Source: Octopus sinensis (lineage: Eukaryota). From it: a stretch of 64,000 bases of DNA. Each line of letters opens with the position of its first letter. Position 1 is the stretch's first letter. Position numbers and translations under genes: made by a program. The stretch is taken from positions 1 to 64,000 of the forward strand of contig NW_021832389.1 of assembly GCF_006345805.1 (NCBI RefSeq), written 5' to 3'. This document shows positions 1-64,000 of the stretch, piece by piece. The notes beneath the pieces were generated by a model. It was not told where the DNA came from. It saw only the letters and a program-made list of their open reading frames with translations, and made no database searches.

Positions 1-210
1 AATTGCAAAAAAATATCTCCCTCAGAGAATTGTTTGTTCCGATACGTGCCTCCCTTATGCTCGGGTCACTTCATCAAGGAAGAGGAGATGGAAGCTTCAG
101 TGAAGGAGATCCTTGCCCTCCAGGACAAGAACTGATGTCAACGTGAGATCAAAGAAGCGGCTGAGAGGTGGCTCCAGAGGGGGCGAAACGATGGATTCTG
201 TATTTCAATT
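1..210 (+). pseudogene. Mariner-type DD34D transposase C-terminal remnant (runs off left edge)
   Basis: Frame 1 reads ISPSENCLFRYVPPLCSGHFIKEEEMEASVKEILALQDKN*CQREIKEAAERWLQRGRNDGFC, matching the mariner tail pattern (APSDYHLF..L.G.RF..EE.K.AV......Q...FY..GI..L..RW......G.Y); one in-frame stop. Confidence 0.7.
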
Positions 211-839
211 CTAGGCTGCATCTTCTGTAACTTATAAATCATCACAATATTTAAGAATAATGGGGGTTGCCAAAAAGTGGGGTTATGTGAAGGTTTAGAA
301 CATGGAACACAATTTCTTTGCAGGAGTTTTTTGGCGTTTGTGCCTTAGGTTCAGATTCCGAACAGATTCAACTTAGTATATTGTGTTCACTAAAATAAAA
401 TGCCATTCAAGTTACTGTATTCTCACTCACATTTGATGATAGGTAACTATATAAATAACAAATACACACATACATACATACATACATATATATATAGATA
501 TATAGGTTGTATGGGAGCACTGAGGCGAAACAATATATCTCCAGAAGGCAAGCGTCTGTTTACATTCCGAATACTACAACTGCCTGATTATGTAATTTTT
601 TTCGTGACCATTGTTATTTTTTGTACATGTACATATGTATACATGCATGCATAAACATATTATATATATATATACACATATATATATATCATGTATGTAT
701 GCATGTACATGTATATGTATATGTAGTAAACATATACACATAATATGTATCTGTATCTATTCATTTTTCCTCTCTCTATATATATTATATATTATATATA
801 TATATATATATACATAACATACATACACATACATACATG

Positions 840-891
<52 letters not shown>

Positions 892-1503
892 CATACATAC
901 ATACACATACATACATGCATATATATATATGTATGTAGTATGTATGTATGTATGTATATATATATATTATATAATATATATATTATATATATATTATATA
1001 TATATATTTACACAATCACAAACACACAATATTTCTTTCGTATTTATAAGGATATTGTGAGACGATAAATAAGTTACATTATTCTGGCAAACATTACATC
1101 AAGTCTTATATTGCTATTTTCTGTTAGACTTTCTCGACGTCTGTATTGAAATTGTATAAGAATTGTTACTGAAAGTTTTCTTATGTAAGTCTAATGAAAT
1201 TCCCTGATGCGATGGGTTTATAACTTTGCATGACAATTGTAAAAAAGATAAAAAATCGAAATACCGGAATCAATGGTATTATAATTTTTGTAACCGTATT
1301 ATTTAGGAATGATCATATTCAAATAGAAGGGAGATGGATTCTTGAATTATTCATAAAAACATCATTATAGGGTGCTCATTTGCCTAAAACGGAAATAAGA
1401 AATGATAAAAATTAAGTGAGGATAAAGTAATGATATACAGATATATAATATAATACAATATAACATAATATATGATATAATATGATACATGTAATATAAT
1501 ACG

Positions 1504-1550
<47 letters not shown>

Positions 1551-1569
1551 TATCATATATTATATTTGT

Positions 1570-1611
1570 GTCTATGTGTATATGTGTGTATGCATACATG
1601 TACATATATAC

Positions 1612-1656
<45 letters not shown>

Positions 1657-1816
1657 TTATATATATATATGGTACGTATGTATACATATACATATATGAT
1701 GTGCATATATGTGTATATATATATATATATATTATATATATATAATATATAATATGCGTGTGTGGTGTGTGTATGTGTATATGTATGTATGCATACATGT
1801 ACATATATACATATAA

Positions 1817-1866
<50 letters not shown>

Positions 1867-1915
1867 ATATATATATATAGGTACGTATGTATACATATAC
1901 AATATATGATGTGCA

Positions 1916-1975
<60 letters not shown>

Positions 1976-2085
1976 CGTGTGTGTATGTATGCATACATGT
2001 ACATATATACATATAAATATATATATATATAGGTACGTATCTATACATATACAATATATATGTGCATATATGTATATATATAGAG
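1570..2085. repeat. Triplicated ~200-bp compound microsatellite unit
   Basis: Non-trivial anchors (gtatgcatacatgtacatatatacatataaat; ggtacgtatgtatacatatac) recur three times, anchors near 1671, 1880 and 2032. Confidence 0.8.
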
Positions 2086-2230
2086 AGACAGAGAGATAGA
2101 TAAATAGATAGATAGATAGATCGATAGATATGCTGAAAAAGAGGGAGAGAGGGCTGCATACATAAATATTTTATCTTATGTCTATATACGTATGTCTCCA
2201 TATATATATTATATAATATATATATCTATA

Positions 2231-2266
<36 letters not shown>

Positions 2267-2764
2267 CAATGTATGTGTGTGTATATATATATGTGTGTTT
2301 GTATGTGTGAGATTAAATAAACTATTATATTTTTATGGCGACCATCTGTAATCCCGGTTCCGTGTCAACATATTTTGCATTGTATATATAAAACGCTATC
2401 TGTATCTAATGACTGGTTTAAAACACTTCACCATTTTATATCCCTTGTGAATGCATCTACAAATACGTTACAAATATTTATCGAATGAATTTACTTTGGA
2501 AACAAGCTATATATGAAGTCATCGGAGAACATAATGTTCATAGTATGTTAAACACTATACGTAGTCTAGCAACACTGTATTCATTCGCATTTAACATCAA
2601 AAGTTATGTTATTAATATCCCTAAGTCTCCACATAAATCGGATAGGCTTGCATAATGTTTCCTAAATAGTTTCGGAAGCAACACTGACTTTTAAAAATAA
2701 CTAACTGAGCATCATTATATCGTAATGTTAACATATCATTATTTCTGTGTCCTACTCATCCTAA

Positions 2765-3124
2765 GTAAGGCCCTCGTCGGACATGCATGGTAGTTTCCAT
2801 GCATGACCATGGGATTGCAGCTAGAAAGTTTACCTCCGAGGTACAAGTCTGGGCAAGTTTGTTTATGGAAGGCCAGCAGTCGCCCATGATTGCCAGCACC
2901 ACCACTCTTCTGCACGACACCGATGTTACCCAAGGGTAAAGCAAAAGCCGATACAGTCTGGCATCAATGACGTCGCAAGTCATTTCTGCAGCTGTCTGAA
3001 CGCGTGCAGTGTAAAATAAAGTGTCTTGCTCAAGAACACAACACACATCCCGAACCGGGAATCAAACTCACTTCCTCATGATTGTGAGCCGGGCGCTGTT
3101 ACCACTGAGCCATGCGCCTTCACT
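2765..3124 (-). mobile_element. tRNA-head + CORE-type SINE, tail type T2 (diverged)
   Basis: Reverse complement starts gtgaaggcgcatggctcagtgg (A box)...gagtttgattccc (B box), then ttgtgttcttgagcaagacactt; 3' part aligns to 20130-20230. Confidence 0.85.
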
Positions 3125-3229
3125 GATCGTATAGCATAGTACTATACTGCCGAATAGTATAGTATCTATCCAACCAACGGCCATACTCAGAAGCTGGGAT
3201 GCTTCTTATTACTGGCATCATTCTGGAGT

Positions 3230-3480
3230 GTCATCCCAGACTGGACATGCTGCTTGGTTTTCCGTTTTGGAACCTGTGAATCATATCCTCTTGTTTGAGG
3301 ATGTGGCTGCGATGACGCGGTTCCGGTTGGCCTGCCACATGCCACATGGTGACGATTGAAGAGGAAGTATTTTTGCTAAAATTAAGACTGACTACAACAC
3401 CATGCGGCGGATTGCTTGGAACGGTTTGGAAAATCACGAACAATTGTGAATGCTATGACGCGCTGAAACCGCGCATACAT
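3230..3480 (+). mobile_element. Decayed RTE-like LINE 3' coding remnant
   Basis: Broken frames give GHAAW... and RGSGWPATCHMVTIEEE...VWKIT, resembling the RTE ORF2 C-terminal W.GH..R / GRP.TTW..TIEED region. Confidence 0.4.
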
Positions 3481-3574
3481 CCATACCTGACTTGACATCA
3501 GTCTTCTCCATACTTTATTAACAAATTCACTGATTAAGTCGTTCGTTTCTTTGTTTTCATTTATTTTCTGGTAC

Positions 3575-3720
3575 TTGTTTCAGTCATTGGATTGCGGCCA
3601 TCCTGGGGCACTGCGTTAAAGGATTTAGTTGGCAAAATCGATCCCTAAAGCCTCGTACTTATGCTATCGGCCACTTTTGCCGAACTCCTCAGTTATAGGG
3701 TCGCAAACAATCATCACTCG
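3575..3720 (-). mobile_element. 3' fragment of the ~400-bp family C SINE
   Basis: Reverse complement of tacttgtttcagtcattggattgcggccatcctggggcactgcg matches the tail at 26070-26115. Confidence 0.75.
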
Positions 3721-3784
3721 TTGCCAAGCGCGACAAACAAACACTCACACATACCACACACACTCATACACGCACACACACAGA

Positions 3785-3891
<107 letters not shown>

Positions 3892-4081
3892 ACACGACAG
3901 GCCTCTGATGATGACTATACGTACTACGTTGAAATACAATCTGTAAGCAGAACAGTAAGACTCTGTAAGACATTTCTCAGGTTTCACGGTGACATGTTTT
4001 ATTAGCTACATTCCAAAGATGTATCTTTGTTAGAAACCAGATCTTTCTTCGAAGGAAGAATTTGAAAAATTAAAAACGGAA

Positions 4082-4490
4082 ATGACTATACATACATACA
4101 TACATAGATACATACATACATACATACATACATTACATACATACATACATACATGCATACATGCATACATACATACATACATGCATGCATACATACATAC
4201 ATACATACATACATACATACATACGTACGTACGTGCATACATACATACATACATACATACATACATACATACATACGCAGTCTACTTTATTCAATCTTAT
4301 AATTATTGTGTTATTTTTAATTTATAACAGTAAATTGTGATTAATTTAATAAAAACACTACAGCTAATTCTAAGACCATCATCAACTACATCAATAAAGA
4401 CACTCTCGTTGAATCGACTCTCCATTTATTCTCACGCATACAGAGAGCGTACAGCTATCGTTTTCATCCTAACAGCCAGATGTTATACGC
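4082..4490 (-). mobile_element. Probable LINE 3' end with AATAAA and (TATG)n tail, copy 1
   Basis: Minus strand ends gattgaataaagtagactgc(gtat)n; unique part aligns to 6170-6365 (e.g. tatttattctca...acagagag...cctaacagccagatgt). Confidence 0.55.
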
Positions 4491-4689
4491 CGTACAATAG
4501 TTGTTTTAAATCTATATTAACGGCGAAATAATTAAACAGAAAACATAGGCAGCAGACGACAGAAGAAAAAAGTAATTCTCACCGTGTATTACCTTATTTA
4601 CAATTTATACATTTTTAATCACAACTGAATTAGGAACTCTATTAAAACTCCGAAACAAATTTGAAATTTCACCATTTTTCATCCAGTCG

Positions 4690-5065
4690 CGTATTCATTT
4701 ATTTATTTAGTTGTATTATTACAGTTACCGTTATTTATTTATTGATTGGTTTTCGTCTTCTTCTTCTTCCTCTTCTACCTCTACTTCTTCTCTTCTTCTT
4801 CTTCTTCTTCTTAGTTTATTATTATTATTATTATTATTATATTATTATTATTATTTATTGTTATGTGGTGTTGTATATCATTATTAGTTATTATTGTTTT
4901 ATATTATAATATAATTATTATTTATTCATTTAGTTGTATTATTACTGTTACAATTATTTATTTATTGATTGATTTTGGGCTTCTTCTCTTTTTCTTCTTC
5001 TTGTTCTTCTTCTTCTTCCTATTATTGTTATATTATATATTATTATTATTATCTTATTATCATTA

Positions 5066-5096
<31 letters not shown>

Positions 5097-5120
5097 ACAT
5101 TATTATTATTATTATTATTA
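4690..5120. repeat. Tandem duplication (~220-bp period) with (CTT)n/(TAT)n tracts
   Basis: atttagttgtattattac(a/t)gttac..ttatttatttattgatt occurs at about 4705 and 4927, each followed by CTT then TAT runs. Confidence 0.7.
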
Positions 5121-5720
5121 TAATTATTATTATTATTGATTTATTTATTTTTTTATTTTAATACATTTATTGCTTTCGGCTCAAGGAAATGACGGCATAA
5201 TTATTTCTACTCAATTATCTGAAACTACACAGCAACTCGTTTTCCGTTGGTCTTGCTGTTGTTATTGATGTTGTTGTTGTTCTTGTTGTTGTCACTGTCG
5301 TCGTCGTCGTCGTTTTTGTTGCGGGTATTGGTGGTGGTGGTGGGGGGGGTGAGGGTGGCGATGGTCGTTGTGTCGCTACAGGTGTACATAGTGTGTTTTA
5401 AGTCGATTTCCTACCGCCATATTGTCTCACCAACTTCAGTCAATCTTGATCAACAAAATTCACACTCATCAGTGTAACCATTCCAGGCGTGACCATCTCG
5501 TCTTTTCAGCTGTATCGATGAATATATTATTTAATCGATCTTGGCTTTCCTTGTTTAATATGTCACTCTGCTGTGTCATGTGATCTTTATTTGTGATTCA
5601 AATATGATTTGTCATGTCTGCCAAGCTGAATATCTCTGTACGAAGTCACTTGTTAGCAGCGTGAATACATTCACAACACTTAACTTCTCTTATGGTTACG
5701 AGAAACAGACAACGATACCT

Positions 5721-5936
5721 ATTTCTTTACTACCCACAAGGGGCTAAACACAGGGGTGGGGGGAACAAACAAGGACAGACAAACGGATTAAGTCTATTAC
5801 ATCGACCCCAGCGCGTAACTGGTACTTAATTTATCGACCCCGAAAGGATGAAAGGCAAAGTCGACCTCGGCGGAATTTAAACTCAGAAAGTAACCGCAGA
5901 CAAAATACCGCTACGCATTTCGTCCGGCATTTTGCC
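5721..5936 (-). mobile_element. Nin/Deu-domain SINE (tail 1), 5'-shortened, with 15-bp TSD
   Basis: Contains gcctttcatcctttcggggtcgataaattaagtaccag (Nin/Deu motif, on minus) and B box gagtttaaattcc; flanked by cagacaacgatacct at 5706 and 5937. Confidence 0.92.
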
Positions 5937-6039
5937 CAGACAACGATACCTTCGAACGCAAATATTGAACGGTGAGTGCTCGCGTGAATCTGGATTCGCA
6001 GACGTAACGTTCTTTCTAGAATGATAATCATCGCTATAC

Positions 6040-6365
6040 ATACATGCATAATTACAAACATATATACATACATAAACACACACACATACACATACACATA
6101 CATACACACATACATACATACATACATACATACATACATACATACATACATACATACATACATACATACATGTCCTACTTTGTTCAATCTACGATTTTTT
6201 ATTAACAATGGTAAATTATAATCAATTTAATGGGAATACTGCAACCAATTCTAATACATGCATCAATCCCATCCATAAAGACCCCCTCGTCGAATCGACA
6301 AGCTATTTATTCTCATATGTACAGAGAGATGTACAGTTGTCGTGTTCGTCCTAACAGCCAGATGT
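6040..6365 (-). mobile_element. Probable LINE 3' end with (TATG)n tail, copy 2
   Basis: Diverged paralogue of 4082-4490 in the same orientation. Confidence 0.55.
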
Positions 6366-6502
6366 AGGAGTAGCATCGGTTGTGTTGCCTATGGATACAG
6401 TTCTCCCTTCTCCGTAACAGCGATGTTGTCCAAGGGATCGAATTCCCACCCTTTTAATCTGATCTAGCGTGAGACCAGTCTTATTGCGGGTGTTTGTGTC
6501 GG

Positions 6503-6792
<290 letters not shown>

Positions 6793-7286
6793 GTTGATTG
6801 AGGGATACAAAAGTGATAGGTGTTCTTTGATGGAAAATTTGATAGCCATCCTTAGCAGATCAGGACCCAATATAAAGAATATGTCATTGTCTTATGCAAA
6901 TTCTGATAATAACATGGTGCATTGGCTGGTTCAAGCAGAGATCAAATCCGTCTCTTCTTCTTAGACCTGGGTCATCTGCAGTTCTACAGAACCGCCATTT
7001 TCGAAATACTCATATCAATAATTAGTTATAGGTCTCATTTCTCCGTCTATTCATCACATTCAATCGTCGTTCAATGTAATTTAGTCATTTATTAAATAAA
7101 GCGAATATAATTCAATTGCGCAAATACAAAATCGGCTTAGCGAAATATTTCGAATTATTTCCTTCAGAAAATTCAAGATCTCTCCTTCTCCCTTCCTCCC
7201 CCTACTCTCTCTCTCTCTCTCTATCTCTCTCTCAATCTCTTGCCCAAACTCTTTCTCACTCACTCTCCTTCTCTATCTCCCACTCA

Positions 7287-7321
<35 letters not shown>

Positions 7322-7419
7322 TGTCACACACAGACACACGCACATATGTGGAGCTAATCGACGGCAGCATTCGTCCTATTTTTCTGGACTGCCATGTTAG
7401 CTTGGCGATAACTATTAAT

Positions 7420-7774
7420 ACATAGATAGATAGATAGATACATACATACATACATACATACAACATACATACATACATAATATCTACATACATACGTACT
7501 ACGAATACATACATACATACATAATACAACATACATACATACATTACATACGATACGTACATACGTACATACTACATACATGCATGCATACATACATACA
7601 TACATCATACATACATACATACATTCATACAACATACATACATACATTCATACATACATACATACATTCTACATACATACATACATTATACATTCATACA
7701 TACATACATACATACATACTTCATACATACAACATACATTCATACATACATACATACATTCATACATACATACA

Positions 7775-7803
<29 letters not shown>
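7420..7803. repeat. Interrupted (TACA)n microsatellite
   Basis: Direct reading. Confidence 0.95.
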
Positions 7804-7806
<3 letters not shown>

Positions 7807-7967
7807 GAGGCAGGAGAATAACGTTCCCAACTCCTCAATGTCCAGATGTTGTTCCGCACTTCCACAAAGGTACAGGTCTATATTTAAAATCCCAGGTAAA
7901 TTCTGGCAATATTTTGGCAAAACTGCTCCCCTGCTAGCAATATATAGGCACAAAGTAGAGTGCTTCA

Positions 7968-8357
7968 CCGATATCCAGCTGGCGGAAGATCTGCTCGGGG
8001 TTAAATTAGTAGTAACATCAAACAGCTACTTTTGATGTGGCGATTATCTTTACTCCGTAGTATAGTTACTACTCTCATCTCTTTCCTTGTTTACAAAATA
8101 CAGCTAGCTGGAGCGAACTCTGATCATCTACCTGTCGACCGGGTGTTCACGACTGGAAGACGCACAACTTGCCCGAAACCGAGTTAGTCTCGTGATCCTG
8201 TCGTCAGCTGGAGGATGGTGGGGTTTGCTTCTCCCGCTGGCGATATACATGTACAGGGGGCTGTGATGCCCCGATAACCAGCTGGTGGAAGATCTACCTG
8301 GGGTTAATCTAGTAGAAACATGGAACAGTCACTTTGATGTGGCGATTTATTTTTACT
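7968..8357. repeat. Diverged ~88-bp direct repeats 303 bp apart
   Basis: ccgatatccagctggcggaagatct...tttgatgtggcgattatctttact (7968-8054) vs ccgataaccagctggtggaagatct...tttgatgtggcgatttatttttact (8271-8357). Confidence 0.85.
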
Positions 8358-8484
8358 TATATACATGCAAGTTTGTGTGTGTGTGTGTGCGTCAGTGCGT
8401 GCATGTGTATGTGTTTGTGAACACATAATAAATACCTGCTTATATACAGTGTATAGATATAGTATACATGTATAAGTGTATATA

Positions 8485-8521
<37 letters not shown>

Positions 8522-8525
<4 letters not shown>

Positions 8526-8711
8526 ACAATCAAGGAACGGCCATAATAGGCCATTCACCCACTAGAAATAACAGCCAAAGCTTCAACCGCAAATAAAAGT
8601 CAATCCGTAAAAGGAGAAAATTTACGGAATTGACTTTTATTTGCGGTTGAAGCTTTGGCTGTTATTTCTAGTGGGTGAATGGCCTATTATGGCCGTTCCT
8701 TGATTGTTGAT
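8522..8711. repeat. Near-perfect palindrome, 90/91-bp arms, 9-nt loop
   Basis: atcaacaatcaagg...gtcaatccgtaaa / aggagaaaa / tttacggaattgac...ccttgattgttgat; one indel between arms; left arm abuts (TA)n. Confidence 0.97.
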
Positions 8712-8815
8712 GTTGAACTTAAAAATGGTCTATGACTATTTAATTTTTTCCCACTAGGCCGCTGGTGGCAAAAAAATTCTACAAAATTTTTTTGGCACCC
8801 TATATTGATTAATTA

Positions 8816-8852
<37 letters not shown>

Positions 8853-8934
8853 TTATACATGTATACATATATTCATACAGATATAGATATATTAATACAT
8901 CAATAAGTGATGATTATGATGATGAGGATCATTA

Positions 8935-9161
8935 CTTTACTACCCACAAGGGGCTAAATACAGACGGGACAAACATTCACAGACGGAGGGATCAAGTCGA
9001 TTATATCGACCCCAGTGCGTAACTGGTACTTATTTAATCGACCCTGAAAGGATGAAGGGCAAAGCCGACCTCGGCGGAATTTGAACTCAGAACGTAACGA
9101 CAGACGAAATACTGCTACGCATTTCGCCCGGCGTGCTAACGTTTCTGCCAGTTCGCCGCCT
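8935..9161 (-). mobile_element. Nin/Deu-domain SINE (tail 1), full length
   Basis: A-box head aggcggcgaactggcagaa, B box gagttcaaattcc, Nin motif, tail ...ccccttgtgggtagtaaag. Confidence 0.92.
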
Positions 9162-9174
9162 CCATGACGACATT

Positions 9175-9256
9175 GATGATCATCATCATCATGATAATAA
9201 TAATAATAATGATAATAATAATAATGATAAGAATAATAATAATAATAATAATAATA

Positions 9257-9293
<37 letters not shown>

Positions 9294-9594
9294 TATTATC
9301 ATTATTATTATTATCATTATTATTATTATCATTATTATTATCATTATTATCATTATTATTATTATCATTATTATTATCATTATTATCATTATTATTATTA
9401 TTCTATTATCATTATTATTATTTATCATTATTATATTATCATTATATATTATCATTATTATTATCATTATATATTATTATTATTATCATTATTATTATCA
9501 TTATTATCATTATATTATTATTATTATTTATTATTACGTTATTATATATCATTATCCATTATTATTATTAGTATATATTATTATCATTATTATT

Positions 9595-9629
<35 letters not shown>

Positions 9630-9682
9630 TATATTATTTATCATTATTATTATTATCATTATTATTATCATTATTATCATTA

Positions 9683-9716
<34 letters not shown>

Positions 9717-9725
9717 TATTATTAC
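9175..9725. repeat. (AAT)n/(ATT)n compound microsatellite with orientation switch
   Basis: Direct reading; (aat)n flips to (tat)n near 9258. Confidence 0.95.
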
Positions 9726-10044
9726 GTTATTGCATAGAGTGCGAGGGAAAAAAAAACCCTTACCATAAAAGGACATATCGCCCCAACACCCAACACCACC
9801 CCGCTTCCCCGAAAATCGTTTATGCATTCTACTTCGATCCCCTCAACATCCCTATCACATCATCACGAGCATTAAGTTCCAATTTCGCTAGTATTATTGC
9901 TTGCAGTGATAATTTTCTACAGGAATTGTATTTGAAATGGATTTGAATAGTTTGAAAATATAGCAAAATATAAGACCAATTTATTTATCAATTCCTTAAG
10001 GCAGTCCGTTGACATTAAGTCATGTAATTTAATCAACCAATTAG

Positions 10045-10101
10045 ATCTCACAAAACACTGCGATGTGACTGCGCAGCCATTTTGGAATGAAATTTTCAAG
10101 G
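10045..10101 (+). CDS. Candidate internal exon of an unidentified host gene (phase 1-1): DLTKHCDVTAQPFWNEIFKG
   Basis: tttaatcaaccaattag|AT...AAGG|gtgata; 57 nt open and phase-compatible with 17226. Confidence 0.3.
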
Positions 10102-10202
10102 GTGATATTCAATAGAGATATTTGTATTTGCGTGTGTGAGTGTGTGATTGTAGATTGTGTGTGTGTGTGTGATTGTAGATTGTGTGTGTGTGTGTGATTG
10201 TA

Positions 10203-10236
<34 letters not shown>

Positions 10237-10608
10237 TTGTGTGTAAGATACGCTATGAAATGAACGTTCCTAATGCGTACACATGTATATGTAACTATCT
10301 AGATAATTCTGTAGATATGCCTGTTTGCGTATTCATGAATGCACACAAACACACACAGACACACGCATGTATACTTACATACACACATCCACGTAGGTCA
10401 CATATATATCTATATGTGTGTGTATGTGTGTGTGTGTGTATGTGTGTGTCTGTGTACGTATGTAAGTATATATATGTGTGCATATATGTACATATCTATA
10501 TATGTAGGCAGGTAGGTAGGTGGGTAGAATATATGTACATACATATACGTATACATTTACATCTGCATGCAGACTCTCACACAAACACACACACACACAC
10601 ACACACAT

Positions 10609-10647
<39 letters not shown>

Positions 10648-11195
10648 ATATGTTTATATATGCATATGCTGCATATATTTCTGAGTGAGTTTGTGTGCAT
10701 GTCTCTGTGTGTGCATCTGTGTTTCGGTATGTGTGTGTCTCTCTGTGAGTGTGCGTGTTTCTATGTTTGTGTGTGTATGTGTGTGTACATGTGTGTGTGT
10801 GTTTCTGTACAGTGCACTTTTAGTCGCGTATGGGTATAGGTGTTCTATGTTTACGTTAATCGTTTTTCCCGAGCACATTTAAACAGCCTTTGGGCCATTT
10901 CATTAATAACCCGGCATATACATCCACGGTAAGAGAGATAAATAGAAACAAATAGAGAGAGAGAGAGAGAGAGAGAGTACGTGTGCATGTGGAAGGAAGA
11001 GAGAGTGCGTGCGTATGTGGCAGAAAGAAAGAGAGATTGATAGTGATAGATAGATTGACAGATAGAGAGAGAGGGGGTTGCGCCAGCATTCGATTGGCAC
11101 ACATGTAGAGGTGCCTGGATCAGCGCAATGTAAAACGAATTGCTTTGCTCAAGGACACGACGTGATGACCGCTCCATGAATTGAATAATAATAAC

Positions 11196-11237
<42 letters not shown>

Positions 11238-11910
11238 CTGGAGGATTACGTATGTTTGGAGATCCTTGTAATATCACAGAAACGCACACACGATTGTCGT
11301 ACATTGTCTCACGATAATCTTTCAGTCTTCCATATGAGTTACTCACAGTGTGCTTAACGCATTAAAGAATTTAATTCAATTATAATCATTTCTACAATTT
11401 GACAGTCTCATCGTATGTGTGAAATAATGCTGCGGCATTTTTGGACAGAACAATGACGATGCCATTAGTGTAGATATTTCTACTGAATTTATATTGTTGT
11501 TAGATTTACACATCGTCAGTTGTGTATGTATATTTTTTAAAATTTTGTTTATGACTACTATACGTTATATTTCTATTTATTTTGGTATTGTGCTCTGCTA
11601 TGAATATCGTGACATTCTGTCGAGTATAGATAGCTTGTCCATAAATGTTTTAGCTGCTATGCTGTTGAAATGTCTATTTTTAAAACTACCGTCGACTATA
11701 CTTATGAATTGCTTACTGAAGACTGTTACAATTTCATTTGGTTCGGACATAACAGCTTGATGAGTGGGCAAGCATGTTTTGTTTTTTGTATTGCATATAA
11801 TGTTAGTCGAGGTTATTCCAACGGTGTTACTTCCTGCTAAGTTGTTTTTTTTAATAGTGTTTCTACAACCATAAATTAGATTTTGGTTGTTTCTGCTTTA
11901 TCATATACCT

Positions 11911-12506
11911 ATTTCTTTATTACCCACAAGGGGCTAAACACAGAGCGGACAAACAAGGACATACATAGGTATTAAGTCGATTACATCGACCCCAGTGCGT
12001 AACTGGTACTTAATTTATCGACCCCGAAAGGATGAAAGGCAAAGTCGACCTCGGCGGAATTTGAACTCACAACGTAACGGCAGACGAAATACCTATTTCT
12101 TTACTACCCACAAGGGGCTAAACACAGAGGGGACAAACAAGGACAGACAAACGGATTAAGTAGATTACATCGACCCCAGTGCGTAACTGGTACTTAATTT
12201 ATCGACCCCGAAAGGATGAAAGGCAAAGTCGACCTCGGCGGAATTTGAACTCACAACGAACGGCAGAGAAATACCTATTTCTTTACTACCCACAAGGGGC
12301 TAAACACAGAGGGGACAAACAAGGACAGACAAACGGATTAAGTAGATTACATCGACCCCAGTGCGTAACTGGTACTTAATTTATCGACCCCGAAAGGATG
12401 AAAGGCAAAGTCGACCTCGGCGGAATTTGAACTCAGAACGTAAAGGCAGACAAAATACCGATAAGCATTTCGCCCGGCACGCTAACGTTTCTGCCAGCTC
12501 GCCGCC
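11911..12506 (-). mobile_element. Nin/Deu SINE head-to-tail trimer with a single TSD pair
   Basis: Three bodies, period 184/182 bp, one head at 12506; tttatcatatacc flanks both ends. Confidence 0.95.
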
Positions 12507-12578
12507 TTTATCATATACCGAGTAGGTGTTTAATGAACAAAATATTCATTATGTCTCAGACAAATTAGACTTTAACAT

Positions 12579-12700
12579 TTAGAGGATCAGAGAGCAAAAA
12601 TAAAATAAAAAGTTGCTGCATCTTGTCTTATTAGACGACGATGGGAACAAGATGCGGGTGGGTGCTTCTATATTTGAATCTGCTACTTTCTCGTGGTCAA
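12579..12700 (-). CDS. Candidate terminal exon: (V)DHEKVADSNIEAPTRILFPSSSNKTRCSNFLFYFCSLIL*
   Basis: Strong acceptor ttttttttctctcaacgtcgctctttgctacag| on minus; open to TAA; short hydrophobic C-terminus. Confidence 0.2.
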
Positions 12701-13428
12701 CTGTAGCAAAGAGCGACGTTGAGAGAAAAAAAATCTTTCTATGATAACAAGTTACAGTTTCTTTTAACCAGTATTACTAATCATGTTATTTAAAACTACT
12801 GCTAAGTTTCAGGATTCTACATTAAGTTATACGGTTTTTTTTTCTTCCATATTCTTTTCTATATGGTTTGTAAGTTGTTTCTCATCTACATCAACAATCT
12901 ACGACGAATATATTTGTTTGCAAGAAAGAAAAAAAAATAACTTCTATATTTTATCCATTTGATGTGTTTCTGCAAAATACAGTTTTTTTATTGTTGTTGT
13001 TTCTCTTTTTTTATATTATTATTATTTTATTTCTGGTATAGAATCGAACCTTAATTATTTTTATCCGAATGCGACTCTCAGTCACTTCAAAGAAGAAATC
13101 GAAGTAGAATTTCATTGAAGAATGCATACATTTCCATTTAGAAGACAGCAACATTATTATTATTGATCGATGGGTCTCTTGTGAGGGCTCTTTATTTTTA
13201 TACTATATGTGTGTGTGTGTGAGAGAGTATTGTGTATGTATATAGACGCATTTACATTCATACACACACACACACACGTACACTCAAACGCACACAGGTA
13301 CAAATACACACACACAAACACACACACACACACATATATATACATATATACATATATGTATATCTATTTATCTATATATATACAGATATATAGATATAAT
13401 ATATTCATACACACATACACACACATAC

Positions 13429-13493
<65 letters not shown>

Positions 13494-14942
13494 GTATGTA
13501 TGCATGAATATAGATGGATGTCCCTTCAATTTTTTTGCAAATTTCTATCATGTCTTGAAGTAGTTGATAAAGTATTGTAATCACATGAAAACATACAAGC
13601 ACCAGACACTCAAAGCCATTCCAACGCCACTCACAAACACGTAGAGTATCAGATATTTGCCTCCATCTAAAAACACCTATTACATTTTTCATGTTATCCA
13701 CGAAATCAAAAAGAAAAAAAAAACATTACCTCACTCCCATGCCAATCGCCAACACCGTAATCTCTCCCATTCAGGCTAGACACATCTTTAACCTCACAGA
13801 TCACAAATGCGACTTATTCCTAAAAATAACATGGTCTCACTAGACCGAACAAACAAACGAAAACAACACAAGTTTACAATAACAACTGCTTCTTCAATAA
13901 CCTCATTAGTACCAAATACCGGAGGAATTTATCATTGATATTCATAGAGGAGCATCATCTGTCGCAATCTCTCTGCATCTCCATAGAGTTCATATTTAAT
14001 CTAGAAAAGTCCTCAAATAAACTGGTCAGTAAATGATGTATATGTGGACCAATCTATATCACTTCATTTCCATACAACTGATCACATCTCAAAAGAACAG
14101 AAAATAGGATATTCGGTTATATAGAAGGCATTGCATATTGAAAAAAAAAACTGGTTCATATTGATCGCAGTTGGCAGCCAAAGCAATGTATTGTTTCTGT
14201 GTTAACATCAATAAGTCCCTGTATGGATCAGAAGGTTGGATGTTGTTATACCATGCAGGGGATAATGTGGTTCAAAGCATTGTGGCAGTTTTCGGGCGAT
14301 GTCACCCTGCATGCTAGGCAGACACCGGATTTCTCGGTGAACGGAATGCCAGCTAGTCAGAGGGTTAGTTATTTACGGGTGAGTGGACTGGGGCACCGTG
14401 GAATGAATGAAACCACAGTCTTGCGATCGGGAATACGAAACCCTAACCAAAAGGCTGTTTCGCTTCACCAATTTTAGTGTAACTACATGAAAACAGGGAT
14501 TACATATACAATGACGAGCATGATGCAGGGTTGCGAATAAACTCTATGAGATCCTTGAGCACTACCTTCGAACTTTACATATATAATAAATATTTCTTTT
14601 ATTCAAGGTAAAGGCAATGAAGAAACCCACCTTTCAAACTATTCCACTAAATCTAATGTACGACTGCATGCATATATATATATGTGTGTGTGCATGTGTG
14701 TGTGTGTGTGTGTGTGTATTGATAAAAATGGCAAGACAACAAATGAATGAAAGAGACCTCGATATTATGTAAATAGAGGAATTTATCTGTAAAGGTAGTA
14801 TGTGACAATTTTGTTTTTCATACCATTTTTTCCGATGGCCCGATAACTGAAGAGATGGCGGCGTAGATTTCCACCCTGGCATCCGAAACTCGGAGTTTCA
14901 TCATGGCTATCGAATAATTGTCACATATTATTTACATATATA

Positions 14943-15016
<74 letters not shown>

Positions 15017-15029
15017 GTACGGCGTTCTT

Positions 15030-15083
<54 letters not shown>

Positions 15084-15647
15084 TATATAATATATATATA
15101 ATATTTGTTTTTATGTTCAGTTATACTAAGAACAAGTTAAAATTAATCTGATGGGTTACTCTATACTTTTGTAGGGTACAAATTTATTATGCTTATAAAT
15201 ACATATGAATACACACACACACACACATATATGTATGGATGTAGATTGGTCAAATCAAGCACTTTTTACTCAGAGGTACGACTGGGTGTATAAGCTTCAC
15301 GATTCTCTGAAGACAAAGTGCATCCAAATTCGAAACTCAGAGTAGCAAGGCACTGACTCAACCAAAATAAATGTATTATTATTTTCTCCTATACTATCGA
15401 GTACTGTTTTTTCCGAAAGTTAACAACAAATATATGTGCGCGTGCATGCGTTGTTATGTGTAACTATGTATGTTTCTATTACCTTCTAGTTTATGATATA
15501 CATGTAAATACTTATAATATTGAATTAAACATAAACATTTATGGTATATATGTCAAAATATTATATATAAAAGTTTATTGAATATATCTATATATATATA
15601 TATATATATAGATATATATATATATATATATATCGTCAATATATATC

Positions 15648-15682
<35 letters not shown>

Positions 15683-15703
15683 TATCGTCAACTATATATA
15701 TAT

Positions 15704-16835
15704 AAAATAATAGTTATCGCCATACTAATATGGCATTCTTATAAAAATAAGAAAAAAGCTGTCCGCTTATTAGCTCCATGAGGCCATCGCCTTAAGTTAG
15801 CTATTTGATACACAAACTGTATCCAATTGTGATGTTCTTTAATTACCTTCATTCCGTGGTTGAGGAGCTTGCCAAGAGGTATGTTTAATCTCCACTTTCT
15901 TGTGTTGATATTTTCCCTTCTTTGCTTGTGGTTTGTGGATAACTCTGGTTTTCAAATGAAGTCCCAGTTTCATATTTTTCTGATTATTCTTCATTTCCCC
16001 AAAGCTTGTCTCTAATTCGTTGATACGCATAGCCAGTTTATCAACAACATCTCTCTGAAGGTTTGGAGTCTGTGATGCACTGAACAATAACTGGTTGTTC
16101 TTGTTCTCTTCGATTTGTTTCATAGCACTGTTTAACATTGTCTGCAGAAGTTCTTGTTTGTTTTCTATTTCTTTGATTTTCGAAATCGGCCCTGTGATAT
16201 CTTCAAGGTACTGATGTCATTCTGCAGATCGCTCACTTTTAATGACATCCCTCTAACTGTGCTTTAATGTCATTTTGCATCATGGTGACTGTGATAAAGA
16301 TTTAATGATTTTTCTCCATCTCATTGGCCGTATTCAAGGAGCGAGTATGTCTTCCTTTCAACTGTGTCTTCAACATGTCGATATCCTGTCTGGTTTCTTT
16401 TCGCTCAGCTTCAATCTTCAGGTTTATTCGAGATTGGATCCTTTAGTTTGTTCAATTCCAACTAATATTCTTGATGAGCTGCAGATTATTTACTGTCTGT
16501 GATTTCAAGGTCTTCATGCTGCTAATGGCCTCTGTTGCCTCTTCTGCAATTTGTCTGACTTCATCTGCAGTTCTGAATACTGCTTGTTGTGCACATCACT
16601 GTTGCTACGGATATGCGTCAAGTCCTCTATTAGGACTCTCTTGTTCTTTTACTGCCTTTATTCTGGTTCCAGCTTCTGACGTGCATACAAAACTTCTTGT
16701 TTAATAGTTTCCAAAAAATAGCGGAGCTTTTTCTTATTTTATAAGAATCCATATTAGTATGGCGATAACTATTATTTTCCGGGAACGCTGCCGCTGTTTT
16801 CTTTTAGAGAGACTTAGTTATTTTAATATTTCTAT
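15704..16835 (-). mobile_element. Unclassified element with ~65-bp inverted repeats, embedded in (TA)n
   Basis: 15704-15771 is the reverse complement of 16717-16778 apart from a few indels; (TA)n on both sides; right end has about 57 extra bp outside the IR. Confidence 0.7.
15847..16712 (-). pseudogene. Frame-disrupted coiled-coil coding sequence (~290 codons)
   Basis: Successive open segments FLETIKQEVLYARQKLE / RTADEVRQIAEEATEAISSMKTLK / INLKIEAERKETRQDIDMLKTQLK / MSLKVSDLQNDISTLK / ISKIKEIENKQELLQTMLNSAMKQIEE...RINELETSFGEMKNN...; E/K/Q/L heptad composition; ends at GAAG|gtaatt. Confidence 0.6.
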
Positions 16836-17083
16836 TATATATATATATATATAGTCAAATAGTAATCTTTTAAAGTAGAGAAATAGCTACGGTTCTGTGG
16901 CTGCTATTCTAAACTTCGGTATGCAGTAAAGCAAATCTTTGCTGAACCCTAATTATAAAAATTTACCGAGAAAAGGTCCCTTTTCATGCCGAATTCTACT
17001 TGGTGAAATTATTGATTACTAGTTAATTAATTAATTTTAGCCTTTGTTATTATTGATATATATATAAATATATTATATATAAT

Positions 17084-17130
<47 letters not shown>

Positions 17131-17225
17131 TATATATACATATATATATTAAAATGTATATGTGTCTGATACTAATTAATCTAAAACATCTTTAGTAATC
17201 TAATTTGTTTTCCTTTCTTTTCCAG

Positions 17226-17287
17226 GTACGTCTTACTATCAATTCTACACTTGTGATATTCCCAAACTATTTCGTAGATTCAACATT
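17226..17287 (+). CDS. Candidate internal exon (phase 1-0): GTSYYQFYTCDIPKLFRRFNI
   Basis: Branch-like ctaat, polypyrimidine ttgttttcctttcttttccag|, donor ATT|gtatgt; 62 nt open. Confidence 0.5.
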
Positions 17288-19077
17288 GTATGTATCCAGT
17301 TTTATTTCATACTTTTGACTTCTTAAATGTCTTATTTCTGTTTCAATCAAGAATCAAATATTCTTTCGTTCTTTTGTAAAACACTTACAGTGTATTGCAA
17401 CATATACAAGTGTGTGTCTAAGCTTGTTTGTCTGTATGTATGTTTTTTATGTATATAGCTACGTGTGAAGCTCTGGTTACGGAATTCATGCTTTCTGAGT
17501 AGATTGCAACCATCTCTCAGCCACTATTGCTGGCAGTTCTAACCTATCCCTGAAAAGAAACACGGTCCGAGGTATGAGTTTATTAGCATATCACGGAATT
17601 GCTTCCGGGCGAAGGTTACTCACAGAATGTCCAAAGGCCCAGTGCAGACTAGACACTTTACCTGGTCATCCAAGAACATGAACTTCTATACCAGCCCTGC
17701 TCACTGACACACACTGGACATGTGGGAGTGACTCACCAACAGATCATTTGCACTATGATAATAAATCCCCTTGCGCCCTTCTGTTATGATTTACTGGGAA
17801 TTTAAGAAAACCATAGGGAGTAAACCCTCGTCGAAAATGCGGAGGGAAGGACTCTATGGCAGATATATACGCGTATACTTGACAAAGATATGGAATTACC
17901 TGTGGCCCCATGAATGCTACGAACGTATAGACTTGTGTTTTCATCGTGGCGTATACATGCGTGGAGATGGGGTAAGTATACTTGGGGCTAGGCACTCGTT
18001 TCTGGAAATAGCCCAGGCCCTGCAGGGACAGTTCAGTCCATGTTTCTGCAATACTCTCGACCAACAACGAAAATACCCTTTCGTGCATATATAATGTATA
18101 TATGTATGTTCGTGTGTATTTGTGTATTGCCCATGATCTAATTGCATATAATATGCTCACCAGTTTTTTGTTTAGACGATAATTATGTATCATTTTTATA
18201 TTTTCCTCACATCTGACATAGAAGCGAAGGAAGGAATTTATTTTTACTCATATTTTACATTTAACAACGTTACAGAATGTTGAGATATGAAAATTAGTTT
18301 CGCTTTTTAAAATTTCTTTACATTTGTTGCTGTTAATGTTATATTATATATATCATATAGTATACTATATAAATTGTTATGTTTAAATATGCGACTCTGT
18401 GTGTGCAGGCATGTGATTGAGTACTTGTATGCAAATACGAAACAAAATGGAAAATGTCAATGGAACAGGACATAATTAGCATGAAAATAAAAAAACCTCT
18501 TGTCTGCTGAGTGATTTAGAGTCAATGTAGTTTCGTCGCATTTAATCTACTGTACTATTTCTATAGGGAGAGTCAGTCATTGTATGTAACTCCTATATGA
18601 CCGTCACTAACGAAAAGCGAGTGAAGGTGTGCAAAATTGAGAGACCACAACGTATAACTGGGATAAAAAATTTAATGCCACACAATACTTGTTCATGGTA
18701 AACAATGTTTACTTCAAAGTTAGGACGCAGCTTCCATCTATCATTCTACACACACAAAATATTCTTCATCCTGAGCTTTTAGCGAAACAAAAATGTCCAA
18801 ATGTATCAAAATATCCGCATGTTGATTAAATCCGACACCATATATTTTAACGAAACAGTTTACTTCGTTCACATATTTATGAATACATAGACAGGCACGC
18901 ACACATACACACACATATATACGTGTGCTTGTCTGTGTATATATATAATTATGTAAATATATGTACACACCTGTGAGTATTTACTTGCTTATAAGCAATG
19001 AGATATTCTACTTTTCGTAGCCAGACATGTCAGCGACTAATTACAAAGTAACCAATAACTCCTTAGAAACAAAGACA

Positions 19078-19404
19078 GTGAGGGCGCGTGGCTTAGTGGT
19101 TAGAGCATTCGGCTCATGATCGTAAGGTTGTGAGTTCGATTCCCGGCGACGCGTTGTGTCCTTGAGCAAGACATTTTATTTCACGTTGCTCCAGTCCACT
19201 CAGCTGGCAAAAATGAGTTGTACTTGCATTTCAAAGGGTCAGCCTTGTCACTCTCTGTGTCACGCTGATTATCCCCGAGAACTACGTTAAGGGTACACGT
19301 GTCTGTGGAATGCTCAGCCATTTGCACGTTAATTTCACGAGCAAGCTGTTCCGTTGATCGTATCAGCTGGGACCCTCGTCGTCGTAACCGGCGGAGTCTT
19401 TTTT
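19078..19404 (+). mobile_element. tRNA-head (H1) + CORE-type SINE, tail T1, poly(T) end, 15-bp TSD
   Basis: gcgtggcttagtgg A box, gagttcgattccc B box, gtgtccttgagcaagaca CORE-like motif; ttagaaacaaagaca at 19063 and 19403. Confidence 0.95.
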
Positions 19405-19719
19405 AGAAACAAAGACACAGATTGAAAGGCAGAAGACACATTGGATTAGTAATAGGCAAAGAGTGACGTGGAGCAGAAGGGATTATGGTAATAATGGTGG
19501 TGGTATTGGTGGTGATGGTTGTGGTGCTAACTGTGACGACGACAATATGCATATAAGTATGTGTGCGTGTGCTTATCTGTGCGTGTGTTGACTGATTTAT
19601 ATGGTAGTCGCGCGTGGATTAGTGTTAAGTGTGTTGCACTCATGATCGTAACGTTGTGGTTTCGATTCCTGCCCACGGCCGAGCGTTGTGTTGTTGAACC
19701 AAACACTACACCTCACGAT

Positions 19720-19852
19720 GCACCCGTCTTCTTGGATATTATTGAGAACCTCCTGAATCCGTGTATCCAAGTCCTCCAGTGTGCGAGCTTTTTGCCTTGT
19801 ACATCTCCTGCTTTCTAAGGTCACATGGGGTGACATCTGGAACTCTTGGAAA
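19720..19852 (-). pseudogene. Tc1/mariner-superfamily transposase C-terminal remnant
   Basis: Minus: PRVPDVTPCDL...QEMYKAK / RTLEDLDTRIQEVLNNIQ, matching PRSPDLTPCDF.LWG.LK..VY....TLEDL..RI; frameshifted and deleted. Confidence 0.65.
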
Positions 19853-19881
19853 GATAGATAGATGCATACACACACACACAC

Positions 19882-19913
<32 letters not shown>

Positions 19914-20250
19914 GAAGGCGCATGGCTCAGTGGTTAGAGCGTTGAACTTACGATCGTGTGGTTGTGAGCTCGAATCCCGGACCGAGTTGCGTGTTGTTTT
20001 CTTGAGCAAGACACTTTATTTCACGCTGCTCCAGTTCACTCAACTGTAGAAATGAGTTGCGACGTCACAGGTGCCAAGCTGCTTCGGCCTCATTGCCTTC
20101 CCGTGGATAACGCTGGTGGCGTGGAGAGGGGTCGCCGGTATGCATGGGCGACTGCTGGTCTTCCATAAAGAACCTTGCCCGGACTTGTACCTCGGAGGGT
20201 AACTCTCTAGGTGCATTCCCATGGTCAGTGTCGTGACCGAAGGGGGTCTC
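19914..20250 (+). mobile_element. H1 + CORE-type SINE, tail T2
   Basis: Same head/core as 19078 but 3' half gggcgactgctggtcttccataaagaaccttgcccggacttgtacctcggaggg. Confidence 0.9.
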
Positions 20251-20251
20251 A

Positions 20252-20308
<57 letters not shown>

Positions 20309-20422
20309 GCTTATATTTATATATAGATATCGGCAAAAGTTAAGGGTGGCTCAAGGATACGAGAGTTTTCCACTTTGTAAGTTCTTCCGGTTACTGAAAA
20401 GAAGCATAGATGTGTGTGTGTT

Positions 20423-20464
<42 letters not shown>

Positions 20465-21636
20465 TTTGCATATCCGTTTCTGTGTGTGGCGGGGTAAGAG
20501 TATGTATATGTATGTATTTATTCATATATACTTTTATGCGCCTACACACACAACGCTCATATCAATAGGTTAGGCACGTAACTAAACAGATGCATGTATG
20601 TGTGTATTTGTTTGTGTGTGCGTCTGCATGTGTTTGTGTAAGACTGTGTGCGATCATGCATGTAATTATACGAATTGGAGGATATGGAGCTGTCGTGGAA
20701 ATGGTTACCGATACCACTGAATGAGTAAAAGCTCCTTTAAACATTTCTTGCAGTGTTTTGAAATGGTTGTTTACAAGCTCAGTTCAAATTCTGGCAAGGT
20801 GAAATCGGCCTTCAGGGTTTCGATAAAACAAATGTTCTGATCACGTACAGAGATCGATTAAACATTTCTAAACTGGAATCTTAAATACTGATTACCATTA
20901 TTAGAACGTACAAAAAAACAAAAAAAAAAGGACCGAAAGTGGTATGCCAGTCTGAAGGCAAGATAAGAATGCACTTAGCTTTTATAGGGCCACGAAGCAA
21001 CTGATGAATAAAGGCAAATCGAAACAATCAATTCTTTTAGAATATTTCAAACAAAATCAATATATTTATTGATTGCTGTTGATGTTGTTGCTTACCTCTT
21101 CTAATGTAAGTCAATAAACTGCTAAACCCTAAAGCTGCCTACGTTTCATTTATTTCCCCCACACCCCCACACCGCCACTGTTCTTTTATTTATGTGAATT
21201 CCCTGTCAATTTAACTCCTCGGGGGAGTTCGGATAATTAAAAATAGAGCTTTTTTTAAAGAAATACTTTCATACACGCATATGTGTATATATATATATAT
21301 GATTATACATTCGTATATATGTATATACATTTAACTAAGTTTATAACTGTACATACGTGTATGTGCAATATAAATATAGGACAATTTCATCCTCGACAAA
21401 AATACATACATGTGTTACATATGTAGGCATACATGTGTGTTTTTGTGTGTGTGTGTGTGTGGTTACGTGTGCGTGTGTATATGTGTGGTTACGTAGGTGT
21501 TTGGGTATGTGTGGGTGTGTGTACGTGTGTGTATACGTTATCTGTTAGAAGTACTGACGTGAAATCGTGTATTCATATGTATGGCTGAATGTGTGCGCGC
21601 ATATTTTTGCAGATGCGTGTCTGTGAGTCAGTATGT

Positions 21637-21690
<54 letters not shown>

Positions 21691-22607
21691 ACCTAAATGT
21701 AATACATTTGTGACAATGAGTTTGAAATCCAACGAAATTAAGCAAACGTTCGACCAGAAAGCAATACCACGTTTTGGTTGGAAAGCGGTGGGAAACCATT
21801 CTGTGGTATTATGTGCGTTGTTCGTTCGTTCGTTCGTTCTTCTTCTTCCATTAATAAAAGTTATTTGTCAAACGTAGAAGAGTGTCATTTTTGCGGTTGA
21901 ATCAATATTACAAAAGTTGTTATATTCTGGTGTAGCGATGGGAATATAGATATTAGAAAACTTGAGGGAAACTGTCAAAAACGTGAGCTGGACTTAGTGA
22001 CTTGTACATTAAGCATGAACTTTTCCACAGACAAGTATCTATTTTGGCTCGATACGGTGAAGTCAGAGAGAAATATTTTCGTGTTGTTTAAATTCTTTGT
22101 GATTAGACTGATTTACATCAACGGAGAGATATGAGTTCCAATTTATCGATTTCTTGGCTAGGAACAAAGTCGCCGAATATGTAGAAGAGAAGTAAGGTTA
22201 CGTAGTTCTTTGACACTTGTATATATCTCATGATCATTTGGTGTTGTTAATTCAAATTCAGAGAGACAGTATCGATACCTAGCAATGGCACGCAATTCTG
22301 AATTGTAGAATGTGATGTATGTAACTCGATTGAACGGCCAATTAGTGCATGTGTTGTCTTTGTATTTTACCGATTTAACGAAAATCGAACATAAAATTGA
22401 TATGGTTATTCGAACGTAAAATCTTACAAAAGAATCGATTGACTTTGTTCAAGTATCTCTTTCATAGATGCTTCACCAAAATTGGCATAAAAAGAAACTT
22501 CTGATAATGGACATCGTTAATATTCGAAATCAGGACGTAGGTCTTAGAACTTATTGAACAGAACCAAAAGCAGTTTTTAACACTTCATTTACCAATATTG
22601 AATTAAA

Positions 22608-23280
22608 CCGAAGGCGGTGACCTGGTAGAATCGTTCGTATGCCGGTTAAACTGCTTAGTGGCATTCCATCCGTCTTCACATTCTGAGTTCAAATTCCATC
22701 GAAGTCGACTTTGCCTTTCATCCTTTCGGGGTCGATAAAATAAGTACCAATTGAGCGCTAGGGTTGATGTAATCGATTTAATCCCTTACTTGAAATTCCT
22801 GGCCTCGTGCTAAAATTTGAAATTAATTTTGAATTAACTGAAGACGGCTAGCTAGCAGAATCTTCAGCACGCCGGACAAACTGCTTAGCGGCATTCCATC
22901 CGTCTTCACATTCTGAGTTCAAATTCCATCAAGGTCGACTTTGCCTTTCATCCTTTCGGGGTCGATAAAATAAGTATCAGTTGAGCGCTAGGGTTGATGT
23001 AATCAATTTAATCCCTTACTTGAAATTGCTGGCCTCGTGCTAAAATTTGAAATTAATATTGAATTAACTGAAGACGGCTAGCTAGCAGAATCTTTAGCAC
23101 GCCGGACAAAATGCTTAGCGACATTTTCTCCGTTCTGAGTTCAAATTACGCTGAGGTCGAGTTTGCCGTTCCTTCTTTCGGGAGTCGATATAAATACCAG
23201 TTGAAAAGTGGGGTCGACGTAATGCACTTGCTACTAACCGCAAAAATTACTGGTCTTGTGTCCAGACTTGAAACCAATAT
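22608..23280 (+). mobile_element. Tandem trimer of older Nin/Deu SINE (tail 2), ~230-bp period
   Basis: Three heads (22608, 22838, 23068), each with B box and Nin motif; tail ggcctcgtgctaaaatttgaaa. Confidence 0.9.
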
Positions 23281-23529
23281 CGAAAGAATTGAATGAAATC
23301 TCACATAGGTACTTGAAATCAAGCACGAAAAGAAGAAAATTAAATTGATGCTTCAAGGCGTTTTATCTCGTATTTCTGTTTAATATCGTTCCTCATCATT
23401 TCTTTATCCGGATTTCTGAATTTTGATTTCAAATCCTGCCGGGTCAGTTGTGCAGTTTAACATTTCAGGATTCATATAAACAATACATTAATCCAGAGCG
23501 TTAGATTAAGTAAACTACTTTGCGTGTCA

Positions 23530-23760
23530 GGCGGCGAGCTGGCAGAAACGTTAGCACGTCGGGCAAAATGCGTAGCGGTATTTCGCCTACCGTTACGTTG
23601 TGAGTTCAAATTCCGCCGAGGTTGACTTTGCCTTTCATCCTTTCGGGGTTGATTAAATAAGTACCAGTTACGCACTGGGGTCGATATAATTGACTTAGTC
23701 CGTTTGTCTGTCCTTGTTTGTCCACTCTGTGTTTAGCCCCTTGTGGGTAGTAAAAAAATA
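23530..23760 (+). mobile_element. Nin/Deu SINE (tail 1), full length, 15-bp TSD
   Basis: tactttgcgtgtcag at 23516 and 23761. Confidence 0.95.
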
Positions 23761-23805
23761 TACTTTGCGTGTCAGACGAGGTGATAGAGAGATAGAGACA
23801 GACAT

Positions 23806-23841
<36 letters not shown>

Positions 23842-23844
23842 ACT

Positions 23845-23883
<39 letters not shown>

Positions 23884-24753
23884 GGTCGATTGATTAATTG
23901 ATTGATAGAAATTCTGTGCAAGCGTTCCTAAGTTGTGATTATAAGAAACACTTAATATTTCTCTGATCAGAGATAAATCGAACGTCAAATATCTAGTAAC
24001 TGAACTATATATCTACGAATATCAATCGCAGCGTAGCTCATGGAATACCAGGCATTCCACTTGCGAGAATATATCAACTTTTGAACCGGATGCCTTTTAC
24101 CAAAAACAGTCTTACTAATGGTTGACAAACCTACTTTCCAAACAGTGTATAAATGAGATGGAAATATTTAAAAGCTTCGTTAAAATTATTACATTTTTGA
24201 TACGTAGTTTGTATTCAAAGAATTTGACAATTATGGCAAGAGAAAAACATAGCAAAACAAAATGAAGTTAGGAAGCATAAAATAGAATTTGCCATAAATT
24301 TATTTTGTAGGAATGATTGAAATGCATTCATTCTGTTTGATAATTAGCAAAAGTCTGCTGTGATAAATATGAAAATGTAAATAGCATGAGTTATTCAAAA
24401 GGTTATATTTTTTTTTTGTAATTTTTCTATTACTGCTGTTTATGAAATCTACTGGTGTTTTAAATACACGCATATCTATTGATCGGAAGAGAAATTTAAT
24501 TTTGTTTCGATATTGCGCAATGGAATCACGTAGAAATACTGAACTAAGATGAAGATAAAAGATGAAGACATTGAACATCTATTAAGAGCGTTTCATTTGC
24601 TCCTATAATAAACCAACGAAGAAAAATGCTAACATAACAAATGCCAAAAAAATAACGAAATATAATATATATTAGGTAACTCAGTCTTGGTTTGATCAGA
24701 TTCTAATTAACTTAGGTCACATGATCTCTATTTATATTGTAAACATTTTATAG

Positions 24754-24819
24754 AGATATGGGGATTTTGTCCTCAGCGGAAGTGGTTCCCGATTTGAGAT
24801 TAGCAATTCATTAGCAAAA
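24754..24819 (+). CDS. Candidate internal exon (phase 0-0): RYGDFVLSGSGSRFEISNSLAK
   Basis: aaacattttatag|AGA...AAA|gtaatt; only this frame is open; joins in frame to 17287. Confidence 0.45.
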
Positions 24820-25719
24820 GTAATTATACAATACACCACACGTCATATGAGATTTATTAGATCTGTAGCAAAAGAAAAGGATGCTTTGTTAAGGAAGTCT
24901 TTTAATTTAATCTACACCACGGGAGACGGCATTCTATGAAACTGCAATTAAAATATTTCTCCCTAAAATGGGAACTTCCAATAATCGACATCATTCAACT
25001 CCAACCTGCAATATCTATCCCAGATTCCTACACAATTGTCAATGTGGGAAATGCTTGAGGTTCACCAATTTCATTCGGATACACATAAATACATAGCACC
25101 GACTACCAATTGAATGTATGAGCACTGTCAGAAAATAATATCTCATTCATCTTATCTGATATTAATGCCGAGTCTCATGTGCGTCTATCAATCGTATATA
25201 TATTTATATTTTTATATGTGTGTGTGTACGTATGCATGTTTATACACACTACACACACATGCATACATACACACATACGTATACATATGTGCATTTAGAC
25301 GTAAATGTATATGAAACTTTCCATCAGTTAAAAGAATAAAGAAGTATATATATTTCTGTATAAAGTTGTATTTCTTCTGTTTTCCTTTCTTTTGATTTCT
25401 TTACGAGGGAGGGAAGTCTACCTGGAAAATAATGCTTTCTCTTATTAATTTAGCATTACAATTTAGTAATATTTTATCTATTCTGGTTTCAAGCACAGGA
25501 TGTATGCATCGAGGATTTGTAGACAGGCCTGTTTCGACATAAGTGTATATCATCAGTGCGAACTAAATAGAGCCACTTTAATATTATTGAATTTCGTAAG
25601 ATTTACAAACCTCCCACAAAAAAAAAATAAATAAACAAATAGATGGCGAACTGGCAGAATCGTTAGCACACGACGGACAAAATGCTTAACGACATTTCAT
25701 CCGGCTCTTTACGTTTTAT

Positions 25720-26122
25720 AGGCGCAGGAGTGGCTGTGTGGTAAGTAGCTTGCTTCCCAACCACATGGTTCCGGGTTCAGTCCCACCGCGTGGCATCTTG
25801 GGCAAGTGTCTTCTGCTATAGCCCCGGGCCGACCAATGCCTTGAGAGTGGATTTGGTAGACGGAAACTGAAAGAAGCCTGTCGTATATATGTATATATAT
25901 GTATGTATGTGTGTGTTTGTGTGTCTAGTGTTTGTCCCTCTAGCGTTGCTTGACAACCGATGCTGTTGTGTTTACGTCTCCGTCACTTAGCGGTTCGGCA
26001 AAAAGTGACCGATAGAATAAGTACTAGGCTGACAAAGAATAAGTCCCGGGGTTGATTTGCTCGACTAAAGGCGGTGCTCCAGCATGGCCGCAGTCAAATG
26101 ACTGAAACAAGTAAAAGAGAAA
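25720..26122 (+). mobile_element. ~400-bp tRNA-derived SINE (family C), directly after a Nin-SINE head fragment (25643-25716)
   Basis: Head ggcgcaggagtggctgtgtgg...gggttcagtccc, CORE-like cttgggcaagtgtctt, internal TA/TG tract, tail ggccgcagtcaaatgactgaaacaagtaaaagaga. Confidence 0.92.
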
Positions 26123-26711
26123 GAGAAAGAAACAGGAAAATAGGTGAAATGGATCGTGATACATGAACGTATTGGACAAAATATTTCATTAAAACAATTA
26201 ATAATGGTTCTTACTTCACTTAAATACAACTGAAGATGCAATTAGTATTTAAAATGACATAGATGTGTAGCGATTGTTTTAAATAACCCTAGTATATTTT
26301 CTGTTGCTAACAATGGCGTTGCATCATTTTTGCAGTTGCTCTACAAATCTTAAAAATTATCCTTCTAGTCGTTTTGTACGAATGCATGCGTGTAAAAAAA
26401 GATTGTTATTCTCGGACGTGTTATTTCATTTTTGCATTTAACGACTAAAGTCTGAAGTTATCGAGATATTCTATAACGCAGTGCAATGCGTAAAAGAATA
26501 TTTAGCGTTTTAATGCGAATAGCTCTTGTATTGTTCGATCCTTCCTCTTTTTTTTTATTGGATGATAAAACTCTTATCACCATTTCTACCATAATGCTAA
26601 ATATAACAGAAAATATTTGAATTACTGCTATTGTGTGTGAATTTATATATGCAGAAAAAAAAGCGAAACAGGGGCACATATATGTTGTTTAAGGTTTTCA
26701 TAGTTTTCCAG

Positions 26712-26733
26712 AGAACCGACAACAGTGTCTTAG
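26712..26733 (+). CDS. Candidate 22-nt microexon
   Basis: ttttcatagttttccag|AGAACC...TTAG|gtaaat; frame ambiguous (RTDNSVL or NRQQCLR). Confidence 0.3.
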
Positions 26734-27274
26734 GTAAATGTATTTTCAATGATATCGCGTAAATTTCTGTAGCAATGTAATCTCGTTTCTAATTTATGAA
26801 TGAGTTTCTTTGCAAGAGCAGGAGAGGTCTTAACTGGAACATTATTCTCTCTCATTAATTAAATAACATACAAGCATATTAGTTTCTTTTCTTAGCATTT
26901 AATTTAATTTCGTTTCAACTACAATATTTACACTCTTATTATTTGTTTCGACATAATTATGTCTCATTTGTACAAACTAATTAAGGCTACATTAATTGCA
27001 TTGCATTTGGTAAACATAGCTACATGCATATAAGTACGTATGTGTAAATGGGTGCATAAATATTTTTGTGCATATATATATATATCATATATGTGTATAT
27101 ATACTTGTATATATATACTTGTATATTTTTGATCGCTTTTATCTCTCTATACATGTGTCTATGAATGTGTGTGTGTACAAGTACACACACATATACTCAT
27201 ACATATGAATAAATATTCGTAGAAAATAATTACTTTCATCAATTAGAGTATATTTCGTACGTATATAATTGACT

Positions 27275-27570
27275 CTCCTGTGGTTAGACGACGTGTTGGG
27301 GTTTGACACTTTCTTACCGAGAAACCACACACAGGATTTGTTCATAGTGATCAAAAGCTGGTGTAAACACAAGCTCACTCCCTCCATCTGATCGACATTA
27401 CCTGTACAAGTGCAACCTGGTACCACATGTGAGATGTAGAAATGATCGCAGAACAACGTGAAATAAAGTACTTTGCTCAAGAACCCAACGCAACACCCGG
27501 TCTAAGAATCGAACACCCGATCTCGCAATCGCGAGTGCAACATCTTAACCACTAAGTCATGCACCTTCAA
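27275..27570 (-). mobile_element. H1 + CORE-type SINE, tail T3 (diverged)
   Basis: Head tgaaggtgcatgacttagtgg on minus; tail shares cactccctccatctgatcgacattacctg with 40840-40870. Confidence 0.8.
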
Positions 27571-27842
27571 CTATACATATTTGGTATGCATATATATATA
27601 TACATACTGGTATACATATACAGGCGAGCTGGCAGAAGCGTTAGGACGCCGAGTTACTTTCATCTTGCACTGATCTACATATATATATATATATAATATA
27701 TATATATATATATAGTGCTTAACACCACGTATATGAAAGGTTTTACGTCGCATGAGAAATACGGTATCTTTTCTGTCAAAGATGTACGTGTCAAGTAGGA
27801 AACGTAGATGGCTCCGTTAATTTAATGTTCATTTAATTGCAG

Positions 27843-27875
27843 ATGTCGAATAGAGTCAGCACCATTCACGAGAAA
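27843..27875 (+). CDS. Candidate 33-nt exon (phase 2-2: CRIESAPFTRK)
   Basis: tttaatgttcatttaattgcag|ATG...AAA|gtaagg. Confidence 0.3.
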
Positions 27876-27930
27876 GTAAGGACAGGTGTCGATTTGGTTT
27901 ACTAAAACCTTTTCAGATGGTCTCCCGGGC

Positions 27931-28000
<70 letters not shown>

Positions 28001-28319
28001 ATATATATATACATATGCATGTATGTATGTATGTAGGTTTATATATATATATGTATATACATATAAGTATACATGTGCTTACATATATGTAAAATATATA
28101 TATATATATATATATATACATAAGAATACATATATATATTGCGTTATTGGAGTCGGTTCATACGATACATTTCATGTTATGCATATTGAAAATCAATTGA
28201 AAAGATGTGAAATTTATGGATAAAGTTAAATTAAAAACGCTCCGTTCTTTTAAAGTATCAACGATTCGTAATGAAGACGAAACATTTATCGATTAGAAAA
28301 ATAATAATTGTGTGAAAAT

Positions 28320-28454
28320 AATAACAACAGGACTACTACTACTACTACTAGTAGTAGTAGTAGCAGCAGCAGCAGTAGTAGTAGTAGTAGTAGTAGTAGA
28401 AATAGGAGGAGGAGGAGGAACAATAATGACGACGTGGACGATGACGATGATGAT

Positions 28455-28487
<33 letters not shown>

Positions 28488-28521
28488 TATAATGATGATG
28501 ATAATGATGATGATAATAATA

Positions 28522-28552
<31 letters not shown>

Positions 28553-28572
28553 TTATAATGATGATGATAATG

Positions 28573-28607
<35 letters not shown>

Positions 28608-29081
28608 AATGATAATAATAATAATAATAATCTTCTCTGTATCGTTCCAATTTTTGTATATGTATTGCCGAAACAGCAACAACATCAATAATAAGAAGAA
28701 GAATATTAATAATAATAATAAAAACAACAATGAACTTAATTTTTACAGAATTTATGAATTTGGAATAAATGATAATATTAATTTCTTACATTTGAAGAAT
28801 GTAATATTAATAAGAATAACATCAATAATAATAATGATGATGATGATAATAATAATAACGATAATAATAATAACAACAACAACAACAGTAACTGCAGCAA
28901 TATCAAATTAAAGGTAAGACGAATATAGAAAGAAGGAAAGAATACAGAAGGTGAGAATGAGAAGCATAATTTGCGAATAGCTGTTTTCTTTGTTCATTTA
29001 AATTTATGGCACTTTTAGAAATTTAAATGTAATGATAATAATAACAATAACAACCGTAACAACAACAACAACAACAACAAC

Positions 29082-29127
<46 letters not shown>

Positions 29128-29270
29128 GTAATAATAAAAATAGTAATAATGATGAGGATAGTAATAATAATAATAATAATAGTAATAATAAGAATAGTAA
29201 TAATAAAAATAATAATAATGATGATGATGATGATGATGATGATAATAATAATAATAATAATAATAATAGC
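28320..29270. repeat. Trinucleotide-rich block (AGT, AGC, AGG, AAT, GAT, AAC)
   Basis: Direct reading. Confidence 0.9.
28749..28800 (+). CDS. Candidate 52-nt exon (phase 2-0: IYEFGINDNINFLHLKN)
   Basis: aacttaatttttacag|AAT...AAT|gtaata; phase-compatible with 27875. Confidence 0.25.
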
Positions 29271-30173
29271 TGTCAGTAACATTACCGACCAAAGAAATCC
29301 TGCGATGTTATTGTAACAAAACACAACAAATGTATCTTGAAAAGGGGTCAAAATTAGTTAAAGGTCTTCTATAATTCTCATCGCGAAAGAAATGTTAGTT
29401 CCATTAATTTCCGGTTTCTGACAATTTTAGAATCACTCAATAATTTCTGCCATGTTTAAATTTTGGCGATAGCACAGGAAGTGAATGGGGGGGGGGGATA
29501 AAAAAAACAACAAAACAAAGCAAAACAAAAACAGACACAAAACAAACGGGAAAAGAAAAGAAAAAAGAAAATCAAGTATAAAGTCGTAATAGGATGATAT
29601 ATATTCTATAATATGATGTAATATACCAGCTTTGTGCGTTTGTGTTTGTGTTGTTGCTGCTGTTGTTGTTGTTGTTTTTGGTGCTGTTGCTCTTGTTGTA
29701 GTTGTTGAGGAGGAGGATTATGATGGTGGTAAAGATGACGATGATGAAGAAGATGATGGTGAGGATAATGAAGAAGATGATGATGATGGTGATGATGGTG
29801 GAGGATTAGGATGAGGAAGAGGAAGAGGAGGATGATGGTGATGATGTTGTTCAAGATGATGATGATGATGTTGATGATGATACGATCATGATCATCATCA
29901 TGGTAATGGTAGTGGTGATGGTGATGATGGTGATGATGGTGATGATGATGGGATGAGAAGGAAGATTAAAAATGATGATGATGGGATGAGAAGGAAGATT
30001 AAAAATGATGATGAGGAGGAGAAGAAGGAGGAGAAAACTGTCGATGGTGGTGGTGGTGGTGGTGGTGGTAATAATGATGATCATCCTCAACAATTATGAC
30101 GTGAACTTGCGGAGGATTTAGCTATTATGTCTGGCAAACTGAAGAACCACGTACAGCCTTCCCTTTGGCTTTG

Positions 30174-30219
<46 letters not shown>

Positions 30220-30487
30220 GCGTTTGTGTGTTTGAGTATGCTTCGGTGTGTGTGTGTGTGTTTCTCTGTGTTTGTATGCGCATGTATATAGTTGTGTGTG
30301 TGTGTGTGAAAGTGTGTCTGTTTTTCTAACGAAAAGGGGTTACAATGTTTTGTGTTTTATTGTTGTAAATCTTTTTCAAGGTTGGGAGCGACAGCAAAAA
30401 TCCTTCGAGACTCAAATAAATCAGCTTTGTAGTATTTAATTAACATCCTTTTATTTGCTTAATTATTATCGTTATTATTTTGCATGC

Positions 30488-30574
30488 CGAATCCGGAAGA
30501 TGGGGCGCTGTCCATGAACTTTATAGTCTCTTCAAAATCCGTGGCCTTGACGCCATTAATGTTCCGGTTAAATT
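30488..30574 (-). CDS. Candidate minus-strand exon (phase 1-1): EFNRNINGVKATDFEETIKFMDSAPSSGF
   Basis: Long pyrimidine tract ctctttctgttcatgtttttcctgcaag|; in-register antisense frame also open; needs a GC donor (TTCG|gcatgc). Confidence 0.22.
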
Positions 30575-31934
30575 CTTGCAGGAAAAACATGAACAGAAAG
30601 AGAATTCCGGAGGCACACGCTCAAGAGAAGAACGATTTAGCATAATGATTAGTAACGAGTTGCAAAACGAATTTTGATGCAACAGAGCGGACGAGTAGCG
30701 AGAGAAAGAGAGAGACAGAGAGAGACAGAGAGAGAGAGAGAGAGGGTGAGAAAGAGAGATAGAGAGATGAAGGTTTTGAGTATGCTTGAGTTTTGATATA
30801 ACGAGGCGTAGTGGCTAGTGCGGGGTTTGAGTAGGGAGTTTGAGACAACAGCGGTGACCAGAAGCGAGGAAAAGCGTTAGTTAAGTGTCCTTAAGAGACG
30901 TGAGTACTAGAGCAGCCAGTTTCTAGAAATATGACTATTACGGCACCAATATAAGAGATTTTGAAAGAGGGCCAGCAACAGGAATGTCCGGTAGTGAATC
31001 AAATCCTGCCGACTCAACGTCAGCATTCATCCTTCTGGAGTTTTTTGTACCGAAGCTATTTATATTTTTCTAATGCCTCCTGGCATTACAATTGTGAATT
31101 GTATTATTAAAGCGAAAATATGTTTTGATGTTCATATTAGCGGTGTTAATAAATTAAATAGCTCTTTATAAAACTTGGTTGTATTTAATTGACTGTCCCA
31201 TCCACCCGTATTATATCTGTGTCTTTATCCCGTCTTCTGATTCCAAATACCAGCTCTTTCTTCTGCTACTAAAGTCCCAGTTTTTGAAGTGTTCTAGCAT
31301 TTTATTTACTGCACACTTCTCCATCAAAACACCTGAGCCTCGGTTTCAAATTTCAGTTATAACGTCTGGAAATATCGCTTCAGTTACTTACAGGTTATTC
31401 GCCATTCTACGCAGTCATCATTTCAAAGTTGATCTGTGAGGGAAATTCAATATCTTGCTTGTAGAAATCGTAGAAAATTATAGATTTGCCACAAGTACAA
31501 AGGAACTGTCTTATCATCATTAGGCAAATTGATGAAGGTGTGTTTGGTGTTAATGTTGTGTCGTTCTTGTTGAAACGTCTGTTTATTGTTGTTCTTATAG
31601 CTTGCCTTGGGGTGGTTACGTTGCGCTTTTTGCGGAGGTGTGTTGCTGTTGTTGTTATTGATACTGTTCTTTTTACTATTGTTGGCCATGTTCTTGTTAT
31701 TGACCTCGGAGTATTATTAATGATTATTAGTGATAGTTGCTCAAGTTAATTGTCGTAGTAAATTGTGATAGTAGAAACGGTGGCAGCGTAGTGGTGGTTA
31801 TAGTTCCGATGACGTTGAGTGTGGCAAGAAGTTGGGTTCAGTCCCACTGAGTGGAACCTTGGGCCCGGTATATTCTACTATGTCCCAGGGCGAAACGAAG
31901 CCTTGTGAGTGGATTGGTTAGGCGGAAACTGAAA

Positions 31935-32115
31935 GAACATGTGGTTTCGATTCCTGGACCGGGCGACGCGTTGTGTTCTTGAGGAAAACACTTCATTTCA
32001 AATGAGTAACTTTGCGATGGACTGGCGACCCGTCCAGCTGGCGAACACATGCGTCATAGAAGCCGGGAAACCGGGCCCATGAGCCTGGCTAGGCTTTAAA
32101 AGGGCGCATTTATTT
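31935..32115 (+). mobile_element. CORE-type SINE fragment with V-domain-like tail T4
   Basis: gcgttgtgttcttgagg...tgcgatggactggcgacccgtccag...gaaaccgggcccatgagcctgg; related piece on minus at 32790-32938. Confidence 0.7.
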
Positions 32116-32145
32116 TATCATTCAGTATTGCAGTAGTTACAGCTA

Positions 32146-32530
32146 TGGAGGGGCAATGACCCAGTGGTTAGGGCAGCGGACTCGCGGTCATAGGATCGCG
32201 GTTTCGATTCCCAGACCGGGCGTTGTGAGTGTTATGAGCGAAAAACTCTAAAGCTCCACGAGGCTCCGGCAGGGAGGGGGGTGATCCTGCTGTACTTCTT
32301 CACCACAACTTCTCTCACTCTTACTTCTTTTCTGTTGTACCTGTATTTCAAAGGGCCGGCTTGTCACTCTCTGTGTCACGCTGAATATCCCCGAGAACTA
32401 CGTTAAGGGTACACGTGTCTGTGGAGTGCTCAGCCACTTACACGTTAATTTTCAGGAGCAGGCTGTTCCGTTGATTCGGATCAACCGGAACCCTCGTCGT
32501 CGTAACCGACGGAGTGCTTCCATCCATCAC
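32146..32530 (+). mobile_element. tRNA-head H2 SINE with tail T1, (CCAT)n end, 8-bp TSD
   Basis: ggaggggcaatgacccagtggttaggg...ggtttcgattccc; acagctat on both sides; close paralogue of 37161. Confidence 0.92.
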
Positions 32531-32654
32531 AGCTATAGTTGTAGGGCCAATATTCTTACTGTTTCAGTGGTTGTTCTGCTGCTTAATGTGTTACTACGAC
32601 TAAAGTAGTTTGCGGTTTTTATAGTAATAATGGTGACGGCTGAAGTTACACCGT

Positions 32655-32938
32655 TACCTGATGTTGCTGTGGGGCAACGTGAAATGAAGTGTTTTGCTCA
32701 AGAACACAACGCGTTGCCCGGTCCAGGAATCGAAACCACAATCTTACGATCATCGTGCTAACCACTAAGCCACGCGACTCCACAAAAATAAATGTTCCTT
32801 CTCGAGTCATGCCAGGCTCATAAGGGCCGGTTTCTCGGTTTCAGTGGCGTAGAAATTCCCCACCTGGACGGGACGCCGGTCGTCGCAGGATTACTCATTT
32901 TTGCCAGCTAAGTGGACTGGAGCAACGTGAAATGAAGG
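32655..32938 (-). mobile_element. Two adjacent CORE-type SINE fragments (head+core 32655-32785; core+T4 tail 32790-32938)
   Basis: Alignment to 19078 and 31935 copies. Confidence 0.75.
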
Positions 32939-33714
32939 CAATTCGCAATACCACTGAATTAACGACGTATCTTAGTCGCAGAGTCACAGAATGAAATTGC
33001 TACAACATAATCCACTACAAACACTGCAAATAGTCGGTACCACAATTATTAAGCCATATACCATCACCGGTATCAGATCTAGGATAATACTATACTACTA
33101 TGATACTATCAAGCAAAACTGCAACCCCAGAACGATCAACACTATCTCGATAGTACCTACAACGCGCAAACGACAACATCGAATTAAGAAAGTATTCACT
33201 GCTAGAACTACTACCAATTCTGTAATTAGTAAAGTTACACCACCACCACCACTACTACGGATGCTACTGCTACGACTACTGCTGCTGCTACCGCAATTCA
33301 ACGACTACAACAACAACAGCGACACCTCAAACAATGTACAGGAATATAACTTTACCATTAATATTTCAAGAAAACCCAATTTGATCTAGAATCATTACTG
33401 CAGGAGAATTATATTTCATTACATATATATATATATATATATACATTTATAAATTGTACATATATATGTGTGCGTATGTGTATGTATGTATATATGTATG
33501 TCTGTATTTACATCTGAAATTGTACACACACTCATTAACACATAAACATACATAAATAGGAAATATATATTCTATGTATGTATATGTGTGTACGCGTGTG
33601 TATACATACTATACATATATATATATATAATATATATATATACATATATATATATATACATATATATATATGTATATGTATATGTATATATATATGTATA
33701 TGTATAGTATAATG

Positions 33715-33746
<32 letters not shown>

Positions 33747-34409
33747 ATATATATAGATATATATATATATATATGTATATCGGTAAAGGCAGTCAGTTCA
33801 AGGAATGGAAATTTCTAATTCTACAAACTGGTTCCATATAGTTAGTTTCACTAGAATTATTTGTCACGCTGTTCAGCAAAACAACAAAAATTACAATAGT
33901 AAAACAAAGTAAAATCATACAAAAATATTATATATATATTATATATATATATTATATCAGTAAAAAGTAAAAACAAAAAAAAAAATACTGAAAACAAAAC
34001 GAAATAATATGATGATTGATGATGATGATGATGATGAAGGTGTTGTTGATGTATAGTAATAATAATAAGGATAATATTTTTGGCGCTGCTATTTGCTTAT
34101 AACCATTTCCTATTTTACCATTAAATTTTCAAAAATGAACATCAGACCCCCACAGGCGTTGGGTTTTGAGATTTTAAATTGAGCAATCAATTCTCTCCGT
34201 TATTACTTTCAATTTTACACACACATACAAACACACTGACACCCCACCACACACATCTATATATTACACACATATATATATATATATATATTATATATAT
34301 TATATAGTATATATATATATATTACACATACTTAATATATATAGATACACAGATATATACATATATGTATGATATGTGTGTGTATAAGTTTGAACATATA
34401 TATATATAT

Positions 34410-34458
<49 letters not shown>

Positions 34459-35290
34459 TATATATATATATGTAAATATATTTAATTTATATATATATAT
34501 ATGACTGTGTGTGTATGCATGTATTATGTGTGTGTGTATGTTTTCTTTGTGTATGACTGTTTGCAGAAAGCCACATATAAATGTTTATGTGGGTGTGTAT
34601 ATGTGTGTGTGTGTGTGTTCCCATTTATCGCTGTACAAATATAGATATATACTCACACATACCTACATAAAGACACACATACACACACACATACCGACAT
34701 ACATGACATACATACATACATACATACATACACATACAATCACACCATTTTAAGTCTCTTTTATCTTTACCTTAGTTTCTTTGCACCAGTTTTTAATTTC
34801 TTTTGTTTTGTCATCTTTTTTTCTTTTTTGTCTCTTCAAAAAATTTGTCTTTTAATAATAATAAATAATAAAAAAATATACATAAAACATCTTTTTTGCA
34901 ATCCCATATTTTTAACATTTCTTCTTTTTCGAACTGTTATTTCTAACGCATCTCTATTATTTTCGTTTATTTAAGGTTTATGAGTGGTTTTTACTTCATT
35001 TTAATTTTTCCTTTCAGTTGCTGTTTTTATTGCTGTGTTTATTTTTTGTTGTTGTTGTTGTCCTTCTTGTTGTTCTTATATTTGACGTACTTGATATTTA
35101 TTGGTGATGGTGCCGACTTTGGTCTTTTTCTTCTTTTTCTTCTTCTTCTTCTACCACTTTTCCTTCGACGACAACAGCTTTCACATAGTTATATATAATT
35201 CCAGTTAAAACATCACTCAGTTTCAAGATATACCAAAATATATATGCATATAAAAATATGTACAAATGTTAAGTGTATATATGTATATAC

Positions 35291-35334
<44 letters not shown>

Positions 35335-35453
35335 TACGTACATATACATATAAATATATATATATATATATATACGTACATATACATATATATATATATA
35401 TACGTACATATATATATATACATATACATATATATATACATATATCTATATAT

Positions 35454-35511
<58 letters not shown>

Positions 35512-36158
35512 GTGTGTGTGTGTATATCAGTGTGTGTGTGTATATATATATATTTATATACACACATACACGCACACACAAGTATATATATAATATACAT
35601 ATATACGTATATGTACGTACACACATACATACATACTTGGTATAAAGAGTTAGACTGGGAAAGAGAGAGTGAGCGATATATGGTTATTTTCTGTCGAAAA
35701 GACAGTCAACTTCAAAAGAATCCTATAATGGGTTGTGTCGGGCAGAAATAGATGCTGAGGAATTTCTGACACATCCTTGGCGGCGGCGGAGGCGGTGGTA
35801 GCAGCGATGGCGGCGGCGGCGATGATGAGAGTCGTTCATAATGATGACGAGGGCGACAGCGATGACGAAGACGACGACAGCGTCGAGAACGGTGATAACG
35901 AGGTCGACGACAAACGATGGCGGCGATGCTGATAATGAGGGAAGCATCGTGACGACAATGATGATGTTGATGATGATGATGATGATAACGATTATCATTT
36001 TGATGAATGATGATGACGGTGATGGTGGTGATGTGGTGGTTGTGGTGGTGATGGTGGACTTTTTTAAAATTCTAATTGCTGCAGAAAGGAGGTGGTTGTG
36101 GTACAAATTATTTTCCAAAATATTTCAAAGAAACTCATTTGGGATGTTTATTCGTTTA

Positions 36159-36189
36159 TTATACAGGTTCGATGTCGCACTAATTGTGG

Positions 36190-36228
<39 letters not shown>

Positions 36229-36510
36229 GCCCTTACCTGTATACGTACCTGTTTGTTTAAATATGTATACATGTGGCGGTGTGGTAAGAAGCGTGCTTCC
36301 CAACAACATGGCTCCACGTTCAGTCTTTCTGCGTGGCCCCTTATTTCTTTATTGCCCACAAGGGGATAGCTATAGAAGGGACAACAGGGACAGACAGAGA
36401 AGAGCACAAGGGTACAAATTATACAGGTTCGATGTCGCACTAATTGTGGGTATATATATATATATATATTATATATATATATGTGTAAAATATATATGTA
36501 TATATATATG

Positions 36511-36547
<37 letters not shown>

Positions 36548-36566
36548 GTTATATATATATAATATG

Positions 36567-36603
<37 letters not shown>

Positions 36604-36781
36604 ACATATCTGTTTGTTTAAATATGTATACATGTGGCGATGTGGTAAGAAGCGTGCTTCCCAACAACATGGCTCCACGTTCAGTCCCTCTGCGTGGCCC
36701 CTTATTTCTTTATTGCCCACAAGGGGATAGCTATAGAAGGGACAACAAACAGGGACAGACAGAGAAGTGCACAAGGGTACA
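36159..36781. repeat. Tandem duplication of a composite unit (family C head fragment fused to antisense Nin-SINE tail)
   Basis: atacaggttcgatgtcgcactaattgtggg at 36160 and 36421; both units end cttatttctttattgcccacaaggggatag...gcacaagggtacaa. Confidence 0.9.
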
Positions 36782-37160
36782 AGAAAAGTATATGCTTGTA
36801 TTGTGTGAGTGTATTGGAAGGTACGGTGTAGAGATTAATATCGGTTTGATACTGGAATTATGATATTCTTTAGATTTCAATCGATCGTAGAATTATAAGT
36901 GTAAATAGATTGTTTTCCGTCAATCATGCTCACTGACAAAGCACTAGTGAGCTAAGAGGAAGAGCAGAAGACGCCGTGGGTGCCACGCTGTAGGACTGAA
37001 CCCGAAACCACGTGCTGGCAAAATGAGCTTCGTAACCACATAACCATATCTGCTCTTATACACATGCTCTCACACACACACAACACGCACAGATATAAAA
37101 TGGAGCTAATAGTGAGGGATTATCAATCTGCGTATAATATTTCATAAGCACTCTCTTAGT

Positions 37161-37546
37161 GTGGAGGCGCAATGGCCCAGTGGTTAGGGCAGCGGACTCG
37201 CGGTCGTAGGATCGCGGTTTCGATTCCGGGCGTTGTGAGTGTTTATTGAGCGAAAACACCTATAGCTCCACGAGGCTCCGGCAGGGGATGGTGGTGATCC
37301 CTGCTGTACTCTTTCACCACAACTTTCTCTCACTCTTACGTCCTATTTCTGTTGTACCTGTATTTCAAAGGGCCGGCCTTGTCACTCTCTGTGTCACGCT
37401 GAATATCCCCGAGAACTACGTTAAGGGTACACGTGTCTGTGGAGTGCTCAGCCACTTACACGTTAATTTCACGAGCAGGCTGTTCCGTTGATTCGGATCA
37501 ACCGGAACCCTCGTCGTCGTAACCCACGGAGTGCTTCCATTCCATT
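37161..37546 (+). mobile_element. H2 SINE with tail T1, (TTCCA)n end, 11-bp TSD
   Basis: actctcttagt at 37150 and 37547. Confidence 0.95.
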
Positions 37547-37750
37547 ACTCTCTTAGTACACCAGGTTAATAATATTCTTTAATTTCGTGCAGAAATCTAA
37601 GGATTCTTATGGCAGGGTCCAAGGTTATGGTTCACTATAATTCTGTAATGTAAATCAGTGGTTGGGCTCCAGACAAACTGTTATTTACACAAAGAGGAGG
37701 TATAAATAATGATCAATATCTATTTTTCATTTATTAAAGCAAATTTGATT

Positions 37751-37976
37751 TTACAGCTGTTTCAAGTAGTCGTTATAGTTACGTTATTGATAGGTTTATT
37801 CAAATAGTCTACTGATCAGCTGAGAAATATTGAACGGCTTCGTTATACCCGGAAATAGCTCTGTCGCAAATAGCCTTGATCTTTTTAGGTTGTTCAATTT
37901 TTCTCAATTGATCAATAATACAAATGAGTAAACCTACCAGCAATAAACCTATAATGATTATTGGAAACAGCTGTAA
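37751..37976. mobile_element. Degenerate fold-back MITE, TA-CAGCTG...CAGCTG-TA ends (Tc1/mariner type)
   Basis: ttacagctgtttcaagtagtcgttatag...actgatcagctgagaaatattgaac pairs with gttcaatttttctcaattgatcaat...ctataatgattattggaaacagctgtaa. Confidence 0.75.
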
Positions 37977-38069
37977 GCACAATTTTCTCTAATAAATGAA
38001 AAATATATGATGACCAATGACTGAAACAAGTAAAGAATACATGAATACATATATATATGTATTCGTGTA

Positions 38070-38268
38070 TTCTTTTACTTGTTTCAGTAATTTTGACTGC
38101 GGTCATGCAGGAGCACCACCTTATTCTTTCTAAGCATAGTACTTATTCTGTCGGTGTCTTTTGTCGAACAGCTAAGTTACGGGAACGTAAACATACAAAC
38201 ATCGGTATGTTTACGATATTGGGGGAGACAGAGACACACAAACATACACATGCACACACACACACACG

Positions 38269-38352
<84 letters not shown>

Positions 38353-38437
38353 ATAAGCATTATATCCATATTTAAATATCGATATTATCAAGTGACGAGC
38401 ACGGGAAAAAATATCATACAAATGTAATATTTTTAGT

Positions 38438-38469
<32 letters not shown>

Positions 38470-38594
38470 TATATATATACTCACTAGGCTTTGGTCGGCC
38501 CGAAACTATAGTAGAAGACATTTGCCCAAGGTACCATGCAGTGGGACTGAACCCGGAAGCAAGCTACTTACCACACAGTCATTCCTACGCCTAT
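38070..38594 (-). mobile_element. Family C SINE with expanded internal (TA)n
   Basis: Head at 38483-38594, tail at 38070-38220. Confidence 0.8.
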
Positions 38595-39312
38595 ATATAT
38601 ATATATATAAAACTTAGATATGTTTCGAACAATCTTTGGTCTGCATGTATGTTTGTATGTGTATATTGATTAACACTAGAACAATATTGCGCAATGTGTC
38701 ACTGTTGATTTCAGTTCGAGTAGATACATAAAAAGACATAACCCATTGTAAATATTATGCAGATATCGATATAACAGAAACACTCACTCTACAACGGTGG
38801 AGCAAATACGTGATGTATTTCAGCCGCCGTGTGAATAAAATAGATATATCCATTAAGTGAAGAGCAAGGACGCATATTGATGGTTCTCTCTCATTTTCTT
38901 CACGAGTCTAGACATGCACGGATGTTTTTTACACGCCAGCAGTAGCACGCAGTCCGTAATCAACCGTCAGACTCCAGAATGAATGCTGAAGTAAGCAGTA
39001 AAGCTTTGCTATATTGTAAGTTTAGGCAGGACATGTGTACATGCTATGATTCCTGTCTGTTCAGGACAGGTGAGAGGATGGACGTAGGGTTTCCCCTTTA
39101 AGGACAAATATCGCTGAAGTTATCGATGAACAACTAACAGAACGAAGAGAATTAAGGTATTGAAGCGCCTTATTGCATTTTTATTCACACTCCCATTCGT
39201 TATCTCATAATACTTACATACACTCTCTTTCTTTCTCTCTCTCTCTTTCTCTCTTTCCTTGTCTCATCCATTCCCTTTCCAACTATCCTTCTGTATATCT
39301 ATATATACACAC

Positions 39313-39384
<72 letters not shown>

Positions 39385-39454
39385 TTTGTGTGTGTGGTGT
39401 GTGTGTTTGTGTGTGTGTGTATGTGTATATACATATAGATATTTATACATATTG

Positions 39455-39620
39455 AAACTTGAGTGTGGTGCGTATTGTGATCGGTGCACCAGGGTTCATT
39501 CCAAAGAAAGCAATATTCTTGCATGAAAGGCTGTAGATACCATACTTCGTTGGAAGTTTTCAGTTGGCAGCAATGCTTGTAGCAGTTCATGTGTTGAGAA
39601 TAGTGTTGCATCTCTATAAA
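39455..39620 (+). mobile_element. R4/Dong-clade LINE C-terminal (RLE) remnant, old
   Basis: VIGAPGFIPKKAIFLHERL*IPYFVGSFQLAAMLVAVHVLRIVL matches VVIGALG.IPK....L..L.I.....LQK.ALLGTAHILR.VL. Confidence 0.7.
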
Positions 39621-39674
39621 AATCAGGGATGGAGCTGAGATGTGACATTGATAACTCAGGGGAAGATAGGATAA

Positions 39675-39890
39675 GATTAGTTTTAAATTTTGGCACAAGG
39701 CCAGCTATGTATGGCGAGGGGTTAAATCTACTATAACGATCCCAGGACTCAACAGGTAACTATATTATCGATCCTGAAAGAATGAAAGGCAAAGTGAAGC
39801 TCGGCGGAATTTGAACTCTCAACGTAACGGCGTGCGAAATGCCATTAAGTATTTAGCGCAGCATGCTAACGATCCTGCCACCTCGCGCCC
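39675..39890 (-). mobile_element. Nin/Deu SINE (tail 2), diverged
   Basis: tttggcacaaggccagc...atcgatcctgaaagaatgaaaggcaaagtgaagctcggcggaatttgaactc. Confidence 0.85.
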
Positions 39891-40019
39891 ATCAAATAGG
39901 ACAACAATGAACATGGTAAGAATGAGTAACTTACGCGAAAAAGTTTGCGTGAGTATTGGTGTTGTGCTTTGGTACTTTAGTTAAACGTCCCCATAAGACG
40001 GAAAGGTGAAGTTAACCTA

Positions 40020-40617
40020 TTTCTTTACTACCCACAAGGGGCTAAACACAGAAGGGACCAACAAGGACAGACAAACGGATTAAGTCGATCATATCGACCC
40101 CAGTGCGTAACTGGTACTTATTTAATCCACTCCGAAAGGATGAAAGGCAAAGTCGACTTCGGCGGAATTTGAACTCAGAACGTAGCAGCAGACGAAATAC
40201 TTATTTCTTTACTACCCACAAGGGACTAAACACAGAGAGGACCAACAAGGACAGACAAACGGATTAAGTCGATCATATCAACCCCAGTGCGTAACTGGTA
40301 CTTATTTAATCCATCCCGAAAGGATGAAAGGCAAAGTCGACTTCGGCGGAATTTGAACTCAGAACGTAGCAGCAGACGAAATACTTATTTCTTTACTACC
40401 CACAAGGGACTAAACACAGAGAGGACCAACAAGGACAGACAAACGGATTAAGTGGATCATATCGACCCCAGTGCGTAACTGGTACTTATTTAATCCATCC
40501 CGAAAGGATGAAAGGCAAAGTCGACTTCGGCGGAATTTGAACTCAGAAGGTAGCGGCAGACGAAATGCCGCTAAACATTTCGCCCGGCGTGCTAACGATT
40601 CTACCAGCTCGCCGCCC
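40020..40617 (-). mobile_element. Nin/Deu SINE head-to-tail trimer with a single 12-bp TSD pair
   Basis: Three bodies, 184-bp period, one head; tgaagttaacct at about 40007 and 40618. Confidence 0.95.
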
Positions 40618-40784
40618 TTGAAGTTAACCTTGTTGCCATTTGCACCCAGAATATAAAGGTACTGATTATCAGAAGGCATTTTCTACTCCCCTCTTACTGT
40701 TGTGCACATGTATATGTAATAGTGATGCTAATAATGATAGTATCTCGCATGATGACAATGTATGAGTGTTCAGTTATTGCAGAA

Positions 40785-41057
40785 TGAGCTTCACAAATTG
40801 ATTTGTGTATAGCGATGAAACGTACGTACTGTATCTTCACTCACTCCTTCCATCAAATCGACGTTGCCTGAACAGGGGCACATTGTGCCACGTGTCAGGT
40901 GTCGCAGTGATCGCAGAGTAACGTGAGATGAAGTGTTTTGCTCAAGAACACAACGATCCAGGAGCCATCTGGTCCAAGCAGCAACCGGTACGGGTATTGA
41001 AACCCGGACTCCCGATCGCGAATTCATCACACTAACGACTAGTCCAACCGCTCTTAC
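40785..41057 (-). mobile_element. CORE-type SINE, tail T3 (diverged)
   Basis: gtgttttgctcaagaacacaac core; tail shared with 27275 copy. Confidence 0.75.
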
Positions 41058-41070
41058 AATATTATTATTA

Positions 41071-41107
<37 letters not shown>

Positions 41108-41223
41108 TAATAATGATAGTAATAATAATGATAATAATGATAATAATGATAATAATAATAATAATGATGATAATAATAATAATGGTAATAATAATAATGA
41201 TAATAATAATAATGGTAATAATG

Positions 41224-41261
<38 letters not shown>

Positions 41262-41263
41262 AA

Positions 41264-41387
41264 TACAAACGTTACAATTAATACTGATAATAATGATAAT
41301 AATAATAATAATAATGATAATAATGATAATAATAATGATAATAATAATGATAATAATAATAATAAACAAACGTTACAACTAGTACTG

Positions 41388-41418
<31 letters not shown>

Positions 41419-41515
41419 TAATAATAATGATAATAATAATAATGATAATAATGATAATATAATAATAATAATAATAATAATAATGATAATAATACAAACG
41501 TTACAACTAGTACTG

Positions 41516-41560
<45 letters not shown>

Positions 41561-41632
41561 GTAATACAAACGTTACAACTAGTACTGATAATAATAATAA
41601 TAATAATAATACAAACGTTACAACTAGTACTG

Positions 41633-41675
<43 letters not shown>

Positions 41676-41695
41676 AAACGTTACAACTAGTACTG

Positions 41696-41732
<37 letters not shown>

Positions 41733-41756
41733 AAACGTTACAACTAGTACTGATAC

Positions 41757-41788
<32 letters not shown>

Positions 41789-41817
41789 GTAATACAAACG
41801 TTACAACTAGTACTAAT
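41264..41817. repeat. Array of eight 25-bp cores TACAAACGTTACAACTAGTACTGAT separated by variable (AAT)n
   Basis: Cores start at about 41264, 41365, 41493, 41565, 41610, 41673, 41730, 41793. Confidence 0.95.
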
Positions 41818-43891
41818 ATTACTATGAATAACAACAACGACGATATTAAGAACATCAACAACAGCGTTAGGGCCACAGCATGAAGGCTATAAGACTACAT
41901 GCACTTTTTCTGGTCGAGTAGTTACCGTTTTATTTTATTATCCTATCTCGATATTTAAATGGTCGTTTATACCTCAATCACCTGCCGCCAGATGGAGATC
42001 CGTGTTGACGAAGCCATGTTGAACTTTCAGTTCACGTGCAAGTTCACAGCATTTACAACAGTGCAGGATATTTATATATTTAGAGAGAAACGAGAGAGAG
42101 GGAAAGAGAAAAGGGAGATAAACAAAAATCGATAGAGATGGCAGCAGTTTGATGTTTGTGAAGGTTTGTTTGATATGTTCTTTGTGTTTGCCCTCTACTG
42201 ATACAATCGGTTGAGAAGAAAACAAATAAGAAGCTACATTTTTGGAATACTGTTTCGTAAATGCAACTTGAGCTTGATGTTCAAGCCGTGACAGCAGTCA
42301 TATTTCTGATTGAAGTCATTCTAGCATTATCTATTATTTAACTCTAAGACTGAAGTGTGTAGCTGAAACTAAACTGAAGAGTAAAAATATCCAAATGCGT
42401 CACGTGACGTTTAGCAACGAATTTTTATTTTTAGTTCAAATCCTGGAGGAGTCGAACATGAATTTGTTATTCTTATGTGATCGATAAAATAAAGATACAA
42501 CCAAGTGTAGTAACCTTATAGTAAAGATTGTTTGCCAACATAACATGGCAGTCCTGGCTTAGGACTGATGCTGCTGTAATTTAGCCCCAGGAGACGTCGG
42601 CTCCAGCTGGCAATACGGCACAAACTGTGTCCTTATATTTTTGAACAAGGGAATCTAGTATCCCGCTCACCTCAAAACACAATCTGTGTATCGCGATTTT
42701 TGGGTTATGGCACCATTATCTCTTATAACCTCAACTTATATATATATTATATATATATAATATTATATATATATATATAATATATTAGATATATATATAT
42801 ATATATATATATACATACACACATACATAATTACTTACTCATTTATATGTATGTATGTATATATATATACACACAAATATGTGTATATGATATATGTATA
42901 TATATATATACACACAATATGTGTATAATGATATATGTTTATATACATACATACATACATTCATACATACATACATATACATACATACATATACATACAT
43001 ATATATAATCTCTGCGTGCATTTCAGTAACAGTATATTAATTATATTTGTACGTATGCATACATCTACATATATATATATATATGTATATGTATTATTCT
43101 AGACGCCACTTATCACCAATTTTAAACAATATTTTTTCTTTCTAGCTTTATTAGTTATTTATATTTAATATTTCATATTTCGAAACCATAAATTTCCGAA
43201 AAGTCGGTTAAAAATTTCCAGATCTCCCGGCAGTTGTCTTTATCTGTCTGTTTGTCTTTGTATGAATTTATCACGTTGTGTTTTTTTTGTCTTCACTTTT
43301 TTTGTGGTTTTTTGTCTTTTATTCTCGTTTTATGGAGACTAAGAATCATTAAAACGTTGCTGTGTCTCTAGTTTCTATATTTTTTCTCTTCTTATCACCA
43401 CTTGTCTTTTTATGATTTTTTTTCTTCTTTTCAATGTATGGTGCTTATTTTTTTTTTTTCTGTTACTATTTGGCCATTAGCTTTCTTAAGTAATGGGAAA
43501 GGTGAAATAGAAATAGTTTATCTGCTCTTGACTGCATTTGAGATTTCTTAAGGCCTCGAGAAAAAATATTAAAATCATATTAATAATATTAACCCGCTAA
43601 TTACACCAAATTATTATTCGTTGACATATTGGTATGAACTGACACACAGGAAAAACCTCGACTTTCCAAAGAAAAAAGAAATGAAATAAAATTTTTAATT
43701 TCCATCTTAATACTATAAAGTATTTTTAAAGAATTCCAGTTAAAAAATATTTCTAACTGTTTCTCTTTATAATATGAGTGCACAGGCATCATGTAAGCAG
43801 TGTGTTGTCGAATTTTAAGAAATTCACATTTTTCCTTCTTTCCTACCAATTTTTACCCTTTTTTTGCCTTCTTTCCCTTCTTTCTTTTTGT

Positions 43892-43919
43892 CTGATGAAG
43901 GACTAGCGACCGAAATATC
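43892..43919 (+). ncRNA. Possible minimal type I hammerhead ribozyme core (Penelope-like), degenerate
   Basis: CTGATGA-aggactagcgacc-GAAA-TATC; short GG/CC stem II and palindromic AT/AT stem III; stem I pairing poor. Confidence 0.3.
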
Positions 43920-44549
43920 AATGACTACTTCCGTTTCTTTCAAGCATTGCATCTATTGTAATAATACTCGTGTATTTTTTTTCGCCGCCACAACATATCA
44001 ATGAGGAAGGAAGGGGTGACAGATGAATAAGGAAGGAAGGGGTGATGGCAAAATTGGTAGTGGGATGATGGAAATTCTACGGTGAAAAAGAGTTTCAAAC
44101 AGCGTTTCAGCTCTGTGTGAATGTATGTGCGTGTATGTACGTAGAATGGATGTGAATGCTAGTACGCGTGCGCGCTTATGACGACAGTGGAAGTGGAATG
44201 GTGAACATTCAACGCTGAAACGAAAAATCAAACAGCGTTTCAGCTCTGTGTGAGTATATGTGTGTACGTGTGAGCGTGTACAAGGAAAATATTTGAATGT
44301 TTGTATGTGTGAACCAGCGTTCTTTCAGTAACAATGATTGATGTCACATCTCAAAAGACAACTTCTAGATAACTTTGACAATTGTATTAATTTTATTCAC
44401 CATCCATATTTGTATATAAAATACTACAATTAGCCGTCATTTTAAGGGCATGGGGCCCAGCTAGTTATACTAATAATTCTGCCTTTCATCGTTTCGTGAA
44501 GGATGTAATTGACTTGCTCCGTTCTTCAAAATCACAAGCTTTGTAGCTA

Positions 44550-44620
<71 letters not shown>

Positions 44621-44635
44621 GTTAATGTTATTATT

Positions 44636-44830
44636 ATTATTATTCAGTAGTTTTATTTTTATAGCATGCTTTCACTTCACTACTGAGCGCAGCTCTGTGT
44701 GCCTTGGGTATGTGCTGTGATTTGTCGTGATGCTCTGATGGTTATTGTATGGAAAGTGTTCTGCGTAGGATGTGTGCAGTGCCTAGTAGTGCAATTTTCT
44801 GTATGTTATATGTGTTTGTAAGTCCTGGTG

Positions 44831-44832
<2 letters not shown>
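44636..44832 (-). mobile_element. 5'-truncated R4/Dong LINE in (TAA)n
   Basis: PGLTNTYNIQKIALLGTAHILRRTLSIQ*, 3' UTR with aataaa, (TAA)n on both sides; Dong elements are known to target TAA repeats. Confidence 0.9.
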
Positions 44833-44884
<52 letters not shown>

Positions 44885-44961
44885 CATTATTATTATTATT
44901 ATTATTGAGACAGCAGAGTATACCATCAAAGTGACCCTGGGGTACAAATATACGAAGCCTA

Positions 44962-45296
44962 ATAAAAAAAAAAAAGACTCCGCCGGTTACGACGACGAGG
45001 GTCACAGCTGATACGATCAACGGAACAGCTTGCTCGTGAAATTAACGTGCAAATGGCTGAGCATTCCACAGACACGTGTACCCTTAACGTAGTTCTCGGG
45101 GATAATCAGCGTGACACAGAGAGTGACAAGGCTGACCCTTTGAAATACAAGTACAACTCATTTTTGCCAGCTGAGTGGACTGGAGCAACGTGAAATAAAG
45201 TGTCTTGCTCAAGGACACAACGCGTCGCCGGGAATCGAACTCACAACCTTACGATCATGAGCCGAATGCCCTAACCACTAAGCCACGCGCCCTCAC
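44962..45296 (-). mobile_element. H1 + CORE SINE, tail T1, poly(T) end, 10-bp TSD
   Basis: Near-identical to 19078 copy; acgaagccta at 44952 and 45297. Confidence 0.95.
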
Positions 45297-45843
45297 ACGA
45301 AGCCTAGTATAACCACCATGACTACCCGTCTGACAAGCGGACACCAGGCACATGCATAACAATCATATATGAGCGATATGATGATCTCACATCAAGATAT
45401 ACAAGGTATGACCTTGCAGGTGGGGTCCGGTTAGAATTTTCTTCAGGTTGAGTAGACCATCCCGCTCAAAAGGTCCCTGAATGAGGTTTGTTGAAGCATG
45501 GTGAAAGGAACACCCATGTTTCCACAGGTGACTTATTCAAACCCCAAAGAATTGATTTATTTCAACACATGGCTATGATGCCCACCCCCGCTGTTGTTGT
45601 TGTTGTTGTTGTTGTACTCTGACCCGGACAAATAGCACTCGTTAGAGTTCCCACAGTGGAGTAACAAGCATATCAAACACTGTATCTATATATTTGCTAG
45701 AAAGAGGTAGAAACTGATCAGTCCGGTATATATCGTTAATGGTAAATGTTTTTGATTTTCACTCTCGATGAATTTATCCCTTTTTGTGTCTCTAGCACTA
45801 GGCTTCCTTATTTGGAAGCCCTTTATTATATTTATATATTATA

Positions 45844-45888
<45 letters not shown>

Positions 45889-46269
45889 GTGTGTGTGTGT
45901 GTGTGTATATTGTTATATTTCGGAATGGTCAGTTTGCCAGTTTAGCCAATAAAAACACACGCACTATATATTTGGAGTTATTTTGCTACAGTGTTATTTA
46001 TTTTTTAACATTAATCTTAATCTTATTTCGGCCAGAGTTCTTTCGTCACAGTCCTGTGACCGCATCAGTGGTCCTTTGTTTTTCTTCTTTCTTATTGTGT
46101 CTCTCCTTACTAACCGTCAGCCATTTTGTACTTCTATTGTATGTCTTCATTTGCGCATGCTTATATCTCTATGTGCGTCTATGTTTATTTAGTGTTGTAT
46201 GTGGGGGATGCCTGTAATATTGTATCTTCTGTTTATTATGTTCATGTAATTTGTTTTTTGTATATATAT

Positions 46270-46300
<31 letters not shown>

Positions 46301-46351
46301 CATATATATACACACATATATAAACACATACATACAGCCTTACATACATAC

Positions 46352-46386
<35 letters not shown>

Positions 46387-46560
46387 AGTATGTAAGAATA
46401 TATGTATGTGTGTGTAAATATATATATATATATGCATGCATGTATGTATACATGCATACATATATATCTATGCACCTTATACTCAGATTTAGTATGTCAA
46501 TGTGCATACCAATACCTACTTATATCTCTCAATACCTCACCTTTCGTAATTATGTATCTG

Positions 46561-46599
<39 letters not shown>

Positions 46600-46830
46600 C
46601 TCTCTATCCCTCTACGTCTATCTACCCTCTACCTCCCTATCTGTCTATCTCTTAATGTTAACCCTTTCTCATCGCACTCTCCAGTCCATTCCATCGCAAC
46701 CATTTCTCAACAATATCCCGTTCAGAATCTTATGTTTCTTTCAACATCTTTCTCTACATCTCTCCATCCATATTCCTACCACTCTCTCTCTCTTCTTCTC
46801 TCTCTCTCTCTCTCCTTCTCTCACTCACTC

Positions 46831-46876
<46 letters not shown>

Positions 46877-47327
46877 AATACATATATACATACACATATT
46901 CTTCTTATCTAATACTTGGTTTCCATTGATCTGCTGTCAGTCATAAGTAAGCTTTGAACTAGGCTAATCGCTCGATTGCTTTGGTTGCGATCACGCGTTC
47001 ATTTTGATAGTTTCGTGGCGAAGAATCTCTTTTCCTTGTCAGTAACAGAGTTCAGAGCCAGCTTTGAGCGAACTCACAGACACTCTTTTCACTTTGATAT
47101 TGTGTATACTTTTCATAACAATATATCTTTGTACGTGCGTGCGTGCGCATATGTGCGTGTGTACATTACTGTGTTTGTATATACACACATTCATATGTAA
47201 AACCTACTTACATACACAAACATGTAAATATATATATATATATATATATAATGTATACAGATACATATTTATATATACAATTATTGGTACATATATATAC
47301 ATGTATGTGTATGTTTGTGCATGAGTG

Positions 47328-47377
<50 letters not shown>

Positions 47378-48169
47378 TATGTATGTAATATGGCATGTTA
47401 ATATATATATGTATGCATGCATGTAAGTGTATGTACATACATTTTATAGGTACGTAGGTGTATATATTTGAACGTAGACGTGTGTCTGTGTCTGTATATT
47501 TATGTGTGCCTAAATGTGTGTGTACGTATGTACATGTATATGTGCGCATATGTATATATATATGTGTGTGTGCGTGTGTGTCTACAAGTGCGTGTCTGCA
47601 TATGTATATGTGTTTGTGTGTGTGTGTGTAAATATATATATATATATATATATACATATGTTGATACACACACGCTCCTAGCGGGAAATGGTTGGTTGTG
47701 TTAAAATATTGACTAAAACACTTCTCAATACAGCAGAACCATTGCCTTGCAATTATGTTTCTTTCTTTTTGTTTTTTTTTTCGTTTCTTTTTCTTCTTTT
47801 TTTTTTTTGGAAAATGTTCAACTCCTGTAATTATGATTCCAAACTTGAAACATTCCGTACACACATACTCCTCTCCTCCCGCTTTCTCATGTGAAAATCA
47901 CATTTAGATGAAACTCTTTTCTGTAAATCATATTATTTTTACCCCACCATCAGCAACACCAAAAACCACCACTACCTCCATCACCATTACTCACCATCGT
48001 CACCATCAGCAACACCAGCGCCACCACCCATTTTCACGAAAGCCATTGGTTTAATGGTGAAGGTGTAAGTGGTACCAGACGAAATGGTTTGCAGAATTTG
48101 GGGCAATATTTGCCTGTATTTCCAGAACTTGAAAACTATGTGAGTCGATCTAAATTAATTGAGAACTAG

Positions 48170-48410
48170 TTCCCAGTACATGATTCCGGGTACAGTCCCA
48201 CTGCACGGCAGCTAAAAAATTTGCTTTTGACTATTGCGTCGGGCCGACTAAAGCTCTTTACGTGAACTTGGTAGATGGAAACTGAAAGAAGCCCATCGTC
48301 TGTGTGCGTATGTCTATCTCCCTACACCGCTTGTCAAGTATCTGGCCTTAAAAATTGAGTTGTAGCATCGATTCTTTCGACTAAAATTATTCAAGGCGGT
48401 GCCCCCACAT
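48170..48410 (+). mobile_element. Degenerate, internally deleted family C SINE
   Basis: gggtacagtcccactgc...gatggaaactgaaagaagccc...aaggcggtgcccc. Confidence 0.7.
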
Positions 48411-48419
48411 TATGGCTGC

Positions 48420-48757
48420 CCCCTGGTTACCGTGTATGGCCATTGCACGAAGCTTAACTGTTACTGGTGCTGTGATTGAATGTGACTTTTTAGCCCAGCT
48501 AAAGACCTACAATGTCTTGTACAAAATTGGCAACTAAAACCTGTACTGGTAATAGCCGGCCTGTAGTTGTAACTGGACTTCATATACCTTTGCATGTCGT
48601 TTAAGTCCTCCTGGCGAATTACACTCTCTTCCACATGCCCGACAGATATGATTAGTATGGTGTGTTACACCACCACCACCAGTGGCCAGGTTGTCACTCA
48701 TCTGTCTCGTTTTATGACTACGAAGATGACTTTTGAGTTCAGCTTTACTGAAGCAGA
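48420..48757 (-). mobile_element. 5'-truncated RTE-type LINE 3' end with C2H2 zinc fingers
   Basis: Open frame CFSKAELKSHLRSHKTRQMSDNLATGGGGVTHHTNHICRACGRECNSPGGLKRHAKVYEVQ...; C-terminal zf-C2H2 is described for octopus RTE LINEs. Confidence 0.75.
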
Positions 48758-48830
48758 GTCATCTTCGTAGTCATAAAACGATACAGATGAGTGACAACCT
48801 GGCCACTGGTGGTGGTGTAACACACCATAC
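48655..48830. repeat. Near-perfect palindrome, ~75-bp arms, ~24-nt loop
   Basis: gtatggtgtgttacacc...cgaagatgact / loop / agtcatcttcg...ggtgtaacacaccatac; right arm runs into (TACA)n. Confidence 0.97.
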
Positions 48831-48896
48831 ATACATAAATACATACATACATACATACATACATACATACTACATACATACATACATACATACATA

Positions 48897-48990
48897 TCCA
48901 GACTACGATTTCATATTCATCCCAATAATATTCGGGGCACTAGGTTTTGTTAGTTACTGCTTGAAGGAAAGTCTGGATAAATTGGTGTTT
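48897..48990 (+). mobile_element. R4/Dong-clade RLE fragment
   Basis: YDFIFIPIIFGALGFVSYCLKESLDKLV matches the IPIIIGALG.V...L...L.KL motif. Confidence 0.65.
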
Positions 48991-48994
48991 ACTT

Positions 48995-49810
48995 TTCCAA
49001 TGTTCTCCTACGAGAGATCCACACACTTCTTCTACCAGGGTTGGAAGGATTGAATCCAATTGGTGAAAATGCTTTCATCCTGTTGATCAAAATAGTCATA
49101 AACAGTAGGTATAACATCATCATCAATGTGATACATGTTCTCGGCCAGGTGAGTTTTTTAATGTTGGGGAATGGATGGTAGTTAGATGGAGCCAAATCAG
49201 AAGGAAAATGGGGGTTGTCAATCGCTTCAGAGCCATAGTTACACACGGAATTTTTCATCCCAATAAACTGAGGCCATCACTTTCACCTCTGACGAAACGG
49301 CCTTGGCTTTCTTTGGAACTGGTGAGAAAGAGTGTTTCCAGTACAAAGATTGTCTTTTTGTCTCTGGCTGAAAGTGAGAAGATCAACAGTCATTCTGGGT
49401 GAGGATATGTTCAAGGAATCCACCTGGATCTATCTCAAAGAATGTCAGATTTTCGCATAATGTGATCGCCCTAATGAAGTTTTGGTCAGGTGTCAGAAGA
49501 CGGGACAGAATTCTTTGTCATGCCAGGTTATTTATGCAGAATATTCTCGACTCTGCTACGAGAGATGTTAACAGCATCAGCTATTTAATATATAAGCAAT
49601 CTCCTGTCACCCATCACCCTGTGGCGAACACAGACAGTGTTTTCTTCGCTGTTGGCAGTTGTAGGGTATCCAGACCTTGGATTATCTCCAAGACAATCCC
49701 TTCTTCTGCGAAATGCAGCTTCCTATTTTTGGATTGTCAATGAAGCTGGTGCGCCATCTAGTATTTTTGCAACCAGCATAAATGTGGTTGGGGGCTAAAC
49801 CCTTTTTTCT
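48995..49810 (-). pseudogene. Decayed mariner transposase with internal deletion
   Basis: LGDNPRSGYPTT...DRRL...ISRSRVENIL...RLLTPDQ...QPETKRQSLYWKH...PKKAK...KVMASVYW joined almost directly to NPHFPSDLAPSNYHPFPNIKK; stops and frameshifts. Confidence 0.9.
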
Positions 49811-50005
49811 GAAGATACTTGATGCCAAATATTGTCCATTTTCAAGAGAATTCGTTATTTGTTACCTTGGAAATATTCTTTGAAAAGTCAGGTGTCAGTT
49901 TAACTGGAAACCAGCAAAGTGAATTTGAAATGGAAGCATACACGATTATCTCACCTTTAGCATCACTCCTTCATATCCAGCCTATGAAGGATTCAGTAAA
50001 TACCC

Positions 50006-50235
50006 ATTTCTTTATTACCCACAAGGGGCTAAACATAGAAGGGACAAACAAGGACAGACATAGGTATTAAGTCGATTACATCGACCCCAGTGCGTAACTG
50101 GTACTTAATTTATCGACCCCGAAAGGATGAAAGGTAAAGTCGACCTCGGCGGAATTTGAACTCACAACGTAACGGCAGACGAAATACCGATAAGCATTTC
50201 GCCCGGCGTGCTAAAGATTCTGCCAGCTCGCCTCC
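50006..50235 (-). mobile_element. Nin/Deu SINE (tail 1, acataggtattaag variant), 8-bp TSD
   Basis: taaatacc at 49997 and 50236. Confidence 0.93.
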
Positions 50236-50258
50236 TAAATACCACACACACACACACC

Positions 50259-50290
<32 letters not shown>

Positions 50291-50711
50291 TGTATGTATG
50301 TATATGTATGTATGTATGTATGTATTATGTATAAGTGTGTGTATGAATACATTAAAAACTATTGCATTGTTCCGGATACTGTCGACGGTCTGAGCAGCAC
50401 GGTGACATCTTTTGAAATACAATAGTATAATGTTCGTTTACGTGTATGTGTAGGTGTGTGTGTATGCGTGTGTGCGCGGACGTGTGTCTATTTAGATATT
50501 TTGGTTCCATTCATAAGTCCAATAAAGTTTCTAGAGTTAGTTCCGTGACCTATTATAGCTGACACCAATCTCTAGTCCAGCCAATGTTTTCCTACTATTT
50601 ATTCTACGTGCTGAGATGCAATTAATTTTCTCAGCTTGATTCCTGCTTTATACTTTCATAAAACATGTAATTATCCACATTTATCTGAAGGAGATAGCAT
50701 TTTTTCACCAG

Positions 50712-50936
50712 ATTTTCATCGATGTCAAAAACGGACTTATTCAATGCGTTATGCCAATGGCAACACACTTCTGACTACAAATCTGGACACACGTCATTTT
50801 ATTATAGTTGTCTTCGATCAGAGAAAATTCCTGACCGCAGCTGTTACTGTCTAGAAACGAATTTGACAACAACGGCAGAAATATCTATATCCTGGCTTGC
50901 TTTACAAGAAATAACTACTCTATCCCAATTAAACTC
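50712..50936 (+). CDS. Candidate 225-nt exon (phase 2-2), Cys-rich: FSSMSKTDLFNALCQWQHTSDYKSGHTSFYYSCLRSEKIPDRSCYCLETNLTTTAEISISWLALQEITTLSQLN
   Basis: cattttttcaccag| and AACTC|gtaatg bound a 75-codon open frame in non-repetitive DNA. Confidence 0.35.
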
Positions 50937-51145
50937 GTAATGTACGTTCTTAAAATATAAAGACAGATATTTATATAGTCGTAGCTCTATCGCAGAACAT
51001 CTAATTCCCAACCACAAGGTTCCATATTCAGTCGCACAACGGGAAGCAGAAGACACCTGCCCGACTAAAGTTTGTCAGTGGGTATAGTATATGGAAACGG
51101 ATAAAAGGCCGGTCGTAGATTTAAACACACACACACACATATATG

Positions 51146-51344
51146 TTATCCAAGGGAAAGGCAGAGGGGCTGATACAGCTTGGCACCAGTGATGTTGCAA
51201 CTCATCTCTACAGCTGAGTTAACTGGAGCAACGTGAAACAAATTGTCTTGCTCAAGAACACAATACGCAGCCGGCTCCGGGAATCGAACTGATAACCTCA
51301 CGATCGTAAGCTCGACGCTCTAACCACTGAGCCATGCGCCTTCA
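51146..51344 (-). mobile_element. H1 + CORE SINE, 5' half with start of tail T2
   Basis: Aligns to 19914-20110. Confidence 0.85.
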
Positions 51345-52298
51345 CTGTCTAACGAGTGATAGCAAGACGTAAACGAGAGATAACGAACCGATAAACGAAC
51401 CAACAATCTCTCTCAACCTATTAAGATTTACTCTCTCGATTTCATTTCATTTGGCGGGTTTCCGGTTACCCATGATCATTCAAAGGTTTAGCTGATCCCA
51501 GGTCACGGTAGAAAGGGGCCCATCTTAAACCAAGAGGATGCTTAATGGTATCAAACAACGTAGGTCTAAAGCAAAGCTGAGCAGGTTAACCAGACTGCTA
51601 CGTCTGCAAATGTTGCAAGCAAATATTAAACCATTCTGGCGAGCAACTGTAAACTGTTAATAAAATGATTGCTTCAACAAACCTCGGTAAACGAATGAAC
51701 CTCTTCGAAAATATTACATCGCCAGCGATGTTATATTGATATCTGTGACCTGAGGACGTATTTGTTTCGCTTGAAGGTTAACATGACCTCTCCACAGTAG
51801 ATTAGGGAACAGGTTTAGTGTGGTGACCCAAAGTTCTAATCATAGTTATTCTCCGTTTTCATGTTCTTTTTCTAGGGTCACGCGTTTTGATATGCAGGTC
51901 TTTGTCAGCTCAGCTCAGTCAACATGGCAGCAAATTTAATTCTGAAATGTTTTGTTTATTTGTTTGTTTGTCTCTTCGCAGATCGGTAGTTCAGTCGGCT
52001 GGTTAGTTGGTTGGTTGGTCGGTTGTTTGGTTCTTTCGTTGGGGGTGGGGGTGTCATTTTCCTTTCATTCGTGTTTTCATTTTTACTGTCTTTTTTTCTT
52101 TTCCCTCGACTGATGAAAGAACGGAAAAGGAAAAGCGTAGAAGAGAATGATAGAGAGAAAGAGGCAGACAAAGAGATAGAAAACTGAAAGAGTGAGAAAG
52201 AGAGGAGAGAGAAAGAGGTAGATGAAAGAGATTATGTGCGATATTGAGAGAGAGAGAGATGAAGCGATGGAGGTGGAGTTTTCAAGGAAAAACTGTCC

Positions 52299-52330
<32 letters not shown>

Positions 52331-52563
52331 GCGCGTGTATGTATGTATGTGTGTGCATGCGTATATATGTATATATATGTGTAATTATACACATATACAT
52401 ATGAATGCGTATTTGTGTATATTTGTGAGTAACTCTCGTTTATAAATTTATCTATGCGTGTGTATGCATCTGTATCTGTGCACTTGTGTATGTCTATGCC
52501 TAAGTAGAATTGTGTACATCGTTTCATGTGCATATATATACAAATACACACACACAGACACAT

Positions 52564-52608
<45 letters not shown>

Positions 52609-53519
52609 CATATATTTGAATGTTTCTTTATATATATATATATATATATATATCTCCACCAGTATGCATTCCGGGTATTTGCATGCATATGCATAGTTGA
52701 ATATATCTGTGTAACATATCTGTGTATATACGTATCTACCTCGTTTATATTACATGTATACTATATGTGTGTATATATATATATGTATATGCATGTGTGT
52801 GTATGTGTGTATATATCTGCGTGTTTTGTATGATTGTGTTTGAAGAAGCATATGTCATATGTGTGAGTATCTGCGTGAATATACGTGCGGGTGTATGCAA
52901 ATGCGTGTGTTTGCATTTGTAAATGTATTTATGTGTGCGTTTGCGCGCGTCTATATATATATATATATATATGTTTTCTCCTTTGTGCATTTATGTGTAA
53001 ATTGTGTGTGTTTGTGTGTGTGTGTGTTGATATAATAGTTTGTATATGTTGTTGTTTTACAGGTATGTTTTGCATGTGAACAGATATGTACGCGTACATA
53101 TCCTTGTTTGTGTATGTGTGCTTGTGTGTGAATATGTTTGTGTGTGCGTGTGTGTGTGTGTGCATGTGTGTTTGCGTGTGTGTGTGTGTGTGTGTGTGAG
53201 TGTTTGTGTGTGTGTGTGTGCTTGTATACAGATGTGTTTCAAACACTGATAATTAATCAATAGTACAGATCTGATTTCCATAATTCCAGCAAATAGAGAG
53301 AAATGGAAAAAAAAAAAATTATAAAATTTAACAGGAAAAAAGAAAAGAAAAATGCAGAAAATGAAATAGTCTCGTTTAAAGGATAACTACGACGAGGAGA
53401 AGGAGGGAGGGAATGGGGCGGAGGAGGGGAATAGAAGAATAGGAGGAGGAGGAGGAGCAGAACCGGGAGGTGCGGGGCGAGGAGGGTGGAGGAAAGGGAT
53501 GGAAAAGATGGTGGTTTTC

Positions 53520-53602
53520 GGTAGCGCTTGTTGGGAAGACGACGATGATGATGATGATAGTGGTAGTGGTGGTGGTGGTGGTGGTGGTATTTTAGTGGTG
53601 GC

Positions 53603-53677
<75 letters not shown>

Positions 53678-53769
53678 GTTTTTAGTGGTGGCGATGATGA
53701 TGATGATGATGATGATAGGGGTGTTAGTGTTGGTGCTGGTGGTGGGGGTGTTTTTAGTGGTGGCGATGA

Positions 53770-53803
<34 letters not shown>

Positions 53804-54290
53804 GGTGGTGGTGTTTTTAGTGGTGGCGATGATGATGATGATGATGTTGGTGGTGGTGGTAGTGGCTGGTGGTTGCGCTGATAATGATAGTGATAATAAT
53901 GATGTTAATGATGAGGATGATAATACAGCTAACGATTGGGGTAACGACGGTTATGCTAATGATGATGAAGATGATGATGATGATGATGATGATGGATGAT
54001 GATGATGATGAGATGATGATGATGATGATGATGACGATAACGTTGGTGGTTGTGGTGGTGGTGGTGACGATTATATGGTGGTGGTGGTGGTGGTGGTGTT
54101 TTTTAGTGTGGCGATGATGATGATGATGATGATGATGACGATAACGTTGGTGGTTGTGGTGGTGGTGGTGGTGGTGGTGGTGGTGATGGAAGTGCTGCTG
54201 GTAGTCGTGGTGGTCGTGGTGATATAGGTGGTGGCGCTGGTGCAGACGATGATCATCATAATGATGACGATCATCATCGCCATGATGAAC
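53520..54290. repeat. Compound (GAT)n/(GGT)n array with recurrent anchor ttttagtggtggcg
   Basis: Anchor at about 53590, 53679, 53752, 53815 and (variant) 54100. Confidence 0.9.
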
Positions 54291-54644
54291 ATTCTTAAAA
54301 CCAAAAAAAAAAAAAGAATTATCTGCAATACGATAATGATTTTTGCATTAGATATGAACAGCTTGAGATATAGTAGTGGCAGCAGTAAGAGTAGTGGTAG
54401 GTTAAATTAGTGTAAAATACTACTGCTACTACGACTGCTCTTACTACTAATAATAATGATTATAAAACGACAGCGACAATACCTCAAAGCAACAACAAAT
54501 ACAACGATAATAATAAGAATAATAATTTCGGGGAAAAGGGGGTCTCTTTGCCCTAGGAGCCGGGAAGACAATCGGCAAGAAACGGAAAGAAAATTGAAAG
54601 AAGAGGATTATAATATTTTTTGCTACTGAAGGAACAAGGCTTTG

Positions 54645-54846
54645 AAATATGGTGCAAAGAGACTATTCGATTACATCGACCCTCTCAACTGGAATTTAAT
54701 TTATCGACAAAGAAAGGGTGAAAGGCATATAAGGCCTGAACATAATTCGAACTTAGCGAAAGGCGAAAGGCGAAATACCGCTAAGCATTTCGTCCAGCGT
54801 GCTAACGATTCTGCCAGTTCGCCAGCTTAATTAATTAATAATGATG

Positions 54847-54878
<32 letters not shown>

Positions 54879-55087
54879 TGTAATAATGATCCTTTGTGCA
54901 ATAAGTACAAGACCTAGATTTTTCTGTGGCAGGGAGACAATCTATAACATCGACCCAGTACTCAATTTGTACTTGACTTATAAACCCCGAAAGTCGACCT
55001 CGGCGAAATTTGAACACAGAACGTAGCGGCAGGCGAAATACCGCTAAACATTTCGCCCGGCGTGCTAAGGACTCTGCCAGCTCGCCG

Positions 55088-55090
<3 letters not shown>
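54645..55090 (-). mobile_element. Two tandem diverged Nin/Deu SINEs
   Basis: Heads at about 54826 and 55090, each preceded by Nin-motif remnants. Confidence 0.85.
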
Positions 55091-55143
<53 letters not shown>

Positions 55144-55914
55144 TAATTAGTGAGACTGCAATAATTATTACCCGTGTTGTTTATAATTATATTTAATATT
55201 TATACCACAATTTCTTTTCTTCTGTAACCGGTTTAATAAAACCTCCCACCTAAACGCACACATCATTTATATAATCGCTCTTTCCACTCTCCCCTTTATT
55301 CGGAGCTGCTGTGTCAAATGCAGTTATTATTTATTTAGCTGTATCGTTCGGGCGTTGGACAAAATGGCCATAGGATATTTATTCCCGCTCTTTACGCTTT
55401 AAGTTAAAATTCCCCGGAAATCAACTTTGCCTTTCGTCCTTTTTAATCGATAAAATCAATAAAATAACACAACAGCTGAGCAATCAGCTGAATGTAATCC
55501 ACTTACAGCCACACTAAAAAAAAAATTCCTCGCTTTGTGCAAAAATTTTTAACTATTATTATTTGGCAGAAACGTTAGAGAGTCGGACAAAATTATTACA
55601 TTTGTTGCGGGTCTTCACGCTCTAAGTTTAAATTCCATCAATGTTTTATTTCTTTATTCAATATAATAAAGTGCTAGTCAAACGCAGGCATCTTCGAAAT
55701 TTCTGACCTTGAGCATAAATTGGAAATTACTAAAGGGTTTTGGAATGACAGAATCGTGAGAGTGTAAACCAAAATTCTATACGGTATTTGTTCCGCATCT
55801 TTATATTTTGATTTCATATCACACTCAAAGTCAATTTCTAGGGTTGATAGAATGTAGCGCCATTCTAGTATGAATCTGGCAGCGACCGACGCATGGGAGA
55901 ATTCAGTGCTGTGT

Positions 55915-56030
55915 ACCAAAGAAGGTATAGGTGAAACAAATTGAGGAAGACCTAAAGTCGCAACGCCTCGAACTCCAGCATATTAAGGCCAAAACCATGG
56001 ATCGGAAAGCGTAGAATAACATCACACATG
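55915..56030 (+). mobile_element. RTE LINE ORF2 C-terminal remnant
   Basis: IEEDLKSQRLELQHIKAKTMDRKA*NNIT matches the IEEDL...GL.......A.DR..W..I motif. Confidence 0.6.
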
Positions 56031-56681
56031 TCCGTCATCCATCGGTATCTACAGCAGCGTTTTGTTAAAAAGGAGAACCTACACCTCTGGTCGCTGGTTA
56101 GCGATTTCAGATGCAGATTCAGATAGTACAGGAGTATATGATATCGACAAATGACCACTACACATTAAAATTGTTGAGTTTGTGCCTCAATTAGAAACTA
56201 TTATAAGGGTGGTGATTTCGCAGAGTCGTTAAAGTATCAAAAAGAAATTCTTTGTGTCAATTTTTGTGATATATTATCTTCTGATTTCAAATTCTGCCGA
56301 AGTTTAATTTACGTTTTATCTGTCCGGGACGATAAAACAACGTACCAGTGAAGTGCTCCAGCCTGTTGGATCTGCCAGTGCCCACTCTAATAGGAAGCGA
56401 GCAGGCAGAATCGTTAGCACGGCGGACAAATAACTGCCTGGTCACGTCATTGAATGTGCAGAAAATATGCTGTGTTCTATTTCGTTGGAGATCAGTTATT
56501 GTAACTGTTTAGCCAGAAATTATCTTTCATCGTATGGCTTTATGGGTAATGATGTCCCAGCCGTCATGATTCCGTCTACAGTTTTTATTTGTACATGGGA
56601 ACCCTTGAACAAGTCATCCATCGTGTAACTTTCTAAGCCCGTTTCGTGTGTTCTGAGGAAAGTCCTGCTGCTTTATATATG

Positions 56682-56910
56682 TTTCTTTATTACCCACAAG
56701 GGGCTAAACATAGAAGGGACAAACAAGGACAGACATAGGTATTAAGTCGATTACATCGACCCCAGTTCGTAACTGGTACTTAATTTATCGGCCTCGAAAG
56801 GATGAAAGGTAAAGTCGACCTCGGCGGAATTTGAACCCAGAATATAACGGCAGACGAAATACGGCTACGCATTTCGTCCGGCGTACTAACGTTTCTGCCA
56901 GCTCGCCGCC
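56682..56910 (-). mobile_element. Nin/Deu SINE (tail 1, acataggtattaag variant)
   Basis: Full head to tail; ctttatata on both sides. Confidence 0.93.
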
Positions 56911-57688
56911 TTTATATAGCAGGTGGTTTGATGCGTAGATGATACTTTCGTTGGCTTTTGTCATAGACTCAAGTGCTGATTGGTGCAACATAAGTACCAG
57001 ACATACACTAGGGTCCACAGATGGATAGTTTAATGAATGACGACTATTTCTGTAGAATATCAGAGAAAATGCTTCGCTGTTTTTAATCTATTAGTTTGTG
57101 CGATCTGAGTTCAAACCCCACAAGGGCAATCTTTAACACTTTGCAAAACTCTGCAATATGTACCAGTCGTGTATTAGGGGGGGGGACATCATTCAAAATG
57201 GCGGCAACTAAGAAAGATATAAAATCACCTTTCATATTTTTGTCATGATTTCAAATGACTTGGCTTCAGGGTTGTTGTTTGTTTGCCCTTCTCCCCTTCC
57301 GATTTTTTAGGCATTCTTGGTTCTTTCTTTTAACTTAGCCATCAAGACAAATGCCAGGCTGAGGCATCGTCGTCGAAGCAGAGTGCGTTTAATGGACTAC
57401 GACTTCTCCGTTTCATCTTTTAGCATCTCCTCTTACTACACCTACTCGTCTCCAGCCGTCCTGATACTATTATGGATTGGTGTAAAAGATGGTAATCAAT
57501 AATTATATAACATACATGACCAATTAACTAATCGGATTAGTCGCACTAACAGCAGCAGCAGAAGCAGCAGCAGAAGCAGCAGCAATAGTAGTAGTAGTAG
57601 TAGTAGTAGTATAGTAGTAGTAGTAGTCAGAGGAGGGCGGATGAGACAGTAGCTAAAGGACTCCAATGAGATGCAATATTACCAACAT

Positions 57689-57740
<52 letters not shown>

Positions 57741-57884
57741 GCAGGAAGTGTAATAGAGATGGCAAAATGATTGCAATAGAAATTCAATTATTGTTAAAAT
57801 TCAATTATTGTATTAAAAACATTATTACGCCATTATACAATCACACACATACAGATGTGCGTGCGACTGTTCAATGATTCAGTG

Positions 57885-57936
<52 letters not shown>

Positions 57937-57951
57937 ATATATGTGTGTGTA

Positions 57952-57995
<44 letters not shown>

Positions 57996-58021
57996 ATATA
58001 TGTATATATGTATATATGTAC

Positions 58022-58052
<31 letters not shown>

Positions 58053-58180
58053 ATATACATACACGTATATGAACATACGTGTATGTATATATATATGTGT
58101 GTGTGTGTGAGTGTGTATATACACAAATTCATAAATATATATATATACACATCTATATATATTTATCTCCTCTCTCTCTG

Positions 58181-58223
<43 letters not shown>

Positions 58224-58644
58224 ATACATACACAAATAAACGGATAGATAGACAGACAGACACTCATGCGTGCGGCTGTGATTGAGAGATATCACGCAAC
58301 ACACGGTTGAAAAATAGGTTTATGCTTCTTTACAGACGTGATGCAATGTTGCTCAACTAATATGGTACGTGCAATCATGACGAGAGACGTGGCCAGCCGT
58401 CTATTAACGCTGAGATCATTCTGTAATGGTAGTAGGATTGGTAATAATCCTGACAGTGTGGTAATTCCTGGTAGAGACTGCAGTACTCTGTTGATGTACT
58501 TAGTAACGCTGTGTTAGGCCTTTGCAACGTTTTAACCACAGGCTAGTGTTTAACTTGAAGTCTTGCGATTAAAATTAATTACGGACATGTTCATACGGTT
58601 TAGTTTTAAACTGTACACACATACATACGCGTGTATATAATACG

Positions 58645-59040
58645 TGTGGTAAGTAGCTTGCTTACCAACCACATGGTTCCGGGTTCAGTCCCACTGCGTG
58701 GCACCTTAGGCAAGTGTCTTCTACTACAGCCTCGGGCCGACCAATGCCTTGTGTGTGGATTTGGTTGACGGAAACTGAAAGAAGCCCGTCGTGTATATGT
58801 ATATGTACATATATGCGTGTGTGTATTTGTGTGTCTGTGTTTGTCCCCCTAGCATTGCTTGACAACCGATGCTGGTGTGTTTATGTCCCCGTTAATTAGC
58901 GGTTCGGCAAAGGAGACCGATAGAATAAGTACTGGGCTTACAAAAGAGTAAGTCCCGGGGTCGAGTTGCTCGATTAAAGGCGGTGCTCCAGCATGGCCGC
59001 AGTCAAATGACTGAAACAAGTGAAAGAGAGAAAAGAGAGA
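58645..59040 (+). mobile_element. Family C SINE, slightly 5'-shortened
   Basis: High similarity to 25720-26122. Confidence 0.92.
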
Positions 59041-59160
59041 GAGTAATATTATTGAACGCACATCCTCAGTATATGTATTTTGCTTGTCCTTCCATAGTAC
59101 GCTCTATTATGTGGCGGTGTGATTGACCCTTTCAAATCTCCAGGTAAAACACTTGAAAGG

Positions 59161-59543
59161 CATAGACAAGCGAGACAACTCACATTAAATCCCATTCGGG
59201 AGCGATCGACATCGATGTTTCACCATTTTTTGTGGCTTACCAACATGGCGTAATTGAATCGAATCGGCAGTGAACTGAAGAGTATGAAAACCATTTGCTG
59301 GTATGACCCGACGCTCTGCGTAAAAATAAATTCAAATATAAACTGGAAACAGCGCTAATGGTGTAAACATTATCGGAAGCGCATACTCAGTGTATGCGAT
59401 TTGTTTGTTCGCTGCTAGGCTGCAAATTTCCGTGGTGGAGATGATTTCCTCAAAGCCCCAGTAGTTAAAATACACGAAAGTCATATACAGGCGAGACAAC
59501 TCACCCCAAATCCCGTTCAGGTGCGAAGGATCTCGATGTTTCA
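59161..59543. repeat. Diverged ~62-bp direct repeats 321 bp apart
   Basis: catagacaagcgagacaactcacattaaatccc...tcgatgtttca vs catatacaggcgagacaactcaccccaaatccc...tcgatgtttca. Confidence 0.8.
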
Positions 59544-59705
59544 TTTCCACCGCGCCAAACTACCACAGAGAGCAAGAGCCTTTGGCTGCTATTTCTAGGA
59601 AATAGCAGGACCACAAGCATGAAGGCCTATATTTCTGGAATTGTGCGTGTACTTATGTGTGCATTGGTAATATTATCATGTAATAGTTTCCAGAGTTTCA
59701 AGTAG

Positions 59706-59900
59706 AGAGATACATGGAATGACCCTTATCGGCCCACACGCACATTGCTGGGAGTCTCACAGTTAAGGTTATTCACTACTTCCTCTAGATTCCTATATAT
59801 TTGGCAATAATGTGCACGGAAGTTTTTCTAAAGAATTGACCTTCTGGCTAACAAGGATTATGATCTTGACACCAATAACCTCTCCACAAAACCACGCGAT
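59706..59900 (+). CDS. Candidate exon pair 59706-59767 and 59834-59900: RDTWNDPYRPTRTLLGVSQLR/IDLLANKDYDLDTNNLSTKPRD
   Basis: Both halves lie in one frame interrupted by a 66-nt GT..AG segment containing the two stops; strong final donor GAT|gtaagc. Confidence 0.25.
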
Positions 59901-60039
59901 GTAAGCAATTTCACAATATGAAATGAAGATCACGTTTCGTGAATGTGTAGTACAGCATGGTGTTTTATGAGACGCCTGGATTTTTATTGAAATGGCAGCA
60001 TTATTACATTATTATAACTGTCTCATGAGATGGGTGTGG

Positions 60040-60453
60040 TATTGGTTTCAAATTTTGGCATAAGACCAGCAGTTTCTGAGAAGAGGTTAAGTCTATTAAA
60101 TAGAGCCCAGCACTCCACCGGTTCATATTTTATTGAACCCGAAGGGACGAAAGGCAAAGTCGATACGGTGGAATTTGAACTCAGGACCTAAAGACAGACG
60201 AAATACTGCTGAACAGTTTATCTTGTGTGCTGACGATTCCTTTTCTACTCTAGGCACAAGACCCAAAATTTTGGGGGAGGGATGCAGTCGATTAGATCGA
60301 CCTCAGTACGCAACTGGTACTTAATTTATCGACCCCGAAAGGATGAAAAGCAAAGTCGACCTCGGTGAAATTTGAACTCAGAACGTAAAGACAGACGAAA
60401 TACCACTAAGCATTTCGCCCGGCGTGCTGACGATTCCGCCAGCGTGCCGCCTT
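60040..60453 (-). mobile_element. Two tandem Nin/Deu SINEs (tail 2)
   Basis: ttttggcataagaccagc...ggaatttgaactcagg and ggcacaagacccaaaatttt...gccgcc. Confidence 0.85.
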
Positions 60454-61616
60454 CTCAAGATGGGGTTAATATTAAAATGTTCTGCTGTCCAGAATACTAC
60501 AAAAATTTGCCGCAATCCTAACTAAGCTACCTTTATTTATGCACTTGATAATTATCTAATCATTCGGTAATTTTGTCGTACCTCGGGAGGATCATTACGT
60601 CAATAATAAATACACGCACTGATTCTAATTCACTTCTTTGATAGTCTTCAATTTTTTAGGCATTTAAACTAAGTAACTGATCTACCGTTTATATATCCGT
60701 TCGTTTAATCAACCACTCATATTATATTTTTGAATGGCCTTTCGTTTCCTTTTGCATTCTCTACAATTACATGCTCTCTTTAACTCGGGTTTATATACAG
60801 AATCTTGCAGACCGAATGCAAAACGAAACATTCTTTAAATAATTCCTTAGAAAGAGTCAAAGATGGAATCTCAGCGGTTTCCTTTAATGACCAAGAAGTA
60901 GGACACAGCCCTTTATTTCAACACATTAAAGATGACGATCGTAGATGTTCCGTGTTTGATTAAAATAAGTTGAAGTGGCTACAGTTAGAGTGTCTTTGAT
61001 TATAGGTCCTCTGACTCAGGGCCGGCGTCTGATAAAAATCTTACACGTTTCAGAGTTGTTTAGCAATTATCGTAGCGGTCCGGCTGCAGTATAGCCTTGA
61101 ACGCTTTAAACGATAAAATAGACCGGCAACCGGAATTATTTCAAAGACTTTGTTTTCTATCGATCTGTTTATAGCGAACCGCTAATTTACGTGGCCGTAA
61201 ACAAACAACAAAGGGTGGTTGTCAACCCTAAGCGGCCATCAAAAAGACACACGCCTACACTCGCGCACATACATACATCAATATATATATATATATATAT
61301 ATATATACACTCACATACATACATACGCGTGTGTGTATATATGCATATATATATATATATTTATACACATACACATGTGTGTGTATATATGCATATATAT
61401 ATATATATCTACATACATATACATATGTAAATACGCATATACATACATATATATACAACGGATTTCCACTCAGCTGGCATCTATCAAATTCAGTCACAAG
61501 GTTCCTCGAAAGGGGACGAAATCCGACACTATCTGCTTTGAAGGGGAACTTCTTAAACCACACCAACAAACAATCGCCTATACATACATACATACATACA
61601 TACATACATACATACA

Positions 61617-61650
<34 letters not shown>

Positions 61651-62133
61651 CATATATACATGTGCAAATAAGTGCATATGTATGTGTATGAGTGTGTCTA
61701 TGTGTGTCTGTGTTTATGTAATTATGGAAGTAACTATATATATGTATGTTTATTGAAATTATGTATATGTAGAAATATCAATTTCATTCCGTCTCTACTT
61801 AATTGAAACGCATTAACTATTTGCACTAATTATGTAAATCAACCCGGTTATTGTTTTGCTGCCGTTTGAAATGGACAGAGAGAAGCTACCGTACAAAGAG
61901 AAAGAGGCATTAACATTAAGCTCAATTAAACGACTTCAAACAATGAATCTAGGACGACGACGACATAGCCGTGTCCTTGATCGATCTACACACAATTCAA
62001 TGTGACAAGTGGATGAAATGAGGTGACCGGGTACACGAGAAATTGCTATTTAGAAACCTGTGTTACTTCTTAGTAAGTCCGTAAAACTAACAGTGGTACG
62101 GTTTGTGAGTTTGCGTGCCTCTATATATATGAT

Positions 62134-62364
62134 AGGCGGCGAGATGGCAGAAGCGTTAGCGCGCTGGGCGAAACGCTTAGCGGTATTTCGTCTGTCGTTA
62201 CGTTCTGAGTTCAAATTCCGCCGAGGTCGACTTTGCCTTTCATCCTTTCGGGGTCGATAAATTAAGTACCAGTTACGCACTGGGGTTGATGTAATCAACT
62301 TAATCCCTTTGTCTGTCCTTGTTTGTCCCCTCTCTGTTTAGCCCCTTGTGGGCAGTAAAGAAAT
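62134..62364 (+). mobile_element. Nin/Deu SINE (tail 1), full length, in a TA-rich site
   Basis: aggcggcgagatggcagaa...gagttcaaattcc...gcagtaaagaaata. Confidence 0.95.
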
Positions 62365-62418
62365 ATATATATATATCATATACACTTTATACATGCACAT
62401 ATATATGTGTCTGTGTAT

Positions 62419-62716
62419 GTGAAGGCGCGTGGCTTAGTGGTTTGGGCGTTCGGCTTATGATCGTAATGTCGTGAGTTCAATCCCAGGCGACGCGTTGTGT
62501 CCTTGAGCAAGACACTTTATTTCACGTTGCTCCAATCCACTCAGCTGGCAAAAACGAGTAATATTTCAAAGGGCCAACATTGTTACACTTTGTGTCACGC
62601 TGAACATCCCTAAGGGTACACGTGTCTGTGGCGTTCTCAGTCACTTGCACGTTAATTTCACGAGCAAGCTGTTCCGTTGATCGTATCAGCTGGGACCCTC
62701 GACGCCTTAACCGACG
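62419..62716 (+). mobile_element. H1 + CORE SINE, tail T1, merging into a minisatellite
   Basis: Aligns to 19078 copy up to gggaccctcg. Confidence 0.9.
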
Positions 62717-64000
62717 TCTTAACCTCCTTATATATATGACTCCTTAACCTCCTTATATATATGACTCCTTAACCTCCTTATATATATGACTCCTTAACCT
62801 CCTTATATATATGACTCCTTAACCTCCTTATATATATGACTCCTTAACCTCCTTATATATATGACTCCTTAACCTCCTTATAATATGACGCCTTAACCTC
62901 CTATATATATGACTCCTTAACCTCCTTATATATATGACTCCTTAACCTCCTTATATATATGACTCCTTAACCTCCTTATATTATGACGCCTTAACCTCCT
63001 TATATATATGACTCCTTAACCTCCTATATATATGACTCCTTAACCTCCTTATTATATGACGCCTTAACCTCCTTATATATATGACTCCTTACCTCCTTAT
63101 ATATATGACGCCTTAACCTCCTTATTATATGACGCCTTAACCTCTTATATATATGACTCCTTAACCTCCTTATATATATGACTCCTTAACCTCCTTATAT
63201 ATATGACGCCTTAACCTCCTTATATATATATACTCCTTAACCTCCTTATATATATGACGCCTTAACCTCCTTATATATATGACTCCTTAACCTCCTTATA
63301 TATATGACGCCTTAACCTCCTATATATATGACGCCTTAAACCTTATATATATGACTCCTTAACCTCCTTATATATGACGCCTTAACCTCCTTAATATATG
63401 ACGCCTTAACCTCCTTATATATATGACTCCTTAACCTCCTTATATATATGACTCCTTAACCTCCTTATATATATGGACTCCTTAACCTCCTTATATATAT
63501 GACTCCTTAACCTCCTTATATATATGACGCCTTAACCTCCTTATATATATGAATCCTTAACCTCCTTATATATATGACGTCTTAACCTCCTTATAATATA
63601 TGACTCCTTAACCTCCTATATATATGACGCCTTAACCTCCTATAATATATGACTCCTTAACCTCCTTATATATATGACGCCTTAACCTCCTTATATATAT
63701 GACTCCTTAACCTCCTATATATATGACTCCTTAACCTCCTTATATATATGACTCCTTAACCTCTTTTATATATGACGCCTTAACTCCTTATATATATGAC
63801 GCCTTAACCTCCTCTTATATATATGACGCCTTAACCTCCTTATATATATGACGCCTAAACCTCCTTATATATATGACTCCTTAACCTCCTTATATATATG
63901 ACGCCTTAACCTCCTTATATATGACTCCTTAACCTCCTTATATATATGACGCCTTAACCTCCTTATATATATGACTCCTTAACCTCCTTATATATATGAC
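62704..64000. repeat. ~25-bp minisatellite CCTTAACCTCCTTATATATATGAC(T/G), about 50 units, open at right edge
   Basis: Direct reading; GACT and GACG variants interspersed, TA count variable. Confidence 0.98.

What the first reader, a model, noticed from the sequence alone, without database searches (positions are those of the whole stretch)
11898..12519. Nin-SINE trimer built from two subfamilies: the SINE appears to insert into itself at a fixed site
Seen: one head plus three bodies inside a single TSD pair. In element orientation each 3' end (...AAAGAAATA) is joined to GGTATTTC, the internal site that normally reads gcGGTATTTCgtc. The outermost body (11911-12090) carries the variant tttattaccc / acataggtattaag, while the two inner bodies carry tttactaccc / acaaacggattaag. 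The head has ccgataagc, the same state as the solo acataggtattaag-type copy at 50006. Inference: head plus outer body are one original copy, and bodies of another subfamily were inserted into it in exact register with a seamless 5' junction. Simple slippage of one copy would not give mixed subfamilies. This would be a self-targeting, array-building SINE.
Basis: partly seen in the sequence, partly recalled or inferred. Interest (0 to 1): 0.75.

Follow-up and report, generated by a model that had tools for sequence, protein, structure and literature searches.

The report
SINE head with three tandem bodies
A short retrotransposon copy carries one head and three tandem bodies; a second such trimer lies in the same window with the same join, and in both the middle body is a recombinant of its neighbours, so ordinary unequal exchange made the third unit while the origin of the first join stays open.

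Summary
On the minus strand, 11910-12506 holds one 47-nt head and three bodies of 184, 182 and 184 bp inside one TSD pair (GGTATATGATAAAG). Each body's complete 3' end (AAAGAAATA) abuts GGTATTTC. The outer body matches two solo copies at four diagnostic sites; the inner two do not.

New facts change the reading.
1. A second trimer at 40018-40616 has its own TSD and the same junction position. Its three units are sisters.
2. In both trimers the middle unit is the 5' part of the last unit plus the 3' part of the first. That is the signature of in-register unequal exchange turning a dimer into a trimer, not of two separate insertions.
3. Three of eight copies have TSDs starting GGTAT and a fourth starts GGTTA (chance about 1e-8). 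The family's integration preference therefore matches its own internal site.

Best reading (0.45): a new copy integrated at the GGTAT site of a resident copy and was resolved in register, then homologous expansion followed. Template switching, a dimeric master and in-situ duplication remain open. No genome-wide data could be reached. SINE multimers of this general architecture are already published. Interest is moderate.

The parts
12506..12519 (-). 5' target-site duplication of trimer T1 (GGTATATGATAAAG in element orientation; last G shared with the head)
   Evidence: Exact 14-bp repeat of 11896-11909
12460..12506 (-). Single head of T1 (GGCGGCGAGCTGGCAGAAACGTTAGCGTGCCGGGCGAAATGCTTATC). It carries the 5' arm and loop of a predicted 13-bp hairpin.
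   Evidence: fold. No tRNA called by ARAGORN or Rfam.
12276..12459 (-). Unit u1 (head-proximal body, 184 bp, CCGTTTG/GTAGTAAAG type). It starts GGTATTTT, where a CpG C-to-T change created a TTTT run.
12094..12275 (-). Unit u2 (middle body, 182 bp). It is a mosaic: columns 8, 16 and 24 follow u3, and columns 25-184 are identical to u1. It has two private 1-bp deletions.
   Evidence: permutation p 0.007 for a single switch point
11910..12093 (-). Unit u3 (outermost body, 184 bp, ACCTATG/GTAATAAAG type). Its nearest relative is the solo copy at 50005-50235.
11896..11909 (-). 3' target-site duplication of T1
12086..12102 (-). Junction u2|u3: AAAGAAATA|GGTATTTC. It forms an imperfect palindrome, GAAATA-GG-TATTTC.
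12268..12284 (-). Junction u1|u2: AAAGAAATA|GGTATTTC
40007..40629 (-). Second trimer T2: TSD GGTTAACTTCA (40007-40017 and 40619-40629), head 40570-40616, units 40386-40569, 40202-40385 and 40018-40201. Junctions read AAAGAAATA|AGTATTTC.
50005..50235 (-). Solo copy of the u3 type. Its TSD GGTATTTA (49997-50004 and 50236-50243) matches 7 nt of the internal site.
5720..5936 (-). 5'-truncated solo copy of the u1 type, with TSD GGTATCGTTGTCTG (5706-5719 and 5937-5950)
56680..56910 (-). Solo copy of the u3 type, TSD TATATAAAG
62135..62365 (+). Solo copy (nearest non-array relative of u1), inserted in a TA-rich target
23530..23760 (+). Solo copy (GATTAAATAAG type, as in T2), TSD TACTTTGCGTGTCAG
8930..9160 (-). 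Solo copy whose internal site reads AGTATTTC, the same state as at the T2 junctions

Best explanation
The array was built in two steps.

Step 1 (inferred). The family's LINE-driven integration prefers targets that begin GGTAT. The element carries such a site itself: GGTATTTC, at the loop/3'-arm boundary of a hairpin in its head. A new copy was target-primed at that site of a resident copy, so its complete 3' end (AAAGAAATA) was joined to GGTATTTC. The resident and incoming sequences are homologous. The 5' end of the new cDNA therefore annealed to the resident copy in register, and its own head was lost. The usual 8-15 bp target duplication is invisible because it is element sequence. The product is head-body-body inside the resident copy's TSD, and it can combine two subfamilies.

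Step 2 (shown by the mosaic pattern). The dimer misaligned by one unit with itself, on a sister chromatid, a homologue or by replication slippage. Exchange within the unit gave head-X-(Y5'/X3')-Y, the trimer now seen.

The same two steps happened independently at 40018-40616.
For: Junction fixed and tied to the element's true 3' end:
- Six solo copies end at AAAGAAAT(A/G) followed by their TSD.
- All four internal junctions in two independently inserted arrays join that end to column 1 of the unit, with no flank bases included.

Independence of the two arrays:
- They have different TSDs and flanks.
- T2 units share five private states plus the GATTAAATAAG-type states of solos 23530 and 8930.
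- T1 units group with other solos.
- No column separates first units from last units across the two arrays.

Target preference:
- TSDs start GGTATATG, GGTATTTA, GGTATCGT and GGTTAACT in 4 of 8 loci.
- Background GGTAT frequency outside SINEs is 6.4e-4 per position.
- P(at least 3 of 8 start GGTAT) is about 1.4e-8; P(at least 4 of 8 start GGT) is about 5e-7.
- SINE-internal sites make up roughly half of the 21 GGTATTT sites in the window (my estimate from the totals and the site list).

Mixed origin in phase with the unit:
- u3 is 6 differences from solo 50005, against 10-11 from its array mates.
- The head shares GCTTATC with that solo.
- The u1-type segment runs from somewhere between the head and column 24 to somewhere between column 180 and column 24 of the next unit. 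That is about one unit, in phase.

Step 2:
- In T1 the informative-site pattern is yyyxxxxxxx (permutation p 0.007), with 0 differences from u1 over columns 25-184.
- In T2 the pattern is yyyyxxyxxx (p 0.03), in the same orientation.
- The related array at 22598-23290 shows the same pattern.
- The switch points lie beyond column 21-24, further in than the 8-15 bp TSDs of this family. This argues against a second insertion.

A heterodimer of related families at 60040-60453 also sits in one TSD pair. An identical 14-nt segment (GGAATCGTCAGCAC) occurs in the first unit's head and at the start of the second unit. This fits a 14-bp TSD resolved in register.

Established knowledge (from memory, not retrieved): L1 5' ends are often attached by microhomology, and L1 cDNA can resolve on a resident L1 to give chimeric elements (Zingler 2005; Gilbert 2002; Symer 2002).
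Against: - Only two independent junction-forming events are available, and no genome-wide census could be made.
- T2 units are sisters. Step 1 there needs an incoming copy of the same rare sub-lineage as the resident copy.
- In T2 the presumed hidden TSD (columns 1-14) differs at two sites between the first and last units.
- Both arrays have outer TSDs that start GGT. Self-insertion does not predict this; in-situ microhomology duplication does.
- The link between head and outer unit rests on one or two sites. The head also shares TTAGCG with a copy of the other type.
- No LINE partner or endonuclease specificity is known.
- No full-length SINE-in-SINE insertion at this site (head retained) is present as an intermediate class.
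Confidence: 0.45

Rival explanations
1. Template switching during reverse transcription. The reverse transcriptase copies one SINE RNA from its 3' end up to the GGUAUUUC site. It then jumps to the 3' end of a second SINE RNA, or back to the 3' end of the same RNA, and continues to that RNA's head. The chimeric cDNA integrates once, giving one TSD pair. Later unequal exchange adds the third unit.
For: - A single TSD pair surrounds each array.
- Sister units in T2 are natural if the same RNA or the same source was reused.
- Column 1 of the unit is the first nucleotide of the 3' arm of a predicted 13-bp hairpin (positions 31-43 pair with 48-60, loop UAGC).
- The RNA 3' end GAAAUA is complementary to columns 3-8 (UAUUUC). 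This could hold an acceptor 3' end next to the jump point (read from the sequence).
- The heterodimer at 60040-60453 is a full first unit plus a second unit lacking about 13 nt, with a 6-nt overlap (GGAATC) between the first unit's tail and the second unit's head. This fits a microhomology-guided switch.
- Template jumping of LINE reverse transcriptases is established (from memory: Bibillo and Eickbush 2002).
Against: - It predicts that the head belongs with the first unit. In T1 the head shares GCTTATC with the solo that is sister to the last unit.
- It does not explain why external TSDs of the family begin GGTAT.
- The nascent cDNA end (GAAATACC) is not complementary to the canonical RNA 3' end, so no priming microhomology exists for this family.
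- No solo copies truncated at column 1 are present in the window.
Confidence: 0.2
2. Descent from a multimeric master. A dimer arose once, is transcribed through by RNA polymerase III, and retrotransposes as a unit, as the Alu dimer does. The fixed junction is shared by descent. Unit similarity within arrays reflects concerted evolution or recombination among masters.
For: - Two arrays have separate TSDs and the identical junction position.
- The consensus unit contains no TTTT run, so polymerase III could read through several units (sequence).
- Dimeric SINEs that amplify as dimers are well known (PMC10702118; PMC8466645).
Against: - No positional synapomorphy exists: first units of T1 and T2 share nothing to the exclusion of last units.
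- Each unit's nearest relatives are solo copies of three different subfamilies or its own array mates. This requires repeated homogenisation or repeated dimerisation anyway.
- Six of eight loci are monomers of the same subfamilies.
- The hybrid middle units were formed separately in each array.
Confidence: 0.15
3. In-situ tandem duplication. Copies that landed in GGT(AT) targets have a short direct repeat on both sides of the body: the internal GGTAT and the start of the TSD. Replication slippage or microhomology-mediated repair duplicated the body. The mixed subfamily content of T1 came later, by gene conversion from another copy. Further expansion was by unequal exchange.
For: - Both arrays have outer TSDs starting GGT (GGTAT in T1, GGTTA in T2), against 2 of 6 solos.
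- The window is dense in microsatellites and other tandem arrays.
- Published SINE arrays inside one TSD pair are attributed to duplication and unequal recombination (PMC11481361; PMC10702118).
Against: - T2 offers only 2-3 bp of microhomology, and its junctions read AAATA|AGTATTTC, not the AAATAGGT... expected. An extra mutation is needed.
- Hundreds of other 3-bp repeat pairs were available, so reuse of exactly the element's 3' end and column 1 in two loci is unlikely.
- T1 needs a conversion tract of 157-210 bp that happens to be in phase with one unit.
- Published in-situ arrays have units truncated at both head and tail. Here every tail is complete.
Confidence: 0.1

Closest known systems
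TSD1-(SINE)n-TSD1 tandem-like SINE arrays in the blood clam Scapharca broughtonii (Martelossi et al. 2024, PMC11481361)
   Same: One TSD pair. The first unit has a complete tRNA-related head, and following units are truncated at the same head position. Arrays of 2-3 units are the norm, and some arrays mix families.
   Different: There the inner units are also truncated in the 3' tail, so both breakpoints are internal, and the authors invoke unequal recombination. Here every unit keeps the complete 3' end, so the junction is element 3' end to internal site.
Head-to-tail SINE multimers in mammals (B2, Dip, Ves; PMC8466645) and tandem Alu insertions into A-tails
   Same: A SINE offers a preferred target for the next SINE, so direct arrays build up. 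The authors also leave open integration into a resident copy versus a dimeric template.
   Different: In those families the target is the A-rich tail, units are full-length with heads, and TSDs or A-tails separate them. Here the site is inside the head, units are headless, and junctions are seamless.
SINE-derived satellites (squamate sSats, PMC10702118; PcH-sat from a Nin-SINE in Patella, PMC11121367)
   Same: Tandem repeats of part of a SINE, with a longer terminal unit that reaches the SINE terminus. Unit length is about 180 bp. The model is an initial duplication followed by amplification through unequal exchange.
   Different: Those reach tens to thousands of units and many homogenised loci. 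Here there are three units per locus, still inside a recognisable insertion with its TSD.
Bov-A2 and Bov-tA of ruminants (from memory, not retrieved)
   Same: The body module is repeated behind or without a tRNA-related head. Higher multimers arise by unequal crossing-over.
   Different: Bov-A2 amplifies as a fixed dimer family. Here units of an array group with different monomer subfamilies.
Chimeric L1 elements and microhomology-mediated 5' attachment (Gilbert 2002, Symer 2002, Zingler 2005; from memory)
   Same: This is the proposed resolution step: the new cDNA anneals to homologous resident element DNA, giving a seamless chimera.
   Different: Those were described for L1 in cultured human cells and usually come with deletions. 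They are not known as a recurrent array-building route for a SINE.
Target-site triplication, TSD-(Alu-TSD)n (Lee et al. 2015, cited in PMC11481361)
   Same: It explains the neighbouring array at 22598-23290, where full-length units are separated by the same 15-16 bp spacer.
   Different: It does not apply to the finding itself, which has no spacer and no inner heads.

Membership tests
LINE-dependent SINE (non-autonomous non-LTR retroposon) | Dispersed copies flanked by target-site duplications of variable length and sequence | tested here: met
   Eight loci were examined. Seven have clear 8-15 bp TSDs of unrelated sequence; the TSD at 8930-9160 is unclear.
LINE-dependent SINE (non-autonomous non-LTR retroposon) | tRNA-related head with internal polymerase III boxes A and B | tested here: inconclusive
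   A box-B-like GAGTTCAAATTCC lies at unit columns 25-37, and a 5' GGCGG can pair with CCGCC. ARAGORN finds no tRNA, and Rfam at E<=10 finds no tRNA match in 11850-12560.
LINE-dependent SINE (non-autonomous non-LTR retroposon) | 3' tail shared with a partner LINE | not testable with these tools
   The window holds no ORF that looks like a real coding sequence, so no LINE ORF. A 55-nt homologue of the tail occurs at 36335-36365 and 36696-36726 inside another repeat, but its nature is unknown.
Nin-DC SINE superfamily (Piskurek and Jackson 2011) | Central body domain homologous to the Nin-DC consensus | not testable with these tools
   No reference Nin-DC sequence is held. The supplement of PMC4758252 is not available, and a literal sequence search of the paper library found nothing. 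The core GTCGATAAATTAAGTACCAG resembles my memory of Nin/Deu domains. That is a lead only.
TSD1-(SINE)n-TSD1 arrays (PMC11481361) | One TSD pair; first unit with complete head; inner units truncated at the same head position | tested here: met
TSD1-(SINE)n-TSD1 arrays (PMC11481361) | First and inner units truncated in the 3' tail | tested here: not met
   All units end at AAAGAAATA, the same end as the solo copies.
SINE amplifying as a fixed multimer (Alu-like dimeric SINE) | Units at the same position in different loci are each other's closest relatives | tested here: not met
   Units are closest to their array mates or to solo subfamilies. No column separates first from last units across T1 and T2. 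The sample is only two arrays.
SINE-derived satellite | Long, homogenised arrays at many loci | tested here: not met
   There are three units per array and two arrays in 64 kb. The genome-wide state is unknown.
Site-specific (self-targeting) retroposon | Non-random target sequence at the integration nick | tested here: met
   TSDs start GGTAT in 3 of 8 loci and GGT in 4 of 8. P is about 1e-8 and 5e-7 against the window background.
Site-specific (self-targeting) retroposon | Demonstrated integration events into resident copies (empty versus filled alleles, or inner units younger than outer ones) | not testable with these tools
   No population data, orthologous data or genome-wide data were reachable.

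The most novel reading that the evidence does not exclude
The integration machinery used by this SINE prefers GGTAT(TT) targets, and the SINE carries exactly that motif at a hairpin in its own head. New copies would then land in resident copies at a high rate. Homology would resolve them in register, seeding headless tandem bodies that unequal exchange then expands. This would be a retrotransposition-driven, site-specific route from an interspersed SINE to a satellite-like array.
Probability: 0.35. Interest if true: 0.6.

Novelty: new member of a known kind. Interest (0 to 1): 0.4.

Why it matters
How interspersed repeats turn into tandem repeats is usually explained by a rare, random first duplication followed by unequal exchange. 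If the first step here is a targeted integration into the element's own internal site, the seeding step would be frequent, site-specific and able to mix subfamilies. That would give a testable mechanism for the non-random genesis of SINE-derived satellites noted in squamates and molluscs.

There is also a practical consequence. Headless inner units and recombinant middle units will distort SINE copy counts, subfamily calls and age estimates in this genome.

As it stands, the robust result is modest: two trimers share one junction, and both were expanded by ordinary unequal exchange.

Tried and rejected
External copies could not be obtained.
- A metagenome scan with the 16-nt tail motif returned 120 loci, but none contains the element when BLASTed.
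- Viral contigs gave nothing.
- Bacterial and archaeal genome contigs gave nothing.
- Three protein-database searches gave no candidate: the antisense junction-spanning ORF, the sense frame-1 peptide and the sense frame-2 junction ORF. One further query was too short.
- Exact-protein look-ups of two window ORFs found nothing. The source organism was therefore not identified.
- A literal sequence search of the paper library found nothing.

Rejected readings:
- Assembly duplication artefact. Units differ at 5-11 sites in a structured way, and a second locus shows the same architecture.
- Simple divergence of duplicated units as the source of the u3 differences. Four sites coincide with states of two independent solo copies.
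- Two successive insertions as the origin of u1 and u2. They have 0 differences over 160 bp including a private state at column 116, and the switch point lies beyond the TSD length.
- Elevated change in the first ~24 columns of units as a sign of error-prone joining. The stretch holds three CpGs, and most changes are at CpG positions.
- An Rfam mir-955 match at 11903-11974 (15 bits, E 3.9). This is chance.
Full report
**What is at the coordinates**

The element lies on the minus strand. In its own orientation it reads as follows:
- 5' TSD GGTATATGATAAAG at 12506-12519
- a 47-nt head at 12460-12506
- unit u1 at 12276-12459 (184 bp)
- unit u2 at 12094-12275 (182 bp)
- unit u3 at 11910-12093 (184 bp)
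- the same 14-bp TSD at 11896-11909

Tandem Repeats Finder reports period 182, 3.0 copies and 96% matches. Both internal junctions read GTAGTAAAGAAATA|GGTATTTC. The head-proximal site reads GCTTATC|GGTATTTT. Coordinates shift by a few bases.

**The family in the window**

BLAST of the array against the window and a tail-motif scan (12 hits, 0 expected) find eight loci of this family.
- Six are monomers: 62135-62365 (+), 50005-50235 (-), 23530-23760 (+), 56680-56910 (-), 5720-5936 (-, 5'-truncated) and 8930-9160 (-).
- One is the array in question (T1).
- One is a second trimer (T2) at 40018-40616 (-) that the finding does not mention.

T2 has its own flanks and its own TSD (GGTTAACTTCA, at 40007-40017 and 40619-40629), so it is an independent insertion locus. 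Its junctions read AAAGAAATA|AGTATTTC. That is the same column of the element as in T1.

The solo copies end at AAAGAAAT(A/G) directly followed by their TSDs. The junctions in the arrays therefore use the element's true, complete 3' end. All four internal junctions in the window are at the same position. At most two of them are independent, as shown below.

**Subfamilies**

I aligned the six array units with the six solo bodies. Three types appear.
- The 'ACCTATG / GTAATAAAG' type comprises solos 50005 and 56680 and unit u3.
- The 'CCGTTTG / GTAGTAAAG' type comprises u1, u2, solo 5720 and, with one further change (CCCTTTG), solo 62135.
- A 'GATTAAATAAG' variant of the second type comprises solos 23530 and 8930 and all T2 units.

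u3 shares four states (columns 124, 126, 128 and 180) with two independent solos. It differs from solo 50005 at 6 sites, but from u1 and u2 at 10 and 11 sites. The mixed composition of T1 is therefore real and is not private divergence.

All T2 units share five private states. They are sisters.

**The middle units are recombinants**

In T1, u1 and u3 differ at ten columns. u2 follows u3 at the first three (columns 8, 16 and 24). This uses the parsimonious alignment, in which u2 is u3-like with a 1-bp deletion. u2 follows u1 at the last seven and is identical to u1 over columns 25-184, including u1's private T at column 116. The permutation p for such a single switch is 0.007.

In T2 the ten informative columns give yyyyxxyxxx in the same orientation (p 0.03).

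X, (5' of Y + 3' of X), Y is exactly the product of a one-unit misalignment of a dimer X-Y followed by exchange or slippage. A second retrotransposition would need two things. Its source would have to be identical to u1 down to private states. Its switch point would have to lie beyond column 21-24, whereas this family's TSDs are 8-15 bp.

A third array, of a related family with full-length units and a 15-16 bp spacer (22598-23290), shows the same pattern: head like the third unit, body like the first.

Each trimer is therefore a dimer expanded by ordinary homologous exchange.

**How the dimers arose**

Several facts bear on this.

(i) The same junction, complete 3' end to column 1, formed in two arrays whose units belong to different subfamilies. 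No column groups first units against last units across the arrays. A single ancestral dimer is therefore not the simplest reading.

(ii) The TSDs of this family begin GGTATATG (T1), GGTATTTA (50005), GGTATCGT (5720) and GGTTAACT (T2). The others begin TAT or TAC, and the one at 8930 is unclear. GGTAT occurs at 6.4e-4 per position outside SINEs. Three of eight therefore has P of about 1.4e-8, and four of eight starting GGT has P of about 5e-7. The GGTAT is present in both flank copies, so it was in the target. The family thus integrates preferentially where the top strand reads |GGTAT, which is how its own internal site reads (GCTTAGC|GGTATTTCGTC). By my count from the totals and the site list, SINE-internal sites make up roughly half of the 21 GGTATTT sites in the window.

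(iii) In T1, viewed as the dimer head-u1-u3, three things tie the head and u3 to solo 50005: GCTTATC in the head, G at column 24 of u3, and the four diagnostic sites. The u1-type segment begins between the head and column 24. It ends between column 180 and column 24 of the next unit. That is one unit, in phase.

(iv) A fold of the monomer consensus places column 1 at the first nucleotide of the 3' arm of a 13-bp hairpin (positions 31-43 pair with 48-60, loop UAGC). The overall fold is not exceptional (z = -1.0).

(v) The 3' end GAAAUA is complementary to columns 3-8. Each junction is therefore an imperfect palindrome, GAAATA-GG-TATTTC.

**Mechanism preferred (confidence 0.45)**

A new copy was target-primed at the internal GGTAT of a resident copy. 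The incoming cDNA is homologous to the DNA around the nick. The top-strand end can therefore anneal to it in register, which is microhomology-mediated 5' attachment taken to its limit. The incoming head is then lost and the TSD is hidden in element sequence. Unequal exchange follows.

This explains four things: the site, the direct orientation, the seamless register, and the possibility of mixed subfamilies.

The heterodimer at 60040-60453 fits the same scheme. It has one TSD pair, and an identical 14-nt GGAATCGTCAGCAC lies in the first unit's head (60424-60437) and at the start of the second unit (60227-60240). However, its junction is at a different position and involves a family with a different tail.

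Shown: the junction position, the TSD bias, the mixed origin and the recombinant middle units. Inferred: integration into a resident copy and its resolution.

**Rivals**

- Template switching of the reverse transcriptase at the hairpin (0.2) fits the sister units of T2 and the single TSD pair. It predicts that the head belongs with the first unit, and it leaves the GGTAT bias unexplained.
- A dimeric master (0.15) explains the shared junction trivially, but it lacks positional clades.
- In-situ duplication between the internal GGTAT and a GGT(AT)-initial TSD, plus later gene conversion (0.1), is favoured by both arrays having GGT-initial TSDs. However, T2 offers only 2-3 bp of microhomology and its junction reads AGT, not GGT. 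T1 would need a conversion tract in phase with one unit.
- The excess of changes in the first ~24 columns of units is adequately explained by three CpGs there.

**What is known**

The published record already covers much of this.
- Arrays inside one TSD pair, with a complete first head and head-truncated inner units, are described in a bivalve. There the tails are truncated as well (PMC11481361).
- Head-to-tail multimers make up 40-49% of B2 and Dip copies. Their origin, integration into a resident copy or a dimeric template, is explicitly left open (PMC8466645).
- SINE-derived satellites with about 180-bp units are known from squamates (PMC10702118).
- A satellite derived from a Nin-SINE is known from a limpet (PMC11121367).

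The finding is therefore a new member of a known kind. The distinctive points are the complete tails at every junction and the match between the junction site and the family's target preference.

The 'Nin' label could not be tested because no reference sequence is available. A tRNA origin of the head is not confirmed by ARAGORN or Rfam.

**Limits**

All attempts to obtain further copies failed. The metagenome scan was wasted on a pattern that was too short. The source organism is unknown. The window has no ORF that looks like a real coding sequence and is dense in microsatellites. All mechanistic weights rest on two arrays and six monomers.

Noticed in passing
window 40007-40629 (-): A second head-plus-three-bodies trimer of the same family. 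It has its own TSD (GGTTAACTTCA), the junctions read AAAGAAATA|AGTATTTC, and all three units are sisters.
   Followed up: yes
window 22598-23290 (+): Three full-length copies of a related SINE family (a different tail, ...AAAATTTGAAATTAAT). Each is preceded by the same 15-16 bp spacer, TTGAATTAAC(T)GAAG. The first and third copies are very different. The middle copy has the head of the third and the body of the first, which fits target-site reuse followed by unequal exchange.
   Followed up: partly
window 60040-60453 (-): A heterodimer of two different related SINE families inside one TSD pair (CCCATCT..TGAGA). The second unit lacks its first ~13 nt. An identical 14-nt GGAATCGTCAGCAC occurs in the first unit's head and at the start of the second. 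The first unit's tail (…AAAAGGAATC) overlaps the second unit's head by 6 nt.
   Followed up: partly
window 5706-5719, 11896-11909, 40007-40017, 49997-50004 and their partner copies: Target-site duplications of this SINE family begin with GGTAT (three loci) or GGTTA (one locus). This is a strong integration-site bias that matches the element's internal GGTATTTC.
   Followed up: yes
window 36335-36365 and 36696-36726 (-): The last ~55 nt of the SINE tail (…CCCCTTGTGGGCAATAAAGAAATA) occur inside another repeat. That repeat continues past the SINE end (…AGGGGCCACGCAGAGGGACTGAACGTGGAGCC…) and is present twice, 361 bp apart. It may be the source of the tail or a different element sharing it.
   Followed up: no
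window 19084-19400 (+): An unrelated SINE with a genuine tRNA-like head (Rfam tRNA, 29.5 bits, at 19084-19153). Its body contains CCTTGAGCAAGACATTTTATTTCAC, and it is flanked by the TSD TTAGAAACAAAGACA.
   Followed up: no
window 5924-5950 (-): The 5'-truncated solo copy starts with GGCAAAATGC immediately before CGGACGAAATGC. This looks like a short imperfect duplication at its 5' junction.
   Followed up: no
window 54669-55090 (-): Two diverged related SINE copies lie 267 bp apart, both embedded in an (ATT)n microsatellite.
   Followed up: no
window 12452-12459 and 5902-5909 (-): At the head-proximal internal site, a C-to-T change at a CpG turns GGTATTTCG into GGTATTTTG. This creates a TTTT run about 55 nt from the 5' end, which would terminate polymerase III early. 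These two copies are probably transcriptionally dead.
   Followed up: no
whole window: No ORF looks like a real coding sequence: all ORFs of at least 120 aa are translations of microsatellites or other low-complexity sequence. GC is 26-42%. The window is very rich in (TA)n, (CA)n, (ATT)n and similar repeats. The source organism could not be identified.
   Followed up: partly
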